The position numbers and the translations under genes were made by a program. The notes beneath the pieces were generated by a model. The model saw nothing but the letters and a program-made list of their open reading frames with translations, did not search any database and was not told where the DNA came from. Positions 1 to 64,000 of a DNA stretch of 64,000 nt are shown piece after piece. The stretch spans positions 14,118 to 78,117 of the forward strand of contig CBDBHB010000005.1 of NCBI GenBank assembly GCA_965205505.1. The letters are read 5' to 3'. The DNA is from Acidobacteriota bacterium (lineage in GTDB: Bacteria > Acidobacteriota > UBA890 > WLXD01). How positions within the stretch are numbered: position 1 is the first letter of the stretch; each line of letters opens with the position of its first letter.

Positions 1-98
1 TCGTCCACGATGGGGTTACCATCGCCTCCTCCTCTCTCCTTGCCTCCATTCGCAAGACCCTGTCGCCAGACCCACCGCACTTTCACCACGGCCTGCTA
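1..98 (-). mobile_element. Partial MITE copy, cut by the window edge; same family as 45011-45287
   Basis: 1-98 is a near-identical reverse complement of ~45011-45109, including the terminal inverted repeat (CCAGACCCACCGCACTTTCACCACGGCCTGCTA). Confidence 0.85.
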
Positions 99-170
99 GC
101 AGGCCGTGGTGGAATCCTAACCGCACAGCAGAACGAGCGCTCGCCCGGAGCGCGCTGCGAACGCTCATCA

Positions 171-1175
171 ATGTCGCTTGAAGGTCTCGAACGTACGTTC
201 CAGCCCGCCTTCTTCGTACGTGGTGGGCATCGCCAGACCATGTGGGCAAACTATGCGCCGCGAGCCTCCAGCGCCGCAGCCCTGGCACGCGTCGCCGAAC
301 CGACGCAGCTGCCGACACCTGACGGCGACCGCTTGCGGGTGCATTGGAACCGCGTGAAACCCGCGGCGCCAGCCGTTCTCGTAGTGCTGCACGGGCTTAC
401 CGGGTGCGCGGCCTCGCCGCAGGTGGTCGGAATCGCGGCCAAGGGATTGGAGCGCGGCTTCGATGTGGTGCGCGTCGACCTGCGCAACGCCTCTGGAGAC
501 ACCCCAAGCACCGAGATCGGCCATGCAGGTCGCTCCGAAGACGTCCGAGCCGTCCTTGACCACGTCATCGACCGGGCGCCTAGGGCTGCGATCTGCGTCA
601 TCGGCTACTCGCTTGGCGGCAACATCGCCCTCAAGGCTCTTGGCGAGCTGCATCGCAACGCCCCAGAGCAGCTGCGTGGTGTCGCGACAATCTCGGTGCC
701 GATCGATCTCGACGCCGCCTGCCGGCGCATCGATGCCGCAACCAACTTCGTGTACCGCGCGTACTTCGTACGGCGTCTGCTTAGCGTGGTCGCCCAGCGC
801 GCCAAGCGAGTGCCTGAGCGGTATGAGCAAATCAACCTGGACGGAGTCCACACGATCCGAGGCTTCGACGAGGCCGTTGTCGCCCCACTCGGGGGCTTCG
901 GCAACGCCGCCGATTACTATCAGCGGTGCAGCGCCCTGCGGTTCATCGAGGCGATACGTGTCCCAACGCTGCTCATCCAGGCGCGAGACGATCCCTTCAT
1001 CCCGTTCGATGCTTATCGCGACCCACGAATCGGGTCGAACGACGCGGTAACACTGCTAGCGACGGCTCTTGGCGGTCACGCCGGCTTCTACGGCTCGTCA
1101 CGGCGTGATCGGGATGCCTTCTGGGCCGAGAATCGCGCCGTTGACTTCTGCGCCGCAGCGGCCGATCTTGCCTGA
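171..1175 (+). CDS. YheT-family alpha/beta hydrolase
   Basis: GGHRQT, LHGLTG, GYSLGG nucleophile motif, DDPFI, GGHAGF. Confidence 0.85.
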   Translation: MSLEGLERTFQPAFFVRGGHRQTMWANYAPRASSAAALARVAEPTQLPTPDGDRLRVHWNRVKPAAPAVLVVLHGLTGCAASPQVVGIAAKGLERGFDVVRVDLRNASGDTPSTEIGHAGRSEDVRAVLDHVIDRAPRAAICVIGYSLGGNIALKALGELHRNAPEQLRGVATISVPIDLDAACRRIDAATNFVYRAYFVRRLLSVVAQRAKRVPERYEQINLDGVHTIRGFDEAVVAPLGGFGNAADYYQRCSALRFIEAIRVPTLLIQARDDPFIPFDAYRDPRIGSNDAVTLLATALGGHAGFYGSSRRDRDAFWAENRAVDFCAAAADLA

Positions 1176-1189
1176 CAACGATCCCTTGA

Positions 1190-1669
1190 TCACGCCTGCT
1201 GGGACCGTGCTCCACGCTCTGAGCTGGCGCCGCCGGCCGCGGCCAGAGCCACACCGTATCCACGCTCGCCGCCGTCGCCAGCTTCGATCGGCAGGCCGGC
1301 AGCCTCCCAGCCGGGCACCAGCAATCGCCCGGCCGGATCACGCTTGCCGTTGAACCCCGCGTCGACGTTGAGCACGTGCGTAAACCCGACCCGGCTAAGC
1401 AGATTTCCGGCGTGTAGCGATCGCATCCCGGTTGCACAGCCGCACAGGACCGTGACGTCGCGCTCGAGCACGGCATCAACTACACGGACAAACTCCGGAT
1501 TGGGCATCATCATGCCGGTCACCGGGCTTGGCAGCGCATACGGAACGTTCCAGGCGCCCAACGGGTGCCCACGCTCGAACTCTTCGACCGTGCGAACGTC
1601 GAGATATACGGCCTCGCCTTGCCGCTCAAGGGTATCGGCGGCCGCCTTTATGGAGATCTCTTCGATCAT
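1190..1669 (-). CDS. Rhodanese-like domain protein
   Basis: LDVRTVEEFERGHPLGA, active-site CATGMRS. Confidence 0.85.
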   Translation of the reverse strand: MIEEISIKAAADTLERQGEAVYLDVRTVEEFERGHPLGAWNVPYALPSPVTGMMMPNPEFVRVVDAVLERDVTVLCGCATGMRSLHAGNLLSRVGFTHVLNVDAGFNGKRDPAGRLLVPGWEAAGLPIEAGDGGERGYGVALAAAGGASSERGARSQQA

Positions 1670-1771
1670 GGCCCCTCACTGCGAGCAGACACTACTTCCC
1701 GGCAGGACACTAGTATGATGGATCCTCGACGCTTTCGCCGGCCATCCTGAGGTCCGGCAGGAGTTGGCTCG

Positions 1772-2080
1772 ATGAGCGACATCCCAACGCCGGAAGACAA
1801 GACGCACGAGATCAGCTGCCCGTGCTGTGCTACCAAGCTCACCGTTGACGCGGCTTCCGGGGCGATCTTGTTCGAGGAACGGCCCAAGCGCCGTTCGGCG
1901 ACATGGGACGATGCATTGGCTGCCGGGAAACGCCAGCAGGAAGCTGCCGTGCGACAGTTCGAGCAAGGCATCGAGCGTGAGCTGAACGCGGACCAGATAC
2001 TCGAGAAAAAATTCCGCGAGGCTCTCAAACGAACCGACAAGAGCGGCTCCCCGCCTCCTCGTATTTTCGATCTCGATTGA
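1772..2080 (+). CDS. Small hypothetical protein with N-terminal CPCC motif
   Basis: AGGAG upstream, stop overlaps dacB start. Confidence 0.7.
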   Translation: MSDIPTPEDKTHEISCPCCATKLTVDAASGAILFEERPKRRSATWDDALAAGKRQQEAAVRQFEQGIERELNADQILEKKFREALKRTDKSGSPPPRIFDLD

Positions 2081-3417
2081 GTCGCCACCGAGCAGTTACC
2101 GGCGCGCTTTTGGCAAGCCTCGCCGTCACAGGCGCGGCAGCGGCACAAACGGGATCGGGGAACAGCGCCACGCCTGCACCCTTCGTCGACATGCCCGCGA
2201 GCGTCGCACGGTTCCTGGAACATCCATCGTTGGCAGGCGCCCGCGTCGGTATTCAAGCGGCCGTTCTATCCACTGGCGAGCTTCTCCTGTCACATCGTGC
2301 CGACGAGCTCTTCGCTCCCGCCTCGGTGACCAAGCTGTTCACCACTGCCGCGGCACTGTCGCGACTTGGAGCACACTTCGTGTGGCGGACGCCGTTGGCG
2401 TATGCCGGCACCCGCCGCGGTGACAGCATCGACGGCGATCTATGGGTGCTCGGCCGAGGCGCTCCCGATCTGGTCGAAGAGCGACTCTGGATCGCGGCGA
2501 ATCGGCTTGCCGAGAATGGCCTCGTGGGCATCACCGGCGACATCGTTGTCGACGATCGCTACTTCGACGCGGAACGCTACGGCAATGGCTGGCCCGGCGG
2601 ACGCCAAGTACGCGAAGCTTACCATGCCGCAATCAGCGCGTCGATGGCCAACTTCAGCGCCCGCCGTATCGACAACAACTGGGCTGCGGTCGACGATCCA
2701 GCGCTCTACCTCGGAGAACGCCTGGAGGACCTGCTGGGCAAAGCCGGCGTTGCGCTCGGTGGCACGGCTCGCCGACCCAACCCCGAGGAGCTGGTGCGGA
2801 TTCCCGGACCGGTGTTCGACGGCACCGACCTGGGCCGACCGTCGGTACCGCCGTCATTGACGTGGCTTTACGACATCGAGTCCGAACCGCTCGGACGGCT
2901 CGTCATGGACGTGAACAAGTTCAGCAACAACATCATGGCCGAGTCGGTGCTGAAGACACTCGGTGCGGTGGAATATGCGGCGCCCGGCACGGCGACCAAG
3001 GGACTCGCGGTGGTGGCGCGATTCCTGCAGGACGAGCTCGATCTGCCTGTCAACTCCTACGTTCAAGCGGATGGGTCGGGACTCTCGAACCTGAATCGTT
3101 TCGCACCGTCGCAAGTGGTCGAGCTGCTGACTCGCGCTCAGCGCGACTTTCACATCGGTCCGGAGCTCCTCGCCTCACTGAAGCTGTCAGGACTCGATGG
3201 CTGGAACCCGGCGCCCTTCCGCCACGAACCTCTACGAGGTGAGCTGCGGGTCAAGTCCGGGCACATTCGCGGCGTCAATACGCTCAGCGGTTTGGTTCAC
3301 ACGGATAGCGGCAAGACGCTCGTCTTCTGCGCCATGGTCAACGACCATCATGCCCAGCAATGGGAAATCGACCAGCGTATGGCAGAGATCGCCGCCGTTC
3401 TGATGCGCATGTACTAG
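2077..3417 (+). CDS. dacB: D-Ala-D-Ala carboxypeptidase/endopeptidase (PBP4, peptidase S13)
   Basis: PASVTK (SxxK), SNN, DGSGLS, KSG; signal peptide. Confidence 0.9.
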   Translation: MSRHRAVTGALLASLAVTGAAAAQTGSGNSATPAPFVDMPASVARFLEHPSLAGARVGIQAAVLSTGELLLSHRADELFAPASVTKLFTTAAALSRLGAHFVWRTPLAYAGTRRGDSIDGDLWVLGRGAPDLVEERLWIAANRLAENGLVGITGDIVVDDRYFDAERYGNGWPGGRQVREAYHAAISASMANFSARRIDNNWAAVDDPALYLGERLEDLLGKAGVALGGTARRPNPEELVRIPGPVFDGTDLGRPSVPPSLTWLYDIESEPLGRLVMDVNKFSNNIMAESVLKTLGAVEYAAPGTATKGLAVVARFLQDELDLPVNSYVQADGSGLSNLNRFAPSQVVELLTRAQRDFHIGPELLASLKLSGLDGWNPAPFRHEPLRGELRVKSGHIRGVNTLSGLVHTDSGKTLVFCAMVNDHHAQQWEIDQRMAEIAAVLMRMY

Positions 3418-3460
3418 CAAGCCGTGGTGGAACCCGCCACGCCAAAGCGCCCCGAGGACG

Positions 3461-4072
3461 ATGCACGTCGAGGTTCCAGAGCACACCGTCGCCGAGACAG
3501 TTTCTGTTAACCCGGCCCGCACCGCGTTAGTCATCGTCGACATGCAAAACGACTTCGTGCTCCCGGATGGCAAGCTGCCCGTTCCAGGCGCCGAGGAGAC
3601 CATCCCCGCGGTACGAGAATTGTTGGATTTCGCCCACGAGCGCGGCCTCCATGTCATTTATACGCAGGACTCACACGAAGCCGAGGACCCCGAGTTCGAG
3701 ATATGGGGCGAGCACGCTCTGGTGGGCTCGCGCGGCTGGGAGATCATCGATGAGCTCGAGCCCCAACCGGCCGCCGGTGACAAGGTGTTCCGCAAGGACC
3801 GCTATGACGGCTTTTTTCGAACAAAATTGGAGACCACACTCGAGCAGTTGGGCATCGACACGCTGATCATCTGCGGCACAGTGGCCAACATCTGCGTGTT
3901 GTCCACCGCCGCCAGCGCCGCCATCCGTTGGTACCGCGTGATCCTGCCGGTCGACGCAGTATCGGCAATCACCGAATTCGATATGCAGCTCACGATCAGA
4001 CAGGTCGCATTCCTGTTCCAGGGGACGATCACCACAGCCGACGCGCTGCAGACGGAGCTCGCTGTCAGATGA
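3461..4072 (+). CDS. Isochorismatase-family cysteine hydrolase
   Basis: VIVDMQNDF, KDRYDGF, GTVANICV. Confidence 0.9.
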   Translation: MHVEVPEHTVAETVSVNPARTALVIVDMQNDFVLPDGKLPVPGAEETIPAVRELLDFAHERGLHVIYTQDSHEAEDPEFEIWGEHALVGSRGWEIIDELEPQPAAGDKVFRKDRYDGFFRTKLETTLEQLGIDTLIICGTVANICVLSTAASAAIRWYRVILPVDAVSAITEFDMQLTIRQVAFLFQGTITTADALQTELAVR

Positions 4073-4868
4073 GCCGATCGGCACGCGTGTAGGCAACCAT
4101 ACTCACCCCGCGGACGAAGCCGACTAACGTCATCGATTTATCCTTAGCCAGCTCGATCGCCAGGCTCGAGGCAGCGGAAACGCCGGCAACAACCGGTACC
4201 CGAGCAACAATGGCCTTTTGAACGATCTCGAACGACTGCCGACCCGACACAATAAGCATGTGGCCGGTCAGCGGAAGCAGATCGTGTGTGTAGGCGTAGC
4301 CGATCACCTTGTCGACGGCGTTGTGGCGTCCGACATCCTCGCGCACCACAATCAGCTCGCCGTCCCGTGAGAACAACCCTGCAGCATGCAACCCACCCGT
4401 TGCCGAGAACACCTCCTGCCGATCGCGGAGCGCCGGCACTGCCGCCGTAATGCGTTCGCGTCGGAAGGTCGTCGAATCGTCCAGGGCCGGCGCGATGACG
4501 TGGATCGCATCGATGCTCGCCTTGCCGCACACCCCGCACGACGACGAGGCGTAGAAGTTGCGGTTCCAGTCGCCGGCCGGCTCCACCCCCGTCACCAGAC
4601 GCACTTCAACGATATTCTCGGGGTTCAACACGTCAGGGTCGGCGCAGGCGCTGATAGAGCCTATGTCCCCCACGTTTACGATTCCCTCGCTGTAGAGGAA
4701 TCCCGCGGCGAGCTCGCGATCGTGACCCGGCGTCCGCATAACCACCGCCACCGGCTCACGGCCAAGCCTGATCTCGCAGGGCTCCTCCACGGCCACGTGA
4801 TCGTCAACCTGCTCGACGACATCCCCGTCGCTACGCTGCACCGGTACGATGACACTGGACTCTTCCAC
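4065..4868 (-). CDS. fdhD: Formate dehydrogenase accessory sulfurtransferase
   Basis: MRTPGHD, SSCGVCG, TGGLHAA, REDVGRHNAVDKVIG. Confidence 0.93.
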   Translation of the reverse strand: MEESSVIVPVQRSDGDVVEQVDDHVAVEEPCEIRLGREPVAVVMRTPGHDRELAAGFLYSEGIVNVGDIGSISACADPDVLNPENIVEVRLVTGVEPAGDWNRNFYASSSCGVCGKASIDAIHVIAPALDDSTTFRRERITAAVPALRDRQEVFSATGGLHAAGLFSRDGELIVVREDVGRHNAVDKVIGYAYTHDLLPLTGHMLIVSGRQSFEIVQKAIVARVPVVAGVSAASSLAIELAKDKSMTLVGFVRGVSMVAYTRADRLI

Positions 4869-4874
4869 GACGCC

Positions 4875-5780
4875 TCAGAGACCCGAGACGGGTGGCGCGC
4901 GGACTGCCTCGTCGGCGGCCGCGCCGCTGTCCTGTTCGAGCACAGCAAGCAAGTCTTCCGGGCCCCATTCGTTGCCGACAAATACCCTCACCACCGCCCC
5001 TTCCGGATCGACCAGCACGGTGCGTAACGAGTGCAGCAGCTGACCGGCGTCAGGCATGAAGCGTAGTCCGGTGAACTCTCCGAGCTCCTTGAGCGCGGCT
5101 GGCGTCGAGCTAGCGAACTGCCAACGCTCGAACCCCGCCGGGGCGGCCGCCTCCAAGTAGCGCTCACCGTACAGCCGCAACACCTCAGCGGTATCGAACT
5201 GTGGATCGATGCTCAGCGACAGTAGCTGGAGATCGAGGAAGCGCTCCGAATCGGCCTCCACGGTGGCGAACAGCGACCGGAAGTTCTCCGACATCTGCGG
5301 ACAGAAATCCGGCAATGGGCAGCGCGTGTAGATGAACGTGAATGCGAAGTAGCGGCCTCGATATGTGTCGAGGCCGAACCGTTCGTCGTCCTGGTTGATC
5401 ACCTCGATCACCGGAACCAGCTCGCCGCGCTTCGCGGTTCGAATCACGGCTTCCGACGCAGCGCCACGGGGCGCCGGAGTGGTAATGACGATGTTCTCGA
5501 GCCAGCTGTCGGCACCCCGGACGACCAGCGTTGCACGAACCGCTGCTCCCGGCTCGGCCGAGTCGAAGACCCACGCTTCGGGAACGTTGAACGGCATGGT
5601 CATCGCCGTCATGTAGTCCGCAACCGTCTCGTGCTCGATCGTGAGGGTCTGGCCCCTCGCGTCCTCGCTGACCACGATTCCGACGAGATCGAAGCGTCGC
5701 CCTACCTCCATCTCCGAGTCGGCCCCACAAGCGCATAGCAACAAGGCGGCAAGGCCGCAAAGACACGGTCGTCGGATCAT
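4875..5780 (-). CDS. SCO1/SenC lipoprotein with N-terminal CusF-like copper-binding domain
   Basis: Lipobox-like LLCACG, HE..YMTAMTMPF, FIYTRCPLPDFCP, HSLRT; start reassigned to ATG at 5780. Confidence 0.85.
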   Translation of the reverse strand: MIRRPCLCGLAALLLCACGADSEMEVGRRFDLVGIVVSEDARGQTLTIEHETVADYMTAMTMPFNVPEAWVFDSAEPGAAVRATLVVRGADSWLENIVITTPAPRGAASEAVIRTAKRGELVPVIEVINQDDERFGLDTYRGRYFAFTFIYTRCPLPDFCPQMSENFRSLFATVEADSERFLDLQLLSLSIDPQFDTAEVLRLYGERYLEAAAPAGFERWQFASSTPAALKELGEFTGLRFMPDAGQLLHSLRTVLVDPEGAVVRVFVGNEWGPEDLLAVLEQDSGAAADEAVRAPPVSGL

Positions 5781-5799
5781 ACGTGAGGCTCCCGGAGCT

Positions 5800-7989
5800 T
5801 CATAGAGATTCGAGCTTGTGGGGCCAAGCCTCAGAATAGAATGGCTCGTCGCCATCGAGTACGCCAGTCGGTTCGAACCGCGCTCCGTGTCGGTTCGCCA
5901 GGTCCCGCATGCGCGACTGCGTCGCGGCGCGACCACGAGCATCGGCGTGGCGGAAGATCCCACCACGAAACGGCGCAAAGCCCGCACCGAACACCAACGC
6001 GAGATCGGCGGCCTGCGGCGAGGCCACAATCCCCTCTTCGAGCGCCCGCGCCGATTCAGCCAACATGGTAAGCATGCACCGATCGACAATCGTCTCGGCT
6101 GTTTCGGTGTTGTCGTCCTGCCGAACGAGGCGCTCGATCTCGGGGTCCGGCTGCGGGTGTCCACCGGGGCCATATCGATAGAAACCAGCCCCACCTTTCC
6201 GCCCGCGTCGTCCCGTCTCGTAGACACGTATCGCTGCATCCGACCGACGCCCCCTATCGCCGAGTACCGGCGCGAGCTGCGCGGCAACCTTGGCGGCCAC
6301 ATCGAGACCGATCTCGTCGAGCAGGCGCAGCGGCCCCATCGGCATCCCGAACTCCTCCAGGGCTTCGTCGATCTGGCCGATCGTCGCCCCTTCTTCGAGC
6401 AACAGCAGAGCTTCGTTCAGAAACGGCGTCAACACGCGGTTCACGAAGAACCCCGGTGAGTCCGCCACCACCAACGGCACCTTGCCCATCGCGACTGCGA
6501 ACGCCACTGCCGTAGCGATCGCCGCGTCTGACGAGTCCGGCCCGCGGACCACCTCCACCAGCGGCATCCGGTGCACCGGGTTGAAGAAATGCAGCCCGAC
6601 GAGACGTGACGGGTCGGTGAGCGCCGTAGCCATGGCCGCCACGGTGAGCGACGAGGTGTTGGTTGCCAGGACGGTGTGCGACGACGATGCCTGCTCGGCC
6701 GCGGCCAGCACCTCATGCTTGACGTCGAGGTTCTCGACCACTGCTTCGATGATCAGGTCTGCGTGTCGGAACCCGTCATTGTGCAGCGTCGGTGAGATCA
6801 AGCCCATTCCACGGCGTACTTGCCGGCGGCTCATCTTGCGTCGGCGGCGCCGGTCCTCGAAGCGCTCGAACGCCACCCCCATCGCCAGCTTCAGGGAGTC
6901 CATCGAAATGTCCTTCATACGCACCGAAACCCCGCGGTACGCCGCCAGCTGGGCGATTCCGCCGCCCATCACGCCGGCGCCAAGCACTCCCAAGCGTTGT
7001 ACTGATCTGGAAACCCCGGCCCCCGCATCGGATCGGTCGCGCCGCGCCGCCTGCCGGAGAAAGAAGATCCCCACCAGGTTACGGGTCGCCTCGTGCACTA
7101 CCAGCTCTCCGATCGCCTCCGCCTCCAGCTTGAGGCCCTGCTCGAGGGAGCCACGGAGACCGCGCCGTACTGCCGCCACGGCCGCGGTCGGCGCCGGGTA
7201 ATGGCCTTTGGCCCGCCGGGCAACGCTGGCTGCCGCCTGCCGGAACACCAGCGCCCGTCCGACCGGATTGCCCTCGACGACCCAGCGCCGCACGCGACGA
7301 ACCAGCGGCTTGTCTTCCGGCGCTACTCGCCGCGGGCGCGTGTGCGGATGCTCTAAAGCCCATTGAATGGCCGTGGCGCGCAGCAGCGGCATCGGAACGA
7401 CCTCGTCGATCAAACCGATGCGGCGGGCGCGCTTGGCGTTGGCGGAGCGCCCAGTGAGGATCATCGGCAGCGCTCGCTCCAGCGACAACAATCGCGGCAG
7501 CCGCTGCGTTCCGCCGAAGCCCGGAATGACGCCGAGGTTGACCTCTGGAAATCCGATCTCGACGGTCGGATCGTCGGCGGCGATTCGATAGTGGCACGCC
7601 AACGCGAGTTCAGCGCCTCCACCCAGGCAGGTGCCGTTGATCGCCGCCACGGTGGTGAGCGGTAGCTCGGCGAGCGCCTGGAAAGCGAGCTGCCCCTGAC
7701 GGGCACCCGCTGCGCCAGCGGCGGCACTGCGTACCCCGCCGATCACACCCACATCGAGACCGGCGATAAACGAGCCCCGCTTGCCGGAGGCGACTATCAG
7801 ACATCGCAGTCGCCCCTGCTCGGCGAGGTCGCGCACCTCGGCCACCAGCAACACGAATCGCTCGATGAGCTCGGGCGTGAACCGGTTATGCTGGCTGTCG
7901 GGTTGATCGAACTCGAGTACGGCGATCCCGGCGGCATCAACGTCGAGGCTGAGTCCGGCCCCGGCCACAGCGTCGTGCTTGCCGCTCAC
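5800..7989 (-). CDS. fadJ: Fatty acid oxidation complex alpha subunit (enoyl-CoA hydratase/3-hydroxyacyl-CoA dehydrogenase)
   Basis: CLGGGAELALAC, PGFGGTQRLPRL, GAGVMGGGIA, TNTSSL, HFFNPV. Confidence 0.88.
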   Translation of the reverse strand: MSGKHDAVAGAGLSLDVDAAGIAVLEFDQPDSQHNRFTPELIERFVLLVAEVRDLAEQGRLRCLIVASGKRGSFIAGLDVGVIGGVRSAAAGAAGARQGQLAFQALAELPLTTVAAINGTCLGGGAELALACHYRIAADDPTVEIGFPEVNLGVIPGFGGTQRLPRLLSLERALPMILTGRSANAKRARRIGLIDEVVPMPLLRATAIQWALEHPHTRPRRVAPEDKPLVRRVRRWVVEGNPVGRALVFRQAAASVARRAKGHYPAPTAAVAAVRRGLRGSLEQGLKLEAEAIGELVVHEATRNLVGIFFLRQAARRDRSDAGAGVSRSVQRLGVLGAGVMGGGIAQLAAYRGVSVRMKDISMDSLKLAMGVAFERFEDRRRRRKMSRRQVRRGMGLISPTLHNDGFRHADLIIEAVVENLDVKHEVLAAAEQASSSHTVLATNTSSLTVAAMATALTDPSRLVGLHFFNPVHRMPLVEVVRGPDSSDAAIATAVAFAVAMGKVPLVVADSPGFFVNRVLTPFLNEALLLLEEGATIGQIDEALEEFGMPMGPLRLLDEIGLDVAAKVAAQLAPVLGDRGRRSDAAIRVYETGRRGRKGGAGFYRYGPGGHPQPDPEIERLVRQDDNTETAETIVDRCMLTMLAESARALEEGIVASPQAADLALVFGAGFAPFRGGIFRHADARGRAATQSRMRDLANRHGARFEPTGVLDGDEPFYSEAWPHKLESL

Positions 7990-8117
7990 CGCCAGTTTCC
8001 TCGGCTTCTATCTCGTTGCATCGCGCGGAGCCGGACACCGGCATCACCTCGTCGTCGCTTCTTGCCCGCGCCCGCAAGTCCCACTTGCCAGACACTCCAC
8101 ATCTTCGCCACGGCCTG

Positions 8118-9404
8118 TTAACGCTCCAGGACGACGGCGCCACCCTGGCCGCCGCCGATACACATCGTGGCCAGCCCTCGGCCAACTCGGCGGCGCGCCA
8201 TTTCAAGCAGCAGCGTAATCACCAATCGGGCACCTGTGGTTCCAACCGGGTGGCCAAGAGCAATCGCACCGCCGTTGACGTTCAACCGCTCCATGGGAAT
8301 GTCTCCAATAGCCTTGTCGCGCCCCAACTCCTGGCGTGCGAACACACACGACCGGAAGCACAACAGGCAGGCAAGGACCTGCGCTGCAAAGGCCTCGTTG
8401 AGCTCGACGAGGTCGATCTGATCGAGGTTGACACCCGCGTCGTCGAGCGCCCGAGGCGTGGCGAAACACGGCCCGAGACCCATGCGACGTGGCGAAAGGC
8501 CGCCCCAGCCGTATCCCGCAATCCTGCCCAGGGGCTCGTAGCCGAGGTCCGCGGCCAACCTGGCCTCCATGACCAGCGTCACCGCCGCCCCATCGGTAAC
8601 CATGCAGGAGTTGCCCGGGGTTACCGTTCCGTGGCGTCGATCGAACGCCGGCCGTAGCTTCGCCAACGCTTCCATGCTCTGATTCGCACGCGGCCCGACG
8701 TCGGTGTCGATCGTAGTGTCGTAGCGCGGCGGTTCGTAGACTGGGATGCGCTCTTGCTCGAAGCGCCCTTCGGCCTCGGCAGCCACCGCCAGCTGGTGGC
8801 TGCGCAGGGCAAACTCGTCCTGCTGCTCACGAGTGATACCGAACTCCTTGGCCAACACCTCCGCGGTCTCGCCCATGTTGAGGCCGCACACCGGGTCGGT
8901 CAGGCCAGTAGCCAATGCGATCTCGGGCCGGAAATGGCGCAACCGGAAGCCCGACAGCGCCGCCAGACGCGCCATCGTCGAGCGCGCCCGATAGACGTCC
9001 TCGAAAATGCGCGTGGCCGCACGCGAATACAGCAGCGGATAGCCGCTCATCGACTCCACACCACCAGCCACGATCACCTGTGCACGACCGCTCCGAATGC
9101 GCTCGGCGGCGGTCGTAATCGCCTCCAGGCCAGAACCGCAATTGCGCTGCACGGTCACCGCTGGAATCTGCCTCGGAAGGTTGGCCCTCAGAGCGACCAC
9201 GCGCGCGATGTTGGCAGCGTCGATCGGGTTGCCGGCGCAACCGAGGATCACCTCGTCGATACGGTCTGGCGCAATGTCGGCGCGCGCGACCAGCTCACCG
9301 ACCGCCTGGCGGCCCAGCTCGACCGCGGGTATGCGGCGCAGCGCCGTGCCGGCCTTGGCAAACACCGTCCGCAGCCCGTGGGTGACGACCACCTCAGTGG
9401 ACAT
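8118..9404 (-). CDS. 3-ketoacyl-CoA thiolase (FadI/FadA type)
   Basis: [28 protein letters not shown]. Confidence 0.92.
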
Positions 9405-11148
9405 ACATCTCCTCGATCAGGGCGGCGAAATCCTCCTCTACCTTGTGGCGCACAAGCTTCATGGTCGGGGTCAGGTGGCCATCCGCCAACGTGAACGGAC
9501 GATCGACCAGGCGGAAAGCGCGGGCGCGCTCGTATCGCGCCAGGTTGACCTGCAACCGCTCGAGCTCGCCTGCAAACAGTTCGCGCACCTCGTCGATCCC
9601 GCAAAGAGCCGCCCGATCGCCGCCGAGGCCGCGCTCAGCGGCCCAGCGCTCGAGGCGCGAGAACGCTGGCACAATCAACGCCGCGACGAACCGGCGGTTG
9701 TTACCGACGGCGATCACCTGCTCGACCCATGGGCTCGCCGAGATCGCTGTCTCGACGATTTGGGGTGCCACATTCTTGCCGGTCGAGGTCACCAGAATGG
9801 CCTTTTTTCGATCGGTGATCCGCAAGTAACCGCCAGGCTCGATCGTGCCCACGTCGCCAGTAAACAACCAGCCGTCGCGGAGCGCCTCGGCGGTCGCCTC
9901 CGGGTCGTCGAGATACCCCTTCATCACGCTGGGGGCTCGCACCACGATCTCGTTGTCTGCGGCGAGCCGTACCTCTACGTTGTCTAGCGGCCTCCCCACC
10001 GTTCCAATGCGATTGTCGCCCGGGGAGTTGGTCGAGATGACCGGTGCACTCTCGGTGAGGCCATAGCCCTGAATCAACTCCCAGCCCATCGCCGCGTACC
10101 ACCAGTTGAGCTCCGGATCGAGAGCAGCGCCGCCGGCAGACAGCACCCGCATCCGCCCACCGGTCGCTTCACGGATCTTGCTGAGGACGAGCTTGTCCAC
10201 GACAGGATGGAGGAGTTGGTTCAGCAATCCTTCCGGCTCACCTGCGTACGACGATCGCGCCCTCCGCATTCCCACCTGCAGCGCCAACTCATAGATGCGC
10301 GACCCATGGACGCGATCCTCAATCGCTTGCCGCAGCTTCTCGTACAGTCGCGGCACTCCGGCCATCATCGTGGGACGTACGAGCCCCATGTCGGTGCTCA
10401 GCTCAGACGGGTCGCTGTAGGCAATACGCGCCCCGGCCGCGAGATAGCAGTAGTCGATCATACGCTCGTAGACGTGGCACAGGGGCAGCAGACAAAGCGC
10501 CACGTCGGTCGCCTCTACCGGCGAGCATTCGATCACCCCCTCGACGTTGGCGACGAGATTGCCGTGCGTCAACATCACACCCTTGGGTGGACCGCTTGTA
10601 CCGGACGTGAAGATGATGGTCGCCACCGAGTCGGCACTTTCCGGTCCGTCGAAGTCGCCACCGCTTTCGTCGGGCAGGAAGTCGCCCCACTCCACCATCG
10701 GAACATCGATCTGTTGGTCGCCTGGGTCATCGAGCGCCACCAGCGTCGTGAGCTCTGGCAGACCACCCGCCGCCGCCGCGACCTTCGCTGCCTGCTCGGG
10801 CAAGTCCACCACCACGACGCGGCACTTGCTGCGGCGGAAACAGTCCGCCACCTGAGCTGCGGCAAGGGTGGGAAACAGCGGCACCAGCACCGCGCCCAGC
10901 CGATGGCAGGCGAAATCGACCACGTGCCATTCTGGCCGATTGCCGCTGATCAGACCGACCCGACTCCCGCGACCGATGCCCAGATCGCGCAACGCACTGG
11001 CGCACCGATCCACTTGCCCTAGCAGATCTGCCGCACTCCAGGGGTCGAAAGAGGCGGCGCCGGCCCGGCGCACGTACAGAAGCTCGCTGCGCCCGTCGGC
11101 CGCAACCCGATCGAGGATGTCACAGAGCGTCTTCATCGTCGGGCGCAC
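9394..11148 (-). CDS. Long-chain fatty acid-CoA ligase
   Basis: FTSGTSGPPKG, QGYGLTE, TGDVG, DRKK; overlaps thiolase start. Confidence 0.92.
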   Translation of the reverse strand: MRPTMKTLCDILDRVAADGRSELLYVRRAGAASFDPWSAADLLGQVDRCASALRDLGIGRGSRVGLISGNRPEWHVVDFACHRLGAVLVPLFPTLAAAQVADCFRRSKCRVVVVDLPEQAAKVAAAAGGLPELTTLVALDDPGDQQIDVPMVEWGDFLPDESGGDFDGPESADSVATIIFTSGTSGPPKGVMLTHGNLVANVEGVIECSPVEATDVALCLLPLCHVYERMIDYCYLAAGARIAYSDPSELSTDMGLVRPTMMAGVPRLYEKLRQAIEDRVHGSRIYELALQVGMRRARSSYAGEPEGLLNQLLHPVVDKLVLSKIREATGGRMRVLSAGGAALDPELNWWYAAMGWELIQGYGLTESAPVISTNSPGDNRIGTVGRPLDNVEVRLAADNEIVVRAPSVMKGYLDDPEATAEALRDGWLFTGDVGTIEPGGYLRITDRKKAILVTSTGKNVAPQIVETAISASPWVEQVIAVGNNRRFVAALIVPAFSRLERWAAERGLGGDRAALCGIDEVRELFAGELERLQVNLARYERARAFRLVDRPFTLADGHLTPTMKLVRHKVEEDFAALIEEMYVH

Positions 11149-11301
11149 GCAGCGCCGCTCCTGTTTTTCCCGTGCAAGACAGGAACCTTACCCCATCCTG
11201 ATGCGAGTGGGTCGCGGGTGCGGAGCACGTATGCGATCGTGGAGTCATAGTCTCGATCCGACCGCCGCTCGCCGACCAGCAGCTCGCTCCAAGGCTCGCA
11301 G

Positions 11302-12477
11302 ATGTTCAGCCCTGACCAGCCCTTCTTCGCGCCCATCCTGCTGCCCTCGGACCGTGAAGCGCTCGCGGACTCGCCACCTCAGCATGCCGCAGTGCTGTCG
11401 ATCAGCTACGCCATGAACCCACGCAACGCCGCCTTGTTCGAATTGGCAAGGGGCCGGGCTGAGCAGCTCCTGGTAGACCCGCGGACGGCCTCGTTCCAGT
11501 TCGAGGGCTACCTGAGCATGGAAGACTATCGCAAGGTCCCGTACAGCCCGGGCAAGCTCACCCTCGGCTCTTTGTGGGAGCCGCGTGACTTCGCAACGCG
11601 CGAGCAACGAGCTCGCCTGATCGAGCCCGTGTGTACGGCGCAGGCCGCAGTGGGTGCCAGCATCCTGATCGCGCCATACGTGCTCGTGTCGGATGTGACG
11701 CACCCCTGGCTACCGATCGCCGTCGACCTGGCTGGCGAGGCCCTGGCGTGCAACCGCCGCCACCCGATGGCGGTAGCGGTCTGCGTGGATATCGACGCGG
11801 TGCTCACGGCGGCGCAGCGAGCCGTCCTGTGCGACGGCTTTGGTCAGCTCGAACCCGAATTGCTCCTGCTGACAGTAGTCAACTTCGACGAGGTCGAGGC
11901 GAGCCCCGAGGAGGCTCTGGCGGTCATCGACCTCATCAAGCGCCTTGGCTCCGGCGGCGTCCCGGTGGTGCTGATGTACGCTGGCCGGGCTGGTCTCTCG
12001 ACGATCGCCGCCGGTGCGGCCGGGTATGCGGGCGGTGGATTGGAGCTGGAATCACACCCGAAGCGCTACTTCCGCGAGGGACTCGTGAACCTGCACGCCA
12101 ACAGCTACTACCTGCCGGGTTGCATGCTGCGGCTACCGGTGCGACTCGCAGACGCCATCGCGCGACGCGTACCGGAGGCGCTCGGGACCGACGAGGGTCT
12201 CCCCGCGGCCAAGGTGTATCGCCAGCGGTTGACCGCCGCGCTGACGGCGAAGCACGCCGAGGTGCGGGCGCTTGCTGAGCTCGAGGATACGGCGCGAATC
12301 AGCTGGCTGCGGGCCCGGTTGGACACCGCGCTCGAAGTTTGCGAACGTGCCCGTACAGCGCTCGACGATGGCTCTGGCAAGTTACAGCTGTCGGGTGGAG
12401 CTTTTCACTATCTCGAGGTGCTCCGAGAGGTCGCCGGCGGCCCGGCGGCTCAACGCCCCGAGCATCCCGACTTTTGA
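11302..12477 (+). CDS. Hypothetical protein, possibly TIM-barrel/beta-family-like
   Basis: 391-aa ORF filling the space; LLVDPRT ... Q..VGASILIAPY pattern. Confidence 0.55.
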   Translation: MFSPDQPFFAPILLPSDREALADSPPQHAAVLSISYAMNPRNAALFELARGRAEQLLVDPRTASFQFEGYLSMEDYRKVPYSPGKLTLGSLWEPRDFATREQRARLIEPVCTAQAAVGASILIAPYVLVSDVTHPWLPIAVDLAGEALACNRRHPMAVAVCVDIDAVLTAAQRAVLCDGFGQLEPELLLLTVVNFDEVEASPEEALAVIDLIKRLGSGGVPVVLMYAGRAGLSTIAAGAAGYAGGGLELESHPKRYFREGLVNLHANSYYLPGCMLRLPVRLADAIARRVPEALGTDEGLPAAKVYRQRLTAALTAKHAEVRALAELEDTARISWLRARLDTALEVCERARTALDDGSGKLQLSGGAFHYLEVLREVAGGPAAQRPEHPDF

Positions 12478-12478
12478 C

Positions 12479-12760
12479 TCAGACTGCTTCGAGGTCGGCG
12501 AGCGGACCGACAGAATCGAACCGCAAGTCGCACGCTTGGCGTCTCCCTGTATCGGGGCAGTACACGCCGCAGCTATCAAAGGGACGCGAGTACACGTGCA
12601 GGCTCACGGCAGGTTCCTGCCACTCGGCCAGGTTGCCGATGCGGTGCACGCAAGCACAGCGGTCCAGGTAGAGGTCATCACCGTCGCCCCCGACGATCGC
12701 GTCATGCAACAGCCGAGGTGGCCTGGCGCAGCCATCGCTCGCTGCGCTGAGCGGCCGCCC
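12479..12760 (-). pseudogene. Cysteine dioxygenase-like C-terminal fragment
   Basis: VHRIGN...AVSLHVYSRPFDSC; no room for, and no sign of, the N-terminal HxH cupin motif. Confidence 0.6.
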
Positions 12761-12813
12761 GGCGACCGCCTGTGCGATGATCTGCCGGGTCGTGCAAGCG
12801 CAAGAAGGAGGTT

Positions 12814-13340
12814 GTGGTGGCGTTTATCAGTGTCATCGGTGAGGAGGAAGCCACCGGTCTGTTGCGGCGCGAGTACGACGCCGCACTAGAGCGTGCGGGG
12901 AAGGTCTTCAACGTTGTCAAGATCCAGAGCGTGCGACCGCGCGTGCTCCGTTCCGGTATCGCCCTGTACTCGCAGATCATGCACGGTGAATCTGAGCTGA
13001 CGCGCGCCGAGCGTGAGATGATCGCTGTGGTTGTCTCACAGGTGAACGACTGCCACTACTGAGTGCGCTCTCACGCTGACGACCTCCGTGCCGAGGTCGA
13101 CGATCCAGGGCTCGTCGAGGCAATCGAGCGCGATTGGCAGAGCGCGCCGCCACCCTGTGCGCACATGCCGTCAAGCTCACCCAAGACCCGGCGAGCATCG
13201 GCGAGCCGGACATGGGCCGCCTGCGGGAGGCCGGCTGTACCGACGGCGCGATCCACGACCTGACCCAGGTAGCGGGGTTCTTTGCCTACTACAACCGTCT
13301 CGCCGACGGCTTGGGTATCGATCCCGAGCCCGACTGGTGA
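12814..13340 (+). CDS. AhpD-like peroxidase-related selenoprotein (CHYU), with a frameshift near 13145
   Basis: EREMIAVVVSQVNDCHY-TGA-VRSH read-through; C-terminal FAYYNRLADGLG in a shifted frame; AAGGAGG RBS. Confidence 0.8.
13080..13099 (+). promoter_or_regulatory. Candidate bacterial SECIS hairpin
   Basis: CGACCTC-CGTGCC-GAGGTCG; loop begins 24 nt after the in-frame UGA (13060-13062), G at loop position 2. Confidence 0.7.
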
Positions 13341-13356
13341 TCAACTCCGTCGACGT

Positions 13357-15444
13357 CTACCGGACGTTGACCGACACCTCGAATAGGATGCGGCGACCGA
13401 TGATGTCGCCATAGACGTGCTGCAGCATTTCGACGCCGGTAAGATTCGTGGCCCTGACCGACGCATCGGCAGTGCCGTCGAGGAACATGTACCCGAGCGA
13501 TGCATCGAGCGTCGTGTAGGCATCGGTAAAGCCGAAGAACCGCGAGTCCAGCACGTCGGTCCAGTAGGCCTCGCCGACGTGATTGACGGAGGCACCGTAG
13601 TACGTGTTGCCGGCCCAACCGCTCCACGCGACGTTGAAGCGATGCTCGGGCGGGATCCCGATATCCTCCGCCGGGACGCCTGTAACCTCAGGCTCAGCCT
13701 GATACGAGTAGTTGACGATCAAGGTGTTTCGCGACACCGGCAGAATCCTGAGACCCACCTCGAAGCCCTTGTTCACGGTCTCGGCGATGTTGCGGTACGT
13801 GAACCGTGCCGGCAGCGCTACGGGCCCGAAAGGCGGCAACAGGAACGTTGGCAGCGACCAGCCCGGGGGCGGGTTGAACGCCGTATATACCTCGCTGGTG
13901 TAGAAGTCGATGTTGTTGATGGTCTGGGTGCGGTAGGCGGCGATGTTCCAGGAGAACTTGCCGTCCGCTATCGAGCCACGGTAGCCGATCTCGAACTGAT
14001 CCAGGCGCTCCTCCACCAGGTCGGGGTTGCCGACAACAATCGACGGGAAGACGATCTGCCCGATCGGCGGGCCCACGTCGACGGCGTTGAAGATCTCGAC
14101 CTCGAGGTAGTTGTTGACGAGCGAGGGAGCACGGAACCCACGCCCGAACCCGACGCGGATCACGTGGTTCGATGATCGGGTGGGGTGCAACAACACTGCT
14201 CCACGCGGCGACGTCACCGCGCCGTCGATCACGTCGAAGTAGTCGACGCGGACCCCAGCGTGGATCGTCACGTACTCGTTGACGTCGACGTTGAAGTTGG
14301 TAAATCCGCCCCCCTCTGTGCGACTGTCCTCGTTGGGTGCAATCGACAGATCGAAGCTCTGCTTGCGGAAGTTGCCGCCGTAGGTGACGGAGTGCTCCCC
14401 CAGACTGGACGTGTTGGTGGCAGAGAAGTCGTAGGTCTGGCTCTTGAAGGTAAACGGCAGACCATTCAGCAGGTTGATCGCATCGCCGTTGATGATGTTG
14501 GCGTAGACACGGAAATTCCAAGCGCGCCAGTTGTAATCGGCTCGCCCATACGAGAACGTTGTGCCGTCGAAGATCGAGAAGGGGCCGATGCCGGTGTGGA
14601 TCGTGCCGCCAGTGCCGGCAATACCGGCGGAGAACGACAAGTACGACTCGGCTCCGGTGTCGACGTCGACGCGGGCGTCGAACTTCGGCTGCCGGGAGCC
14701 CTGGTTCGGGAAGTTGTCGCGCGCAATGCCGTCGGGCAACGGACCCGGCCGATCCCACGGATCCTGGGTAGCATAGGCTCCAGTAAGCTTGAACGACGTG
14801 TTGCCACGAATACCCGAGTAGGTGATCGAGGCGAAGCTGGTGGCGCGCTCGCCGCCGCCCATGCGCACCCGGAAGGCATTACCGTACTGCCTTGGCGTTT
14901 TGGTGATGATGTTCACCACGCCGCTCATCGCGTTGGCACCCCACACCGCCGAGCCGGGCCCACGGACCACTTCGATCTGCTCGATCTCGGAGAAATCGAG
15001 CGGCAGCATATCCCAGGCCACGAAGCCTAAAAAATCCAGATACACGGTTCGGCCGTCGATCAGCACTAGCTGTGACGCATCGAGCGTATTGGTGGACGAG
15101 CGCGACGACATGCTGACGTCGCGCGCGCTGGTTTGGATCACGTTGAGGCCGGGCACGCCGCGCACCAGATCGGCGTAATTCTGCGCCGGGCTCAGCGCGA
15201 TGGCGTCGGCGCCGATGACGGTTATGGCCGTGGGCGCTTCGAGCAGTAGCTCCTCGGTGCCTGACGCCGTGACGACAACGACCTCGTCGATGCGCGGCGG
15301 TTGTCGCTCCTGCTCCTGCTGCTCCTGCTGCTCGGCCGGATCCTGCTTCGGCGCCGCAAGCGCCGTCTCCGTGGCCACCGGCATCAGCACTAACGCAAGC
15401 AACAACAACGTTACCAGCGGACGCAGCGTCGGCAAGGTCGTCAA
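13357..15444 (-). CDS. TonB-dependent receptor
   Basis: EVVVVTAS TonB box, LVLIDGR, IEVVRGPGSAVWGANAMSGVVNIITK; TTG start after GAGGAGG. Confidence 0.92.
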   Translation of the reverse strand: MTTLPTLRPLVTLLLLALVLMPVATETALAAPKQDPAEQQEQQEQERQPPRIDEVVVVTASGTEELLLEAPTAITVIGADAIALSPAQNYADLVRGVPGLNVIQTSARDVSMSSRSSTNTLDASQLVLIDGRTVYLDFLGFVAWDMLPLDFSEIEQIEVVRGPGSAVWGANAMSGVVNIITKTPRQYGNAFRVRMGGGERATSFASITYSGIRGNTSFKLTGAYATQDPWDRPGPLPDGIARDNFPNQGSRQPKFDARVDVDTGAESYLSFSAGIAGTGGTIHTGIGPFSIFDGTTFSYGRADYNWRAWNFRVYANIINGDAINLLNGLPFTFKSQTYDFSATNTSSLGEHSVTYGGNFRKQSFDLSIAPNEDSRTEGGGFTNFNVDVNEYVTIHAGVRVDYFDVIDGAVTSPRGAVLLHPTRSSNHVIRVGFGRGFRAPSLVNNYLEVEIFNAVDVGPPIGQIVFPSIVVGNPDLVEERLDQFEIGYRGSIADGKFSWNIAAYRTQTINNIDFYTSEVYTAFNPPPGWSLPTFLLPPFGPVALPARFTYRNIAETVNKGFEVGLRILPVSRNTLIVNYSYQAEPEVTGVPAEDIGIPPEHRFNVAWSGWAGNTYYGASVNHVGEAYWTDVLDSRFFGFTDAYTTLDASLGYMFLDGTADASVRATNLTGVEMLQHVYGDIIGRRILFEVSVNVR

Positions 15445-15541
15445 TTGAAGCCTCCTCACAGGAGCGGGGATACAGCGCGCAAAACCACGGACCACACGAC
15501 CACGTTCAACGTTACCCAGCGACCGGTTGACAAGGAAGTTG

Positions 15542-16072
15542 TCAGCTGGACTCGAGCACATCGATCACCGCTCGCAGCAAGCTGCCAAAGGTGTCGATAT
15601 CCTCCTGCGAGACTTCCTCGGCACGGGTAAAGACTCCGCCGACATCCTTGTAGACCATGTCGTTCACCTCGGTGCCGGAATCGGTGACAAAGGCATTGCC
15701 CAGGCCGTTCCAACCGTAGTCGGTCACGCGTAACGTCATGATCGCGTTGGTGTTGAATGCTCGCTCTGCTGCGGCCATGTCCCCGGAGTTGAGCTGCTCG
15801 TAGAACTCATCGATCGCGTTGCCGCGAATCGAGCCGCGTGACAAGAACAGATACAGCGACACGGAAGTATCGACGACAATGATCGTGCTTCGCGATCCTG
15901 GGGCTGGCATGACGAAGACTGTTCCGCCCGTGGCTCCGACCAATTCTCGAACGCGTTCGACCAGCACCTGCTGATCTTCCTGGGCATCCGCGGTTGCGCC
16001 GGGGCCAAGCCCCACGGCGGCCAACCCGGCGACGGCGACAACGGTGCGCCACAAGCGTGATTCAAACCTCAA
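15542..16072 (-). CDS. Hypothetical secreted protein
   Basis: Signal-peptide-like N-terminus (ADA-QE); TTG start after GGGAGAG. Confidence 0.65.
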   Translation of the reverse strand: MRFESRLWRTVVAVAGLAAVGLGPGATADAQEDQQVLVERVRELVGATGGTVFVMPAPGSRSTIIVVDTSVSLYLFLSRGSIRGNAIDEFYEQLNSGDMAAAERAFNTNAIMTLRVTDYGWNGLGNAFVTDSGTEVNDMVYKDVGGVFTRAEEVSQEDIDTFGSLLRAVIDVLESS

Positions 16073-16100
16073 GGTACCTGCTCTCCCGGGGGGTCCCCCA

Positions 16101-16146
16101 TAGCAGGCCGTGATGGAAATGTGGCGGACCTGGTTACGGCCTGCTA
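16101..16146. repeat. 46-bp mini inverted-repeat element of the MITE-end family
   Basis: TAGCAGGCCGTGA ... TTACGGCCTGCTA. Confidence 0.7.
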
Positions 16147-16405
16147 GGTCGATACACGGTAGCAAAGCCGAGTAGGCTGCTCAATAGAGTCGCCGTTAGT
16201 ACCGTCCATGGTCGCCGGTGCGGGATCGGTCCGAGCGATTCCGACTAGTGGTCTGTAACAGATGATCGTTGCATATTGCTGGGCCGAGATTGCCCCCGTA
16301 TCGGCCCAGCCTTCCGGGTGGCGGCGGGGCCGGCCGCCTCCGGCGCCACTATTTGTGGGGCGCAGCACTAGAATAAGCATACCTGCCGCTAACGACAGAG
16401 CCGAC

Positions 16406-17794
16406 ATGACCGAACCAAACGACATCCCTGAGTTCGTCGCAGCGCGGCGCGAGGAGTGGCTCGCGGAGCTCAGCGAATTTCTGCGTATCCCGAGCGTGTC
16501 CACGGACCGCGAGCACGATGGCGACGTTCGTGCCGCCGCCGACTGGCTCGCGGTGCGCCTTACCAATGCCGGAGCAACTGAGGTAGAAGTCTGGGACACC
16601 GCCGGCCACCCGGTAGTGTACGGAGCTTGGCGCGGCGCCGTAGGAGCTCCCACTGTACTGGTATACGGCCACTACGACGTACAGCCGGCCGACCCCGCCG
16701 AGGAGTGGACTAGCCCACCGTTCGAGCCCATCGTACGCGGCAACAAGATCGTCGGCCGCGGCACCGCCGACGACAAGGGCCAGCTCTATGTCCACATCAA
16801 GTCGCTGCAGGCCTGGCTCGAGACCCGCGGAACCTGCCCGGTGAACATCGTCTATTTGATCGAGGGTGAAGAGGAGGTCGGATCACCGAACGTCGACACG
16901 GTGGTGCGAGAACGCCTCGAGCAGCTCCGCTGCGACGCCGTCATGGTCTCGGATACGACGATGTTCGCCCCCGGCCTCCCCACCCTCTGCAATGGACTGC
17001 GCGGGGTCGCCTATCTACAAATCGACCTCCGCGGCCCGAATCGTGATCTGCACTCGGGCATGTTCGGCGGAGCGGTCATCAATCCCGCCGAGACTCTGGC
17101 GCAGATGCTAGCCGCCTGCCGCGACGAGCGCGGTCGCGTGACCATACCCGGCTTCTATGACGATGTCGCCGAGGTGCCGGCCGACGAGCGCAAAGATTGG
17201 GCAAAACTACCCTTCGACAACGACGCCTACGTCTCCGAGTTGGAAGTCGACGCGTTGCTCGACACCGGTGGGTTCAGCATCCTGGAGTCGTTGTGGGCGC
17301 GGCCGACCTTCGACGTCAATGGCCTGCTATCGGGGTTCACCGGTGAAGGCAGCAAGACGGTACTCCCAGCGACCGCCATGGCCAAGGTGTCGATGCGGCT
17401 GGTCGCCGACCAGGATCCCGACAAGATCGCCGATGCGTTCGAGGCGTACATGCGCGAGATCGTCCCTCCGGGCGTGACGATACGGATCACGCGCATGCAC
17501 GGTGGTAAGCCCTGGTCGGCGCCGCGCGAGCATCCGATCCTGCAAGCCGCAGCACGGGCGCTTCAGCGCGGGTTCGGAGCCGAGACCGTGTTCGTGCGGG
17601 AGGGCGGGTCGATTCCCCTGATCTCGACACTCGAGGAGCTCTTTCAGGTGCCCACCGTCATGATGGGACTCGGGCTGCCGGACGAGAACGCACATGGTCC
17701 CGATGAGAACCTCGATTTGGACAATTTCTTCTCCGGGATCATCAGCTCGGCGTTTTTTTTCGAGGAGCTCGCCAGGTGTGAGCTTGACGGGTAG
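16406..17794 (+). CDS. M20 family dipeptidase
   Basis: YGHYDVQP, GRGTADDKG, EGEEEVGS, DLHSG, GGSIP, HGPDE. Confidence 0.92.
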   Translation: MTEPNDIPEFVAARREEWLAELSEFLRIPSVSTDREHDGDVRAAADWLAVRLTNAGATEVEVWDTAGHPVVYGAWRGAVGAPTVLVYGHYDVQPADPAEEWTSPPFEPIVRGNKIVGRGTADDKGQLYVHIKSLQAWLETRGTCPVNIVYLIEGEEEVGSPNVDTVVRERLEQLRCDAVMVSDTTMFAPGLPTLCNGLRGVAYLQIDLRGPNRDLHSGMFGGAVINPAETLAQMLAACRDERGRVTIPGFYDDVAEVPADERKDWAKLPFDNDAYVSELEVDALLDTGGFSILESLWARPTFDVNGLLSGFTGEGSKTVLPATAMAKVSMRLVADQDPDKIADAFEAYMREIVPPGVTIRITRMHGGKPWSAPREHPILQAAARALQRGFGAETVFVREGGSIPLISTLEELFQVPTVMMGLGLPDENAHGPDENLDLDNFFSGIISSAFFFEELARCELDG

Positions 17795-17803
17795 GCGGCT
17801 CAG

Positions 17804-18163
17804 ATGAAACGCAAGGACTTCCTGCAGCGCATGCGCAACCGTCGTCGACGTGACGAGCTCGAGCTGCGAGAGCCCGTGCGGCGACGGGCGATCGACTGGC
17901 GGACGCTCCGCGTCGAGCTGCCGGACGACGACGATTCCGGCGATCAACAAGCCCTGTCAATCGGCACCCTCGAGCTGCTCCCGGCTGGCATCCGGCTACG
18001 TCCGACCGAGGCGTGCTGGGTTCGCGGCTACCGCGTGTGGCGTGACGACGAGGGCCAGGGACGGGCCGAATTCCAGTACCGCCCGGTGGCCGCCGACAGT
18101 GAGCCACCGCCCGGCGCCAAGGCGTTGGGCGCCGACGAGGAGTGGGCGCCCGAGCCGCGCTAG
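17804..18163 (+). CDS. Hypothetical protein
   Basis: ATG 10 nt after the dipeptidase stop; co-oriented. Confidence 0.55.
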   Translation: MKRKDFLQRMRNRRRRDELELREPVRRRAIDWRTLRVELPDDDDSGDQQALSIGTLELLPAGIRLRPTEACWVRGYRVWRDDEGQGRAEFQYRPVAADSEPPPGAKALGADEEWAPEPR

Positions 18164-18209
18164 CCAGTCGCGAGGGCTTCCAGGCGGGCACGTCGGCACG
18201 AGATAGGCT

Positions 18210-18923
18210 CTACGGCTTGCGATACAACCGCATGTGGAAGCGACGTGTCCACCGCTCCTGCGCGGCTGCGTCGACGAAGTCGAAACGGCTCGCCGCCGCC
18301 AGGCCCAGGCCTGTACCAAAGACCGCGTCGAGCTCCCTCCCCCGGAACAACTGGTTGCGAATGCCGGTGTTAGGATCCTCGACTACACCCGTCCGCGGCC
18401 ACGGTGAGGCGTCGAGAAACCGCCGATAGTAGCCATCATCGAGATCAAAGGTCACCACCGCGAACAGCCCGCCTGGCCGGAGCACGCGTGCGACCTCGGC
18501 GCCGTAGCTGCGCTGTGCCTCCGGTTGCACGAGGTTGTCGATGGCGGTGATATCGAGCACCGTACCCACCGACTCGTCGGCCAGCGGCAAGGGCTCTCGC
18601 AGGTCGTGGCGTATCGAGACAATGCGATCGGCTACGGCCTCGGCGCGGGCGCGGGCGCGGAACTGCGACAGCGCCGCCACGGCATGATCGAGACCGATGA
18701 CGCGATATCCGGCCCGTGCTAGCGGGATCGCGTTGCGACCTCTTCCGCAGGCACACTCGAGCACCGGCCCCGAGACCCCCCCGCTGGCCGCGGCGAATCC
18801 GAGCAGGAACTCGACCCCCCGGTCGAGCTCGTCCCGATACGAGGTGGTATAGGCGCGAACTTCGACGTACTCGCGCTCCCAGGCCGAGCGCGCGTCACCC
18901 GGCTCAGGCGTTGAGGAAGACAC
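18210..18923 (-). CDS. Class I SAM-dependent methyltransferase
   Basis: VLECACGRGRN, VIGLD, RVLRPGG; start approximate. Confidence 0.85.
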   Translation of the reverse strand: MSSSTPEPGDARSAWEREYVEVRAYTTSYRDELDRGVEFLLGFAAASGGVSGPVLECACGRGRNAIPLARAGYRVIGLDHAVAALSQFRARARAEAVADRIVSIRHDLREPLPLADESVGTVLDITAIDNLVQPEAQRSYGAEVARVLRPGGLFAVVTFDLDDGYYRRFLDASPWPRTGVVEDPNTGIRNQLFRGRELDAVFGTGLGLAAASRFDFVDAAAQERWTRRFHMRLYRKP

Positions 18924-19923
18924 CGCTGGGATCCTGATCCGGTGCCAGGTTCCCTGCGGGTCGGCTGTAGTGAAACGTCGCCGCAAGAGCATCGCGGTCG
19001 CTCGGAGCGGCACGACCGGCGGGATTCAGGATCGATTCCGTCGAGGGCGAGACGACATAGCCGCCGAGCGAGTGCGCGAACATCCGGTTGAAGAACTCGA
19101 TTGTGGAGCCCACGCCGCAGGCGACGATCACCTTGCTGATATCGGAACCGTTGCTCACCGAGCCAATGTGCTCACTGCTGAAACGCATGTCCGCCCGCTG
19201 GACGATCACGAGCCGGCCGCGCGGTACCCGCGACAGGCTCGTCGGGGCCGAGCCCGAGCGTACTTCGATTTGCGGCAGCCCCAGTCGATTGCCGGTCAGC
19301 GTACCGAACAGCGCCAGGATCGAGCCTCGCATGGCATCGATGCGAGCCTCGGTGACGATCTCCTTGTCGGAGCCGACAAGCCCGCGATAGATCTGCACCA
19401 CCGGGGTCGTGGTCCAGCGGTTGGTCGCCCCGGGCGTGCGCGGCGCGACGCCCTCCTTGTCCGGACCGGCGCCGCGCGCGTACTGGTTGATGAAGTTCAT
19501 TGGTAACCCGGCACCTTCCTCCAGCAAGGTCGGGTTAACGGCGACGTTCCCCCGCACGCGCAGACGCCCTACGCGCTTGTGGTGCCCCGTGCCCTTGAGC
19601 TCGACATCGTAGTCGCCAGTCTCCTCCACACGGATCTCGAAGTTACCTCGAGCATCGGCCTGGATGGGCTTGAATCCGGCGAGCTTGACAACGCCGTCGA
19701 CAACCACGTCACCGTTCAGTAGGCCGGTCAGCTGCCCGCTAATGGTGCCACCCTGCTGCAGTATCTGTGGGCTGGTGCTCAGGTCGACCAGGTCGTCCGC
19801 AGGCCGCTGCTTGCAGCCCACCAGGCCGAGCCCGACGGCCCCGGCCCCCATCATCCCTGCGCGCCGCATCAAGTCACGGCGGGTCATTGCCTCCTGCCTA
19901 CGCCGGAGGTCATCGTTCGTCAT
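18904..19923 (-). CDS. Tat-exported lipoprotein with a beta-sandwich domain and a degenerate zincin-like domain
   Basis: TRRDLM + LGLVGC; DARGNFEI; RMFAHSLG...SILNP. Confidence 0.7.
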   Translation of the reverse strand: MTNDDLRRRQEAMTRRDLMRRAGMMGAGAVGLGLVGCKQRPADDLVDLSTSPQILQQGGTISGQLTGLLNGDVVVDGVVKLAGFKPIQADARGNFEIRVEETGDYDVELKGTGHHKRVGRLRVRGNVAVNPTLLEEGAGLPMNFINQYARGAGPDKEGVAPRTPGATNRWTTTPVVQIYRGLVGSDKEIVTEARIDAMRGSILALFGTLTGNRLGLPQIEVRSGSAPTSLSRVPRGRLVIVQRADMRFSSEHIGSVSNGSDISKVIVACGVGSTIEFFNRMFAHSLGGYVVSPSTESILNPAGRAAPSDRDALAATFHYSRPAGNLAPDQDPSGVFLNA

Positions 19924-20309
19924 TCGATCGGTGGGGGGTTGGACATTGCCTTACGGATCCGATGACCCCTCTTGGGGAGTCTGAGCTCGGAATTACGAAC
20001 ACGGCCGAACCCCTCGTTGTACAGGGGCTTGTAGCGACGAATCTCGTCCTCGGCCGCCGCTTCTGCGGCGGCTGCACCGTCGGCCAGCGAGTACTCGAGC
20101 CGCGAGATTCCGGCAACGGGGGCAGCCCCGCAAACCTCGCGCACGGCCTCACGCAACCCCTGTTCTCCCGCGTGTCCGACATACATCACTCGCTGTCCGG
20201 AGGAGCGCAGACGGAAGACTGCCGCCGTCTCCGGGAGACCATCGATAACGCCCGGAGTGAGCTCGAGTAGGCCAGAGTCGAGGGGAGATTCACTGGAAGG
20301 ATAGCTCAC
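19920..20309 (-). CDS. Small GIY-YIG (UvrC N-terminal)-like protein
   Basis: PETAAVFRL...VMYVGHA...E.EIRRYKPLYN; AGGAG RBS. Confidence 0.7.
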   Translation of the reverse strand: MSYPSSESPLDSGLLELTPGVIDGLPETAAVFRLRSSGQRVMYVGHAGEQGLREAVREVCGAAPVAGISRLEYSLADGAAAAEAAAEDEIRRYKPLYNEGFGRVRNSELRLPKRGHRIRKAMSNPPPIE

Positions 20310-20330
20310 GGACCAGGACTCCTCACACTC

Positions 20331-20530
20331 GGGGAAACGCGGGGAACGTATGCAGCTTGGTTGGAACCGAGCCGCTGCACAAGTGTTTTACCTCGACGGC
20401 CAGGAGCGGGCAAGAAGCCGGCCCCGCGCGTCGGTGGCTTCGAGCCGATGCACAGGACACAGGCGAATCCAGTTGCCGTGGTTTCCCTACAGATGCGACC
20501 ATTAACGATGGTTCCAGGCTGTGGCCTGGT
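20331..20530 (+). ncRNA. Candidate structured RNA of unknown class
   Basis: Closing stem GGGAAACGCGG/CCGTGGTTTCCC enclosing several hairpins; G-U pairs favour the + strand. Confidence 0.45.
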
Positions 20531-20602
20531 GTGCTCGCCCCAATCAGGATACTCTCGGTGCCGCTCTCGCGCTCCTCCAACCGCCAAGTACGTCGCCTAC
20601 CC

Positions 20603-21523
20603 ATGCTGGTGGCGATAGCCTTGCTACCGGCTTCTCTCGCGCTGGCCGTGCTCGAGGCCGACAACGAGCCCCGGAGCCTGGTACGCGGAGGCGGCTTCGA
20701 ACGCGAGTCGGTGAGCCTACGGCTACCGTCCGTGAGCCCGTTCCCATTGGTTGCGGGAGGCTGGGGCTCCCGCGCCGTAGAGGCACGTCACGTTCTGTCG
20801 ACAACGCGCGACACCTATCGCGGCAACCGGGCGCTGCAGATCATCAGCCCGGCCGCAACGCCCGCGTATGTGATCCAAGACGTGCCGGTGGCGAGCCGCG
20901 GCTTCGTGTTCGAGATCGCGGTACGGCTCATGCGCGGTCAGCAATCCATCGCTTTTCTCAGCGCGTGGGACCGCATGGACCCAGCAGCGGCCGCCGCGTT
21001 GCGCATCGACTTGCAGGCCGACGGTCTGCGTATCCGCAGCGACAAGGGCGACTGGCACGTTGACGCCTTGATCTCGACAGACCGGTGGCACCACCTATTT
21101 TTCATCTCCGATCCGCGCAGCGATCAGCTCACGATTACCGTCGACGGCACCCTGCTGGCTTCGCTGCCCGCGGTACCGACGTCCGCCCCGCAGACGCTGG
21201 TCATTGGCGGCAACCCGACGCGCGGCGTTAGCCGGGTACGGTACGACGAGGTGCGATTGCTGCGGCTGGCCGAGGTCGAGCTTGCGGAGCTGCGGAGATC
21301 CGCTCTCCGGAGCGTGCCCGAAACGCAAGTAGGCTACGTGATGAAACGTCTGGACGATGCGGCCTGGGCACTGTCGTCGGGAGCCGACGGCTTCGCCGCA
21401 CCAGAGTTACGTGCGGCGGCCCGGATGCTGACTCGGCTGGGATCAGACGACGACCCCGGCCTTCGATCGGTCCGCGCGGCGACCGAGGCGCTCATCGATC
21501 TCGTCTCGGGTAGTGGCCTCTAG
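20603..21523 (+). CDS. Secreted protein with LamG/ConA-like beta-sandwich features
   Basis: LVRGGGFE, DRWHHL, VDG, YDEVRL. Confidence 0.6.
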   Translation: MLVAIALLPASLALAVLEADNEPRSLVRGGGFERESVSLRLPSVSPFPLVAGGWGSRAVEARHVLSTTRDTYRGNRALQIISPAATPAYVIQDVPVASRGFVFEIAVRLMRGQQSIAFLSAWDRMDPAAAAALRIDLQADGLRIRSDKGDWHVDALISTDRWHHLFFISDPRSDQLTITVDGTLLASLPAVPTSAPQTLVIGGNPTRGVSRVRYDEVRLLRLAEVELAELRRSALRSVPETQVGYVMKRLDDAAWALSSGADGFAAPELRAAARMLTRLGSDDDPGLRSVRAATEALIDLVSGSGL

Positions 21524-22755
21524 TTAATCGACACTTCGCGACCACCCTTCAACTCCATCACCGCATCGAGCACATTCTGCGCCACGGCTCGGAAGATCTT
21601 GGTCACTTCGCCGTCGGGATGCTCGACAACGTAGGGTATGCCTGCATCGCCCGCAATGGCGATCTGCGGATCGAGCGGCAGCGCGCCCAGGAACGGCACT
21701 CCGAGCTCGTCTGCCGTTCGCCGCCCGCCATCGGTGCTGAAAACGTGCGTGCGATGCCCGCACTCCGGACACGTGAAGACCGACATGTTTTCCACCAGGC
21801 CGAGCAACGGCACATCGACTTCCTGGAACATGCGGAGCCCTTTACGGGCGTCGATCAACGCTACATCCTGCGGCGTGGTAACGATCACCGCGCCATCGAG
21901 CGGCGCCGATTGAGTCAACGTGAGTTGCGCATCGCCGGTGCCTGGAGGTAGGTCGATCACCAGCACCTCAACGCCGCGCCAGTCGACGTCGCGGAGGAAC
22001 TGACGTACCGCCTTCATCACCATCGGCCCGCGCCAGATCACCGGATCGTCTTCGGGCTGCAGGAAACCGAGCGACATGAGCTTCATCCCGAACTTGTCGA
22101 GCGGCACCAGCACCCGCTTGCCGTCGAGATCGATGATCTTCGGCTGCTCGTGGGTACCGAGCATGGTGGGTACCGACGGACCGTAAATATCTGCATCCAT
22201 CAGACCGACGTGCTGGCCGAGCTGCGCCAGGGCGGCCGCGAGATTCACCGCCACGGTTGACTTTCCCACGCCTCCCTTTCCCGAGGCCACCGCCACCACG
22301 TGCTTCACCCCACCGATCGGGGTGCGGTCGTACAGCGCCGCCGGTCGGCCAGGGGCTGGGGGCCCGGTACCAGGCGCCGGCGGTCTGCCGGTCGCAGGAC
22401 CTGCCGGTGCGCCGGCCGCACCGCCGAGGCCGGGGCTGGCTGCACCGCCAGGTGACCGGCCAGGCTGCGGCGCCGAAACGCCCTTCGACTCGGGAGCCGC
22501 GATCTCGAGGCTGACGCTGTCGACCCCGTCGAGCGCCATCACCGCGTCGTGCGATGCGCGTGCGATCTGCTGCTGATGTTCCGGCGAGCCGATTGGGATA
22601 TTGAGACGGACAGTCACCCCGCCACCGTCGATTCGCACTGCCTCGACAAAGCCGAACGACACGATGTCGCGCGACAGGCCCGGGAACTGCACGGTGGTCA
22701 GAGCTTCTCGAATACGTTCTTCGCTGAGAGCCAATTTGCGAGACTCCTCGTCCAT
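21520..22755 (-). CDS. mrp: Mrp/ApbC/NBP35 Fe-S cluster carrier ATPase
   Basis: SGKGGVGKST, DADIYGPS, WRGPM, DLPPGTGD, ENMS..CPECG. Confidence 0.93.
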   Translation of the reverse strand: MDEESRKLALSEERIREALTTVQFPGLSRDIVSFGFVEAVRIDGGGVTVRLNIPIGSPEHQQQIARASHDAVMALDGVDSVSLEIAAPESKGVSAPQPGRSPGGAASPGLGGAAGAPAGPATGRPPAPGTGPPAPGRPAALYDRTPIGGVKHVVAVASGKGGVGKSTVAVNLAAALAQLGQHVGLMDADIYGPSVPTMLGTHEQPKIIDLDGKRVLVPLDKFGMKLMSLGFLQPEDDPVIWRGPMVMKAVRQFLRDVDWRGVEVLVIDLPPGTGDAQLTLTQSAPLDGAVIVTTPQDVALIDARKGLRMFQEVDVPLLGLVENMSVFTCPECGHRTHVFSTDGGRRTADELGVPFLGALPLDPQIAIAGDAGIPYVVEHPDGEVTKIFRAVAQNVLDAVMELKGGREVSIN

Positions 22756-23057
22756 CCGTTTCAATGTCAACCTGTCCTGCGTCCCACAGATCGACGCTCT
22801 TTCGACGAGCGCGCGGAACGTTCTAACGAAGATAGCGCGATTGCCCGGTTCCGGCACCCCACCGGCCTCGACGATTCAAGGCAAGAAAAGTAGCCGACGA
22901 CCCATTGTTCCCCCCCTCGAGAGCGTTTATCCTCCCCCGACTCTACGCACTGTGAAGCGTTAAGAAGCACCTTTCTTCCAAGCTGGGGTGGCTCTTGGAC
23001 CACGATCTTCAGGGCCTGGCGCGCTCCGCGCGGCCGGAAACTCCGGGAGGCTTGTAG

Positions 23058-23396
23058 ATGTCCCTTGACCTGCTAGCGATGCGCTCTGCCGGCATTGTGC
23101 CCGACCCGTCTAAAGAAGCCTGGACGGATCACGAGGCTTATCGACAGCTCTACGTCTCGATCATCACGCTTGCTATCAAGGACTATGAGTTCCTGCGCCG
23201 CATCAACGGTCGTGTGAGCCTGTCGCCCTCTGAGCGCAAGAAACTCCGCGGCCTGACAGAAGACTCGGACCCGGTGGAGTTCTTCAACTCCCGCTGGTTC
23301 GAAGATATCTGCGGCATGATCGGCGTACATCCGCAGGCCATCCGCGAGCGCCTGGAGATCGAAAGCAACATGGATCTCCTCGTCGCGCTGCCGTAG
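23058..23396 (+). CDS. Small hypothetical protein
   Basis: GGGAGG RBS; IITLAIKDY ... FFNSRWFEDIC. Confidence 0.7.
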   Translation: MSLDLLAMRSAGIVPDPSKEAWTDHEAYRQLYVSIITLAIKDYEFLRRINGRVSLSPSERKKLRGLTEDSDPVEFFNSRWFEDICGMIGVHPQAIRERLEIESNMDLLVALP

Positions 23397-23498
23397 TCGC
23401 TGCTACCATACGTAACCTTGGGAACCGTTGACAATCCTCTCAACGAACCCCCATCCTGCGGCAGTGTGATTCTCCTGCAACGCGCGGAGGTACGTAGC

Positions 23499-24081
23499 AT
23501 GCTCGAACGTTTCCGTCCCCTGCTGGTGGTCGTGCTCGCAACCGGGTTCTTGTTGGCGCCCGCCACGACGGCCTCACCGCAGGAGCAGTACGGGTTTACC
23601 GGCGAATGGGGGCAAATCGCCATAAGCGCAAGCGAGCTGCGGGGCATGGGGATCGAATGGCCGACGATAAGATCGCGATCGTCTGCTGCGGGGCCGGTCG
23701 CCGCGCTCATCATCGGGGCTAGGAGGTTTTCCGAGCCTGACGCTGGATCAAATCCCGGATTCCAGTCCTTTGAGCCCTTCGAAAATCTTTTCTTCTTTGG
23801 GCCAGACGAAGTCTTCGTTATCTTGGTCGTCGCGAACCTAGGAACCTCAACAGTAACCGGAGAGGTAACGATCAAGGTTAAAGGGCCGGTGAAGGACAAA
23901 GGCTCCCTAGACTGTCACGTTGCCGGGTGAATCCGGGTTGATGACCTTCTTGAGGCTGAACGCTCCCGACGAGGATGGCCTGTACAAGCTCACCGGAAAG
24001 TTGATCGTTAAAAGCGTTGGCGGCTCCAAGACGGCGAAGGGCGCCTTCGGGATCACGGCAAGTGCCATCACTCGCCAATAA
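23499..24081 (+). CDS. Secreted Ig-like hypothetical protein with a frameshift at ~23910
   Basis: GGAGG RBS and signal peptide; the next frame continues TVTLPGESG...GLYKLTGKL to TAA at 24081. Confidence 0.6.
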
Positions 24082-24093
24082 CAGATTGGGAAC

Positions 24094-24127
24094 CTCTGCT
24101 AGCGAGACCGCGGTTCAGCTAGCAGAG
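24094..24127. terminator. Inverted-repeat hairpin upstream of the lexA promoter
   Basis: CTCTGCTAGC-N14-GCTAGCAGAG; no U-tract. Confidence 0.4.
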
Positions 24128-24132
24128 AGGGA

Positions 24133-24164
24133 TTGACAGAGGAGACATTTGTCTGGTTTAGTGT
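24133..24164 (+). promoter_or_regulatory. lexA promoter with candidate operator AGACATTTGTCT (24143-24154)
   Basis: Perfect TTGACA at 24133-24138; palindrome lies in the -35/-10 spacer. Confidence 0.8.
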
Positions 24165-24193
24165 AGTGCTCGCCCACCAACAAGGAGCCCTAC

Positions 24194-24895
24194 ATGACGC
24201 CCAAGACCCCTCCGGGGCAGACACGAGAGCGCGTTTACCGCTTCGTTCGTGACCGGTTGCTGGCCGGCAACCCACCGACGATCCGCGAAGTTCAAGCGGC
24301 CTTCGGCTTCAAGGCGGTGGAGTCGGCTCGTGCCCATCTCAATACCCTGGTGCAGATGGGGCAGCTGATTAAGGCGAGGGGTAAGGCGCGCGGCTATCGC
24401 CTTCCCGACTCGCCGGCTCACGACGAACCCCCGGTGCAGGTGCCGCTGCTGGGGCGCGTTCCCGCCGGCCCGCTGAGCGAGGCGATCGAAGACATCGAGT
24501 CGTATCTGCCGGTGCGCCCGAAGTTTCGCGGCGTCGAGCTGTTCGCATTGCGTGTCGAGGGCGACTCGATGCGTGACGCCGGCATCCTCGACGGCGACGT
24601 AGTGATCGTGCAGCGCCAGCCGACCGCCGACCCGGGCGACATCGTGGTGGCGATGGTCGGCGACGAAGCCACCGTCAAGACTCTCTATGTCGAGGGTCGG
24701 CGCGTCGAACTGCGACCGCAGAACCCGGAGTATGCGCCGATCGTTCCCGACCCGGCAGAGCTCCGTGTGCTGGGCAAGGTGCTCGAGGTGCGGCGCCACT
24801 TCGACGAGAACCCCTTCCGGGCCGCGCTGGCGCGGCGTCACGCCCAGGCTTCTACTAGCGAAAATGCTTCTAGTGGACACGGCGCGCGTGCATGA
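24194..24895 (+). CDS. lexA: LexA repressor
   Basis: wHTH PPTIREV; GRVPAGP cleavage site; GDSM Ser and ATVK Lys catalytic dyad. Confidence 0.95.
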   Translation: MTPKTPPGQTRERVYRFVRDRLLAGNPPTIREVQAAFGFKAVESARAHLNTLVQMGQLIKARGKARGYRLPDSPAHDEPPVQVPLLGRVPAGPLSEAIEDIESYLPVRPKFRGVELFALRVEGDSMRDAGILDGDVVIVQRQPTADPGDIVVAMVGDEATVKTLYVEGRRVELRPQNPEYAPIVPDPAELRVLGKVLEVRRHFDENPFRAALARRHAQASTSENASSGHGARA

Positions 24896-25575
24896 CATCG
24901 ATGTCCGCGCAGATTTTGCCTGTCCCGCCCGGTGTTGTACGTGCCGTTCGGCTCGGCGCCGGCGCCTCCATTGCGCCGGCTCCGGCAAGCTGGAGCTTGC
25001 AGGAGCTGCGCGGGCGCCTGGTGGAGATCTCCGGCGTAGGCAATAGCGCCTGCCTCACTCTCGCCTTCTCCGTCGTGCTCGATGCCCAGCATCAGCACGA
25101 GACGGTCGCCTGGGTAACCCGTACCGAGAGCTGCTTTTTCCCCCTCGACGCCTGGGCCAGCGGCGCCGATTTGCAGGCCTTGGCGGTAATCCGTCTTCCC
25201 GGCGATCGGGCGATCATACGCGCTACTGATCGACTGGCACGCTCCGGCGGATTCGGTTTGATCGTCTTCGATCTCGGCTCCGGCAGCGACAAAGCCACCG
25301 CTCTGGGCCGAGCCCCCTTACCCCGAATATCGTCTGCCATGCTGGCACGCCTGCGCAGCCTCGCCCACCGACACGACATGGCAGTGTTGTGCCTGACGCG
25401 CAAAAAGACCCATGCCTCATCGCTCGGCTCCATGGTTTCACTGCGCGCCGAGGCCCGTCGCGACCGCCTCGAGGCCGACCGCTTCACCTGTACGGTGAAC
25501 GTCCTCAAGGACAAGCAACGCGGCGCCGTCTGGAGACATGACGAAGTGCTGCGCGGTCCCGACGGCCTGCAATGA
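24892..25575 (+). CDS. imuA: ImuA (RecA-like, degenerate Walker A)
   Basis: GRLVEISG, RSGGFGLIVFDLG, SSLGSMVSLR; lies between lexA and imuB. Confidence 0.85.
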   Translation: MTSMSAQILPVPPGVVRAVRLGAGASIAPAPASWSLQELRGRLVEISGVGNSACLTLAFSVVLDAQHQHETVAWVTRTESCFFPLDAWASGADLQALAVIRLPGDRAIIRATDRLARSGGFGLIVFDLGSGSDKATALGRAPLPRISSAMLARLRSLAHRHDMAVLCLTRKKTHASSLGSMVSLRAEARRDRLEADRFTCTVNVLKDKQRGAVWRHDEVLRGPDGLQ

Positions 25576-25578
25576 GCA

Positions 25579-27417
25579 ATGACTCGATCGCACCGCGAAG
25601 CACCGTTGTCGCCGCGTGCCGAGCGCTTTTACCAAGCGCTAACCGGAGCCCCGCCGCGACTGGTCTCACTACAAAGCGACTCACTACGAACCGACTGGAA
25701 CGCACACAGCAAGGCTGAAAAAACGGGCCCCAGGGAGGGAGGCACCCCCCACGAGGAGAGGGCACTCGACGCCCTCTCCTCTCGCAGTGGGAGTGGTTCA
25801 GATGCAAAGCGGCACGATAAAGCCGACGCCCTCCCCTCTCGCGGCGGGAGCGCGTCAGATACAAAGCAGCGTGATGAAGGCGACCATTGGGGGTCGTCGA
25901 AGAACGCTAACGCAGTAGATGATGTGCTCCCGCCGCGAGAGTGGGGGTGTGTGGATGTGCCGGCGCTGCCCCTTCAGCTCTTGGCTCAACGACATCCGGA
26001 ATGGGTTGATCGACCCATGGCCGTGGTGGCCGAGGATCGTCCACAGGGGCTGATCCTGTGGGTCAACGAGCGTGCCTATCGAGCTCGTGTATTATCAGGG
26101 TTGCGCTACGCGGCGGGGCTGTCGATTTGCCGTGAGCTGTGCGCCGGAGAGGTGCCGCAGGAAGAAGTCGACACCGGTGTAGAGCGCTTGATCAAGCTGC
26201 TGCGCACGTTCAGCCCAGGAGTTGAACCGAGCGAAGACGAGCCGGGCGTCTTCTGGATCGATGCCTCAGGGTTACTCGGGCTGGAACGCTCGCTCGAGAA
26301 CTGGGCCGAACGGATCCGCGAGACACTGTGGAAGCACCACTTCGTAGCTCACGTCGCGGTGGGGTTCTCACGCTTCGGCGTTTACACGTTGGCGCGCTGT
26401 GCTCGCGGCAGCGTGGTTTTCGAAACTCCTGAACACGAGCACCGTGCAATGCGAAATGTGCGACTCGATCGCCTGCACCTGGACGCCAAGCTCCGGGACA
26501 AACTCGCCAAGCTCAGCGTACATACCGTGGGCAGTTTTCTCGGCCTCCCCGTCGATGGCCTAGCGCGCCGCTTCGGGCCCGACGCGTTGCACCTGCATCG
26601 ACTCGCCTCCGGCTCCCTTGCCACACCGCTGGATCCGGTGCCATACGACAAGCCGATCGATGCATGGATCGAGCTCGAGCATCCCGAGACCGATGCCCTG
26701 CGGCTGACCTTTATCATCAAACGCGTGCTGCCCGCGCTGCTTCACCGCGCTGCCGCATATGGACATGGGTTGTCGGCGCTGAACATCGATTTGCTTCTCG
26801 ACAACACCCGCCACGACGAAGTCGCCGTGCGCACCGCGGAGCCGACTCTCGACGCCGCGCAAATCCTCGACCTGGTGCGTCTCAAGCTCGACACACTGGA
26901 GCTTTCAGCTGGCGCGGTGGAGATCCGTCTCAACGTCGACTCGACACCCACCGGCAAAGAGCAGCTCGGGTTGTTCTCGGAAAAGCCGCAACGCGATCTT
27001 GCCGCTGCCAACCGCGCGTTTGCTCGGCTACGCGCCGAGTTCGGGCGCCTTTCAGTGGTATGGCCGCGGCTGCATCGTGCCCACCTGCCAGAGGCGACCT
27101 TTAGCTGGGAACCGCTCGAGGGCGCCCGAATTCCAGCACCTCGCAACGCACGACAGCGGCCGCTCATGCGACGCATCTTCGACCGTGCCGTTCCCTTACC
27201 CCACAGAGGCAACCACGAGCCCGACGGGTGGCTGGTACGTGGGCCCGAACAGGGTCCGATGCGGAAGATCTTCGGCCCCTACACCGTCTCCGGTGGCTGG
27301 TGGGTTCGCGAGGTACGCCGCGACTATCACTTCGTGGAAACCCAGAAGGGCGACGTGATGTGGGTGTTTTACGACCGCCACCGCCGACGATGGTTCTTGC
27401 AGGGCCAGGTGGAGTAA
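25579..27417 (+). CDS. imuB: ImuB, inactive Y-family DNA polymerase
   Basis: FSPGVEP, FWIDASGL, HLPE, GPYTVSGGWW, RDY, WFLQG. Confidence 0.9.
   Translation: MTRSHREAPLSPRAERFYQALTGAPPRLVSLQSDSLRTDWNAHSKAEKTGPREGGTPHEERALDALSSRSGSGSDAKRHDKADALPSRGGSASDTKQRDEGDHWGSSKNANAVDDVLPPREWGCVDVPALPLQLLAQRHPEWVDRPMAVVAEDRPQGLILWVNERAYRARVLSGLRYAAGLSICRELCAGEVPQEEVDTGVERLIKLLRTFSPGVEPSEDEPGVFWIDASGLLGLERSLENWAERIRETLWKHHFVAHVAVGFSRFGVYTLARCARGSVVFETPEHEHRAMRNVRLDRLHLDAKLRDKLAKLSVHTVGSFLGLPVDGLARRFGPDALHLHRLASGSLATPLDPVPYDKPIDAWIELEHPETDALRLTFIIKRVLPALLHRAAAYGHGLSALNIDLLLDNTRHDEVAVRTAEPTLDAAQILDLVRLKLDTLELSAGAVEIRLNVDSTPTGKEQLGLFSEKPQRDLAAANRAFARLRAEFGRLSVVWPRLHRAHLPEATFSWEPLEGARIPAPRNARQRPLMRRIFDRAVPLPHRGNHEPDGWLVRGPEQGPMRKIFGPYTVSGGWWVREVRRDYHFVETQKGDVMWVFYDRHRRRWFLQGQVE
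25768..25881 (+). repeat. Two imperfect 57-bp tandem repeats in the imuB 5' region
   Basis: GACGCCCTC(T/C)CCTCTCGC...TCAGAT(G/A)CAAAGC units starting at 25768 and 25825. Confidence 0.75.
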
Positions 27418-27530
27418 TGAAGTTGGTCTCTGGAGCTACTCAGCCGCCGGGCCTCGTGGCGCCAGGTGGAAGCGAAACCGGAGAGCGGCGAGGGACCATC
27501 GTGTCTGGACGGTGCCAGGCACCCAGTTGA

Positions 27531-30430
27531 CTAGCTCCCCTGCCGGCGGACCTTCTGTGCTTCGATCTCGCGCTCGCGCTCCAGCAGCGGCTTGCCGCTT
27601 GTGATCCAGTCCGGGGCATCCTCGCCCTGCAGAAAGTGTCCGAACCAGGCGAGCACGCGGTGGTGGTAGTCGATCTGGTTGTTTTTCTGTCGCGCGCTGT
27701 GGTCCTCGCCGGGATAGACCAGCATCACCAGGAACTTTCCGGCGCGACGGGCATAGTTATACATCTCCACACCCTGATGCCAATCGACCACGCCATCCTC
27801 GTCGCCGAAGAAGATCATCATCGGCGTTTCGAGGTCGGTGATATGCATGATCGGCGATTCGCGTACGTAGGCCTCCAGGTCGTCCCAGTAGGGCACCTCC
27901 ATACGCGCCTGGCCCGTCTCGAAGTGATCAGTCTCCGGCAATCCCGGATTCCAGTGCACGGTGCCGAACATCGAGAAGAAGTTGGTCAGCGGCGCACCGG
28001 CAATCGATGTCGCGAACAAGTCGGTCTGCGTGGGCACGAAGCTCGCTTCGTACCCTCCCCAGGAGTGCCCCACTAACCCGACGTGCTCGGCATCGATCAT
28101 CCCGGTGGCAATCGCTGCCTGCACCGCGGGCACGATGCACTCCACCGCCGATGTCCCCGGGCGCCGGTTTCGATACACGATGTCGGGCTGCAGCACGAAG
28201 TAGCCCTCGGCGGTGAACACCGTGGGGTTGTACGGGCTGCGCTCGGAGGGCACCGAGTAGTTGTGCACCGTCTGCGACAGCCGCTCGTATACGTACACGA
28301 TCATCGGGTAGGTCTTGCTCGGGTCATAGTCGGCCGGATAGAGGAGCACGCCCTGCAGCTCACGCCCCCAGGCGCTTTGGTACTCGACGAGCGCAGACCG
28401 ACCCCAGGCGTAGTCGCTCTGGAAGGCGTTGGTGGCAGTCAGCTGGCGCGCCGCGCCCAGGTCGAAATCGCCGACGAACACGTCCGGCGAGTCGTCGAAC
28501 CCCTGTACGACGTACGAGTAGGTGTCTGCCTCCGGCGCCTTGGCCAACCGAACCGACGTTCTTGTCGAGCCACACGAGACGGTCAGTGCCGGCGCCCGAC
28601 GCGCCCTCGTCACCGCGCCCCAAGCTGGCCACCGCAAGCCCGTACTTCTTGCTGCGCTCTCCGTACAGCTGCAGCCAGATGCGCTCGGAGCTCAGCCCGC
28701 GCTCCTGAGCATCGACAATGCCGTCGGCATCGGAGTCGACGTCGCCGCCGACGTCGATAGCTCGATGCCGCACGAGCTCCCCGGCACCCTCGGTGATCTT
28801 CTCCGCATCGCCGCCATCAGGCGCTACCGCCCAGACGTCGTATTCGTCGTACAGCAGCACCGCACGGTCGCCGGCCAACCACCCGCCGTTGCCCCACGGG
28901 GGCTGCTGGGCGCGCACTGGGGTGTCGTAGTCATGGTTGACGAACGAAACCGGCAGCGCAGCTGTCAGGTTGCGTTGCGCGTCGGTCTCGATGTCGTAGG
29001 ACCAGAAGTGGTCGTCCTTGTAGTAGAGCAGGTATCGACCAGTGGCGCTGTCGCCATAGAAGTACCCCACGTCCTCGACCACCTTGCGGCGATCGCCGCT
29101 GGCGATCTCGATCAGCCAGATGTCGTTCCAGTCGCGATCGAACATGTTGCGAAACCGGTAGGCCTGTCGATCGGTTTGGGTGGCGAAGCGCTGCCCCTCG
29201 AGCACCGTAACGGTCTCGTTCACGTCGGTGCCGAGGCGCACGAACCTGTCTTCGTCGAGACGCCACGCCGCTAGGTAGCCCGCCTGCGCGTTGCGCTCCT
29301 TGCGCAACCCGTTGCATGGGAATGACCTGTTCGTCGTCGGAGTGCCAGACCTCGACCGCCGACGGCTCGACCGGCTCGGAGTCTTCGTCGCTGTCAGCCT
29401 CATCGCTGGTGCCGGGATCCTCGTGCCACTCCTGGATGGCAACGAAGAGCATCGTTCCGTCTTCAGACCAGCTCGGCGCCTCGTGCGATGAGACGCGCAT
29501 GCCGGCGATGAAGTCGGTAGCGGTGGTCGGGTCGTACAGCAGCATGGTGTCGTCGCCGTCGAGGTCACGCCAGCCAACGATCGCGTGCGTGGGTCCGTCG
29601 AAGTCCTCGTCGTCGATCGAGCGCAGGAAAGCAAGGTCCGCGGCCGTATCGCGCCATGCAAGACCCCGGAACGTCGCGCCTGCCTCCGGTGCGGAATCGA
29701 GCACGCGCAGACTGCCCGTGGCTGCGTCGTAAAGCTGTACGCCGTTGCCCAAGCCGTCATCCGTCTCGATCGCCACCGCCAATTGGCTGCCGTCGGTCTG
29801 CCAGGCATACTCGGCGACATTACCGATGGTGAGCTCGGCGCCGCCAGCCAGCCCACGAACCACGAGGTCGGCACCGCGGCGATCGGTGTCGGACTCATCT
29901 TCGGACGAAGGCGGGTAGCGGTGCATGGCGACATACGCGCCGCCGGCGCCGAAGCCGAAGCTCGCCACTCGATCGACGATCTCCGCCTCTGCGCTGCTCA
30001 GACGCAGCAACCCAAGACTGTCTTCAATCGGCTCATCTTGTTCTTGGAGCTGCTCACGAGCAGATTCCGAGTGCCCGACGCGGTACGCCAGCCAGACAGA
30101 ATCCTCGGAGAACACCGGATCGCGACCTTCCTCGGCAACCACCAGGCTGCCAGCGTCGCTAACCGAGTAGGTACGTAGCTCGCTGGTTCCATCGACGCGC
30201 GTGATCGGCACCGCCAGCCACCCGCCATCCGGAGACAGTGGCGTGCGGGACCCGAGGCGCTCGAACCTACCATAGTCGCCTGGGCGCACCGGTTGCTTGG
30301 CTGCCGGTTGCGCACTGTCCTCCTGCGCCTGCAGGATCGCGGCACCCGGCACCAACGTCAGCGCCAGCGCGACCACGATCGGCCGGGATGATCGGGGAAG
30401 CTGCCAATGCCGCCAAGAAGTTCGTCGCAT
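27531..30430 (-). CDS. S9 prolyl oligopeptidase-family peptidase with two frameshifts (~29300, ~28550)
   Basis: Signal peptide, beta-propeller region, GHSWGG, DGVV, EDH; three consecutive ORFs in different frames. Confidence 0.85.
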
Positions 30431-30443
30431 GGGTTACTCCCGT

Positions 30444-31235
30444 CTACTCGAGTAGATCGTACGATTCGAGTTGCCAGCCGCTCCCCAGGGCGCGGCCGCG
30501 GTCATAGCTGAGCATGCGGATCTTGTAGGGGGGCTCGGCGCTGAGCCAGTAGTCACGCATGCGGCCATCGTGGAACCGTATCCGCACCACGGTGGTATCG
30601 AACTCGCCCGCGGCGAGCTCCAGTCGCGTCGCACCGAGCACACGAAACTGTGCCCAGAGCTCCTCGGGCACGACCATGTTGTTCCACGCCAGCCGGCCGA
30701 TCGATCCTGGGCCCAGCCGTAGCGCCGCCAGCGGCAGCTCCAGCACCGAGGCCTCGAACGGCCGCAGCTGGTACTCGAAGTCGTGCCGGGTCGACGCACC
30801 AGCGGCATTGCGTACCGTCGCCTGGATGCGGTTGCCGACGAAGATGAAACTCTGCCCGCCGCCCCGCGGAATCGAGAACGAGCGCCGCACCGGAGCCAGA
30901 GTGGTCGCTTCGAGGATTACGCGATCGTCGACGCCCGTACTCGAGATCGACAAGGTGATCTGTATGCGTTTCAGCCCATCCTCGGTCGACTTCACCGTCA
31001 TCGTTGCCTCGCCGTCTGCCAGCGGTACGCCCACGATCGAGTTCCAGCGTTCATAGGTGGCCCGATACGGGCGCACGAACATCGACGCCACACGGTCGTC
31101 GCCGGCGCCGATCACCACGGCGTCTTCGGGCACCGGCACGAATGAAGGCAAGCCGCTGAGGGCGACGAACAGGATGCCTACGCCGAGCGCGATCAGCGCC
31201 AGCAGCACGAGGAGGCGGATCAAGATGCGCTTCAT
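30444..31235 (-). CDS. Membrane-anchored hypothetical protein
   Basis: N-terminal TM helix, AGEFDT motif; co-oriented with the peptidase. Confidence 0.65.
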   Translation of the reverse strand: MKRILIRLLVLLALIALGVGILFVALSGLPSFVPVPEDAVVIGAGDDRVASMFVRPYRATYERWNSIVGVPLADGEATMTVKSTEDGLKRIQITLSISSTGVDDRVILEATTLAPVRRSFSIPRGGGQSFIFVGNRIQATVRNAAGASTRHDFEYQLRPFEASVLELPLAALRLGPGSIGRLAWNNMVVPEELWAQFRVLGATRLELAAGEFDTTVVRIRFHDGRMRDYWLSAEPPYKIRMLSYDRGRALGSGWQLESYDLLE

Positions 31236-31408
31236 CCGAAGATCTCGGGTGAGGTGAAGGGGTGCGGTAGAGGCACATCTTGCTACGCGATCACCGGCGA
31301 CGGTAGCTGGGTGGCGTTGCACTCGCCCGTGCACGCAATGCGTAGCCAAACGGGCCTCCACAGCACACCTCGGGCCACCGAGGCAATTCAACTTCGTAGA
31401 TCTAGATT

Positions 31409-31426
31409 AACAGACATTTGTCTGTT
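31409..31426. promoter_or_regulatory. Candidate LexA operator upstream of dnaE2
   Basis: AACAGACA-TT-TGTCTGTT; AGACATTTGTCTG identical to the lexA promoter copy. Confidence 0.8.
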
Positions 31427-31513
31427 TAAATAGGCGACTTCCTCGAGAGCCCGAAATACCAGGCTGAAGTCCTGACTTTGGCCCGGCTCACCCGAACCTC
31501 ACGGCCCGCTTCC

Positions 31514-34960
<3,447 letters not shown>

Positions 34961-35091
34961 CTCACCATCCCGCTACGCTAGTGTCCTGTAACAGAGGTGC
35001 CTCGAGGCCCGTCGAGCGCGTCGATCGGATGCCCTACTGTGGGTCACCACACTCCGCGCGCCGCAGAATCACGACACGTTAGGTAAGAGTC

Positions 35092-35487
35092 ATGTCCCAC
35101 CTGCAACTCGTAGCGCTCGTCGTCAAGGAATACCAGCCCGCTATCGACTTCTTCATCAACGTCCTGCAGTTCGATCTGGTCGAGGACGTCCCGTCTTTGA
35201 CGAACGATGGTCGCCCCAAGCGTTGGGTGGTAGTGCGTCCAATGGGTGGTGAGACCGGTATCCTGCTGGCGCGAGCCGATGGCGATGACCAAGCCGAGGT
35301 CATCGGCAATCAGTTCGCTGGGCGCGTCGGTTTCTTCCTGAGAGTTGACGACTTCGACAAGGTCTACGATCGCATGGTGGGCGCTGGCGTAGAGTTCGTG
35401 TCGCCTCCCCGTATCGAACCCTACGGCCGGCTTGCCGTTTTTCGGGACATCGAGGGAAACCGTTGCGATCTCCTCGGCGACGCGTAG
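35092..35487 (+). CDS. VOC/glyoxalase family protein
   Basis: KRWVVVRP, GNQFAGRVGFFL, EPYGRLAVFRD. Confidence 0.88.
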   Translation: MSHLQLVALVVKEYQPAIDFFINVLQFDLVEDVPSLTNDGRPKRWVVVRPMGGETGILLARADGDDQAEVIGNQFAGRVGFFLRVDDFDKVYDRMVGAGVEFVSPPRIEPYGRLAVFRDIEGNRCDLLGDA

Positions 35488-35721
35488 TCGAAGATGAATT
35501 CTCTACATCAATGCTGTCGTTCAGGGCGTTCCGAGAGGTTCCTCGCCTTCGACTCGCTAGGCGACGACCAGGACTACTGGTAACGGGCCGCGGAAGCCGG
35601 CTGTGCCCGAATCGACGAACTGACCGCGGCGCGGCGCGAGATCATCGTCGCGCCCGTCGCGGAGCTGTCGGTTCGATGAGACGATGCCTAGCAGGCCGTG
35701 GGGAAAGGCCACGAGGTGACA

Positions 35722-36162
35722 ATGGCGAGTGTTGACGTCTCTACGGAAGTCGTGATTGATCGCCCTCGCGACCAGGTGGCTAGGTACGCCGCCGATCCGG
35801 ACAACGTAGCGGAGTGGTACGCCAACATCAGATCTGTCGTATGGAAGACGGATCGACCCGCCGTGCTCGGGTCGCAAGTTGCGTTCGTGGCTCACTTCCT
35901 CGGACGCCGTCTCGAATATACGTACGAAATCGTCGAGCGGATCCCTGGAGAAAAGCTCGTGATGCGAACGGCGCTGGGGCCGTTCCCGATGGAGACGACG
36001 TACACGTGGGAAGCCATCACCGAATCGTCAACGCTCATGACGCTGCGAAACCGTGGACGTCCGGCCGGATTCTCGGCGCTGATGGCACCTCTACTGGCCT
36101 TCATGGTGCGACGGGCTACCCGCAAAGACCTGGCACTTTTTGAAACGATTACTCGAAGATGA
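35722..36162 (+). CDS. SRPBCC family protein
   Basis: WYANI, AHFLGRRLEYTYE, GPFPMETTY. Confidence 0.85.
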   Translation: MASVDVSTEVVIDRPRDQVARYAADPDNVAEWYANIRSVVWKTDRPAVLGSQVAFVAHFLGRRLEYTYEIVERIPGEKLVMRTALGPFPMETTYTWEAITESSTLMTLRNRGRPAGFSALMAPLLAFMVRRATRKDLALFETITRR

Positions 36163-36295
36163 GCCCGCTGAGCCGGATCCTTCGTGAGCAGAACAAATAC
36201 ATACAGGAGAACGGCATGAGCGCCTTCGACAGCGCCAGGAGAATCTTCGAGGCGTGTGAAAACCCAGCAAGATGAGTAGCGAGGCTTCCTCGCCA

Positions 36296-36790
36296 ATGCA
36301 CTTCCACCACGGCCTGTATGAGGTCCACCTCGCCGTCACCGACGTGGGTCGCTCCATCGACTTCTACGTGCAGAAGCTGGGGTTCGAATTGGGCTTCGGC
36401 GGGAGAGGCGGACCAGGCACCCTACTCCGTTTCATCGATGGCGACACGCGCTGGATGCTCGGGCTCTTCCAGGTGGATTCCGTAGTGCGACGCCACGCCG
36501 CCGACTGCCATATCTCGTTCCGTATCGCTGAGGAGAACATCGACGGGATGATTCCCTATCTACGGGAGCGTGGAATCGAGGCGATTCATCCTCCCACTGC
36601 GCCTCAACAAGGGCCGATGCACGAGCCCATCGTGCATGGCTGGATGCCGGCGGCGGCTGTTTTCTTCCTAGACCCGGACGGTCACCTGCTCGAGTTGATC
36701 GCTGACCTGACCAATGAGCCGCGACCGGAGGTACTCTACCAACCGCTTAGCCAATGGTGGACCCTCGTCGAGAGCGAACGACCAGCGTGA
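36296..36790 (+). CDS. VOC family protein
   Basis: EVHLAVTD, GWMPAA, FLDPDGHLLE. Confidence 0.85.
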   Translation: MHFHHGLYEVHLAVTDVGRSIDFYVQKLGFELGFGGRGGPGTLLRFIDGDTRWMLGLFQVDSVVRRHAADCHISFRIAEENIDGMIPYLRERGIEAIHPPTAPQQGPMHEPIVHGWMPAAAVFFLDPDGHLLELIADLTNEPRPEVLYQPLSQWWTLVESERPA

Positions 36791-36900
36791 TCCCGTTGCC
36801 CATTCAATCGCTTCTCCTGTTCGTGACGCTCATGTTCGGGCCAGCAGGATTCTTGACGTACTGGCTCATCCGGATTGCACGGAGCCGAGGCAGCGACCTT
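36787..36900 (+). pseudogene. C-terminal fragment of an ABA4/DUF4281-like membrane protein
   Basis: LFVTLMFGPAGFLTYWLIR motif with no N-terminal part. Confidence 0.5.
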
Positions 36901-36925
36901 GGCGCGACGCTGCGAGGCTGTTGCG

Positions 36926-37783
36926 GTGAGCAGACCGAATGCTGTTTGGAGCACCTTGCTAGCCCAACTCGGGAAGGAGCCCCGAGTAGCCTGGGTCGGC
37001 CTGTTCGGGGTCACGCTCGGAGCAGTCTGCGCGCTCTTCGGGCTGGCGCGCGGTTTCGCCGTGCCCCCCGAGGGGAATCTCTGGGAGACCGCCATCTTCA
37101 ACGGATCTGTAGGCGTCTTCCTCTTGACTCAGGCGTTGCTCGCCCCGGAAGCCGGGTTCACAGAGAGAGGCCAACGACGGTGGGGGACAGCGTTGGTAAT
37201 CGCCACGCTGTACGCGTACGGCATCGAGACAGTCCAGGCGTTCCGTGGCCTGGATCCGCGGCTTTCAGCGGTGGCTGGAGTACCCGATCAGATCCTGGGC
37301 GGCGTGTTCTTCCTCGACGCCGTCGGCATCATGGCGCTCTTTCTCGTGCTCGCCTGGAGGTTCTTCAGAGTCGAGATCACTGCCTTCCGTCTTGCCGTTC
37401 GGTACGCCGCTGTCGCTTGTTTGATGTCGTTTGGAATAGGAATCTGGATGAGCATCTTCGAGGGCCGAATGGTCGGCGTCGAAGGCAACTTGCTTCCAAT
37501 CCATGCAGCCGGCTTTCACGGGCTCCAGGCGATCCCGTTGGTAGCACTTCTGCTGGTGTGGGGCGGAGCACCGGACAACATCACGAAGCGCTGGGTCCAC
37601 GTCGCCGGAATCGCCTGGTGGGGTTTCTGTGGCGCCATACTCTGGCAGGCAGCTGTCGGTTGGGGGCCGTCGGAGGGTTCGCCAGCCATGATGGCCACCT
37701 GGGTCTTCTTCAGCGGGTGGGCTTTGGCGGCCCTCGTAGCACTCCGGGCGTGGTCTCAACCAGCAACAGCCTGTAGGGGATAG
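36926..37783 (+). CDS. Multi-pass membrane protein
   Basis: QAFRGLDPR, HAAGFHGLQ; several hydrophobic helices. Confidence 0.75.
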   Translation: MSRPNAVWSTLLAQLGKEPRVAWVGLFGVTLGAVCALFGLARGFAVPPEGNLWETAIFNGSVGVFLLTQALLAPEAGFTERGQRRWGTALVIATLYAYGIETVQAFRGLDPRLSAVAGVPDQILGGVFFLDAVGIMALFLVLAWRFFRVEITAFRLAVRYAAVACLMSFGIGIWMSIFEGRMVGVEGNLLPIHAAGFHGLQAIPLVALLLVWGGAPDNITKRWVHVAGIAWWGFCGAILWQAAVGWGPSEGSPAMMATWVFFSGWALAALVALRAWSQPATACRG

Positions 37784-37970
37784 GAAACTCCACCTCGAGC
37801 AACATCTGGACACTGCGCCCATCGAGGGATGGGGAATGCCCGAGGAATGGCAGGCATCTCTTCGTCAGCTCTGGCATCGCTACTAGCATCATTCCCGTGA
37901 GGTTTCTGGTACCGCCCGAGATCTCCGTGATCAGCCTCCGATCCGGCGGCGCGTAGAGCTTCGCTAGCTA

Positions 37971-38891
37971 ATGAAGACCATTCCACTTCGAGCAGCAGCG
38001 ATCGCGTCTTTGGTCCTCGTCAGCTGGATGGGCCAAGGAGCTCTCGGGGTAGGTGCTCAATACGAGGCGACCGTCGGCGTTGTCGTATCGAAAGATGGGG
38101 CTTATTACCTGGCGCTCGACGCGTCGGAAGCGCCTCCGGGTGCTGAGATCACTTTCGTTCGTACCGCGACGCCTCAGTGGACGAGCGAATTCCGTCTGCT
38201 CGGGCGGGCTGCCAACGCGCCGGGCGATGAGCTTCCCTTGGTGATGATCGGGAATCGCAGCCTGTCGCTATTCGAGCTCGAGCCGCTTTCAGATTTGCCG
38301 GCCGGCCCACTGCTCGGAATTGGCGTGCTCGGGCTCGCCGAGCGTTTCAGCGTAGCGGGCGCCGTCGTGGTCGCAGAGTTGGATGAGGATGGTCGGCCGG
38401 AGTATTTCCACGAATGCACCAGCGGGGAGGGGGTTCACCTTATTCTGAGATCTGGCGACAGGCTAACCGGTCAAAGGCGTTGGCAGGCCTACTACTACCT
38501 TGGTTACAACGTGGAGCCCACGTGCACGGCAAGAGAGCTCTTGGCGGCCCGACCACCTGACATCGGTGCTGGGGTGCGATTCCAAGCCGAGGAGCTCGGC
38601 CCAGGTTGGCACCGTGGTTTCTTCAACCAGACCCGTACGGTTCCCCCCTGCTACATACTAATGACCTTCGAACCGCGCTCGTCGGCAGACGAGCCACTTC
38701 GCGTGAAACAAACCCTCCCAATCACGCGGGTCGAACGCCTCCAGGTGACCGATGCTCCTGGCACATCCATGCAAGAGTGGGACGCCCTCGTCACGCCCGA
38801 AGTACCAGAGAACTCATGGCACGACATCCAGCTGGCTCCACTTCGCCCGGTCAAAGGCCAGTGCCAGTTCGATGAGAAGCTCGGCCGGTAG
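37971..38891 (+). CDS. Secreted hypothetical protein
   Basis: Signal peptide; CTSGEGVHL...YYYLGYNVEPTC. Confidence 0.65.
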   Translation: MKTIPLRAAAIASLVLVSWMGQGALGVGAQYEATVGVVVSKDGAYYLALDASEAPPGAEITFVRTATPQWTSEFRLLGRAANAPGDELPLVMIGNRSLSLFELEPLSDLPAGPLLGIGVLGLAERFSVAGAVVVAELDEDGRPEYFHECTSGEGVHLILRSGDRLTGQRRWQAYYYLGYNVEPTCTARELLAARPPDIGAGVRFQAEELGPGWHRGFFNQTRTVPPCYILMTFEPRSSADEPLRVKQTLPITRVERLQVTDAPGTSMQEWDALVTPEVPENSWHDIQLAPLRPVKGQCQFDEKLGR

Positions 38892-38954
38892 CGCGATCGA
38901 GAGCGCCACCTTCTCCTCGGACGGATTGTCCCTCACGCAACGTACAGAACCGGC

Positions 38955-39410
38955 ATGAAGCGACTCGTCACGATACTCGCAGGCCTTCTTACGCTTGGCG
39001 GTGCATCGGGGAGCGAGCGCTTGCTCCATGAGCTCCAGCCGATCGAGTGGCAGTCCATCGTTTGTGGATGTAGCTTCAACGAGTCGATTGCAGATGCGAC
39101 AGAGGGCTCCTACGGCTCCGGCCCCGAGATCCTTGTCTTGGATCCGAACGGCGATCCACCCAACGCCCGCGTGAACCTCGGCGCGGGTAACGTGCGTTTG
39201 CGACCGAAGACGCCCTTGGAGCCTCCTCTCTATAGTTGCCAGGCTGGAAACATCTGGTCGTCCAGCTGGCAATCCGAGCAGGTCACGCTGCAAGTGGAGC
39301 TCGTGGCTACCAGTCCCGGTGCGGAGGCCTGTTGGTTCAGCGGAACGGTCGCGGCCACTGCAGGCGCCTCCGAGTCACCTGTAGCCATCAGGGGAGGCTG
39401 CGGTTGCTAG
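38955..39410 (+). CDS. Small secreted Cys-containing protein
   Basis: Signal peptide; CGC near both ends. Confidence 0.65.
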   Translation: MKRLVTILAGLLTLGGASGSERLLHELQPIEWQSIVCGCSFNESIADATEGSYGSGPEILVLDPNGDPPNARVNLGAGNVRLRPKTPLEPPLYSCQAGNIWSSSWQSEQVTLQVELVATSPGAEACWFSGTVAATAGASESPVAIRGGCGC

Positions 39411-39528
39411 CGAGCAGGCCGCCTCGCCATTGGTGCGGCTGGGGGATAGCCGTCCCGAGCCGAGCCCACGTCGATGGACCCTGGCGACCACGGTCGGAGC
39501 GACGTTACCGTGGGCCCGATCCGGCGAA

Positions 39529-39990
39529 ATGCATCGAGTGAGACCCTACGCGCTTGTCCTCGGCATCCTCGCTCTCGCATTCCTCGGCCGGGTGCTCGGG
39601 CAGGCTCTCGTGGGGCTTTGGAGCCCGGCGTTCCTTCCCCCCATGGAGGAGTGGTACTCGGGCCTCCTACCCTATCCGATTCTGCTGCCCGCGCAGATCG
39701 TGATTCTCGCGGCTCAGCTAGAGGTATCTCGCCAGCTGTGGGCAGGCTCGGGGCCTCTCGTGCGCCAGCACACGCGACTCGGCTCGAGCTTGAAGTGGTT
39801 TGCCCTGGTCTACTTCGTCGCCATGGTCGCCCGTTATGTGATCGTCATGGCCGTGTTTCCGGAACGCCGCTGGTTCGGAGGCACAATCCCCATCTTTTTC
39901 CACTGGGTGCTAGCCGCCTACGTCTACGTTCTATCCCGCTTTCATCGAGGCCTTCCTCTGGGCCGACGCGTTGGCAGCTCGAGCGCATGA
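39529..39990 (+). CDS. Membrane protein
   Basis: LPPMEEWYSGLLPYP, IPIFFHWVLA. Confidence 0.7.
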   Translation: MHRVRPYALVLGILALAFLGRVLGQALVGLWSPAFLPPMEEWYSGLLPYPILLPAQIVILAAQLEVSRQLWAGSGPLVRQHTRLGSSLKWFALVYFVAMVARYVIVMAVFPERRWFGGTIPIFFHWVLAAYVYVLSRFHRGLPLGRRVGSSSA

Positions 39991-40012
39991 CGGGTGGCCG
40001 ACGCTCTCAGCC

Positions 40013-40549
40013 ATGATGTCTCACGACCGCCGGAGGATCGTGTTCAAGCGACTCGGCGAAGTAGCGCCGGAAGCCATCATCGAATTGATGAACAACCCCA
40101 TTGTACGGCGCCACCTGCCGCTGGCACGGGGTCACTTCGGCCCAGCCGAGTGTGAGAAGTTCGTCGCGGCCAAAGAGCGCATGTGGGACAAGAACGGATA
40201 TGGCCCCTGGGGATTCTTCGTCGATGACGAATTCGCCGGGTGGGGTAGGCTACAGCCGGAAGGTGGCGAGGCAGACGTCGGCCTGGTATTGCACCCGAAC
40301 CACTGGGGAACGGGGCCGGACCTCTACGAGCGGATCATTCGCTACGCCTTCGACGAGCTCCGGCTCGGTTCCGTCACCGCTCTCCTGCCTCCGAGCAGGA
40401 AGCACGTGGCCGGGATACAGCGTCTGGGCTTCCGCCGGGACGGTGAGATCGTTCTCGAAGGCGAGCGTTTCATCCGCTACCGCCTTTCCGCCCACATGGC
40501 CGCAGGGAGAGCCGATCGGGGCCAGCAGGGTGCCGAAGAACTCCGCTAA
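40013..40549 (+). CDS. GNAT N-acetyltransferase (RimJ/RimL-like)
   Basis: GYGPWGF, LVLHPNHWG, RLGF. Confidence 0.85.
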   Translation: MMSHDRRRIVFKRLGEVAPEAIIELMNNPIVRRHLPLARGHFGPAECEKFVAAKERMWDKNGYGPWGFFVDDEFAGWGRLQPEGGEADVGLVLHPNHWGTGPDLYERIIRYAFDELRLGSVTALLPPSRKHVAGIQRLGFRRDGEIVLEGERFIRYRLSAHMAAGRADRGQQGAEELR

Positions 40550-40563
40550 AGCTCTCCCCCGAG

Positions 40564-41112
40564 CTACTTGCTAATCTGCAGGTCCCAGCCGTCGGGATCC
40601 AGCACGTGATAGCTATCGTAGCCGGGGTCGGGCCCACCTTGGTCCCGCCGCGGATTCAGATCGCGCGCCTCTAGCTCTTCCCTCACTGCGTCGGTATCGA
40701 AGTCATCGATCCGCCAGGCGATGTGGTTGATGACGCCGGTTACCGGTTGACGGCCTGGCTCATTCGAAGGCTGGTTCATTGGCCGACGGTTGTTGCGAAC
40801 GATGATCTCGCCCACGCCGCCAATGCGCAGCGTGGCCTGACTCTCGCCGTTGTCGCTCTGCACCTCCCAGCCCATCAGGTCGGCGTAGAAGTCGCGGCTC
40901 CTCCCATAGTCGGCAACGGCGTACGAGATATGGTCCAGGCTGACCGTGTGAAAAGGTGCAGCCTGGGTCGCCGGCATCGCTGCCTGAGCAGGGCTGACAG
41001 AGCGGAGAGCATGCGCCCCGGTCGCAGCGATCGCCAGACTGCGGATAAGTTGACGCCGGCTCATTCTCCCCTGCTCGAATTCCTGTAGTAGCTTGGCAAT
41101 GGTGCTTTCCAT
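40564..41112 (-). CDS. Tat-signal VOC family protein
   Basis: MSRRQLI, LDHISY, INHIAW, DPDGWDLQI. Confidence 0.85.
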   Translation of the reverse strand: MESTIAKLLQEFEQGRMSRRQLIRSLAIAATGAHALRSVSPAQAAMPATQAAPFHTVSLDHISYAVADYGRSRDFYADLMGWEVQSDNGESQATLRIGGVGEIIVRNNRRPMNQPSNEPGRQPVTGVINHIAWRIDDFDTDAVREELEARDLNPRRDQGGPDPGYDSYHVLDPDGWDLQISK

Positions 41113-41197
41113 GTTGAGTCTTCCCTCCCGGCATGTTGGTTCATGGCTGACTGGCCGTGATCTGGCCCAGACAAACTACCGCGGACTCGGTGATCCC

Positions 41198-41548
41198 ATG
41201 CCAATCTCGCTGAAACGAGCCTACGAGGCACCGTCAAGCTCGGATGGGTGCCGCATTCTCGTCGAGCGCCTGTGGCCCCGCGGCCTATCGAAGCAGGACG
41301 CGAAGATCGATCTGTGGACCAAGGACGCTGCTCCCTCCGCCGACCTACGCGGCTGGTTCAACCACGATCCGGACAAGTGGGCAGAGTTCAAGCAGCGCTA
41401 CTTCAAGGAGCTGGAAGCTCGGGAGGCGCCGCTTGACGCCATCCTCGAGCGTTTGCACGCGGGCTCGGTCACGTTCGTCTTCGCCTCGCGGGAATCGCGA
41501 TTCAACAACGCAGTTGCTCTCAAAGAATACGTGGAGCGTAGTCTCTGA
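41198..41548 (+). CDS. DUF488 (YeaO-like) protein
   Basis: KRAYE, RILVERLWPRG, APS..LR.WF.H, NNAVALKE. Confidence 0.9.
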   Translation: MPISLKRAYEAPSSSDGCRILVERLWPRGLSKQDAKIDLWTKDAAPSADLRGWFNHDPDKWAEFKQRYFKELEAREAPLDAILERLHAGSVTFVFASRESRFNNAVALKEYVERSL

Positions 41549-41712
41549 GACTCTCGCACCGGCGGCTGGATCAGGGTATCGGCTGCATGTTGCAAGCCCC
41601 TTGCGGGGGGAGCTGTGAAAGGCGACGATCCAGCCTGCTGCGTCGCGTCAACACCACGCTGATCACGAGCTCCACACCGATCACTCGAACCTGAACAATC
41701 CGGAGAAGCATC

Positions 41713-42969
41713 ATGCGAGCGAAGCTATCCGTCCTGGCAACCGGTCTCTTGTTGGTAGCGGGTGCGAGCGTCGCCAGCCCGGTGCAGGACCAGAGCCCCG
41801 AGGCAGATAGCGACCCGATCCGGATCCTCGTTGGCCGGCTCGACCTGGCACAGTACAAGGCCACCCTCCAAGGTCTGACGAAGTTCGGCGATAGGCGCCA
41901 GGGTACGCAGCGCAACCGCAGCGCGGTCGATTGGATCGAAGCGCAGCTACGCTCGTACGGGTGCACGAACACCGAGCGCATCGCGTACATGTTTCCGCCG
42001 GAGAGCGCACCAGAGCGACGCCGCGGACGCCGACCGCGACGCGACGAGGAAGCCAGCCTCGAGACGTCGACAGGTGGTCTGGTGGGGCGGAACGGGTCCG
42101 GCCCCGGCGGCAGCTCGATCTTCGGTTACCGCGGCAGGACCGGCGTGACTAACGACCCGACAGCACAGCCCGACGAGGCGCTGCGGGAGCTCAACAGCGA
42201 GCCGGCCACCGATGGCGAGCGTCAGGAGGTCTACTGCACGAAGATCGGCGCTTCGCACCCGGAGGAGATGTACATCATCGGGGCGCATATGGACGGGCAC
42301 GGCTGGGGCGAGGCCGCCAACGACGACGGCTCTGGGACCGCCATCGTCATGGAGCTGGCCCGCATCTTCAACGCGCCCGACGTGCAGACCGAGCGCTCGA
42401 TCCGTTTCGCTCTGTGGAACAACGAGGAGACCGGCCTCAACGGTAGCCGTGCCTACGTGGAGCAACGCCAGTCGCTGCAGGGACAGGAGGATCCACCCGC
42501 CTCCGGCCGCTACCCGGAGCCGCGATGGCTGGGGATGATCCAGCACGACATGATGCTGTTTGATCACGGTGCACCACGCGCCGACGGCACGGTGAGTCGC
42601 GATCAGCGCCCCGAGGCCGACGTCAACATCGAGTTCCAGTCGGAATCCGTCATGGTGGCGGGGTCGCGCGAATTGGCCTGGCTGCTCAAGGCGGCCAACG
42701 ACGCGTATGCGACCGACTACCCGGCGAGTGTCGGCCCACACATGACGAACACCGACTCCACCCCGTTCATGGAAGTCGTGCCCGCCGTCAGCCTGCGAGA
42801 GAACGAGCGCGGTGCGCAGATCGGGGCGGGCTGGGACCCGAACTGGCATCAGCCGACCGATCGCTTCTCGACATTCAGCGACAACGACTTCCGCCTCGGC
42901 CTGAACGCCGCGCAGACGACGCTGGCGGGCGTTGCACAGCTCACGGGGGCGAAGATCGTCCAGCCGTAG
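41713..42969 (+). CDS. M28 family metallopeptidase
   Basis: GAHMD, ANDDGSG, NEETG, HDMM, WHQPTD. Confidence 0.88.
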   Translation: MRAKLSVLATGLLLVAGASVASPVQDQSPEADSDPIRILVGRLDLAQYKATLQGLTKFGDRRQGTQRNRSAVDWIEAQLRSYGCTNTERIAYMFPPESAPERRRGRRPRRDEEASLETSTGGLVGRNGSGPGGSSIFGYRGRTGVTNDPTAQPDEALRELNSEPATDGERQEVYCTKIGASHPEEMYIIGAHMDGHGWGEAANDDGSGTAIVMELARIFNAPDVQTERSIRFALWNNEETGLNGSRAYVEQRQSLQGQEDPPASGRYPEPRWLGMIQHDMMLFDHGAPRADGTVSRDQRPEADVNIEFQSESVMVAGSRELAWLLKAANDAYATDYPASVGPHMTNTDSTPFMEVVPAVSLRENERGAQIGAGWDPNWHQPTDRFSTFSDNDFRLGLNAAQTTLAGVAQLTGAKIVQP

Positions 42970-43059
42970 CTCCATGGCTGGGCCAACCGAGCACAGTCAC
43001 TGCTCGCGTGATCGCTCGCCCATCAGGCACGCGTGCCGTCGGGATCCTTGGACAGCGCT

Positions 43060-44818
43060 CTACCGCTTGATCGCCTTGTAAACCAACGAAAGCGTGTCGT
43101 TCACCTTCACGACCAGGTAGTCGTCGACCTCGCGTTGCACGAACGCCAGGCTGATCTCGCCTTCGTCCTTGATGCCCCAGGTGAGCGAGCCCATGAAGAT
43201 CTTCTGCAGCTGGCCGGCCCAGGAGTCCTCGCCGAGACCCTCACCACCGGTGGCGCGGGCCACCCAGCGGGCAATCGGCATCATCAATGCCGCTGCTGCC
43301 GGAGCACCACCGCCGGCCAGAAGCAATGCCAGGGTCTTGTTGGTGGCGACGTTGGGCACGCAGCGGAACTTGTGCGGCGTGTTGATGGTTATGGGATCGT
43401 CGGTGGCCTTGAACTTGTAGACCAGCCGCTGGTCCCGCTTCTCGGTGTCCTCGAGCCACTCGTCGCTGTCGACCTCCTCGATCTCGAGGATCTGCTTGCC
43501 GAGGAACCAGCAGCTCTCCTCGACGAATGTCTCCATCGTGCCACCGGCTTTGAACGCCGCCCGCGTCGATTCCGGTCCCTGCTCCAGCGCATCTTGGTAG
43601 TACTGGGACGTGAAGTTGGGCCAGAAATGCGTCGTCTTCTGCACCACGCGCACGCGACCGTCGTCGAGCGGGTAGGCGCGCAGCAGCATCTTGCCGAAGA
43701 CGTTGAAGCGCTGCTGGGTGCCCTCGGTGCCTTCGTTTACGCGTATCTGACCCAGCTCCCAAGCGTCGGGCAGGCCAATCGAGACACCGAACTCGCTGAC
43801 CTCCGGCGAGTACATATCCGCTCTGGAGATATTCGACCAGCGTGATCTGCTCCATGCTGAGCTCGCCGGAGCCCGGGTGTCCGAAGTGCAGGTGGTTGGG
43901 CGGAAACGACTTGTCGCACTGGTAGGGAGGCGATTCCATCGCGTATCGCGCGTCGCCCCAGACCTCGAGGGAATACTGCGGCCACTGCTCATCGAGCTTG
44001 TAGTCGTAAATCAGGCGCGCCCTGGGTATGGCGCCGATGAACTCCCGGATCATCGCGTTGACGTCGGTGCCGTTGTTCGAAAGCCATTTCAAGAACGGGT
44101 AGGCATCGTAGGCCCGCGCGTCGTCCCACAGCCCGACCTCCGTCGCCTTGCCAAAGTCCTTGTACAGCCCCTCGAAGCACTCGCCGTTTTGCTCCTCTGG
44201 ATAGACGACGTTGGCGAGGTACTCGGCGCCGCCCTCGTCGAGCCACTTGGGCGAATGCGGGTAGTCGAGGTAGCCGTTGTAGATCCTGCTCATCGCGTGC
44301 GCCACTTCGTGCGCCACGGTAGAGCGAATGCACGGCGCCCCCGTGAGCGTCTCCGTCGGCAGATACAACATCTCGGCCGCGAGGTCGAAGACACCGCCGA
44401 CGATCGTTCTCTCGTCCTCGGCATCCTCGGAGAACATCTCCCTGACCATCCCCACCCAAAGCGGTCTCTCCGGTGTGGGGCCAATACCATCGAAAACCGG
44501 CCGTAGCGCTGCTATGGACTCGAGCACATAACCCGGAACGTCCTCCCTGAGAGTCTCGTCCCAGGTCTCCCCTGCGCCGGGCCAGTAGAAGTACACGCTC
44601 GCCTCGCCGGACGAATCGGTGTACCCCTCTGGGCTGGCGTAGTCATTGAAGGCCGTTCGATGGTCGCGTCCGGATCGATCGGGGCGAATGAAATCGTGAT
44701 CGCTCGGCGGCGGTGGGATGTCCTGCGCCAGTGCTGGTGCGGCCAGCAACACGGCGGCCGCCGCCGCCAGCGCCCACGACAACGACTTCAGACGAGCAAC
44801 GTCTCCAGACTGGATCAC
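43060..44818 (-). CDS. Secreted gluzincin-like metallopeptidase, frameshifted at ~43830
   Basis: Signal peptide; AHEVAH ... WLDEGGAEY; C-terminal part continues in a second frame. Confidence 0.65.
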
Positions 44819-45010
44819 AGCACCCCCTTACACAGCAAAGCCCCCCAGAGCCGGTATCCAGTGTGCCAGGTCGGAGGCCGTAAGGGTTGTCCAAAGGGCC
44901 GCCCGGCGACAGATCGTTTCTCCGTGGCCCAGATGCAACGTCGGATCGAGGGGCCAGGTTTGACACTCCTGGCCCCCATCTGTTGATCTATCAGAAATCC
45001 GTTGCCAAGC

Positions 45011-45287
45011 TAGCAGGCCGTGGTGAAAGTGTGGTGGGTCTGGCGACAGGGTGTTGCGAAGTGGAGGCAAGGAGAGAGGAGGAGGCGATGGTTACCCCAT
45101 CGTTGACGAGGAACGACGCAGCATACGCGCGCAACCCCCTGTTGCCCGAAGGGTTACGGCGATTTGGGGCCATTTGCGGCGTTCGCCTTCCTCGACGATG
45201 GCTAGGGCATCGCCTGTGTCAGGCTGCCTTGCATCTGGCCCCAACTCGCCGTAACCAGACCCACCACACTTTCACCACGGCCTGCTA
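45011..45287. mobile_element. MITE, 277 bp, perfect 33-bp terminal inverted repeats
   Basis: TAGCAGGCCGTGGTGAAAGTGTGGTGGGTCTGG ... CCAGACCCACCACACTTTCACCACGGCCTGCTA; second copy at 1-98. Confidence 0.9.
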
Positions 45288-45291
45288 ACAA

Positions 45292-46815
45292 ATGATCTCG
45301 AGACGCTCTTTCCTGCGAACCGGCGGCGCCCTGGTCGCCCTCGGTTCGCCCGCCGCGTGCGGGCCATCGGAACCGACCCCCGAGGACTCGGTCGCATCGG
45401 TTGCGGGCGGCTCTGAGGGGGTGATGGTCAACGACATCCACTCCCAGCTCAACGCGACGACCGTGCGGCGCATCGCCGAGCCCGACTCGGTGGGCGCGCT
45501 GCAAGCGGCGGTGCGCGAGGCTCGATCCGAAGGGGCGGCGGTGAGCATCGCCGGTGGGCGGCACGCGATGGGCGGGCAGCAGTTCGGCACCGATACGGTG
45601 CTCCTCGATACCACCGGGCTGAATCACGTACTGGATTTCGACGTCGACAGCGGCATCGTCGAGGTCGAGGCTGGGATCCAGTGGCCACAGCTGATCGCGT
45701 ACCTCTCCGGGGCGCAAGCTGAGTCACCGCGACTGTGGGCCATCGTCCAGAAGCAGACCGGCGCCGACCGTCTCAGCATCGGCGGCGCACTGGCCGCCAA
45801 CGTGCACGGGCGCGGGCTGGTGCACCGTCCGATCGTCCAGGACGTTGAGTCGTTCGTGCTAATCGACGCCGATGGCGAGACGCAACTTTGTTCGAGGGAC
45901 GAGAACACCGAGCTGTTTCGCCTGGCAATCGGTGGCTACGGCTGCTTCGGCGCCATCGCATCGGTGCGGTTGCGGCTCGGCGTCCGGAGAAAGCTCGAGC
46001 GCATCGTCGAGATTGTCGAAGTCGCCGACGTGATGCTGTTGTTCGAGGAGCGTATTGGCGATGGGTTCCTCTACGGCGACTTCCAGTTCGGCATCGCCAA
46101 CAACTCCGACGATTTCCTCTCACGCGGCGTGTTCGCCTGCTACCGACCGGTCGCCGACGACGCGATGATGCCCGGCGAGCTGTCCGAGCTCTCCGGCAAC
46201 GAATGGATGCGCCTGGCAGCGCTGTCACACGTCGACAAGCAGCTGGCCTTCAACTCCTACGCGCAGTACTACCTGTCCACCACCGGCCAGCGTTACTGGT
46301 CCGATGCCCACCAGCTCAGCAACTACTACGACGACTACCACCAGGTGCTCAGCGAGCAGTTCGGCGAGACCGACAAGGCGACCGACCCGATCACCGAGAT
46401 CTACGTGCCACGCGAGCGACTCACTGATTTCATGGGCGCGGCGCGCGAGGATTTCCGGCTCAACGACGTCAGCGTGATCTACGGCACGGTCCGCCTGATC
46501 GAACAGGACGACGAGAGCTTCCTGGCGTGGGCGAGGCAACCGTGGGCCTGCATCATCTTCAACATCCACACGGTGCACACCCCGGCTGGCATCGAGCACT
46601 CCAGCGCGACCTTCCGGCGCCTGATCGACCTGGCACTTGCCCGCGGCGGCAGCTACTACCTGACCTACCACCGGTACGCGTCGCGGCAACAAGTGGAGGC
46701 GGGTTATCCGCGATTCCCCGAGTTCCTGCGCCTGAAGCGACGCTACGATCCGGAAGAGCGGTTCCAGAGCGACTGGTACCGGCACTACCGCGAGATGTTC
46801 GCCGAAGTTCTATAG
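45292..46815 (+). CDS. Tat-exported FAD-binding oxidoreductase (FAD_binding_4 type)
   Basis: SRRSFL, GGRHAMGGQ, ANVHGRG, IGGYG.FG, GSYYLTY. Confidence 0.88.
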   Translation: MISRRSFLRTGGALVALGSPAACGPSEPTPEDSVASVAGGSEGVMVNDIHSQLNATTVRRIAEPDSVGALQAAVREARSEGAAVSIAGGRHAMGGQQFGTDTVLLDTTGLNHVLDFDVDSGIVEVEAGIQWPQLIAYLSGAQAESPRLWAIVQKQTGADRLSIGGALAANVHGRGLVHRPIVQDVESFVLIDADGETQLCSRDENTELFRLAIGGYGCFGAIASVRLRLGVRRKLERIVEIVEVADVMLLFEERIGDGFLYGDFQFGIANNSDDFLSRGVFACYRPVADDAMMPGELSELSGNEWMRLAALSHVDKQLAFNSYAQYYLSTTGQRYWSDAHQLSNYYDDYHQVLSEQFGETDKATDPITEIYVPRERLTDFMGAAREDFRLNDVSVIYGTVRLIEQDDESFLAWARQPWACIIFNIHTVHTPAGIEHSSATFRRLIDLALARGGSYYLTYHRYASRQQVEAGYPRFPEFLRLKRRYDPEERFQSDWYRHYREMFAEVL

Positions 46816-47415
46816 GCGTCGCTGAAACCTCGCGGCTTCGAACGCGCGCGCTCTCTCCGGGTTGATCACCCGCCTCAACATCGGCTCGAAGAAGCTCAAC
46901 GGCAGCGACTCGTAGTCGGGGTTAAACGCGGTCTGGTCGTACTTGGCGCAGAAGCGCACCGTCTGCTTGTATGCCGGATGGTCGCGGTACTGGTCGCGGA
47001 CGTTGCCGTCCTGGTGCGTTCCCTTGCGGATGTGGAACAGCTGAAAGATACCGTGGTGCTTGAGCATCCAGTAGTGGTTGTCGGAGATGTAGGGACGCAG
47101 GATCTCGGCACCGACGTCGTCGTGGTTGTAGGGCGACAGCTGGTCGGCGATATCGTGCAAGAGTGCGACGACGACCGTCTCTTCGTCCTCGCCATCGTGG
47201 TGCGCGCGCGTCGCTGCCTGCAGGCTGTGCTCGTACACCGTTACCATGTCGAGTTCGGTGTACTCAGCGGTCCCTACGCTTTCCATCTGCCTGAGCAGAT
47301 CGAGCAGGACCTCTGCCGGCGGCGGCCGCATCTGCTCGGAAAGCTCGTCCATCCGCCGAGCATCTGCCTCGGTCAGGTCATCGAGCTTCCTGATTCTGCG
47401 TACCGCCTCTGCCAT
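46810..47415 (-). CDS. HD-domain protein of the PhnZ/TmpB-like group
   Basis: EHSLQAATRA, ALLHDI, NHDDVGA, LKHH, KYDQ. Confidence 0.8.
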   Translation of the reverse strand: MAEAVRRIRKLDDLTEADARRMDELSEQMRPPPAEVLLDLLRQMESVGTAEYTELDMVTVYEHSLQAATRAHHDGEDEETVVVALLHDIADQLSPYNHDDVGAEILRPYISDNHYWMLKHHGIFQLFHIRKGTHQDGNVRDQYRDHPAYKQTVRFCAKYDQTAFNPDYESLPLSFFEPMLRRVINPERARAFEAARFQRRL

Positions 47416-47556
47416 GCGCTTCCCTCTCTCGATGCTGGACTGTGCGTCTGCGGAACGTCCTGGGTGGACGCCTTCTTGCCGTTCGTCTTGGCCTCGCCGT
47501 TGGACGGTAGCATGCCGTCGATCCCCACGATGGGAACCTCCCGCCATCGGCTCGGA

Positions 47557-49467
47557 TCAATAAGCGACAGCGGCGGTTTCCCGTCGGACGTCGCCGGCGG
47601 CGATCAGAACCCCGCTCTGAGGCTCACCGTAAGTCACCGTCGGAGCACCGGCCCGCCAGTTCCACAGCCCCCACGACTCGACGTCGTGCCCCAAGCCTCG
47701 CAACGTCTCGGCGGTCGCGAGGGGGATCCTGTCTTCGAGCTTCAGCTTGGCCGGGTTGTGGTTGATCTCGGAGCCGGTCGCCGGGAAGTTGTAGCTGCCA
47801 AACCTCGGCTGGTCGAGGGCGCTCTCGGGTGACATCTCCCACACGACGACGTTGAGTATGACCTGCAACAACGCCTGCATCTGCTGGTCACCACCCGGGG
47901 TCGAGAGGCCCATGAAGGGCGCCCCGTCTCGCATCAGCAAGACCGGGCTGTTGGTGTTTCTCGGCCGCTTCTTCGGCGCCATGACGTTGGCTAGACTCGG
48001 GTCGAGGTTGAACTGCCCCATGCGGTTGCCGAGGCCGAAGCCCCAGCCCGGGATCATGGGTGAGTCGACATGGCCGTCGCTCTCGGTCATCGAGAACAGG
48101 TTGCCGGCAGCGTCGATGACATTCAACGAGGTGGTGTCGAGCGCCGGCCGGTTGTCTGGTGGCAACGTCTCCACCGCCGACGATCGATCCGCAAGAAAGC
48201 GGCTGGGAGAGTCGCCAGCGACCGCGACCATCCTGGCCGGATCACCCCACGGAGGCATGTCGTCGAACGCCTTCTGCATGTCGATGAGCTCGGCGCGTCG
48301 ACGAGCGTAGTCCTTCGAGTACAGGTTCTTTGGTGTATCGACCAGCGTCGGATCGCCGACGTACTTGTGCGAGTCCGACATCGCCAGGTTGATCGCCTGC
48401 GAGATCAGGTGAATGTACGCGGGCGTGTTGTAGCCCAGGGCGCGCAGGTCGAAGTTCTCGAGAATATTGAGAAACAGGATCAACCGCGGTCCCTGCGACC
48501 AGCCGTCACAGACATACACGTCGTGCTCCATGAACGTGGTGTGGATTGGCTCCATCCATCCACCCTCGTAGCTCGCCAGGTCCTCGTACCGAACCAGACC
48601 GTTTTCCTGACGGAAATAATGGTCCACCGCCCGGGCGGGATCGCCCTTGTAGAAGGCATCCCGGGCGGCCCGGATCCCGGCCGCTCGAGTTGCGCCGCCG
48701 GCCAGAGCTTTCTCCTCGGCAGCGATCATGTAGCGGATCAGCTTGCCGAGGTCGCTGTTGACCATGAGGTCACCGAGCCTTTGGTCGCCTATACCGTGCT
48801 GGAACCAGAAGTCGACGTTGTACGGAAACAGCAGGATGTCGTCGGTGTACTCCTCGATCAGCCACTTCTGCATCTTGTACAGGTGGTATCCGTTCTCGGC
48901 GATCTCGAGCGCCGGTCGCGCCGATGTCGCAAAGCTGATGGTCCCGTAGCGTTCGAGCGCCGCCAGCCAGACATCGACGTCGGCTGGCACCAGCGCGGTG
49001 TTGATGGCCGTCTTGCCGTGCTGCAGAAAATGGTCGAGCGTTGCCAGCGCCGGGCTGCGACCGGCTCCGACACGGGTGACGACCTGGTCTTCGTCGGCAT
49101 TGTAGAGAATCAGCGGTGCAACCCCCGTCCAACCGGCGTACGCCATCTTGGTCACCTTCAGCGCCATCGCGGCGGTGACCCCCGCATCGAAAGCGTTGCC
49201 GCCGGCCTTGAGCATCTCGAGACCGGCAGTGGTAGCCAGGTAGTGTCCGGTGGAGACGGCGCCGTGGGTTCCCATGATCCGCGGCCGCATGGCCTCGAGG
49301 CTGTTCTCGTCGTAAACGTGCCCGTAGCTGTTGAACGGAGCGATCGTTCCCATCACTCCTTCCTGGTCGCCGGGTGTCTGGCCGTTGGCCTTCGGAAAGG
49401 CAAAGGCCGCCATGCAAATCAACGTGCCGACGGCGACTCCCAGGACCGTTCTCGATTCATGACGCAT
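47557..49467 (-). CDS. Gamma-glutamyltransferase family protein
   Basis: GGNAFDAG, DTTSL autoprocessing Thr, TPGGDQQ. Confidence 0.9.
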   Translation of the reverse strand: MRHESRTVLGVAVGTLICMAAFAFPKANGQTPGDQEGVMGTIAPFNSYGHVYDENSLEAMRPRIMGTHGAVSTGHYLATTAGLEMLKAGGNAFDAGVTAAMALKVTKMAYAGWTGVAPLILYNADEDQVVTRVGAGRSPALATLDHFLQHGKTAINTALVPADVDVWLAALERYGTISFATSARPALEIAENGYHLYKMQKWLIEEYTDDILLFPYNVDFWFQHGIGDQRLGDLMVNSDLGKLIRYMIAAEEKALAGGATRAAGIRAARDAFYKGDPARAVDHYFRQENGLVRYEDLASYEGGWMEPIHTTFMEHDVYVCDGWSQGPRLILFLNILENFDLRALGYNTPAYIHLISQAINLAMSDSHKYVGDPTLVDTPKNLYSKDYARRRAELIDMQKAFDDMPPWGDPARMVAVAGDSPSRFLADRSSAVETLPPDNRPALDTTSLNVIDAAGNLFSMTESDGHVDSPMIPGWGFGLGNRMGQFNLDPSLANVMAPKKRPRNTNSPVLLMRDGAPFMGLSTPGGDQQMQALLQVILNVVVWEMSPESALDQPRFGSYNFPATGSEINHNPAKLKLEDRIPLATAETLRGLGHDVESWGLWNWRAGAPTVTYGEPQSGVLIAAGDVRRETAAVAY

Positions 49468-49668
49468 CGCGTACCACCTCCAGGTTGGACGATGTTCGGT
49501 ACGAAGAGTTGCAGCCGTACCTGGTTGCCGTCAAAGTCGTGCCACGATAGTGGCCTCTAGTGTCTTGTAACAGAGGTTCGTTACTGGACGCTCGTCCAGC
49601 TCGAACTTACCTGAATCCTGTCACGGCTGCGAACGCCCCTTCCCGAAAACACCAACGGAGCTCCTCGC

Positions 49669-50526
49669 GTGATCTCACCCCGCACCTCCCGGCAAGAAAT
49701 CCTCGACAAGCTTCAAAAGAAGCTCGACGCACACACTCCGATCATGATCTCGAGCGCCGGCAGCGGTCTGGTGGCCAAGCTACTCGAGCAGGCCGGCGTC
49801 GACTGCATCAACACGTTCTGCGGCGCTCGACTGCGCGCTAACGGCTGGGGAACGATGTCGATGATGTGGCCGAACATCGACTCCAACAAACAGACCCTTG
49901 ATTACACCCAGCAGGACATCCTGCCGGCGATCAAAGGCGACGCATTCATCTGCGCCTGCCTCAATCCGAACGATCCGCTGCGCGACATGCGCACGGTGCT
50001 CCAGGATCTCAAGAACATGGGTGTCGAGTCGGCCTCTAACATCGGGCCGTCGGTCAGCTACGTCGACAAGGACTCCAACCTTCGCCAGGTGCTCCGCCAG
50101 AGCGGCATCACCTTCCAGGTGGAGATCGACATGCTCAAGCTGACCAAAGAGATGGACATGGTGAGCGTCGGCCTCGCCTTCGACATGGAGGACAGCATCC
50201 GCATGATCGAAGAGGCCGCCCCGGACGTTTTCTGCTTCCACGCCGGAACCACCAAGGGCGGTATTCGTGGCTACGACTCGGGCGAAACGATCGAGGTGAC
50301 GGCCGAGCGCACCGAGGAAGTGTACGCAAAAGTCCGCGAGATCAACCCGCAGACGATCCTCATCGCGCACGGGGCAGCGATGGAGAACCCGGACGACGCG
50401 CAATACATGCTCAACCACACCAACGGGAACGGGTTCTGGACGGGCTCTTCGACCGAGCGCCTGCCGATCGAGCGCGCGGTATTGGCCACGGCAGCCGAGT
50501 TTCGCGAGCTGTCCTTCGGCAGCTGA
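49669..50526 (+). CDS. Phosphoenolpyruvate hydrolase-like (TIM-barrel signal transduction) protein
   Basis: AGSGLVAK, HAGTTKGG, AHG, GSSTERLP. Confidence 0.85.
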   Translation: MISPRTSRQEILDKLQKKLDAHTPIMISSAGSGLVAKLLEQAGVDCINTFCGARLRANGWGTMSMMWPNIDSNKQTLDYTQQDILPAIKGDAFICACLNPNDPLRDMRTVLQDLKNMGVESASNIGPSVSYVDKDSNLRQVLRQSGITFQVEIDMLKLTKEMDMVSVGLAFDMEDSIRMIEEAAPDVFCFHAGTTKGGIRGYDSGETIEVTAERTEEVYAKVREINPQTILIAHGAAMENPDDAQYMLNHTNGNGFWTGSSTERLPIERAVLATAAEFRELSFGS

Positions 50527-50535
50527 GGGAGTGAC

Positions 50536-51756
50536 GTGAGCAAGACCGTCGTCGTGCTAGCGACCCTCGACACCAAGGGCAACGAGGCGCGCTACGTCGC
50601 CGATCAGATCGAGGCGATGGGCGGCGCCGCGCTGCTGATGGACATCGGCATCGTCGGAGACCCCGCCGTCGAGCCAGGCGTATCCCGCGCCGAGGTTGCG
50701 GCGGCAGGTGGAACGCCTCTGGCCGAGATCCTCGAGGCGCCGACGCGGCAGGCGGCCTCGCCGGTGATGGTCGCAGGCGCGACACGCCTGCTGCTGGAGC
50801 GCATCTCGGACGACGCGATCCACGGCGTCGTCGGTCTTGGCGGCACCCAGGGCACCTCCAACTGCACGGGCGTCATGCAGAGGCTGCCTTATGGCTTCCC
50901 GAAGGTCATGGTGTCGACCGCGGCGTCGGGCGACACCTCGGCCTTCGTCGGTATCAAGGACATCACCATGATGTTCAGCGTCGGCGACATCCTCGGGCTC
51001 AACCCGGTCACCAGGAAAGTGCTAGCGAACGCCGCCGCCGCCACCTACGGCATGGCCTGCTCGCGCGTCACGCTCGACATCGCCCCCGGCGCCAAGCCTC
51101 TCGTCGGCATGACTAACCTCGGAGTGCTCACCGAGGGGGCGATGCTCGCGCTCGATTACTTCCACGACGCCGGCTACGAGGTGATCGTCTTCCACGCGGT
51201 GGGCTCCGGCGGCCGCGCCATGGAGCAGATGATGAAGGACGGCCTCATCGGCGCCGTCTTCGACTACGGTCTCGGAGAGATCCCTGACCACATGTTCGAC
51301 GGCCTACGCGATGGCGGGCCGGAGCGCCTGACCGTCGCCGGCGATCTCGGACTGCCACAGGTCATCTGCCCGGGAGGGCTCGAGCACATCGGCCTGCTGA
51401 CCGAGCCCAACACGATTCCGGAGCGCTACCGGAACCACGAGGTAGCCTTTCACAACCCGATCATTCTGGCGATCCGGCTGCTGCCGGAAGAGATGGTGGC
51501 GGTGGCGCAGGAGGTGAACAAACGCCTCTCGCATACAACCGACAAGGCCTATTTCATGATGCCCAAGCGCGGCACCAGCCGCTACGCAGTGGGGGGCGCC
51601 CAGCTCCACGACCCGATCGGCGACGAGGCGTTCCTGACGGAGATCAGGGCCGGGCTACCGGACAACATCGAGCTGCTCGAGCGCGACCTGCACGCCGAGG
51701 ATCCGGCGTTTGTGAAGGAGGCGGTCGACCGCCTCATCTCGCTCATCGAGGCTTGA
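50536..51756 (+). CDS. Tm-1-like ATP-binding domain protein (UPF0261)
   Basis: TLDTKG, LPYGFPKVMVST, FHAVGSGGRAME. Confidence 0.88.
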   Translation: MSKTVVVLATLDTKGNEARYVADQIEAMGGAALLMDIGIVGDPAVEPGVSRAEVAAAGGTPLAEILEAPTRQAASPVMVAGATRLLLERISDDAIHGVVGLGGTQGTSNCTGVMQRLPYGFPKVMVSTAASGDTSAFVGIKDITMMFSVGDILGLNPVTRKVLANAAAATYGMACSRVTLDIAPGAKPLVGMTNLGVLTEGAMLALDYFHDAGYEVIVFHAVGSGGRAMEQMMKDGLIGAVFDYGLGEIPDHMFDGLRDGGPERLTVAGDLGLPQVICPGGLEHIGLLTEPNTIPERYRNHEVAFHNPIILAIRLLPEEMVAVAQEVNKRLSHTTDKAYFMMPKRGTSRYAVGGAQLHDPIGDEAFLTEIRAGLPDNIELLERDLHAEDPAFVKEAVDRLISLIEA

Positions 51757-52188
51757 GTGTTCAGATCTGTGCTTGCCCTGGTCGTCGTCGGTGCCGTCAC
51801 GGTCCCCGGGTGCGCATCAACGCCTGAAACCGCCTCGTCCGACCTCCCGAACATCGTCATTCTGTTCGCCGACGACCTCGGCTACGGCGACCTTGGCATC
51901 TACGGCAACCCGACCATCCGCACCCCCAACCTCGATCGCATGGCGGCCGAGGGCATGAAGTTCACGCAGCTCTACGTCGGCGCCTCGGTATGCACGCCGA
52001 GCCGCGCGGCACTGATGACAGGGCGTCTGCCGATCCGAAGCGTGATGGCCAACGACCGCTTCCGGGTGATCTTTCCCCCCTCCCAGGGAGGCTTGCCGGA
52101 CTCCGAGCTCACGATCGCGGAGGCGCTTAAGACCGCGGGTTACGCGACCGGCATCTTCGGCAAGTGGCATCTCGGCCACCGGCCCTGA
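51757..52188 (+). pseudogene. Arylsulfatase truncated by IS3 insertion
   Basis: [27 protein letters not shown]; the stop codon is supplied by the IS left end. Confidence 0.9.
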
Positions 52189-52262
52189 CCCAAACCCCGA
52201 AAACGGTGCCAGGTTGATGTTTAGGAAATCGGTGTACCGTCGTCCTCCAAGCAGGAGGACAG

Positions 52263-52529
52263 ATGAAGCGGAAGAGGTACACGGACGAGCAGATCGCCTA
52301 CGCGCTGCGGCAGGCTGAGGCGGGCACGCCGATCAAGGAGGTGTGTCGCAAGCTGGGCGTCAGCGAGCAGACGTTGTACACGTGGCGCCGCAAGTTCGCC
52401 GGGATGGGCGTGGCCGAACTTCGGGAGCTACGACAACTCCGCCATGAGAACCGGAAGTTGAAGCAGCTGGTGGCAGATCTGAGCTTGGACAAGCACATGC
52501 TCCAGGAGGTGCTGTCAAAAAAGGTGTGA
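52263..52529 (+). CDS. IS3 transposase OrfA
   Basis: [33 protein letters not shown]. Confidence 0.92.
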
Positions 52530-53380
52530 AGCCGGCGCGCAAGCGCGAGGTGGTGCGGTACCTGCAGGACGGGTTCCGTGTCAGTGAGCGTCGAGCGTGT
52601 CGGCTGATCGAGTTGTCGCGCACCAGCCATCGGTATCAGAGCACAAGGACGGACGACCCCGTGCTGCGGCGTCGTCTTGGCGAGCTCGCCGCGGCGCGTC
52701 CGCGGTTCGGGTATCGGAGGTTGTGCGTGTTGCTACGCCGCGAGGGATGGGTAGTGAACCAGAAGCGCGTGTATCGGATCTATCGAGAGGAGGGGCTGGA
52801 GGTACGGACCAAAAAGCGACGGCGCAAGCGGGCGAGTCACATACGGCTTGTGCTGCCGCCCGCAGAGCGGCCCAACGAGCGCTGGAGCATGGACTTCGTG
52901 ACCGATCGGCTCGAGAGTGGCCGGCCGTTTCGGGTGCTGACGGTGGTCGATCAGTTTAGCCGTGAATGTCCGTTACTTGAGCCGGGCGTGTCGATGACCG
53001 GCAAGGCGGTGGCTGGAGCACTCGAGCGGCTGTCGTTTGCCGGGCCGTTGCCACGGGTCATCACCGTCGACAATGGCTCAGAATTCTACTCCCAGGCGAT
53101 GGACTCCTGGGCGTACCGGAGAGGCGTGCAGTTGGAGTTCATTCGGCCGGGAAAGCCCGTGGAGAATGCGTTCATCGAGAGTTTCAACGGACGGCTTCGC
53201 GACGAATGCCTCAACGCCAACCTGTTCTTCTCGATCGATGACGCGCGCCGAAAACTGGAGGCTTGGAGGCTTGATTACAATACCCACAGACCACACAGCT
53301 CACTGAACGATCGAACTCCTACGGAGTTCGCCAGGGGCTGGCAACCGGAGGCTTCGGAACACCGAATCCTAAACCTCTGA
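52526..53380 (+). CDS. IS3 transposase OrfB (DDE)
   Basis: [23 protein letters not shown]. Confidence 0.93.
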
Positions 53381-53406
53381 CTGGTACTGATTTCGGGGTG
53401 GGGTCA

Positions 53407-53456
53407 AGCACCGAGTTACTGAGATAAGACGTGGTACTAACCGTGGGGTCAGGTCA
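53407..53456 (+). mobile_element. Right-end remnant of a second IS3 (copy of 62657-63605, opposite orientation)
   Basis: GTTACTGAGATAAGACGTGGTACTAACCG...GGGTCAGGTCA matches the reverse complement of ~62657-62706. Confidence 0.88.
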
Positions 53457-53459
53457 CCT

Positions 53460-53481
53460 TTTCGCCGTTTCGACGGCGAAA
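53460..53481. terminator. UUCG hairpin
   Basis: TTTCGCCGT-TTCG-ACGGCGAAA. Confidence 0.55.
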
Positions 53482-53501
53482 GTTAACAAATAGTTAACAA
53501 A
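53481..53501. repeat. Direct repeat AGTTAACAAA x2 (possible integrase arm-type sites)
   Basis: 53481-53490 and 53492-53501; AT-rich within GC-rich DNA. Confidence 0.6.
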
Positions 53502-53923
53502 ACGGTCGCGAACGTCGAGATTGCTCCCGCTCGGCGCTCGGGCATCAAGGGGATGCCAATCTATCGGTCAGCCGGCGCTGCCCAATGCGACAAGGCGAGG
53601 ATCACTCGCCGCGACACGGTGGCCGCGTTCTTTGCGCCATGTCCAAATGGCGCGATACCTGGCGCAATAGTCGCCGTTCTCCGGCCGCCACGGTGGCAGG
53701 AGGGACGTCTGGAACGGATGATCGACGGCGCGATCCAGGCCATCCGCCACGGCGGACGCATGCAGGCATGGCGTGAGGAAGACCCAAGAAACGGCAATCC
53801 GATCAGGATGCGAAGCCGGCCGATCAGGCTGCCACGATCGGGTACGAAGCGGACCTGGGGCGCATGGCCGACACGCTGCGCGGCAGCATAGCGCTGAGCC
53901 TGGTGGGCCCGCTGCGGGCCACC

Positions 53924-53977
53924 CTCCGCGGCGAGATAGATGCCTCCGAGTTCAAGGAGTACATCTTCGGGCTATTG
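53924..53977 (+). pseudogene. Short remnant of a different hsdM N-terminus
   Basis: Translates to LRGEIDASEFKEYIFGLL. Confidence 0.6.
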
Positions 53978-54033
53978 TGTCGGGGGGAGGCCGTCGAACG
54001 CAACGACGCGACTCCAGACCGTGAGAGGGAGCG

Positions 54034-55518
54034 ATGATCACCGGCGAACTCAAATCCAAGATCGACCGCATCTGGGACACGATGTGGTCCGGGGGCATCT
54101 CCAACCCTCTCTCGGTCATCGAGCAGCTCACCTACCTGCTCTTCATCAAGCGCCTCGACGAGCTGCAGACGCTCAAGGAAGCCAAGGCCGCCCGCATCGG
54201 CGAGCCCATCGAAAGGCCGATCTTCGCCGCCGGCCACGACAAGATCCGCTGGTCGCGCTTCAAGGAGGCCGCCCCGGAGCAGATGTTCGAGGCAGTCCGT
54301 GACGGCGTGTTTCCCTTCATCAAGACCCTCGGGCAACGGGGAGGGACCGACGGTGAGGGCGGCAGCACCTACACCCACCATATGAAGGACGCCCTCTTCA
54401 TGATGCCCACGGCCCGGGTGCTTGCCAACGTGGTCGACCAGCTCGACGGCATTGGCATGGCCGACAGCGACACCAAGGGCGACCTGTACGAGTACATGCT
54501 CGGCAAGATCGCCACCGCCGGGCAGAACGGGCAGTTCCGCACCCCGCGCCACATCATCAGGCTGATGGTGGACATGACCGCGCCCGCGCCGAAGGACGTG
54601 ATCTGCGATCCGGCGTGCGGCACGGCGGGCTTCCTCATCGCTACCTCCAAGTACCTCGTCGAGCACCACAGCGACACGATCTACAAGGACACCGCCGCCC
54701 GTCGCCGCTTCAACGAGGGCACGTTCCACGGCTACGACTTCGACAACACCATGCTGCGCATCGGCAGCATGAACATGCTGCTGCATGGCGTGGAGAACCC
54801 GGACATCCGCTACCGGGACTCGCTCGCGGAGTCTGACGAGGACGATGCAGAGAAGTACTCTCTGATCCTCGCCAATCCCCCCTTCGCCGGCAGCCTCGAC
54901 TACGAGTCCACGGCGAAGGACCTGCAGCAGATCGTCAAGACCAAGAAGACCGAGCTACTCTTCCTCGTGCTCTTCCTGCGCCTGCTACAGACAGGCGGCC
55001 GCGCTGCCGTGATCGTGCCCGACGGCGTGCTCTTTGGATCGAGCAAGGCGCACAAGGCCCTGCGCAAGATCCTTGTCGAGGATCAGAAGCTCGACGCCAT
55101 CGTCTCCATGCCCTCGGGCGTCTTCAAACCCTATGCGGGCGTCTCCACCGCCATCCTGCTGTTCACCAAGACGAACTCCGGCGGCACGGATAACGTCTGG
55201 TTCTACGACATGCAGGCCGACGGCTACTCGCTGGACGACAAGCGCACGCCGCAGCCGGACAAGAGCGACCTTGCCGACATCCTCGCCTGCTGGCAGAAGC
55301 GTGAGGCGGAGGGTGACCGTGCGAGGACGGACCAGAGCTTCCTAGTACCTGTATCCGAGATCGCGGACAACGACTACGACCTGTCGCTCAACCGCTACAA
55401 GGAAGTGGAATACGAGGCGGTTGAGTACGACCCGCCAAGGGTGATCCTCGGGAGGCTGGCAGGACTGGAGGGCGAGATCGCGAAGGGACGTCAAGAGTTG
55501 GAGCGGCTGCTGGGATGA
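54034..55518 (+). CDS. hsdM: Type I R-M methyltransferase subunit
   Basis: GQFRTPRH, DPACGTAGFL, ANPPF. Confidence 0.95.
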   Translation: MITGELKSKIDRIWDTMWSGGISNPLSVIEQLTYLLFIKRLDELQTLKEAKAARIGEPIERPIFAAGHDKIRWSRFKEAAPEQMFEAVRDGVFPFIKTLGQRGGTDGEGGSTYTHHMKDALFMMPTARVLANVVDQLDGIGMADSDTKGDLYEYMLGKIATAGQNGQFRTPRHIIRLMVDMTAPAPKDVICDPACGTAGFLIATSKYLVEHHSDTIYKDTAARRRFNEGTFHGYDFDNTMLRIGSMNMLLHGVENPDIRYRDSLAESDEDDAEKYSLILANPPFAGSLDYESTAKDLQQIVKTKKTELLFLVLFLRLLQTGGRAAVIVPDGVLFGSSKAHKALRKILVEDQKLDAIVSMPSGVFKPYAGVSTAILLFTKTNSGGTDNVWFYDMQADGYSLDDKRTPQPDKSDLADILACWQKREAEGDRARTDQSFLVPVSEIADNDYDLSLNRYKEVEYEAVEYDPPRVILGRLAGLEGEIAKGRQELERLLG

Positions 55519-56687
55519 TCAGATGCGTGCCGCTTGGGGAACTAATCACACGGGCCAAGGTCGAGAGGGCGGGCATTCTCGACCTTCCGGTCTTGTCGAT
55601 GACGAGGTCGGGTGGACTAGTCCCGCAGGAGAGCGTCTTCAAGAAGAAAGTCGCCAGCAGGGACCTCAGCGAGTACAAGGTCGTGCGTCCAAGTCAGTTG
55701 GTTGTCGGGATCCACATCGACGAAGGGGCGCTTGGGGTTTCTGGCCATGACCAGACTGGCATCGTTAGTCCGGCATACGTTCTCTGGGACCTGCCAGATT
55801 CGGATTCGCTGCATCCCGACTACCTGCATCGGTACATCCGGTCGCCTCCAGCGATCGGTCACTTCGTCGCGAACTACCGTCAGACCGCCGAGCGACGGGG
55901 GAAGATAACTCGCGATCGGTTCCTTGCTCTGGAGGTCCCCCTTCCCCCCCTCGCCGAACAGAAGCGGATTGCTGGGATTCTGGATGCGGCGGACGCTTTG
56001 CGGGCCAAGCGCCGCGAGGCCCTAGCCCAGCTCGACACCTTGCTGCAATCCACCTTCCTCGACATGTTCGGTGACCCAGTCTCCAACCCGGAAGGCTGGC
56101 AGGAGTTGCCGTTCGGTGATCTGGTGATCGATACGAAACTCGGGCTAGTGCGTTCATCCAAGGAGTTCGGCTGGGATTTCGAGGTCCCGTACGTTCGCAT
56201 GGACGCCATAAGTACCGCCGGCGAGTTCCTCCCGGGCAAGGTTCAGTCGACGAACGCAACAGAGAAGGAGGTTGCCGCTTTCGCGCTGCGGCCACGTGAC
56301 TTCCTCTTCAACACGAGGAACTCCAGGGACCTCGTGGGAAAGGTTTGTGTCTTTCCCGGTCCAGAAGGCTGGCTATTCAACAACAACCTCATGCGCGTCC
56401 GATTCAACCCAGATGTCGAACCGACGGTTATTGCAGCGCAGTTCCAATTCAGCCGTGTTCAATGCGAGCTGGAGAGGCGCAAGGCAGGGACGACCAGCGT
56501 CTTCGCTGTTTATTGGAAGTCGCTTCGAACGCTGCCTGTGCTGGTTCCTCCGACGGATCTGCAGCGTCGCTTTGCTGCAGTCGTGGGAGCGGTCGACACG
56601 CTCAAGCGGGAACAGGGCGCTCACCTCGACGAGCTCGACACCCTTTTCGGCTCCCTTCAATCCCGCGCCTTCAGCGGCGATCTCTAG
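55515..56687 (+). CDS. hsdS: Type I R-M specificity subunit
   Basis: PLPPLAEQKRIA and PPTDLQRRF conserved repeats around two TRDs. Confidence 0.93.
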   Translation: MIRCVPLGELITRAKVERAGILDLPVLSMTRSGGLVPQESVFKKKVASRDLSEYKVVRPSQLVVGIHIDEGALGVSGHDQTGIVSPAYVLWDLPDSDSLHPDYLHRYIRSPPAIGHFVANYRQTAERRGKITRDRFLALEVPLPPLAEQKRIAGILDAADALRAKRREALAQLDTLLQSTFLDMFGDPVSNPEGWQELPFGDLVIDTKLGLVRSSKEFGWDFEVPYVRMDAISTAGEFLPGKVQSTNATEKEVAAFALRPRDFLFNTRNSRDLVGKVCVFPGPEGWLFNNNLMRVRFNPDVEPTVIAAQFQFSRVQCELERRKAGTTSVFAVYWKSLRTLPVLVPPTDLQRRFAAVVGAVDTLKREQGAHLDELDTLFGSLQSRAFSGDL

Positions 56688-56693
56688 AGCCGG

Positions 56694-59600
56694 GTGGAGA
56701 TCTCCGAGAACTTCGCGTTCCTGAAACACGAGTTTTCCTTCGCTGCCGAGAGCGCGAGCTTGGCCGAGCGCCAAGTCTACGGCGACCCGCGGGCGGCTTG
56801 CTTTCATGCACGCCACGCGCTCGAGCGTCTGGTCATACGTGTCTTCAAGGTCGACAAGACTCTGAGCCCGCCGAAGGTGACGAACCTGGACAACTACCTC
56901 GGCGAGGCGGCCTTCCGCGAGCTCGTCCCCGAGCCTGTCTGGCAGAAGGCCGAGTACGTGCGACGGGCGGGCAACTCCGCAGTGCACGGGAGGAAGATTC
57001 CCGAGCCGGAGATGGCGCTGGACATCGTGCGGGAACTCGACCACGTTCTCTACTGGGCGGGCTGTACGTACCTCCGGCATGGGGCGGAGAACCTCCAGGG
57101 GAAGACCTTCGACGAATCCCTCGTCCCCAGAGTGGAACCGGCCAGCGTACCGGCCAGTGTCGAGGAGCTGGACGCTCTCAAGACCCAACGGGATGCGGCG
57201 GAGGAAGCTCGCAAGGAAGTCGAGAGCGAGCTGGAAGTGTTGCGTGAACGGCTCGCGGCCATCAAAGCGGACAACGAGGCCGTCCCCGATACTCACGACT
57301 GGAACGAGGACAAGACCCGAAAGCTCATCATCGACCTCGGTCTGCAGAGCGCCGGCTGGCCGCTGGATCGGGCACAGGACCGTGAATACCAGATCACGGG
57401 CATGCCCAATGACACGGGAATCGGCTATGCCGACTACGTCCTGTGGGGCGACGACGGCAAGCCGCTGGCGGTGGTGGAGGCAAAGAAGACCACCGTCGAT
57501 CCGGAGGCGGGGAAGCAGCAGGCGAAGATCTATGCCGACTGCCTGGAGGCCATGTACGGGCAGCGTCCAGTCATCTTCTACACCAACGGGTACAAGACCC
57601 ACCTGTGGGACGATCTCTTCTACCCGCCGCGCACCGTCGCCGGGTTCTACAAGAAGGACGAGTTGGCGTCCCTGATCCATCGCCGAGCGCAGCTCCAGCC
57701 ACTGGACGTAGCCCAGATGAAGGACGCAATCGTTGACCGTTACTACCAGAAGCGGGCTATCGGCAGCATCGGGGAGCAGTTCGCACAGGCGCGCCGCAAG
57801 GCGCTCCTGGTGATGGCGACAGGCACCGGCAAGACCCGCACGGTGATCGCGCTGGTGGACCTGCTGCAACGGGCAGGCTGGGTGAAGCGGGCGCTGTTCC
57901 TGGCGGACCGGATATCGCTGGTGAACCAGGCCGTGGGTGCCTTCAAAGCGCATTTGCCGGAGTCCAGCCCGGTGAACCTCGTGACCGAAAAGGACAAGGC
58001 GGGCCGCGTCTTCGTCTCCACCTATCCGACGATGATGGGACTGATTGACGAGACGAAGGAGGGGCAAGCGCGCTTCAGCGTCGGGCATTTCGATCTTGTC
58101 ATCATCGACGAGGCGCATCGCTCAGTTTACCAGAAGTACGGTGCGATCTTCCGTTACTTCGACTCGCTGCTCGTCGGCTTGACGGCCACGCCCAGCGAGC
58201 AGGTCGACAGGAACACCTACGCACTCTTCGACCTGGAGCCGGGGGTTCCAACTGACGCATACGAGCTGGAGACCGCGGTGGCGGACGGCTTTCTCGTGCC
58301 GCCTCGCGTGCAGCAGGTAGACCTGAAGTTCCCACGGGAGGGAATCGACTACGACTCGCTCAGTGACGAGGAGAAGCAACAGTGGGAGAGCCTCGACTGG
58401 GGCGACGACGTGGAACCGGACGCCCTCCCGGACAGGGTCAACGCGACCGCGATCAACAGCTGGCTCTTCAACAAGGACACCGTCGACAAGGTGCTCCAGC
58501 ATCTGATGGAACACGGCCACAGGGTCGAGGGCGGCGACCGGCTTGCCAAGACGATCATCTTCGCCCGCAACCACGAGCACGCGAAGTTCATCGAGGAGCG
58601 CTTCAATCACCACTACCCGCAGTACAAAGGGCACTTCGCACGGATCATCGACCACTACGCGAAGTATCCGCAGAGCCTGCTCGACGACTTCTCGCAAAAG
58701 GATAAGGCGCCGCACATCGCGATCTCGGTGGACATGCTCGACACCGGCATCGACGTGCCCGAGGTCGCGAACCTGGTCTTCTTCAAGCCGGTCTACTCGA
58801 AGATCAAGTTCTGGCAGATGATCGGGCGCGGCACTCGCCTATGTCCGGATCTGTTCGGGCCGGACGAGGACAAGCAGGACTTCCGCGTCTTGGACTTCTG
58901 TTTCAACTTCGACTTCTTCCGCGAGAACCCGAAGGGCATCGAGGCCACTGATGTCGTCCCGATCGGCACGCGGCTCTTCCGTTCCAGGGTACAGCTGCTG
59001 GCCCATGTCCAGGCGACACCGGATATGGACCCGGATATGGTGCTCACGGCGTCGCTGACCACGGAGCTTCATACAGAAGTGGCAGCGATGAACCGCGAGA
59101 ACTTCATCGTGAGGATGCACCTGGAGGCTGTGAACCGCTTCCGTGAGCGCTCGGAATGGGAGCAGCTCAGCGACGCCGACCAGGAGCGGCTGCAGCTTGA
59201 AGTCGCAGGGCTGCCCAGTGAGATCGAAACGGATGACATCGAGTCACGCATGTTTGATCTGACGGCTCTGCGCATGCAGCTTGCCCTGGTCGAGGGCGAC
59301 ATAGGCGATTACGAGAGTCGCCGGCAGCGGATGGTCGAGATCGCAATGCTGCTGGAGGACAAGAGCACGATCCCCGCAGTAAAGGCCCAGCTCGCCTACC
59401 TAGCCTCCATGCAGGAGACCGGTTTCTGGGAGGGGATCGACCTGTCCGGTCTGGAGGAGCTGCGTCTGCGTCTGCGCGGGCTGGTGCCCTTTCTGGACAG
59501 GAAGAAGCGCAAGATCGTCTACACCGACTTCCAGGACCAGATCATCGGCGTGCGGGAAGAAGGTCAGAGGCTACCTACACAACCATCTCGATCATCTCGT

Positions 59601-60033
59601 GATCCACCGGCTCCGGACCAATCAGCCGCTCACCGCTGCCGACCTCAAGGGGCTGGAATCGACCCTGGTCGAGATCGGTGAGGAGGATGGGGAGACGCTC
59701 CTTTCAGGGTTGCTAGCCCGCAGCGAAGCGCCTTCGCTGGCGTACTTCGTGCGCAGCCTTGTTGGCCTGGACCGTTCCGCCGCCCAGTCAGTGTTCTCTG
59801 AGTTCCTGAACGATCGGAGCCTCACGCCGCCACAAATCCGCTTCGTCGAGATGGTGATCACCCAACTCACCTCCCGAGGCATCATGGAAGCGGCAGCGCT
59901 CTATGAGCCGCCCTTCAGCAATCTGCACGCCGGCGGACCTGACGCGCTCTTTGACGGCAACGAGAATGTGATCGAGGGCATCTTCGAGAAGTTGAAGGCC
60001 GTCAGTTCCGTGGAGGTCCAGGGGGCAGGCTAG
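56694..60033 (+). CDS. hsdR: Type I restriction subunit (EcoAI/EcoEI-like), frameshifted at ~59560
   Basis: ADYVL...VEAKK, ATGTGKT, DEAH, QMIGRGTR; C-terminal domain (LYEPPF) in a second frame. Confidence 0.9.
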
Positions 60034-60061
60034 AACGTAATCCTCTCCTCGCGCGCGAGGG

Positions 60062-60604
60062 ATGGGCACGGTTTCGGATCGCTTGGAGTACGCTCGTCGC
60101 ATGAAGATCTGGGACCGCCAGCCGGAAGAAACAGACAAGGCGTTCGCGGCGTGGCTGCTGTATCGGGACTTGCCCGCGCCGCGCTCGGTGGATCTCTCGG
60201 ACACGGAGGCAGGGGCGGCGATCTCGGCGCGGCGGCCGACGTGGATAGGCTGGGCGAGTCGGCTCTCGTGGCGCGAGCGCGTCGCCCAATGGGACGCGGT
60301 GGTGGATCGGAGCGTGTTGGATCGCACGGTGAACACTCGGACGGAGCGCATGGAGGCATGGGGCGCTGTGCTCGACGATGCGCGTGCGCTGGTGGCACAG
60401 CGGCTGCGGAGCATGAGCCCCGACGAGCTGACGCCGGCTGATCTACCCCGCTACATGCAGGCGTGTGCACGACTCGAACAGTCGCTTGCGGCATCCTCGG
60501 CAGCGGAGGCACAGCGTGACGCGGTGGAGCAGTTCGCCGATACGTGGGCGGCGGCCGAGGCTCGACACCGGAAACCCGACGGTGGCGAAGGCGCGGTGCA
60601 CTGA
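60062..60604 (+). CDS. Terminase small subunit-like protein
   Basis: W.RQPEET.KAF.AW..YRDL, W.ER...WD; TGATG coupling to terL. Confidence 0.55.
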   Translation: MGTVSDRLEYARRMKIWDRQPEETDKAFAAWLLYRDLPAPRSVDLSDTEAGAAISARRPTWIGWASRLSWRERVAQWDAVVDRSVLDRTVNTRTERMEAWGAVLDDARALVAQRLRSMSPDELTPADLPRYMQACARLEQSLAASSAAEAQRDAVEQFADTWAAAEARHRKPDGGEGAVH

Positions 60605-61536
60605 TGGCGGTTCCGGCGTTGGTGACGCTAGCGACCGACCCGGCCTGCTTCGGCGACACGTACGGCGCCGCGAGCTGGCGTCCATGGCACGCGGCGCTCG
60701 CCGTGCTTGATGGCCGGCCCGATCTGTTGAGCAGTGATGATGCAGCGTTTGCCCGAGAGCGGCTCGGGCTGGCAGCTGGTGCACCGTTGCCGAGGGAGCC
60801 GGCGCGGGAGGCATGGCTGGTGTGCGGCCGGCGGGCGGGCAAGAGCCACATCGCGGCGATGGTTGCGGTAGCGTACGCTACACGGCCCTATCCGCAACTG
60901 GCAGCCGGTGAGCCGCCGACAGTGGCGCTGCTGGCGCGCGACCTGCGCCAGGCGAAAGTGCTGCGCAGCTACGTAGAGGCCCTGTGCCACGGGCCGTCGC
61001 TGTCGTCTCTGGTGGTGTCAATCAACGCCTCGACCGTACAGCTGGCGACGGGAGCACGCGTCGAGGTGCTGCCCGCTATCGGGGCGACGGTGCGCGGCCG
61101 GACACTGGCGGCAGCGGTGTGCGATGAGATCGCGTTCTGGGCCACCGACGAGGACAGCGCGTACCGTGACACGGACGTGCTGGAGGCGCTGCGCCCAGCA
61201 CTCGCTACCACCGGCGGGCCGCTGATCTGCCTATCGTCCCCGTGGCGGCGCGAGGGCGCGTTGTGGGAAGCGTACAACCGATACCACGGCGCACCGGCTG
61301 ACGACGTGGTGGTGTGGCACGCGTCGACGGTGCTGATGAACCAGAGCCGGGAGCTAGCGACTTACATCGAACGCGCCGAGCGCCTCGACCCGGTGTCGGC
61401 GGCGTCGGAGTACGGCGCCGAGTTCCGTGACGACGTCGGCGGCTACCTGTCGCACGATGTTATCCGCGGCGCCGTCGCGGTCGGTGTGCATCAACGGACG
61501 CCGCCCGGGCCCATATCACACGAGGCTGCGCAGTAG
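60604..61536 (+). CDS. Terminase large subunit ATPase domain, nuclease domain absent
   Basis: GRRAGKS Walker A, RGRT, VCDEIAFW Walker B, LSSP, EYGAEF. Confidence 0.8.
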   Translation: MAVPALVTLATDPACFGDTYGAASWRPWHAALAVLDGRPDLLSSDDAAFARERLGLAAGAPLPREPAREAWLVCGRRAGKSHIAAMVAVAYATRPYPQLAAGEPPTVALLARDLRQAKVLRSYVEALCHGPSLSSLVVSINASTVQLATGARVEVLPAIGATVRGRTLAAAVCDEIAFWATDEDSAYRDTDVLEALRPALATTGGPLICLSSPWRREGALWEAYNRYHGAPADDVVVWHASTVLMNQSRELATYIERAERLDPVSAASEYGAEFRDDVGGYLSHDVIRGAVAVGVHQRTPPGPISHEAAQ

Positions 61537-62064
61537 CTCAATAGGTACGCACTTCGCCTGATCTTCTTCCCGGCGATCTCGACTCGTGCGCTTACTCCGG
61601 CGCCGACGGTCGGCGACGTGATCCGGGCGAACGTGCTGCGATGCCAGTTCTCCGGTGTGGAAGCGGCGCCAGGATTTTCGTCGAGGCGCATCGCGTGCCG
61701 GGGGTCGGGCGTCCCACCGATGCGGAGGACAGCGCAGAGGACGACACCGAAAACCACGATCAAACCGGACATGGCCGGCCGTTAGAAGCGCTCTACAGAG
61801 CCTCGTGGGCGCCCGCCGGTCGATGAGCCAGTCAATTCAGCACGATGGCCGCGCCTCGCCCCGAGTGGATCGCGTTGCAGCCCCTCCGCGGGGTGCTCTA
61901 GGGTCGGCCCCGCGCTGCCCCCAGCAAGCCGTATGCTCAGGGCTGGCGAACGATGCTCCGTATCAGCTCACGAGTGGCGACGTACGGCAACAGAGGCCTC
62001 AGGATCACCTAGAACTTCCGTGGAGGCCGTAACACAGGTCCGAACCTCACCCGAGTCACCACAG

Positions 62065-62446
62065 GGGGATCCTGGCCGCGATGGCAACGATGGCGTCCCC
62101 GGCCCGCCTGGTGGGCCTGGCCACATTGGCCCGCCTGGTCCGCACGGTGAGCCTGGCGTCCCCGTCCCGACGGGACCACAGGGTGGTCCTGGGCCGAAAG
62201 GCGCCAAGGGCAACAAAGGCAATAAGGGCGACAAGGGCGACCCTGGATCGCCAGGACCACAGGGGTCTCAGGGACCACGGGGCGAGCGTGGACCTCCCGG
62301 ACAGGATGGTCGCTCCCCCATTTCCAATCCGGACATCCAGCGGCTCATGGCGCGGGTCACGACGCTGGAGAGCTCAAGTCGCTGACTTCGAGACTCGTAT
62401 CGCCGCTCTGGAGGCTGGCGGTACCGATGCATCGGAGCAGTCCTGA
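62065..62446 (+). pseudogene. Collagen-like (Gly-X-Y) protein with coiled-coil tail, frameshifted
   Basis: 28 triplets with one G>V; RVTTLE / ETRIAALE split across frames near 62371. Confidence 0.75.
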
Positions 62447-62656
62447 AGGTGGTTGCGGACTGCCACCTGCATCATCGGGCGTAACCACGGAGCCGCGGAG
62501 CTGCGGCTGACGAATCCGGTGCCAAGACGGTGAGCGAGCGAGAACGGGGACGGCAGTCAGCTCGATGCCCATTGGGGAGGGGGGCTCACTAGCTTCGGGC
62601 AGGGCAATATAGAGTGAAGAACTAGCCGGAATATGTCGTAACTTTTCGAGCTGCGT

Positions 62657-63605
62657 TGACCTGACCCTGCGGTTAGTACCACGTCTTATCTCAGTAACAC
62701 GGTGCCGACAGCGCCTTAGGGGCCGGTGGTCGATAGCCCAGCGAGCTGTGCGGTCGAACTCGGTTGTACTGCTGCCGCCACCTCTGGATCAGAACCCGTG
62801 CCTGCTTGAGCGTGTAGAAGATCTCCCGGTCCAGCAGCTCGTCGCGGAGCTTGCCGTTGAAGCTCTCCACGTAACCGTTGTCCCACGGCGAGCCCGGCTC
62901 GATCAACAGCGTGCCCACGCCGAGTTGGCCCAGCCAGTCGCGAACGGCCGCGGCAGTGAACTCAGGTCCGTTATCCCGACCTGATGTGATCGGGTATTTC
63001 CCGGTGCACCAACAGCCACCCGAGCCGCTCGAGCACTTGCTCGGAGTTGAGCTTGCGCGCCACGTCGATCGCCAGGCTCTCGCGGGTGTACTCGTCCACG
63101 ATCGTCAACATCCTCATGGACCGGCCATCGTGCGTCCGGTCATGGACGAAGTCGTACGCCCACACGTGGTTCTTGCGCTCCGGTCGCAGCCGGATACACG
63201 AGCCATCGTTGAACCAGAGCCGGGCTCGTTTGGGCTGCCTCTGCGCCGACGTGCTGGGCTCAGAAGTTTCCCTCCGCGACCTCCTTGAGGATCGCCAGGT
63301 CGAGCTCCTTGTCCGCCACCAGCTTCTTGAGCCGGGAGTTGTCCTTCTCGAGCTGTTTGAGCTTCCGCGCCTGGTTCAGCTTCAGCCCGCCGTACTCGCG
63401 CCGCCACCGGTAGTAGGTGTGCTCGGTGATCGCTACCTTGCGACAGGCATCCTTGACCGTCGCGCCTGGAGCCAGCTCCACTTAACCCTCCCGGAGCTTG
63501 CGCACGATCTGCTCGGCGCTTGTGCCTCTTGACCGGCATTCTGACCTCCCTTTCTGGTCCCAGATCGTGTGATTACATCTGGACCCGTTTTCGGGCGTCA
63601 GGTCA
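62657..63605 (-). mobile_element. Degraded IS3-family element
   Basis: TGACCTGAC ends; OrfA fragment YYRWRREYGG; OrfB fragments WAYDF and ESFNGKLRDE with frameshifts and an internal deletion. Confidence 0.9.
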
Positions 63606-63631
63606 GTGCTGCGGAGAGCTCGGGCTCACTT

Positions 63632-63907
63632 CTAGTACTCAGCCAGCCGCTGGCGCCAGGCCTCGCGCTCCCGTACCTGCTCCAGTGTGAGGCACCCGCC
63701 GTCGGCATGCTTCCGCTCGTGGCACTGCCGGCAGATGGGCTGCACGTTGGTGCGGTCCCAGAAGCGCTCCGGCGCAAGGTGCACCGGCTTGATGTAGTCG
63801 ATGCGCATCCGCACCGACCGTGAAGCCAGCCTCGGCGCAGGAGCGCACAACGGCTCGTTCCGGAGGATGTTGGCGCGCCAGCGCTGGTAGCGGGCACTCG
63901 AGCGCAT
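63632..63907 (-). pseudogene. Phage-type HNH endonuclease, degenerate
   Basis: EPLC, NVQPICRQCHERK; DHI replaced by DYI; first CxxC split by compensating frameshifts. Confidence 0.75.
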
Positions 63908-64000
63908 CCGGCGTTAGATCTCGGGGTCGATCGGCGGTTTTCGGTGAGTGTTCATTTCGAGGGCAATTTATGCCCCCGAAGAATTTTTCTTACAAACGGA

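Follow-up and report, generated by a model that had tools for sequence, protein, structure and literature searches.

The palindrome ACAGACA-WW-TGTCTGT is very probably (a chance of roughly 85%) the operator of a LexA protein encoded at the head of a lexA-imuA-imuB unit in the window (the whole analysed stretch of 64,000 nucleotides, from an Acidobacteriota bacterium), through which this LexA would control the genes of a mutasome on DNA damage. A predicted box lies in front of each transcription unit of the cassette (24141-24156 and 31409-31426; Table 1). The first-pass annotation had read a repeated 13-mer at these places as a LexA operator, a reading upheld by the conservation of the palindrome at the lexA-imuA-imuB promoter and at the detached dnaE2, and by the way in which it tracks the presence of the cassette LexA and the type of its recognition helix.

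Table 1. Features of the split cassette and its predicted operators (window coordinates)
Feature	Coordinates	Strand	Basis or remarks
Candidate -35 hexamer TTGACA, lexA-imuA-imuB promoter	24133..24138	+	read directly; 4 bases before the 13-mer
Predicted LexA box O(lexA), GGAGACATTTGTCTGG	24141..24156	.	fills the promoter spacer; AGAC-N4-GTCT core at 24143-24154
Candidate -10-like hexamer TTTAGT	24157..24162	+	18 nt after the -35; reading by eye
lexA, 233 aa, recognition helix AVESARAHL	24194..24895	+	Pfam, TIGR00498
imuA-like gene, 227 aa	24892..25575	+	weak RecA-like match; lies between lexA and imuB
imuB, 612 aa, Y-family polymerase-like	25579..27417	+	Pfam IMS
Three intervening genes (S9 peptidase, unknown ORF, DUF3108)	27531..31391	-	split the cassette; outside the regulon
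Candidate -35-like hexamer TAGATT, dnaE2 promoter	31403..31408	+	reading by eye
Predicted LexA box O(dnaE2), AACAGACATTTGTCTGTT	31409..31426	.	perfect 18-bp palindrome; best genome score, 33.3
Candidate -10-like hexamer TTAAAT	31426..31431	+	overlaps the last base of the box; reading by eye
dnaE2 (imuC), error-prone DNA polymerase, 1148 aa	31514..34960	+	NF004225, Pfam

The lexA gene is the first of the cassette operon, its stop codon being overlapped by the ATG of imuA (ATGA). Its product scores 160.3 bits against TIGR00498 (cut-off 110.95), 107.6 against PF00717 (Peptidase_S24; cut-off 23.3) and 28.6 against PF01726 (LexA_DNA_bind; cut-off 23.7), and aligns to E. coli LexA structures (E 5e-29) with conservation of the Ala-Gly site, GDSM and VK; the segments GRVPAGPL, VEGDSMRD and EATVKTLY match the corresponding segments of E. 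coli LexA. The recognition helix AVESARAHL, quoted in the first-pass annotation, is present in the translation. ImuB matches Pfam IMS at 34.1 bits (cut-off 23.2). The gene between them is weakly assigned as imuA, from a RecA-like match under the cut-off (26.2 bits; cut-off 27) and from synteny, the same gene order being found in relatives, where imuA orthologues follow lexA and imuB follows imuA; an NCBIfam search at 1e-5 gave no ImuA match. DnaE2 scores 1301.1 bits on NF004225, 'error-prone DNA polymerase' (cut-off 939), and 646.9 bits on the DnaE1 model NF004226, under the cut-off of 1002; its Pfam domains are PHP, DNA_pol3_alpha, finger, HHH_6 and OB. These identities, from Pfam and NCBIfam, bear out the earlier description of the cassette as split, with dnaE2 7.3 kb away; in the window's family the lexA and dnaE2 starts are between 3.6 and 19 kb apart, depending on the genome.

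The predicted lexA box has a position suited to autoregulation, with TTGACA on one side and a T-rich -10-like hexamer on the other. The perfect TTGACA just before the 13-mer had been pointed out earlier and was read at the same place; in the lexA promoters of orthologues, TTGACR or TTGCAA stands at an equal offset from the box, and in all of them the box is followed at once by a T-rich hexamer (TTTAGT, TTTTAT or TTTACT). At dnaE2, orthologues in the window's family have TTGCTA, TGGATT, TGGATA or TTCCAT immediately before the box, and TTAAAT, TTAGAT or TTTAAT at the -10 offset. The -35 and -10 elements assigned to both genes are candidates, read by eye. A consensus promoter scanner found no sigma-70 promoter and no terminator in the lexA region or in the dnaE2 region, and its silence at lexA is explained by a -10 candidate that lacks an A at position 2.

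By exact search of the whole window, AGACATTTGTCTG occurs at 24143-24155 and 31412-31424, both on the + strand, and nowhere else, in agreement with the earlier count. With up to two mismatches there are three matches, the third being the second site read on the reverse strand, whereas shuffled windows gave a mean of 0.66 such matches and reached three in 2 of 100 shuffles. The longer palindrome previously claimed at dnaE2, AACAGACA-TT-TGTCTGTT, was found at 31409-31426. Within the whole genome of 5,980,488 bases the exact 12-mer core AGACATTTGTCT is present at the two window sites only, and the 16-mer ACAGACAWWTGTCTGT with up to two mismatches has four sites, versus none for the reversed control, in a scan that omits the lexA box since GGAGACATTTGTCTGG is beyond its mismatch limit. 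A position-weight-matrix scan of the genome placed the dnaE2 box first and the lexA box second (29.3). The site C9:2230735, which has no gene start nearby, was taken as a chance occurrence. Half-sites AGAC and GTCT, at which the information in the matrix peaks, are separated by four bases, so that the core AGAC-ATTT-GTCT consists of two tetranucleotides around four mostly A/T bases. The 'short-spacer operator' of the first-pass annotation proved to be an artefact of parsing, since the AGAC-N4-GTCT reading yields an ordinary palindrome of 14-16 bp with the same layout as GAAC-N4-GTTC and GTAC-N4-GTGC.

Comparison of the regions upstream of orthologous lexA and dnaE2 genes, a check proposed with the first-pass annotation, found the motif retained at lexA and, in the window's family, at dnaE2. 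At each of 19 orthologous lexA loci from across the order the box has the same place in the promoter (58-100% protein identity; one core mismatch in two of the boxes), a count that, like others of its kind, overstates support, as related genomes are not independent. In the window's family, dnaE2 is preceded by the perfect core ACAGACATTTGTCTG at 10 of 10 loci, with a mean column conservation of 0.96 in the box and 0.48 and 0.56 in the flanks. In the sister family of the same order, dnaE2 comes directly after imuB in the seven loci that could be read, and no separate box precedes it; the presence of the extra box thus coincides exactly with a separate dnaE2 promoter. In one genome (G005) imuB and dnaE2 are still neighbours, with the operator already in place between them. 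Sites matching the 16-mer number 1-8 per genome in the window's family and 0-2 in the sister family; outside the order, 12 of 15 sampled genomes have none and three have one, which is not above their controls. The sequence TTGACATAACAGACAAATGTCTGTTATTCT is present in a cultured acidobacterium of a family with complete genomes.

The closest non-acidobacterial matches to the LexA are metagenome-assembled genomes labelled Desulfobacterales or Deltaproteobacteria (62%), followed by Latescibacterota (48%) and then Xanthomonadales (40-45%). The possibility that homologues from Planctomycetota, Xanthomonadales and the majority of Latescibacterota loci have the box too was considered and rejected: in 71 of 80 loci the ACA-WW-TGT core was not seen upstream, and no imuA adjoins the lexA loci of these three groups (most of them, in the case of Latescibacterota).

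A third conserved target is a radical-SAM gene of PA0069/SplB type, filed by NCBIfam under the PA0069 family, in which the box overlaps the -10 element. Every one of the seven genomes of the window's family in which the gene was found has the box there (8 distinct loci), and none of the 9 orthologues outside the family is preceded by it; the copy in the window's genome is truncated after residue 168. A VOC-type gene carries the box in a sister genus. A genome scan for the motif at recA and uvrA, also proposed earlier, found no box there, nor at dinB, and no convincing box of AGAC or GAAC type was seen before the single recA, dinB, the two uvrA genes or LexA paralogue 2. The radical-SAM target means that the LexA is not strictly dedicated to the cassette. 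The earlier phrase 'cassette-dedicated' therefore fails in the window's family (radical-SAM gene boxed in 7/7) and suits the sister family, in which 9 of 15 genomes have 1-2 sites, one of these at the cassette promoter.

Some boxes and box-like sequences reside in repeats. Among matrix matches below about 26 bits in the window's genome, six lie in a box-like repeat whose asymmetry is constant (CCAGTC...RTCTG); these sites are intergenic, score lower than the boxes and in three cases stand just past the stop codon of paralogous genes ending NWFDELKRLVPTDP. Pfam searches of the ORFs beside them returned nothing useful. A repeat of roughly 230 nt, occurring at three places in G003 and two in G007, contains perfect boxes, and Rfam, applied to the repeats carrying boxes or box-like sites, matched nothing but one unrelated tRNA. 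Such repeats would be in keeping with a palindrome that is a feature of promoter structure or of a repeat element (a mobile-element remnant or RNA hairpin) and involves no repressor, which is nevertheless extremely improbable: at lexA, dnaE2 and the radical-SAM gene conservation is confined to the 16-18 bp of the box, the offset of the box to the -10 element is fixed, the box is absent from genomes without this LexA type, and the occurrence of LexA boxes within repeat elements is compatible with LexA control.

The link between box and cassette LexA extends to the protein's recognition helix. Across 54 cassette-linked lexA loci, the half-site appears mostly to change with the helix, a rule that is not strict. 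Where the helix is x-A-V (35 loci), 29 operators are of AGAC type on both halves, four are hybrids and two are unclear; where it is S/T-P (13 loci), all 13 are (A/G)TAC and none is AGAC; the six loci with S-V helices have mixed operators. Relatives of the same clade show GTAC, ATAC and GAAC half-sites with spacing unchanged, the GTAC and ATAC boxes in members with S/T-P helices and GAAC only in G018, a genome of the same order whose LexA (42% identity, helix STNG) is preceded by CTGAACAAATGTTCAG.

The window's genome encodes three LexA-type proteins, and only the cassette LexA has the residues for self-cleavage. The earlier annotation implied that this LexA is an extra copy next to a functioning main one, a picture that finds no support here, both other paralogues lacking catalytic residues. 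The presence of three such proteins leaves some room for the box to be bound by another regulator (a non-cleavable LexA-like paralogue or an unrelated factor) while the cassette LexA binds elsewhere, and palindromes in the promoter of paralogue 1 do share the outer letters CCAGA...TCTKG, with a box-matrix score of 15.3. Paralogue 1, however, has its own conserved operator of another sequence (TACCG...CGGTA type); it is present in four genomes that lack the AGAC box (G013, G014, G018 and G024), and three box-bearing genomes (G015, G016 and G025) give only weak matches to it, at 33-35% identity. Moreover, the half-site varies with the helix of the cassette LexA, and the box is always in the promoter of that gene. 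Binding by another regulator is for these reasons considered unlikely, and the cassette LexA remains the favoured ligand.

If the cassette LexA is the repressor, a LexA dimer would sit on the -35/-10 spacer of the lexA-imuA-imuB and dnaE2 promoters and block RNA polymerase. DNA damage would give rise to RecA filaments, upon which LexA would cleave itself at its Ala-Gly bond by means of the Ser/Lys dyad, and the ImuA-ImuB-DnaE2 translesion 'mutasome' would be released together despite the 7 kb between its genes; in the window's family the same LexA would also control the PA0069/SplB-type radical-SAM repair gene. It might be objected that LexA binds the box in a circuit that no longer responds to damage, as a constitutive or differently signalled repressor, considering that recA, dinB and both uvrA genes have no box and that the loss of cleavage residues from two paralogues demonstrates that such loss occurs in the lineage. 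This is judged very unlikely, as all 22 aligned orthologues of the cassette LexA strictly retain the cleavage site, Ser and Lys, the genome has a single recA, and the genes under predicted control have translesion and photoproduct-repair functions.

An evolutionary history is suggested here tentatively, at less than even odds. Among the cassette LexA proteins of one clade, a change in the first two residues of the recognition helix, from S/T-P to A-V, may have re-aimed LexA from (A/G)TAC to AGAC, with the four hybrid operators as living intermediates; the housekeeping LexA, its catalytic Lys lost in the window's genus, would leave the mutasome LexA as the sole damage-responsive one, and the SOS response would have shrunk to error-prone synthesis and one radical-SAM repair gene. 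If this re-aiming is true, the clade offers a natural, directly testable series for LexA motif change after duplication.

LexA is the textbook example of a global repressor with a binding motif that has shifted repeatedly, and lexA duplication is a proposed driver of such shifts. The LexA2 box is GTAC-N4-GTGC and the Gram-positive (Cheo) box is CGAAC-N4-GTTCG. A LexA2 that heads a lexA2-imuA-imuB-dnaE2 cassette in Pseudomonas putida and Betaproteobacteria is said to have been described by Abella et al. in 2004 and 2007 and by Sanchez-Alberola et al. in 2015. Compared by description, the two systems are alike in having lexA first in the cassette, predicted autoregulation through a palindrome with half-sites 4 nt apart, other LexA paralogues alongside and a very small regulon. 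The present system differs in its half-site (AGAC rather than GTAC or GTGC), its lineage (Acidobacteriota) and its split cassette with a second operator, and also in that the other paralogues, not the cassette LexA, have lost the self-cleavage residues. With the Gram-positive box it shares palindromic layout, spacing and an A/T-rich centre, but half-site positions 2-3 are different (AG-AC here versus GA-AC), as is the helix (AVES versus STNG in G018). A LexA operator has been described for the same phylum, in Acidobacterium capsulatum, reportedly by Mazon et al. in 2006 (Microbiology 152:1109). It belongs to a LexA gained by lateral transfer and has the form of the alphaproteobacterial direct repeat GTTC-N7-GTTC, which resembles the palindrome neither in sequence nor in symmetry. 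The predicted control of the mutasome by LexA, and in the sister family a regulon reduced to the cassette, are as in LexA-regulated imuA-imuB-dnaE2 cassettes generally; the operator sequence is not, nor in the window's family are the split with duplicated operators and the radical-SAM target.

A passage of PMC9578287 describes two lexA regulons in P. putida. SplB-type radical-SAM genes are SOS-regulated in other phyla, according to parts of PMC8565304 and PMC3323433; the repair gene found here is similarly under predicted LexA control, but belongs to the PA0069 family and is truncated in the window's genome. Seventeen published LexA motifs are counted in a section of PMC8565304. A literature search found no description of an AGAC-N4-GTCT operator, in line with the earlier claim of a distinct operator, and older LexA-motif surveys and supplements might list it. 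The type of switch is well known, and AGAC-N4-GTCT is a new sequence form of it.

The locus adds the operator AGAC-N4-GTCT for a large, little-studied soil phylum, and the graded series of helices and operators within one clade makes the change of specificity testable. The practical value is modest: SOS regulons in metagenomes of Acidobacteriota could be annotated better. As to the biology of the family, a mutagenesis cassette can apparently be pulled apart while its co-regulation is kept: an internal operator, as between the adjacent genes of G005, would be kept while unrelated genes, 3.6 to 19 kb in all, build up between imuB and dnaE2.

The palindrome AGAC-N4-GTCT, the proposed operator of the cassette LexA, is represented in the window by two copies of the 13-mer AGACATTTGTCTG, one following a TTGACA hexamer in the lexA promoter and the other ahead of dnaE2, where it lengthens into a perfect 18-bp palindrome, AACAGACATTTGTCTGTT. 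The first-pass annotation had reported the pair, the hexamer, the palindromic extension and the lack of further copies in the window, all of which were confirmed on the sequence. The exact 12-mer core is found at these two places only in the whole 5.98-Mb assembly, with approximately 0.1 copies expected by chance on both strands (hand estimate from genome base composition). A matrix of 15 distinct lexA-promoter sites, run on the same genome, gave its top score (33.3) to the dnaE2 box, followed by the lexA box (29.3) and a site on contig 8 (27.8). A simple promoter scanner called nothing at the lexA or dnaE2 site. The "short spacer" attributed to the operator, read as AGACA-N2-TGTCT, proved to be a matter of parsing, because AGAC-N4-GTCT has the same layout as the Gram-positive LexA box (GAAC-N4-GTTC) and the LexA2 box (GTAC-N4-GTGC), although it differs from the latter sequence, which defines the LexA2 lineage.

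The cassette consists of lexA, imuA and imuB plus a detached dnaE2. Its LexA aligns with E. coli LexA structures (E 5e-29), and its Ala-Gly site, GDSM serine and VK lysine are all intact. The assignment of imuA leans on synteny because its RecA-like match is sub-threshold. The lexA stop and imuA start overlap as ATGA, which suggests translational coupling of the two genes inside an operon.

Features of the cassette and of related loci (window positions, or contigs C8 and C9 of the window's own assembly, G000; L numbers denote individual loci, G003, G004 and G007 related genomes)
Feature	Position	Description
TTGACA hexamer	24133-24138	lexA promoter
13-mer, copy 1	24143-24155	lexA promoter
lexA	24194-24895	TIGR00498 160.3 bits (cut-off 110.95); S24 and LexA DNA-binding domains
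ATGA overlap	24892-24895	lexA stop/imuA start
imuA (assigned)		227-aa RecA-like ORF, start overlaps lexA stop; sub-threshold match
imuB		612 aa, next after imuA; IMS domain
Three unrelated genes		minus strand, between imuB and dnaE2
18-bp palindrome	31409-31426	ahead of dnaE2
13-mer, copy 2	31412-31424	within the palindrome
dnaE2	31514-34960	NF004225 "error-prone DNA polymerase", 1301 bits vs 939
Radical-SAM gene	G000:C8:850078-850626 (L046 2547-3098)	truncated in its 5-kb locus: residues 1-168 of the 354-aa G004 orthologue
Paralogue 1	G000:C9:2843014-2843667 (L054 2615-3268)	217 aa; TIGR00498 96.7 bits, below cut-off
Paralogue 1 operator	C9:2842900-2842941	conserved palindrome, TACCG...CGGTA type
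Paralogue 2	G000:C9:2912533-2913177 (L057 2534-3178)	canonical type; TIGR00498 136.6 bits
~230-nt repeat	L186, L187, L190 (G007); L192, L193 (G003)	extends ~120 nt to each side of position 2002 at every locus
Six box-like sites	C9:1419049, C9:1174838, C9:2792011, C8:1092426, C9:1141146, C9:2345275	L047, L048, L050, L052, L053, L055

The cassette LexA has orthologues at 58-98% identity in the genus, the window's family, a sister family and one further family; with the window's own locus they gave 19 lexA loci, all with the box in the promoter spacer. At 18 of these it reads CAGACA-WW-TGTCTG between a TTGACR/TTGCAA hexamer and a T-rich -10-like hexamer, with one core mismatch in two (L023 and L026), and the remaining locus (genome G026) has CCGTACATTTGTACGG at the same promoter place. 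A perfect ACAGACATTTGTCTG lies 100-165 bp ahead of the dnaE2 start codon at 10/10 loci of the window's family. When dnaE2 upstream columns were compared with the box as anchor, the mean maximal column frequency in this family was 0.96 for the 18 columns of the box, 0.48 for the left flank and 0.56 for the right. At two lexA loci of a sister genus (L021 of G009 and L022 of G006), the main box is preceded at ~30 nt by a second box-like sequence that is weaker, CAGACAAAAATCTGG or CAGACAAAAAACTGG.

Separation of lexA from dnaE2 ranges from 3.6 to 19 kb in the window's family. At the seven readable loci of the sister family, dnaE2 comes immediately after the imuB stop and lacks a box (an eighth, L074, yielded no upstream sequence). 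In genome G005, imuB and dnaE2 are still adjacent and the box is already present in the gap between them, suggesting that operator and internal promoter were in place before the two genes moved apart.

Among 54 tabulated cassette-linked lexA loci, with imuA or imuB adjoining lexA wherever the contig allows, 35 encode a recognition helix starting x-A-V; of their boxes, 29 are AGAC-type in both halves, 4 are hybrids of AGAC with (A/G)TAC or GCAC, and 2 are unclear. Helices starting S/T-P (13 loci) accompany (A/G)TAC in 13/13 cases and AGAC in none, and those starting S-V (6 loci) have mixed half-sites; these counts are descriptive, without a statistical test, because the loci are mutually related. 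Among 401 genomes sampled from the phylum, 47 proved to have the cassette LexA clade (33 of 228 genera). The clade also occurs in MAGs with Desulfobacterales or Deltaproteobacteria labels and in a single Latescibacterota genome, which combines an AVQT helix with the box CCAGACATATGTCTG; overall, the operator was encountered under two or three phylum labels.

There are three LexA-type genes in the window's own genome. In paralogue 2 the catalytic Lys is replaced by Gly in 5/5 genomes of the genus, and the Ser is also lost in the own genome; both residues are kept in the sister family. An operator search for paralogue 2 found none. Paralogue 1 lacks the Ala-Gly site and catalytic Lys in the own genome; it is conserved across the order with the cleavage site missing, as are Ser and Lys in most members. 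Its own palindrome adjoins a TATACT -10 element, and the protein appears to be a repressor derived from LexA that cannot be cleaved and acts on another target. Paralogue 1 is found in four genomes without any AGAC box (G013, G014, G018 and G024), and as a query it gave weak matches only (33-35% identity) in box-bearing G015, G016 and G025. The box tracks the cassette LexA, in contrast to paralogue 1.

The regulon appears small. Searches with ACAGACAWWTGTCTGT (up to 2 mismatches, reversed pattern as control) gave 1-8 sites per genome in the window's family (control 0-2) and 0-2 in the sister family (control 0-1), where 9/15 genomes each have one or two sites, one of them at the cassette promoter; in 15 genomes from the rest of the phylum sample, 12 have none and 3 have one, those 3 having 1-3 control matches. 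In the own genome, recA, dinB and both uvrA genes lack the box. The site ranked third by the matrix, on contig 8, lies 25 nt ahead of a PA0069/SplB-type radical-SAM gene, overlapping its TATGCT -10 hexamer, and recurs in 7/7 genomes of the family having the gene (8 distinct loci); 0/9 orthologues outside the family have an upstream box. Two articles describe SplB-type radical-SAM genes as SOS-regulated in several phyla (PMC8565304, PMC3323433). A divergent ORF of 86-90 aa, assigned to no family, shares the radical-SAM operator region. In the sister genus, a two-domain VOC/glyoxalase-type gene with a weak KbpA-like match has the box in 3/3 genomes (L196 in G006, L197 in G010, L198 in G009; site at 2002), between a TTGA-type -35 and a TATAGT/TATGAT -10.

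Boxes and similar sequences were also noted in repeats. A ~230-nt repeat, in which a perfect box precedes AAGGAG and ATG, occurs amid unrelated flanks in G003 and G007; five copies were aligned (three places in G003, two in G007; L190 and L193 are near-identical across both genomes), and three more box sites at L189 and L191 appear similar. The short Arg-rich reading frame of the repeat is not conserved from copy to copy, and Rfam gave no match; the repeat is possibly a mobile or RNA element under LexA control. Six box-like sites of the own genome have a constant asymmetry, CCAGTC...RTCTG, and three of them lie ~70 nt past the stop of paralogous genes ending NWFDELKRLVPTDP, from a family of >40 copies.

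The A. capsulatum LexA box, attributed to Mazon in 2006, is said to be a direct repeat and the sole published acidobacterial one; no acidobacterial motif of the AGAC-N4-GTCT kind was found in the literature searched. PMC8565304 counts 17 LexA motifs and ties motif change to lexA duplication, and PMC3323433 places the imuA-imuB-dnaE2 cassette always under LexA, at times as its sole target. AGAC-N4-GTCT is well supported as a real operator by the comparisons made. Box position, conservation, helix covariation and catalytic residues are read as classical repression, in which LexA on the promoter spacer would occlude the promoter, RecA-stimulated self-cleavage would lift repression, and the duplicated operator would hold the detached dnaE2 in step with its accessory genes. 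The system would work like the Pseudomonas lexA2-imuA-imuB-dnaE2 cassette. The operator is a new sequence variant within a known kind of LexA system; what makes it valuable is mainly the helix-operator series and an SOS regulon that is reduced and centred on mutagenesis, in a lineage where the remaining LexA copies are, by their residues, catalytically dead.
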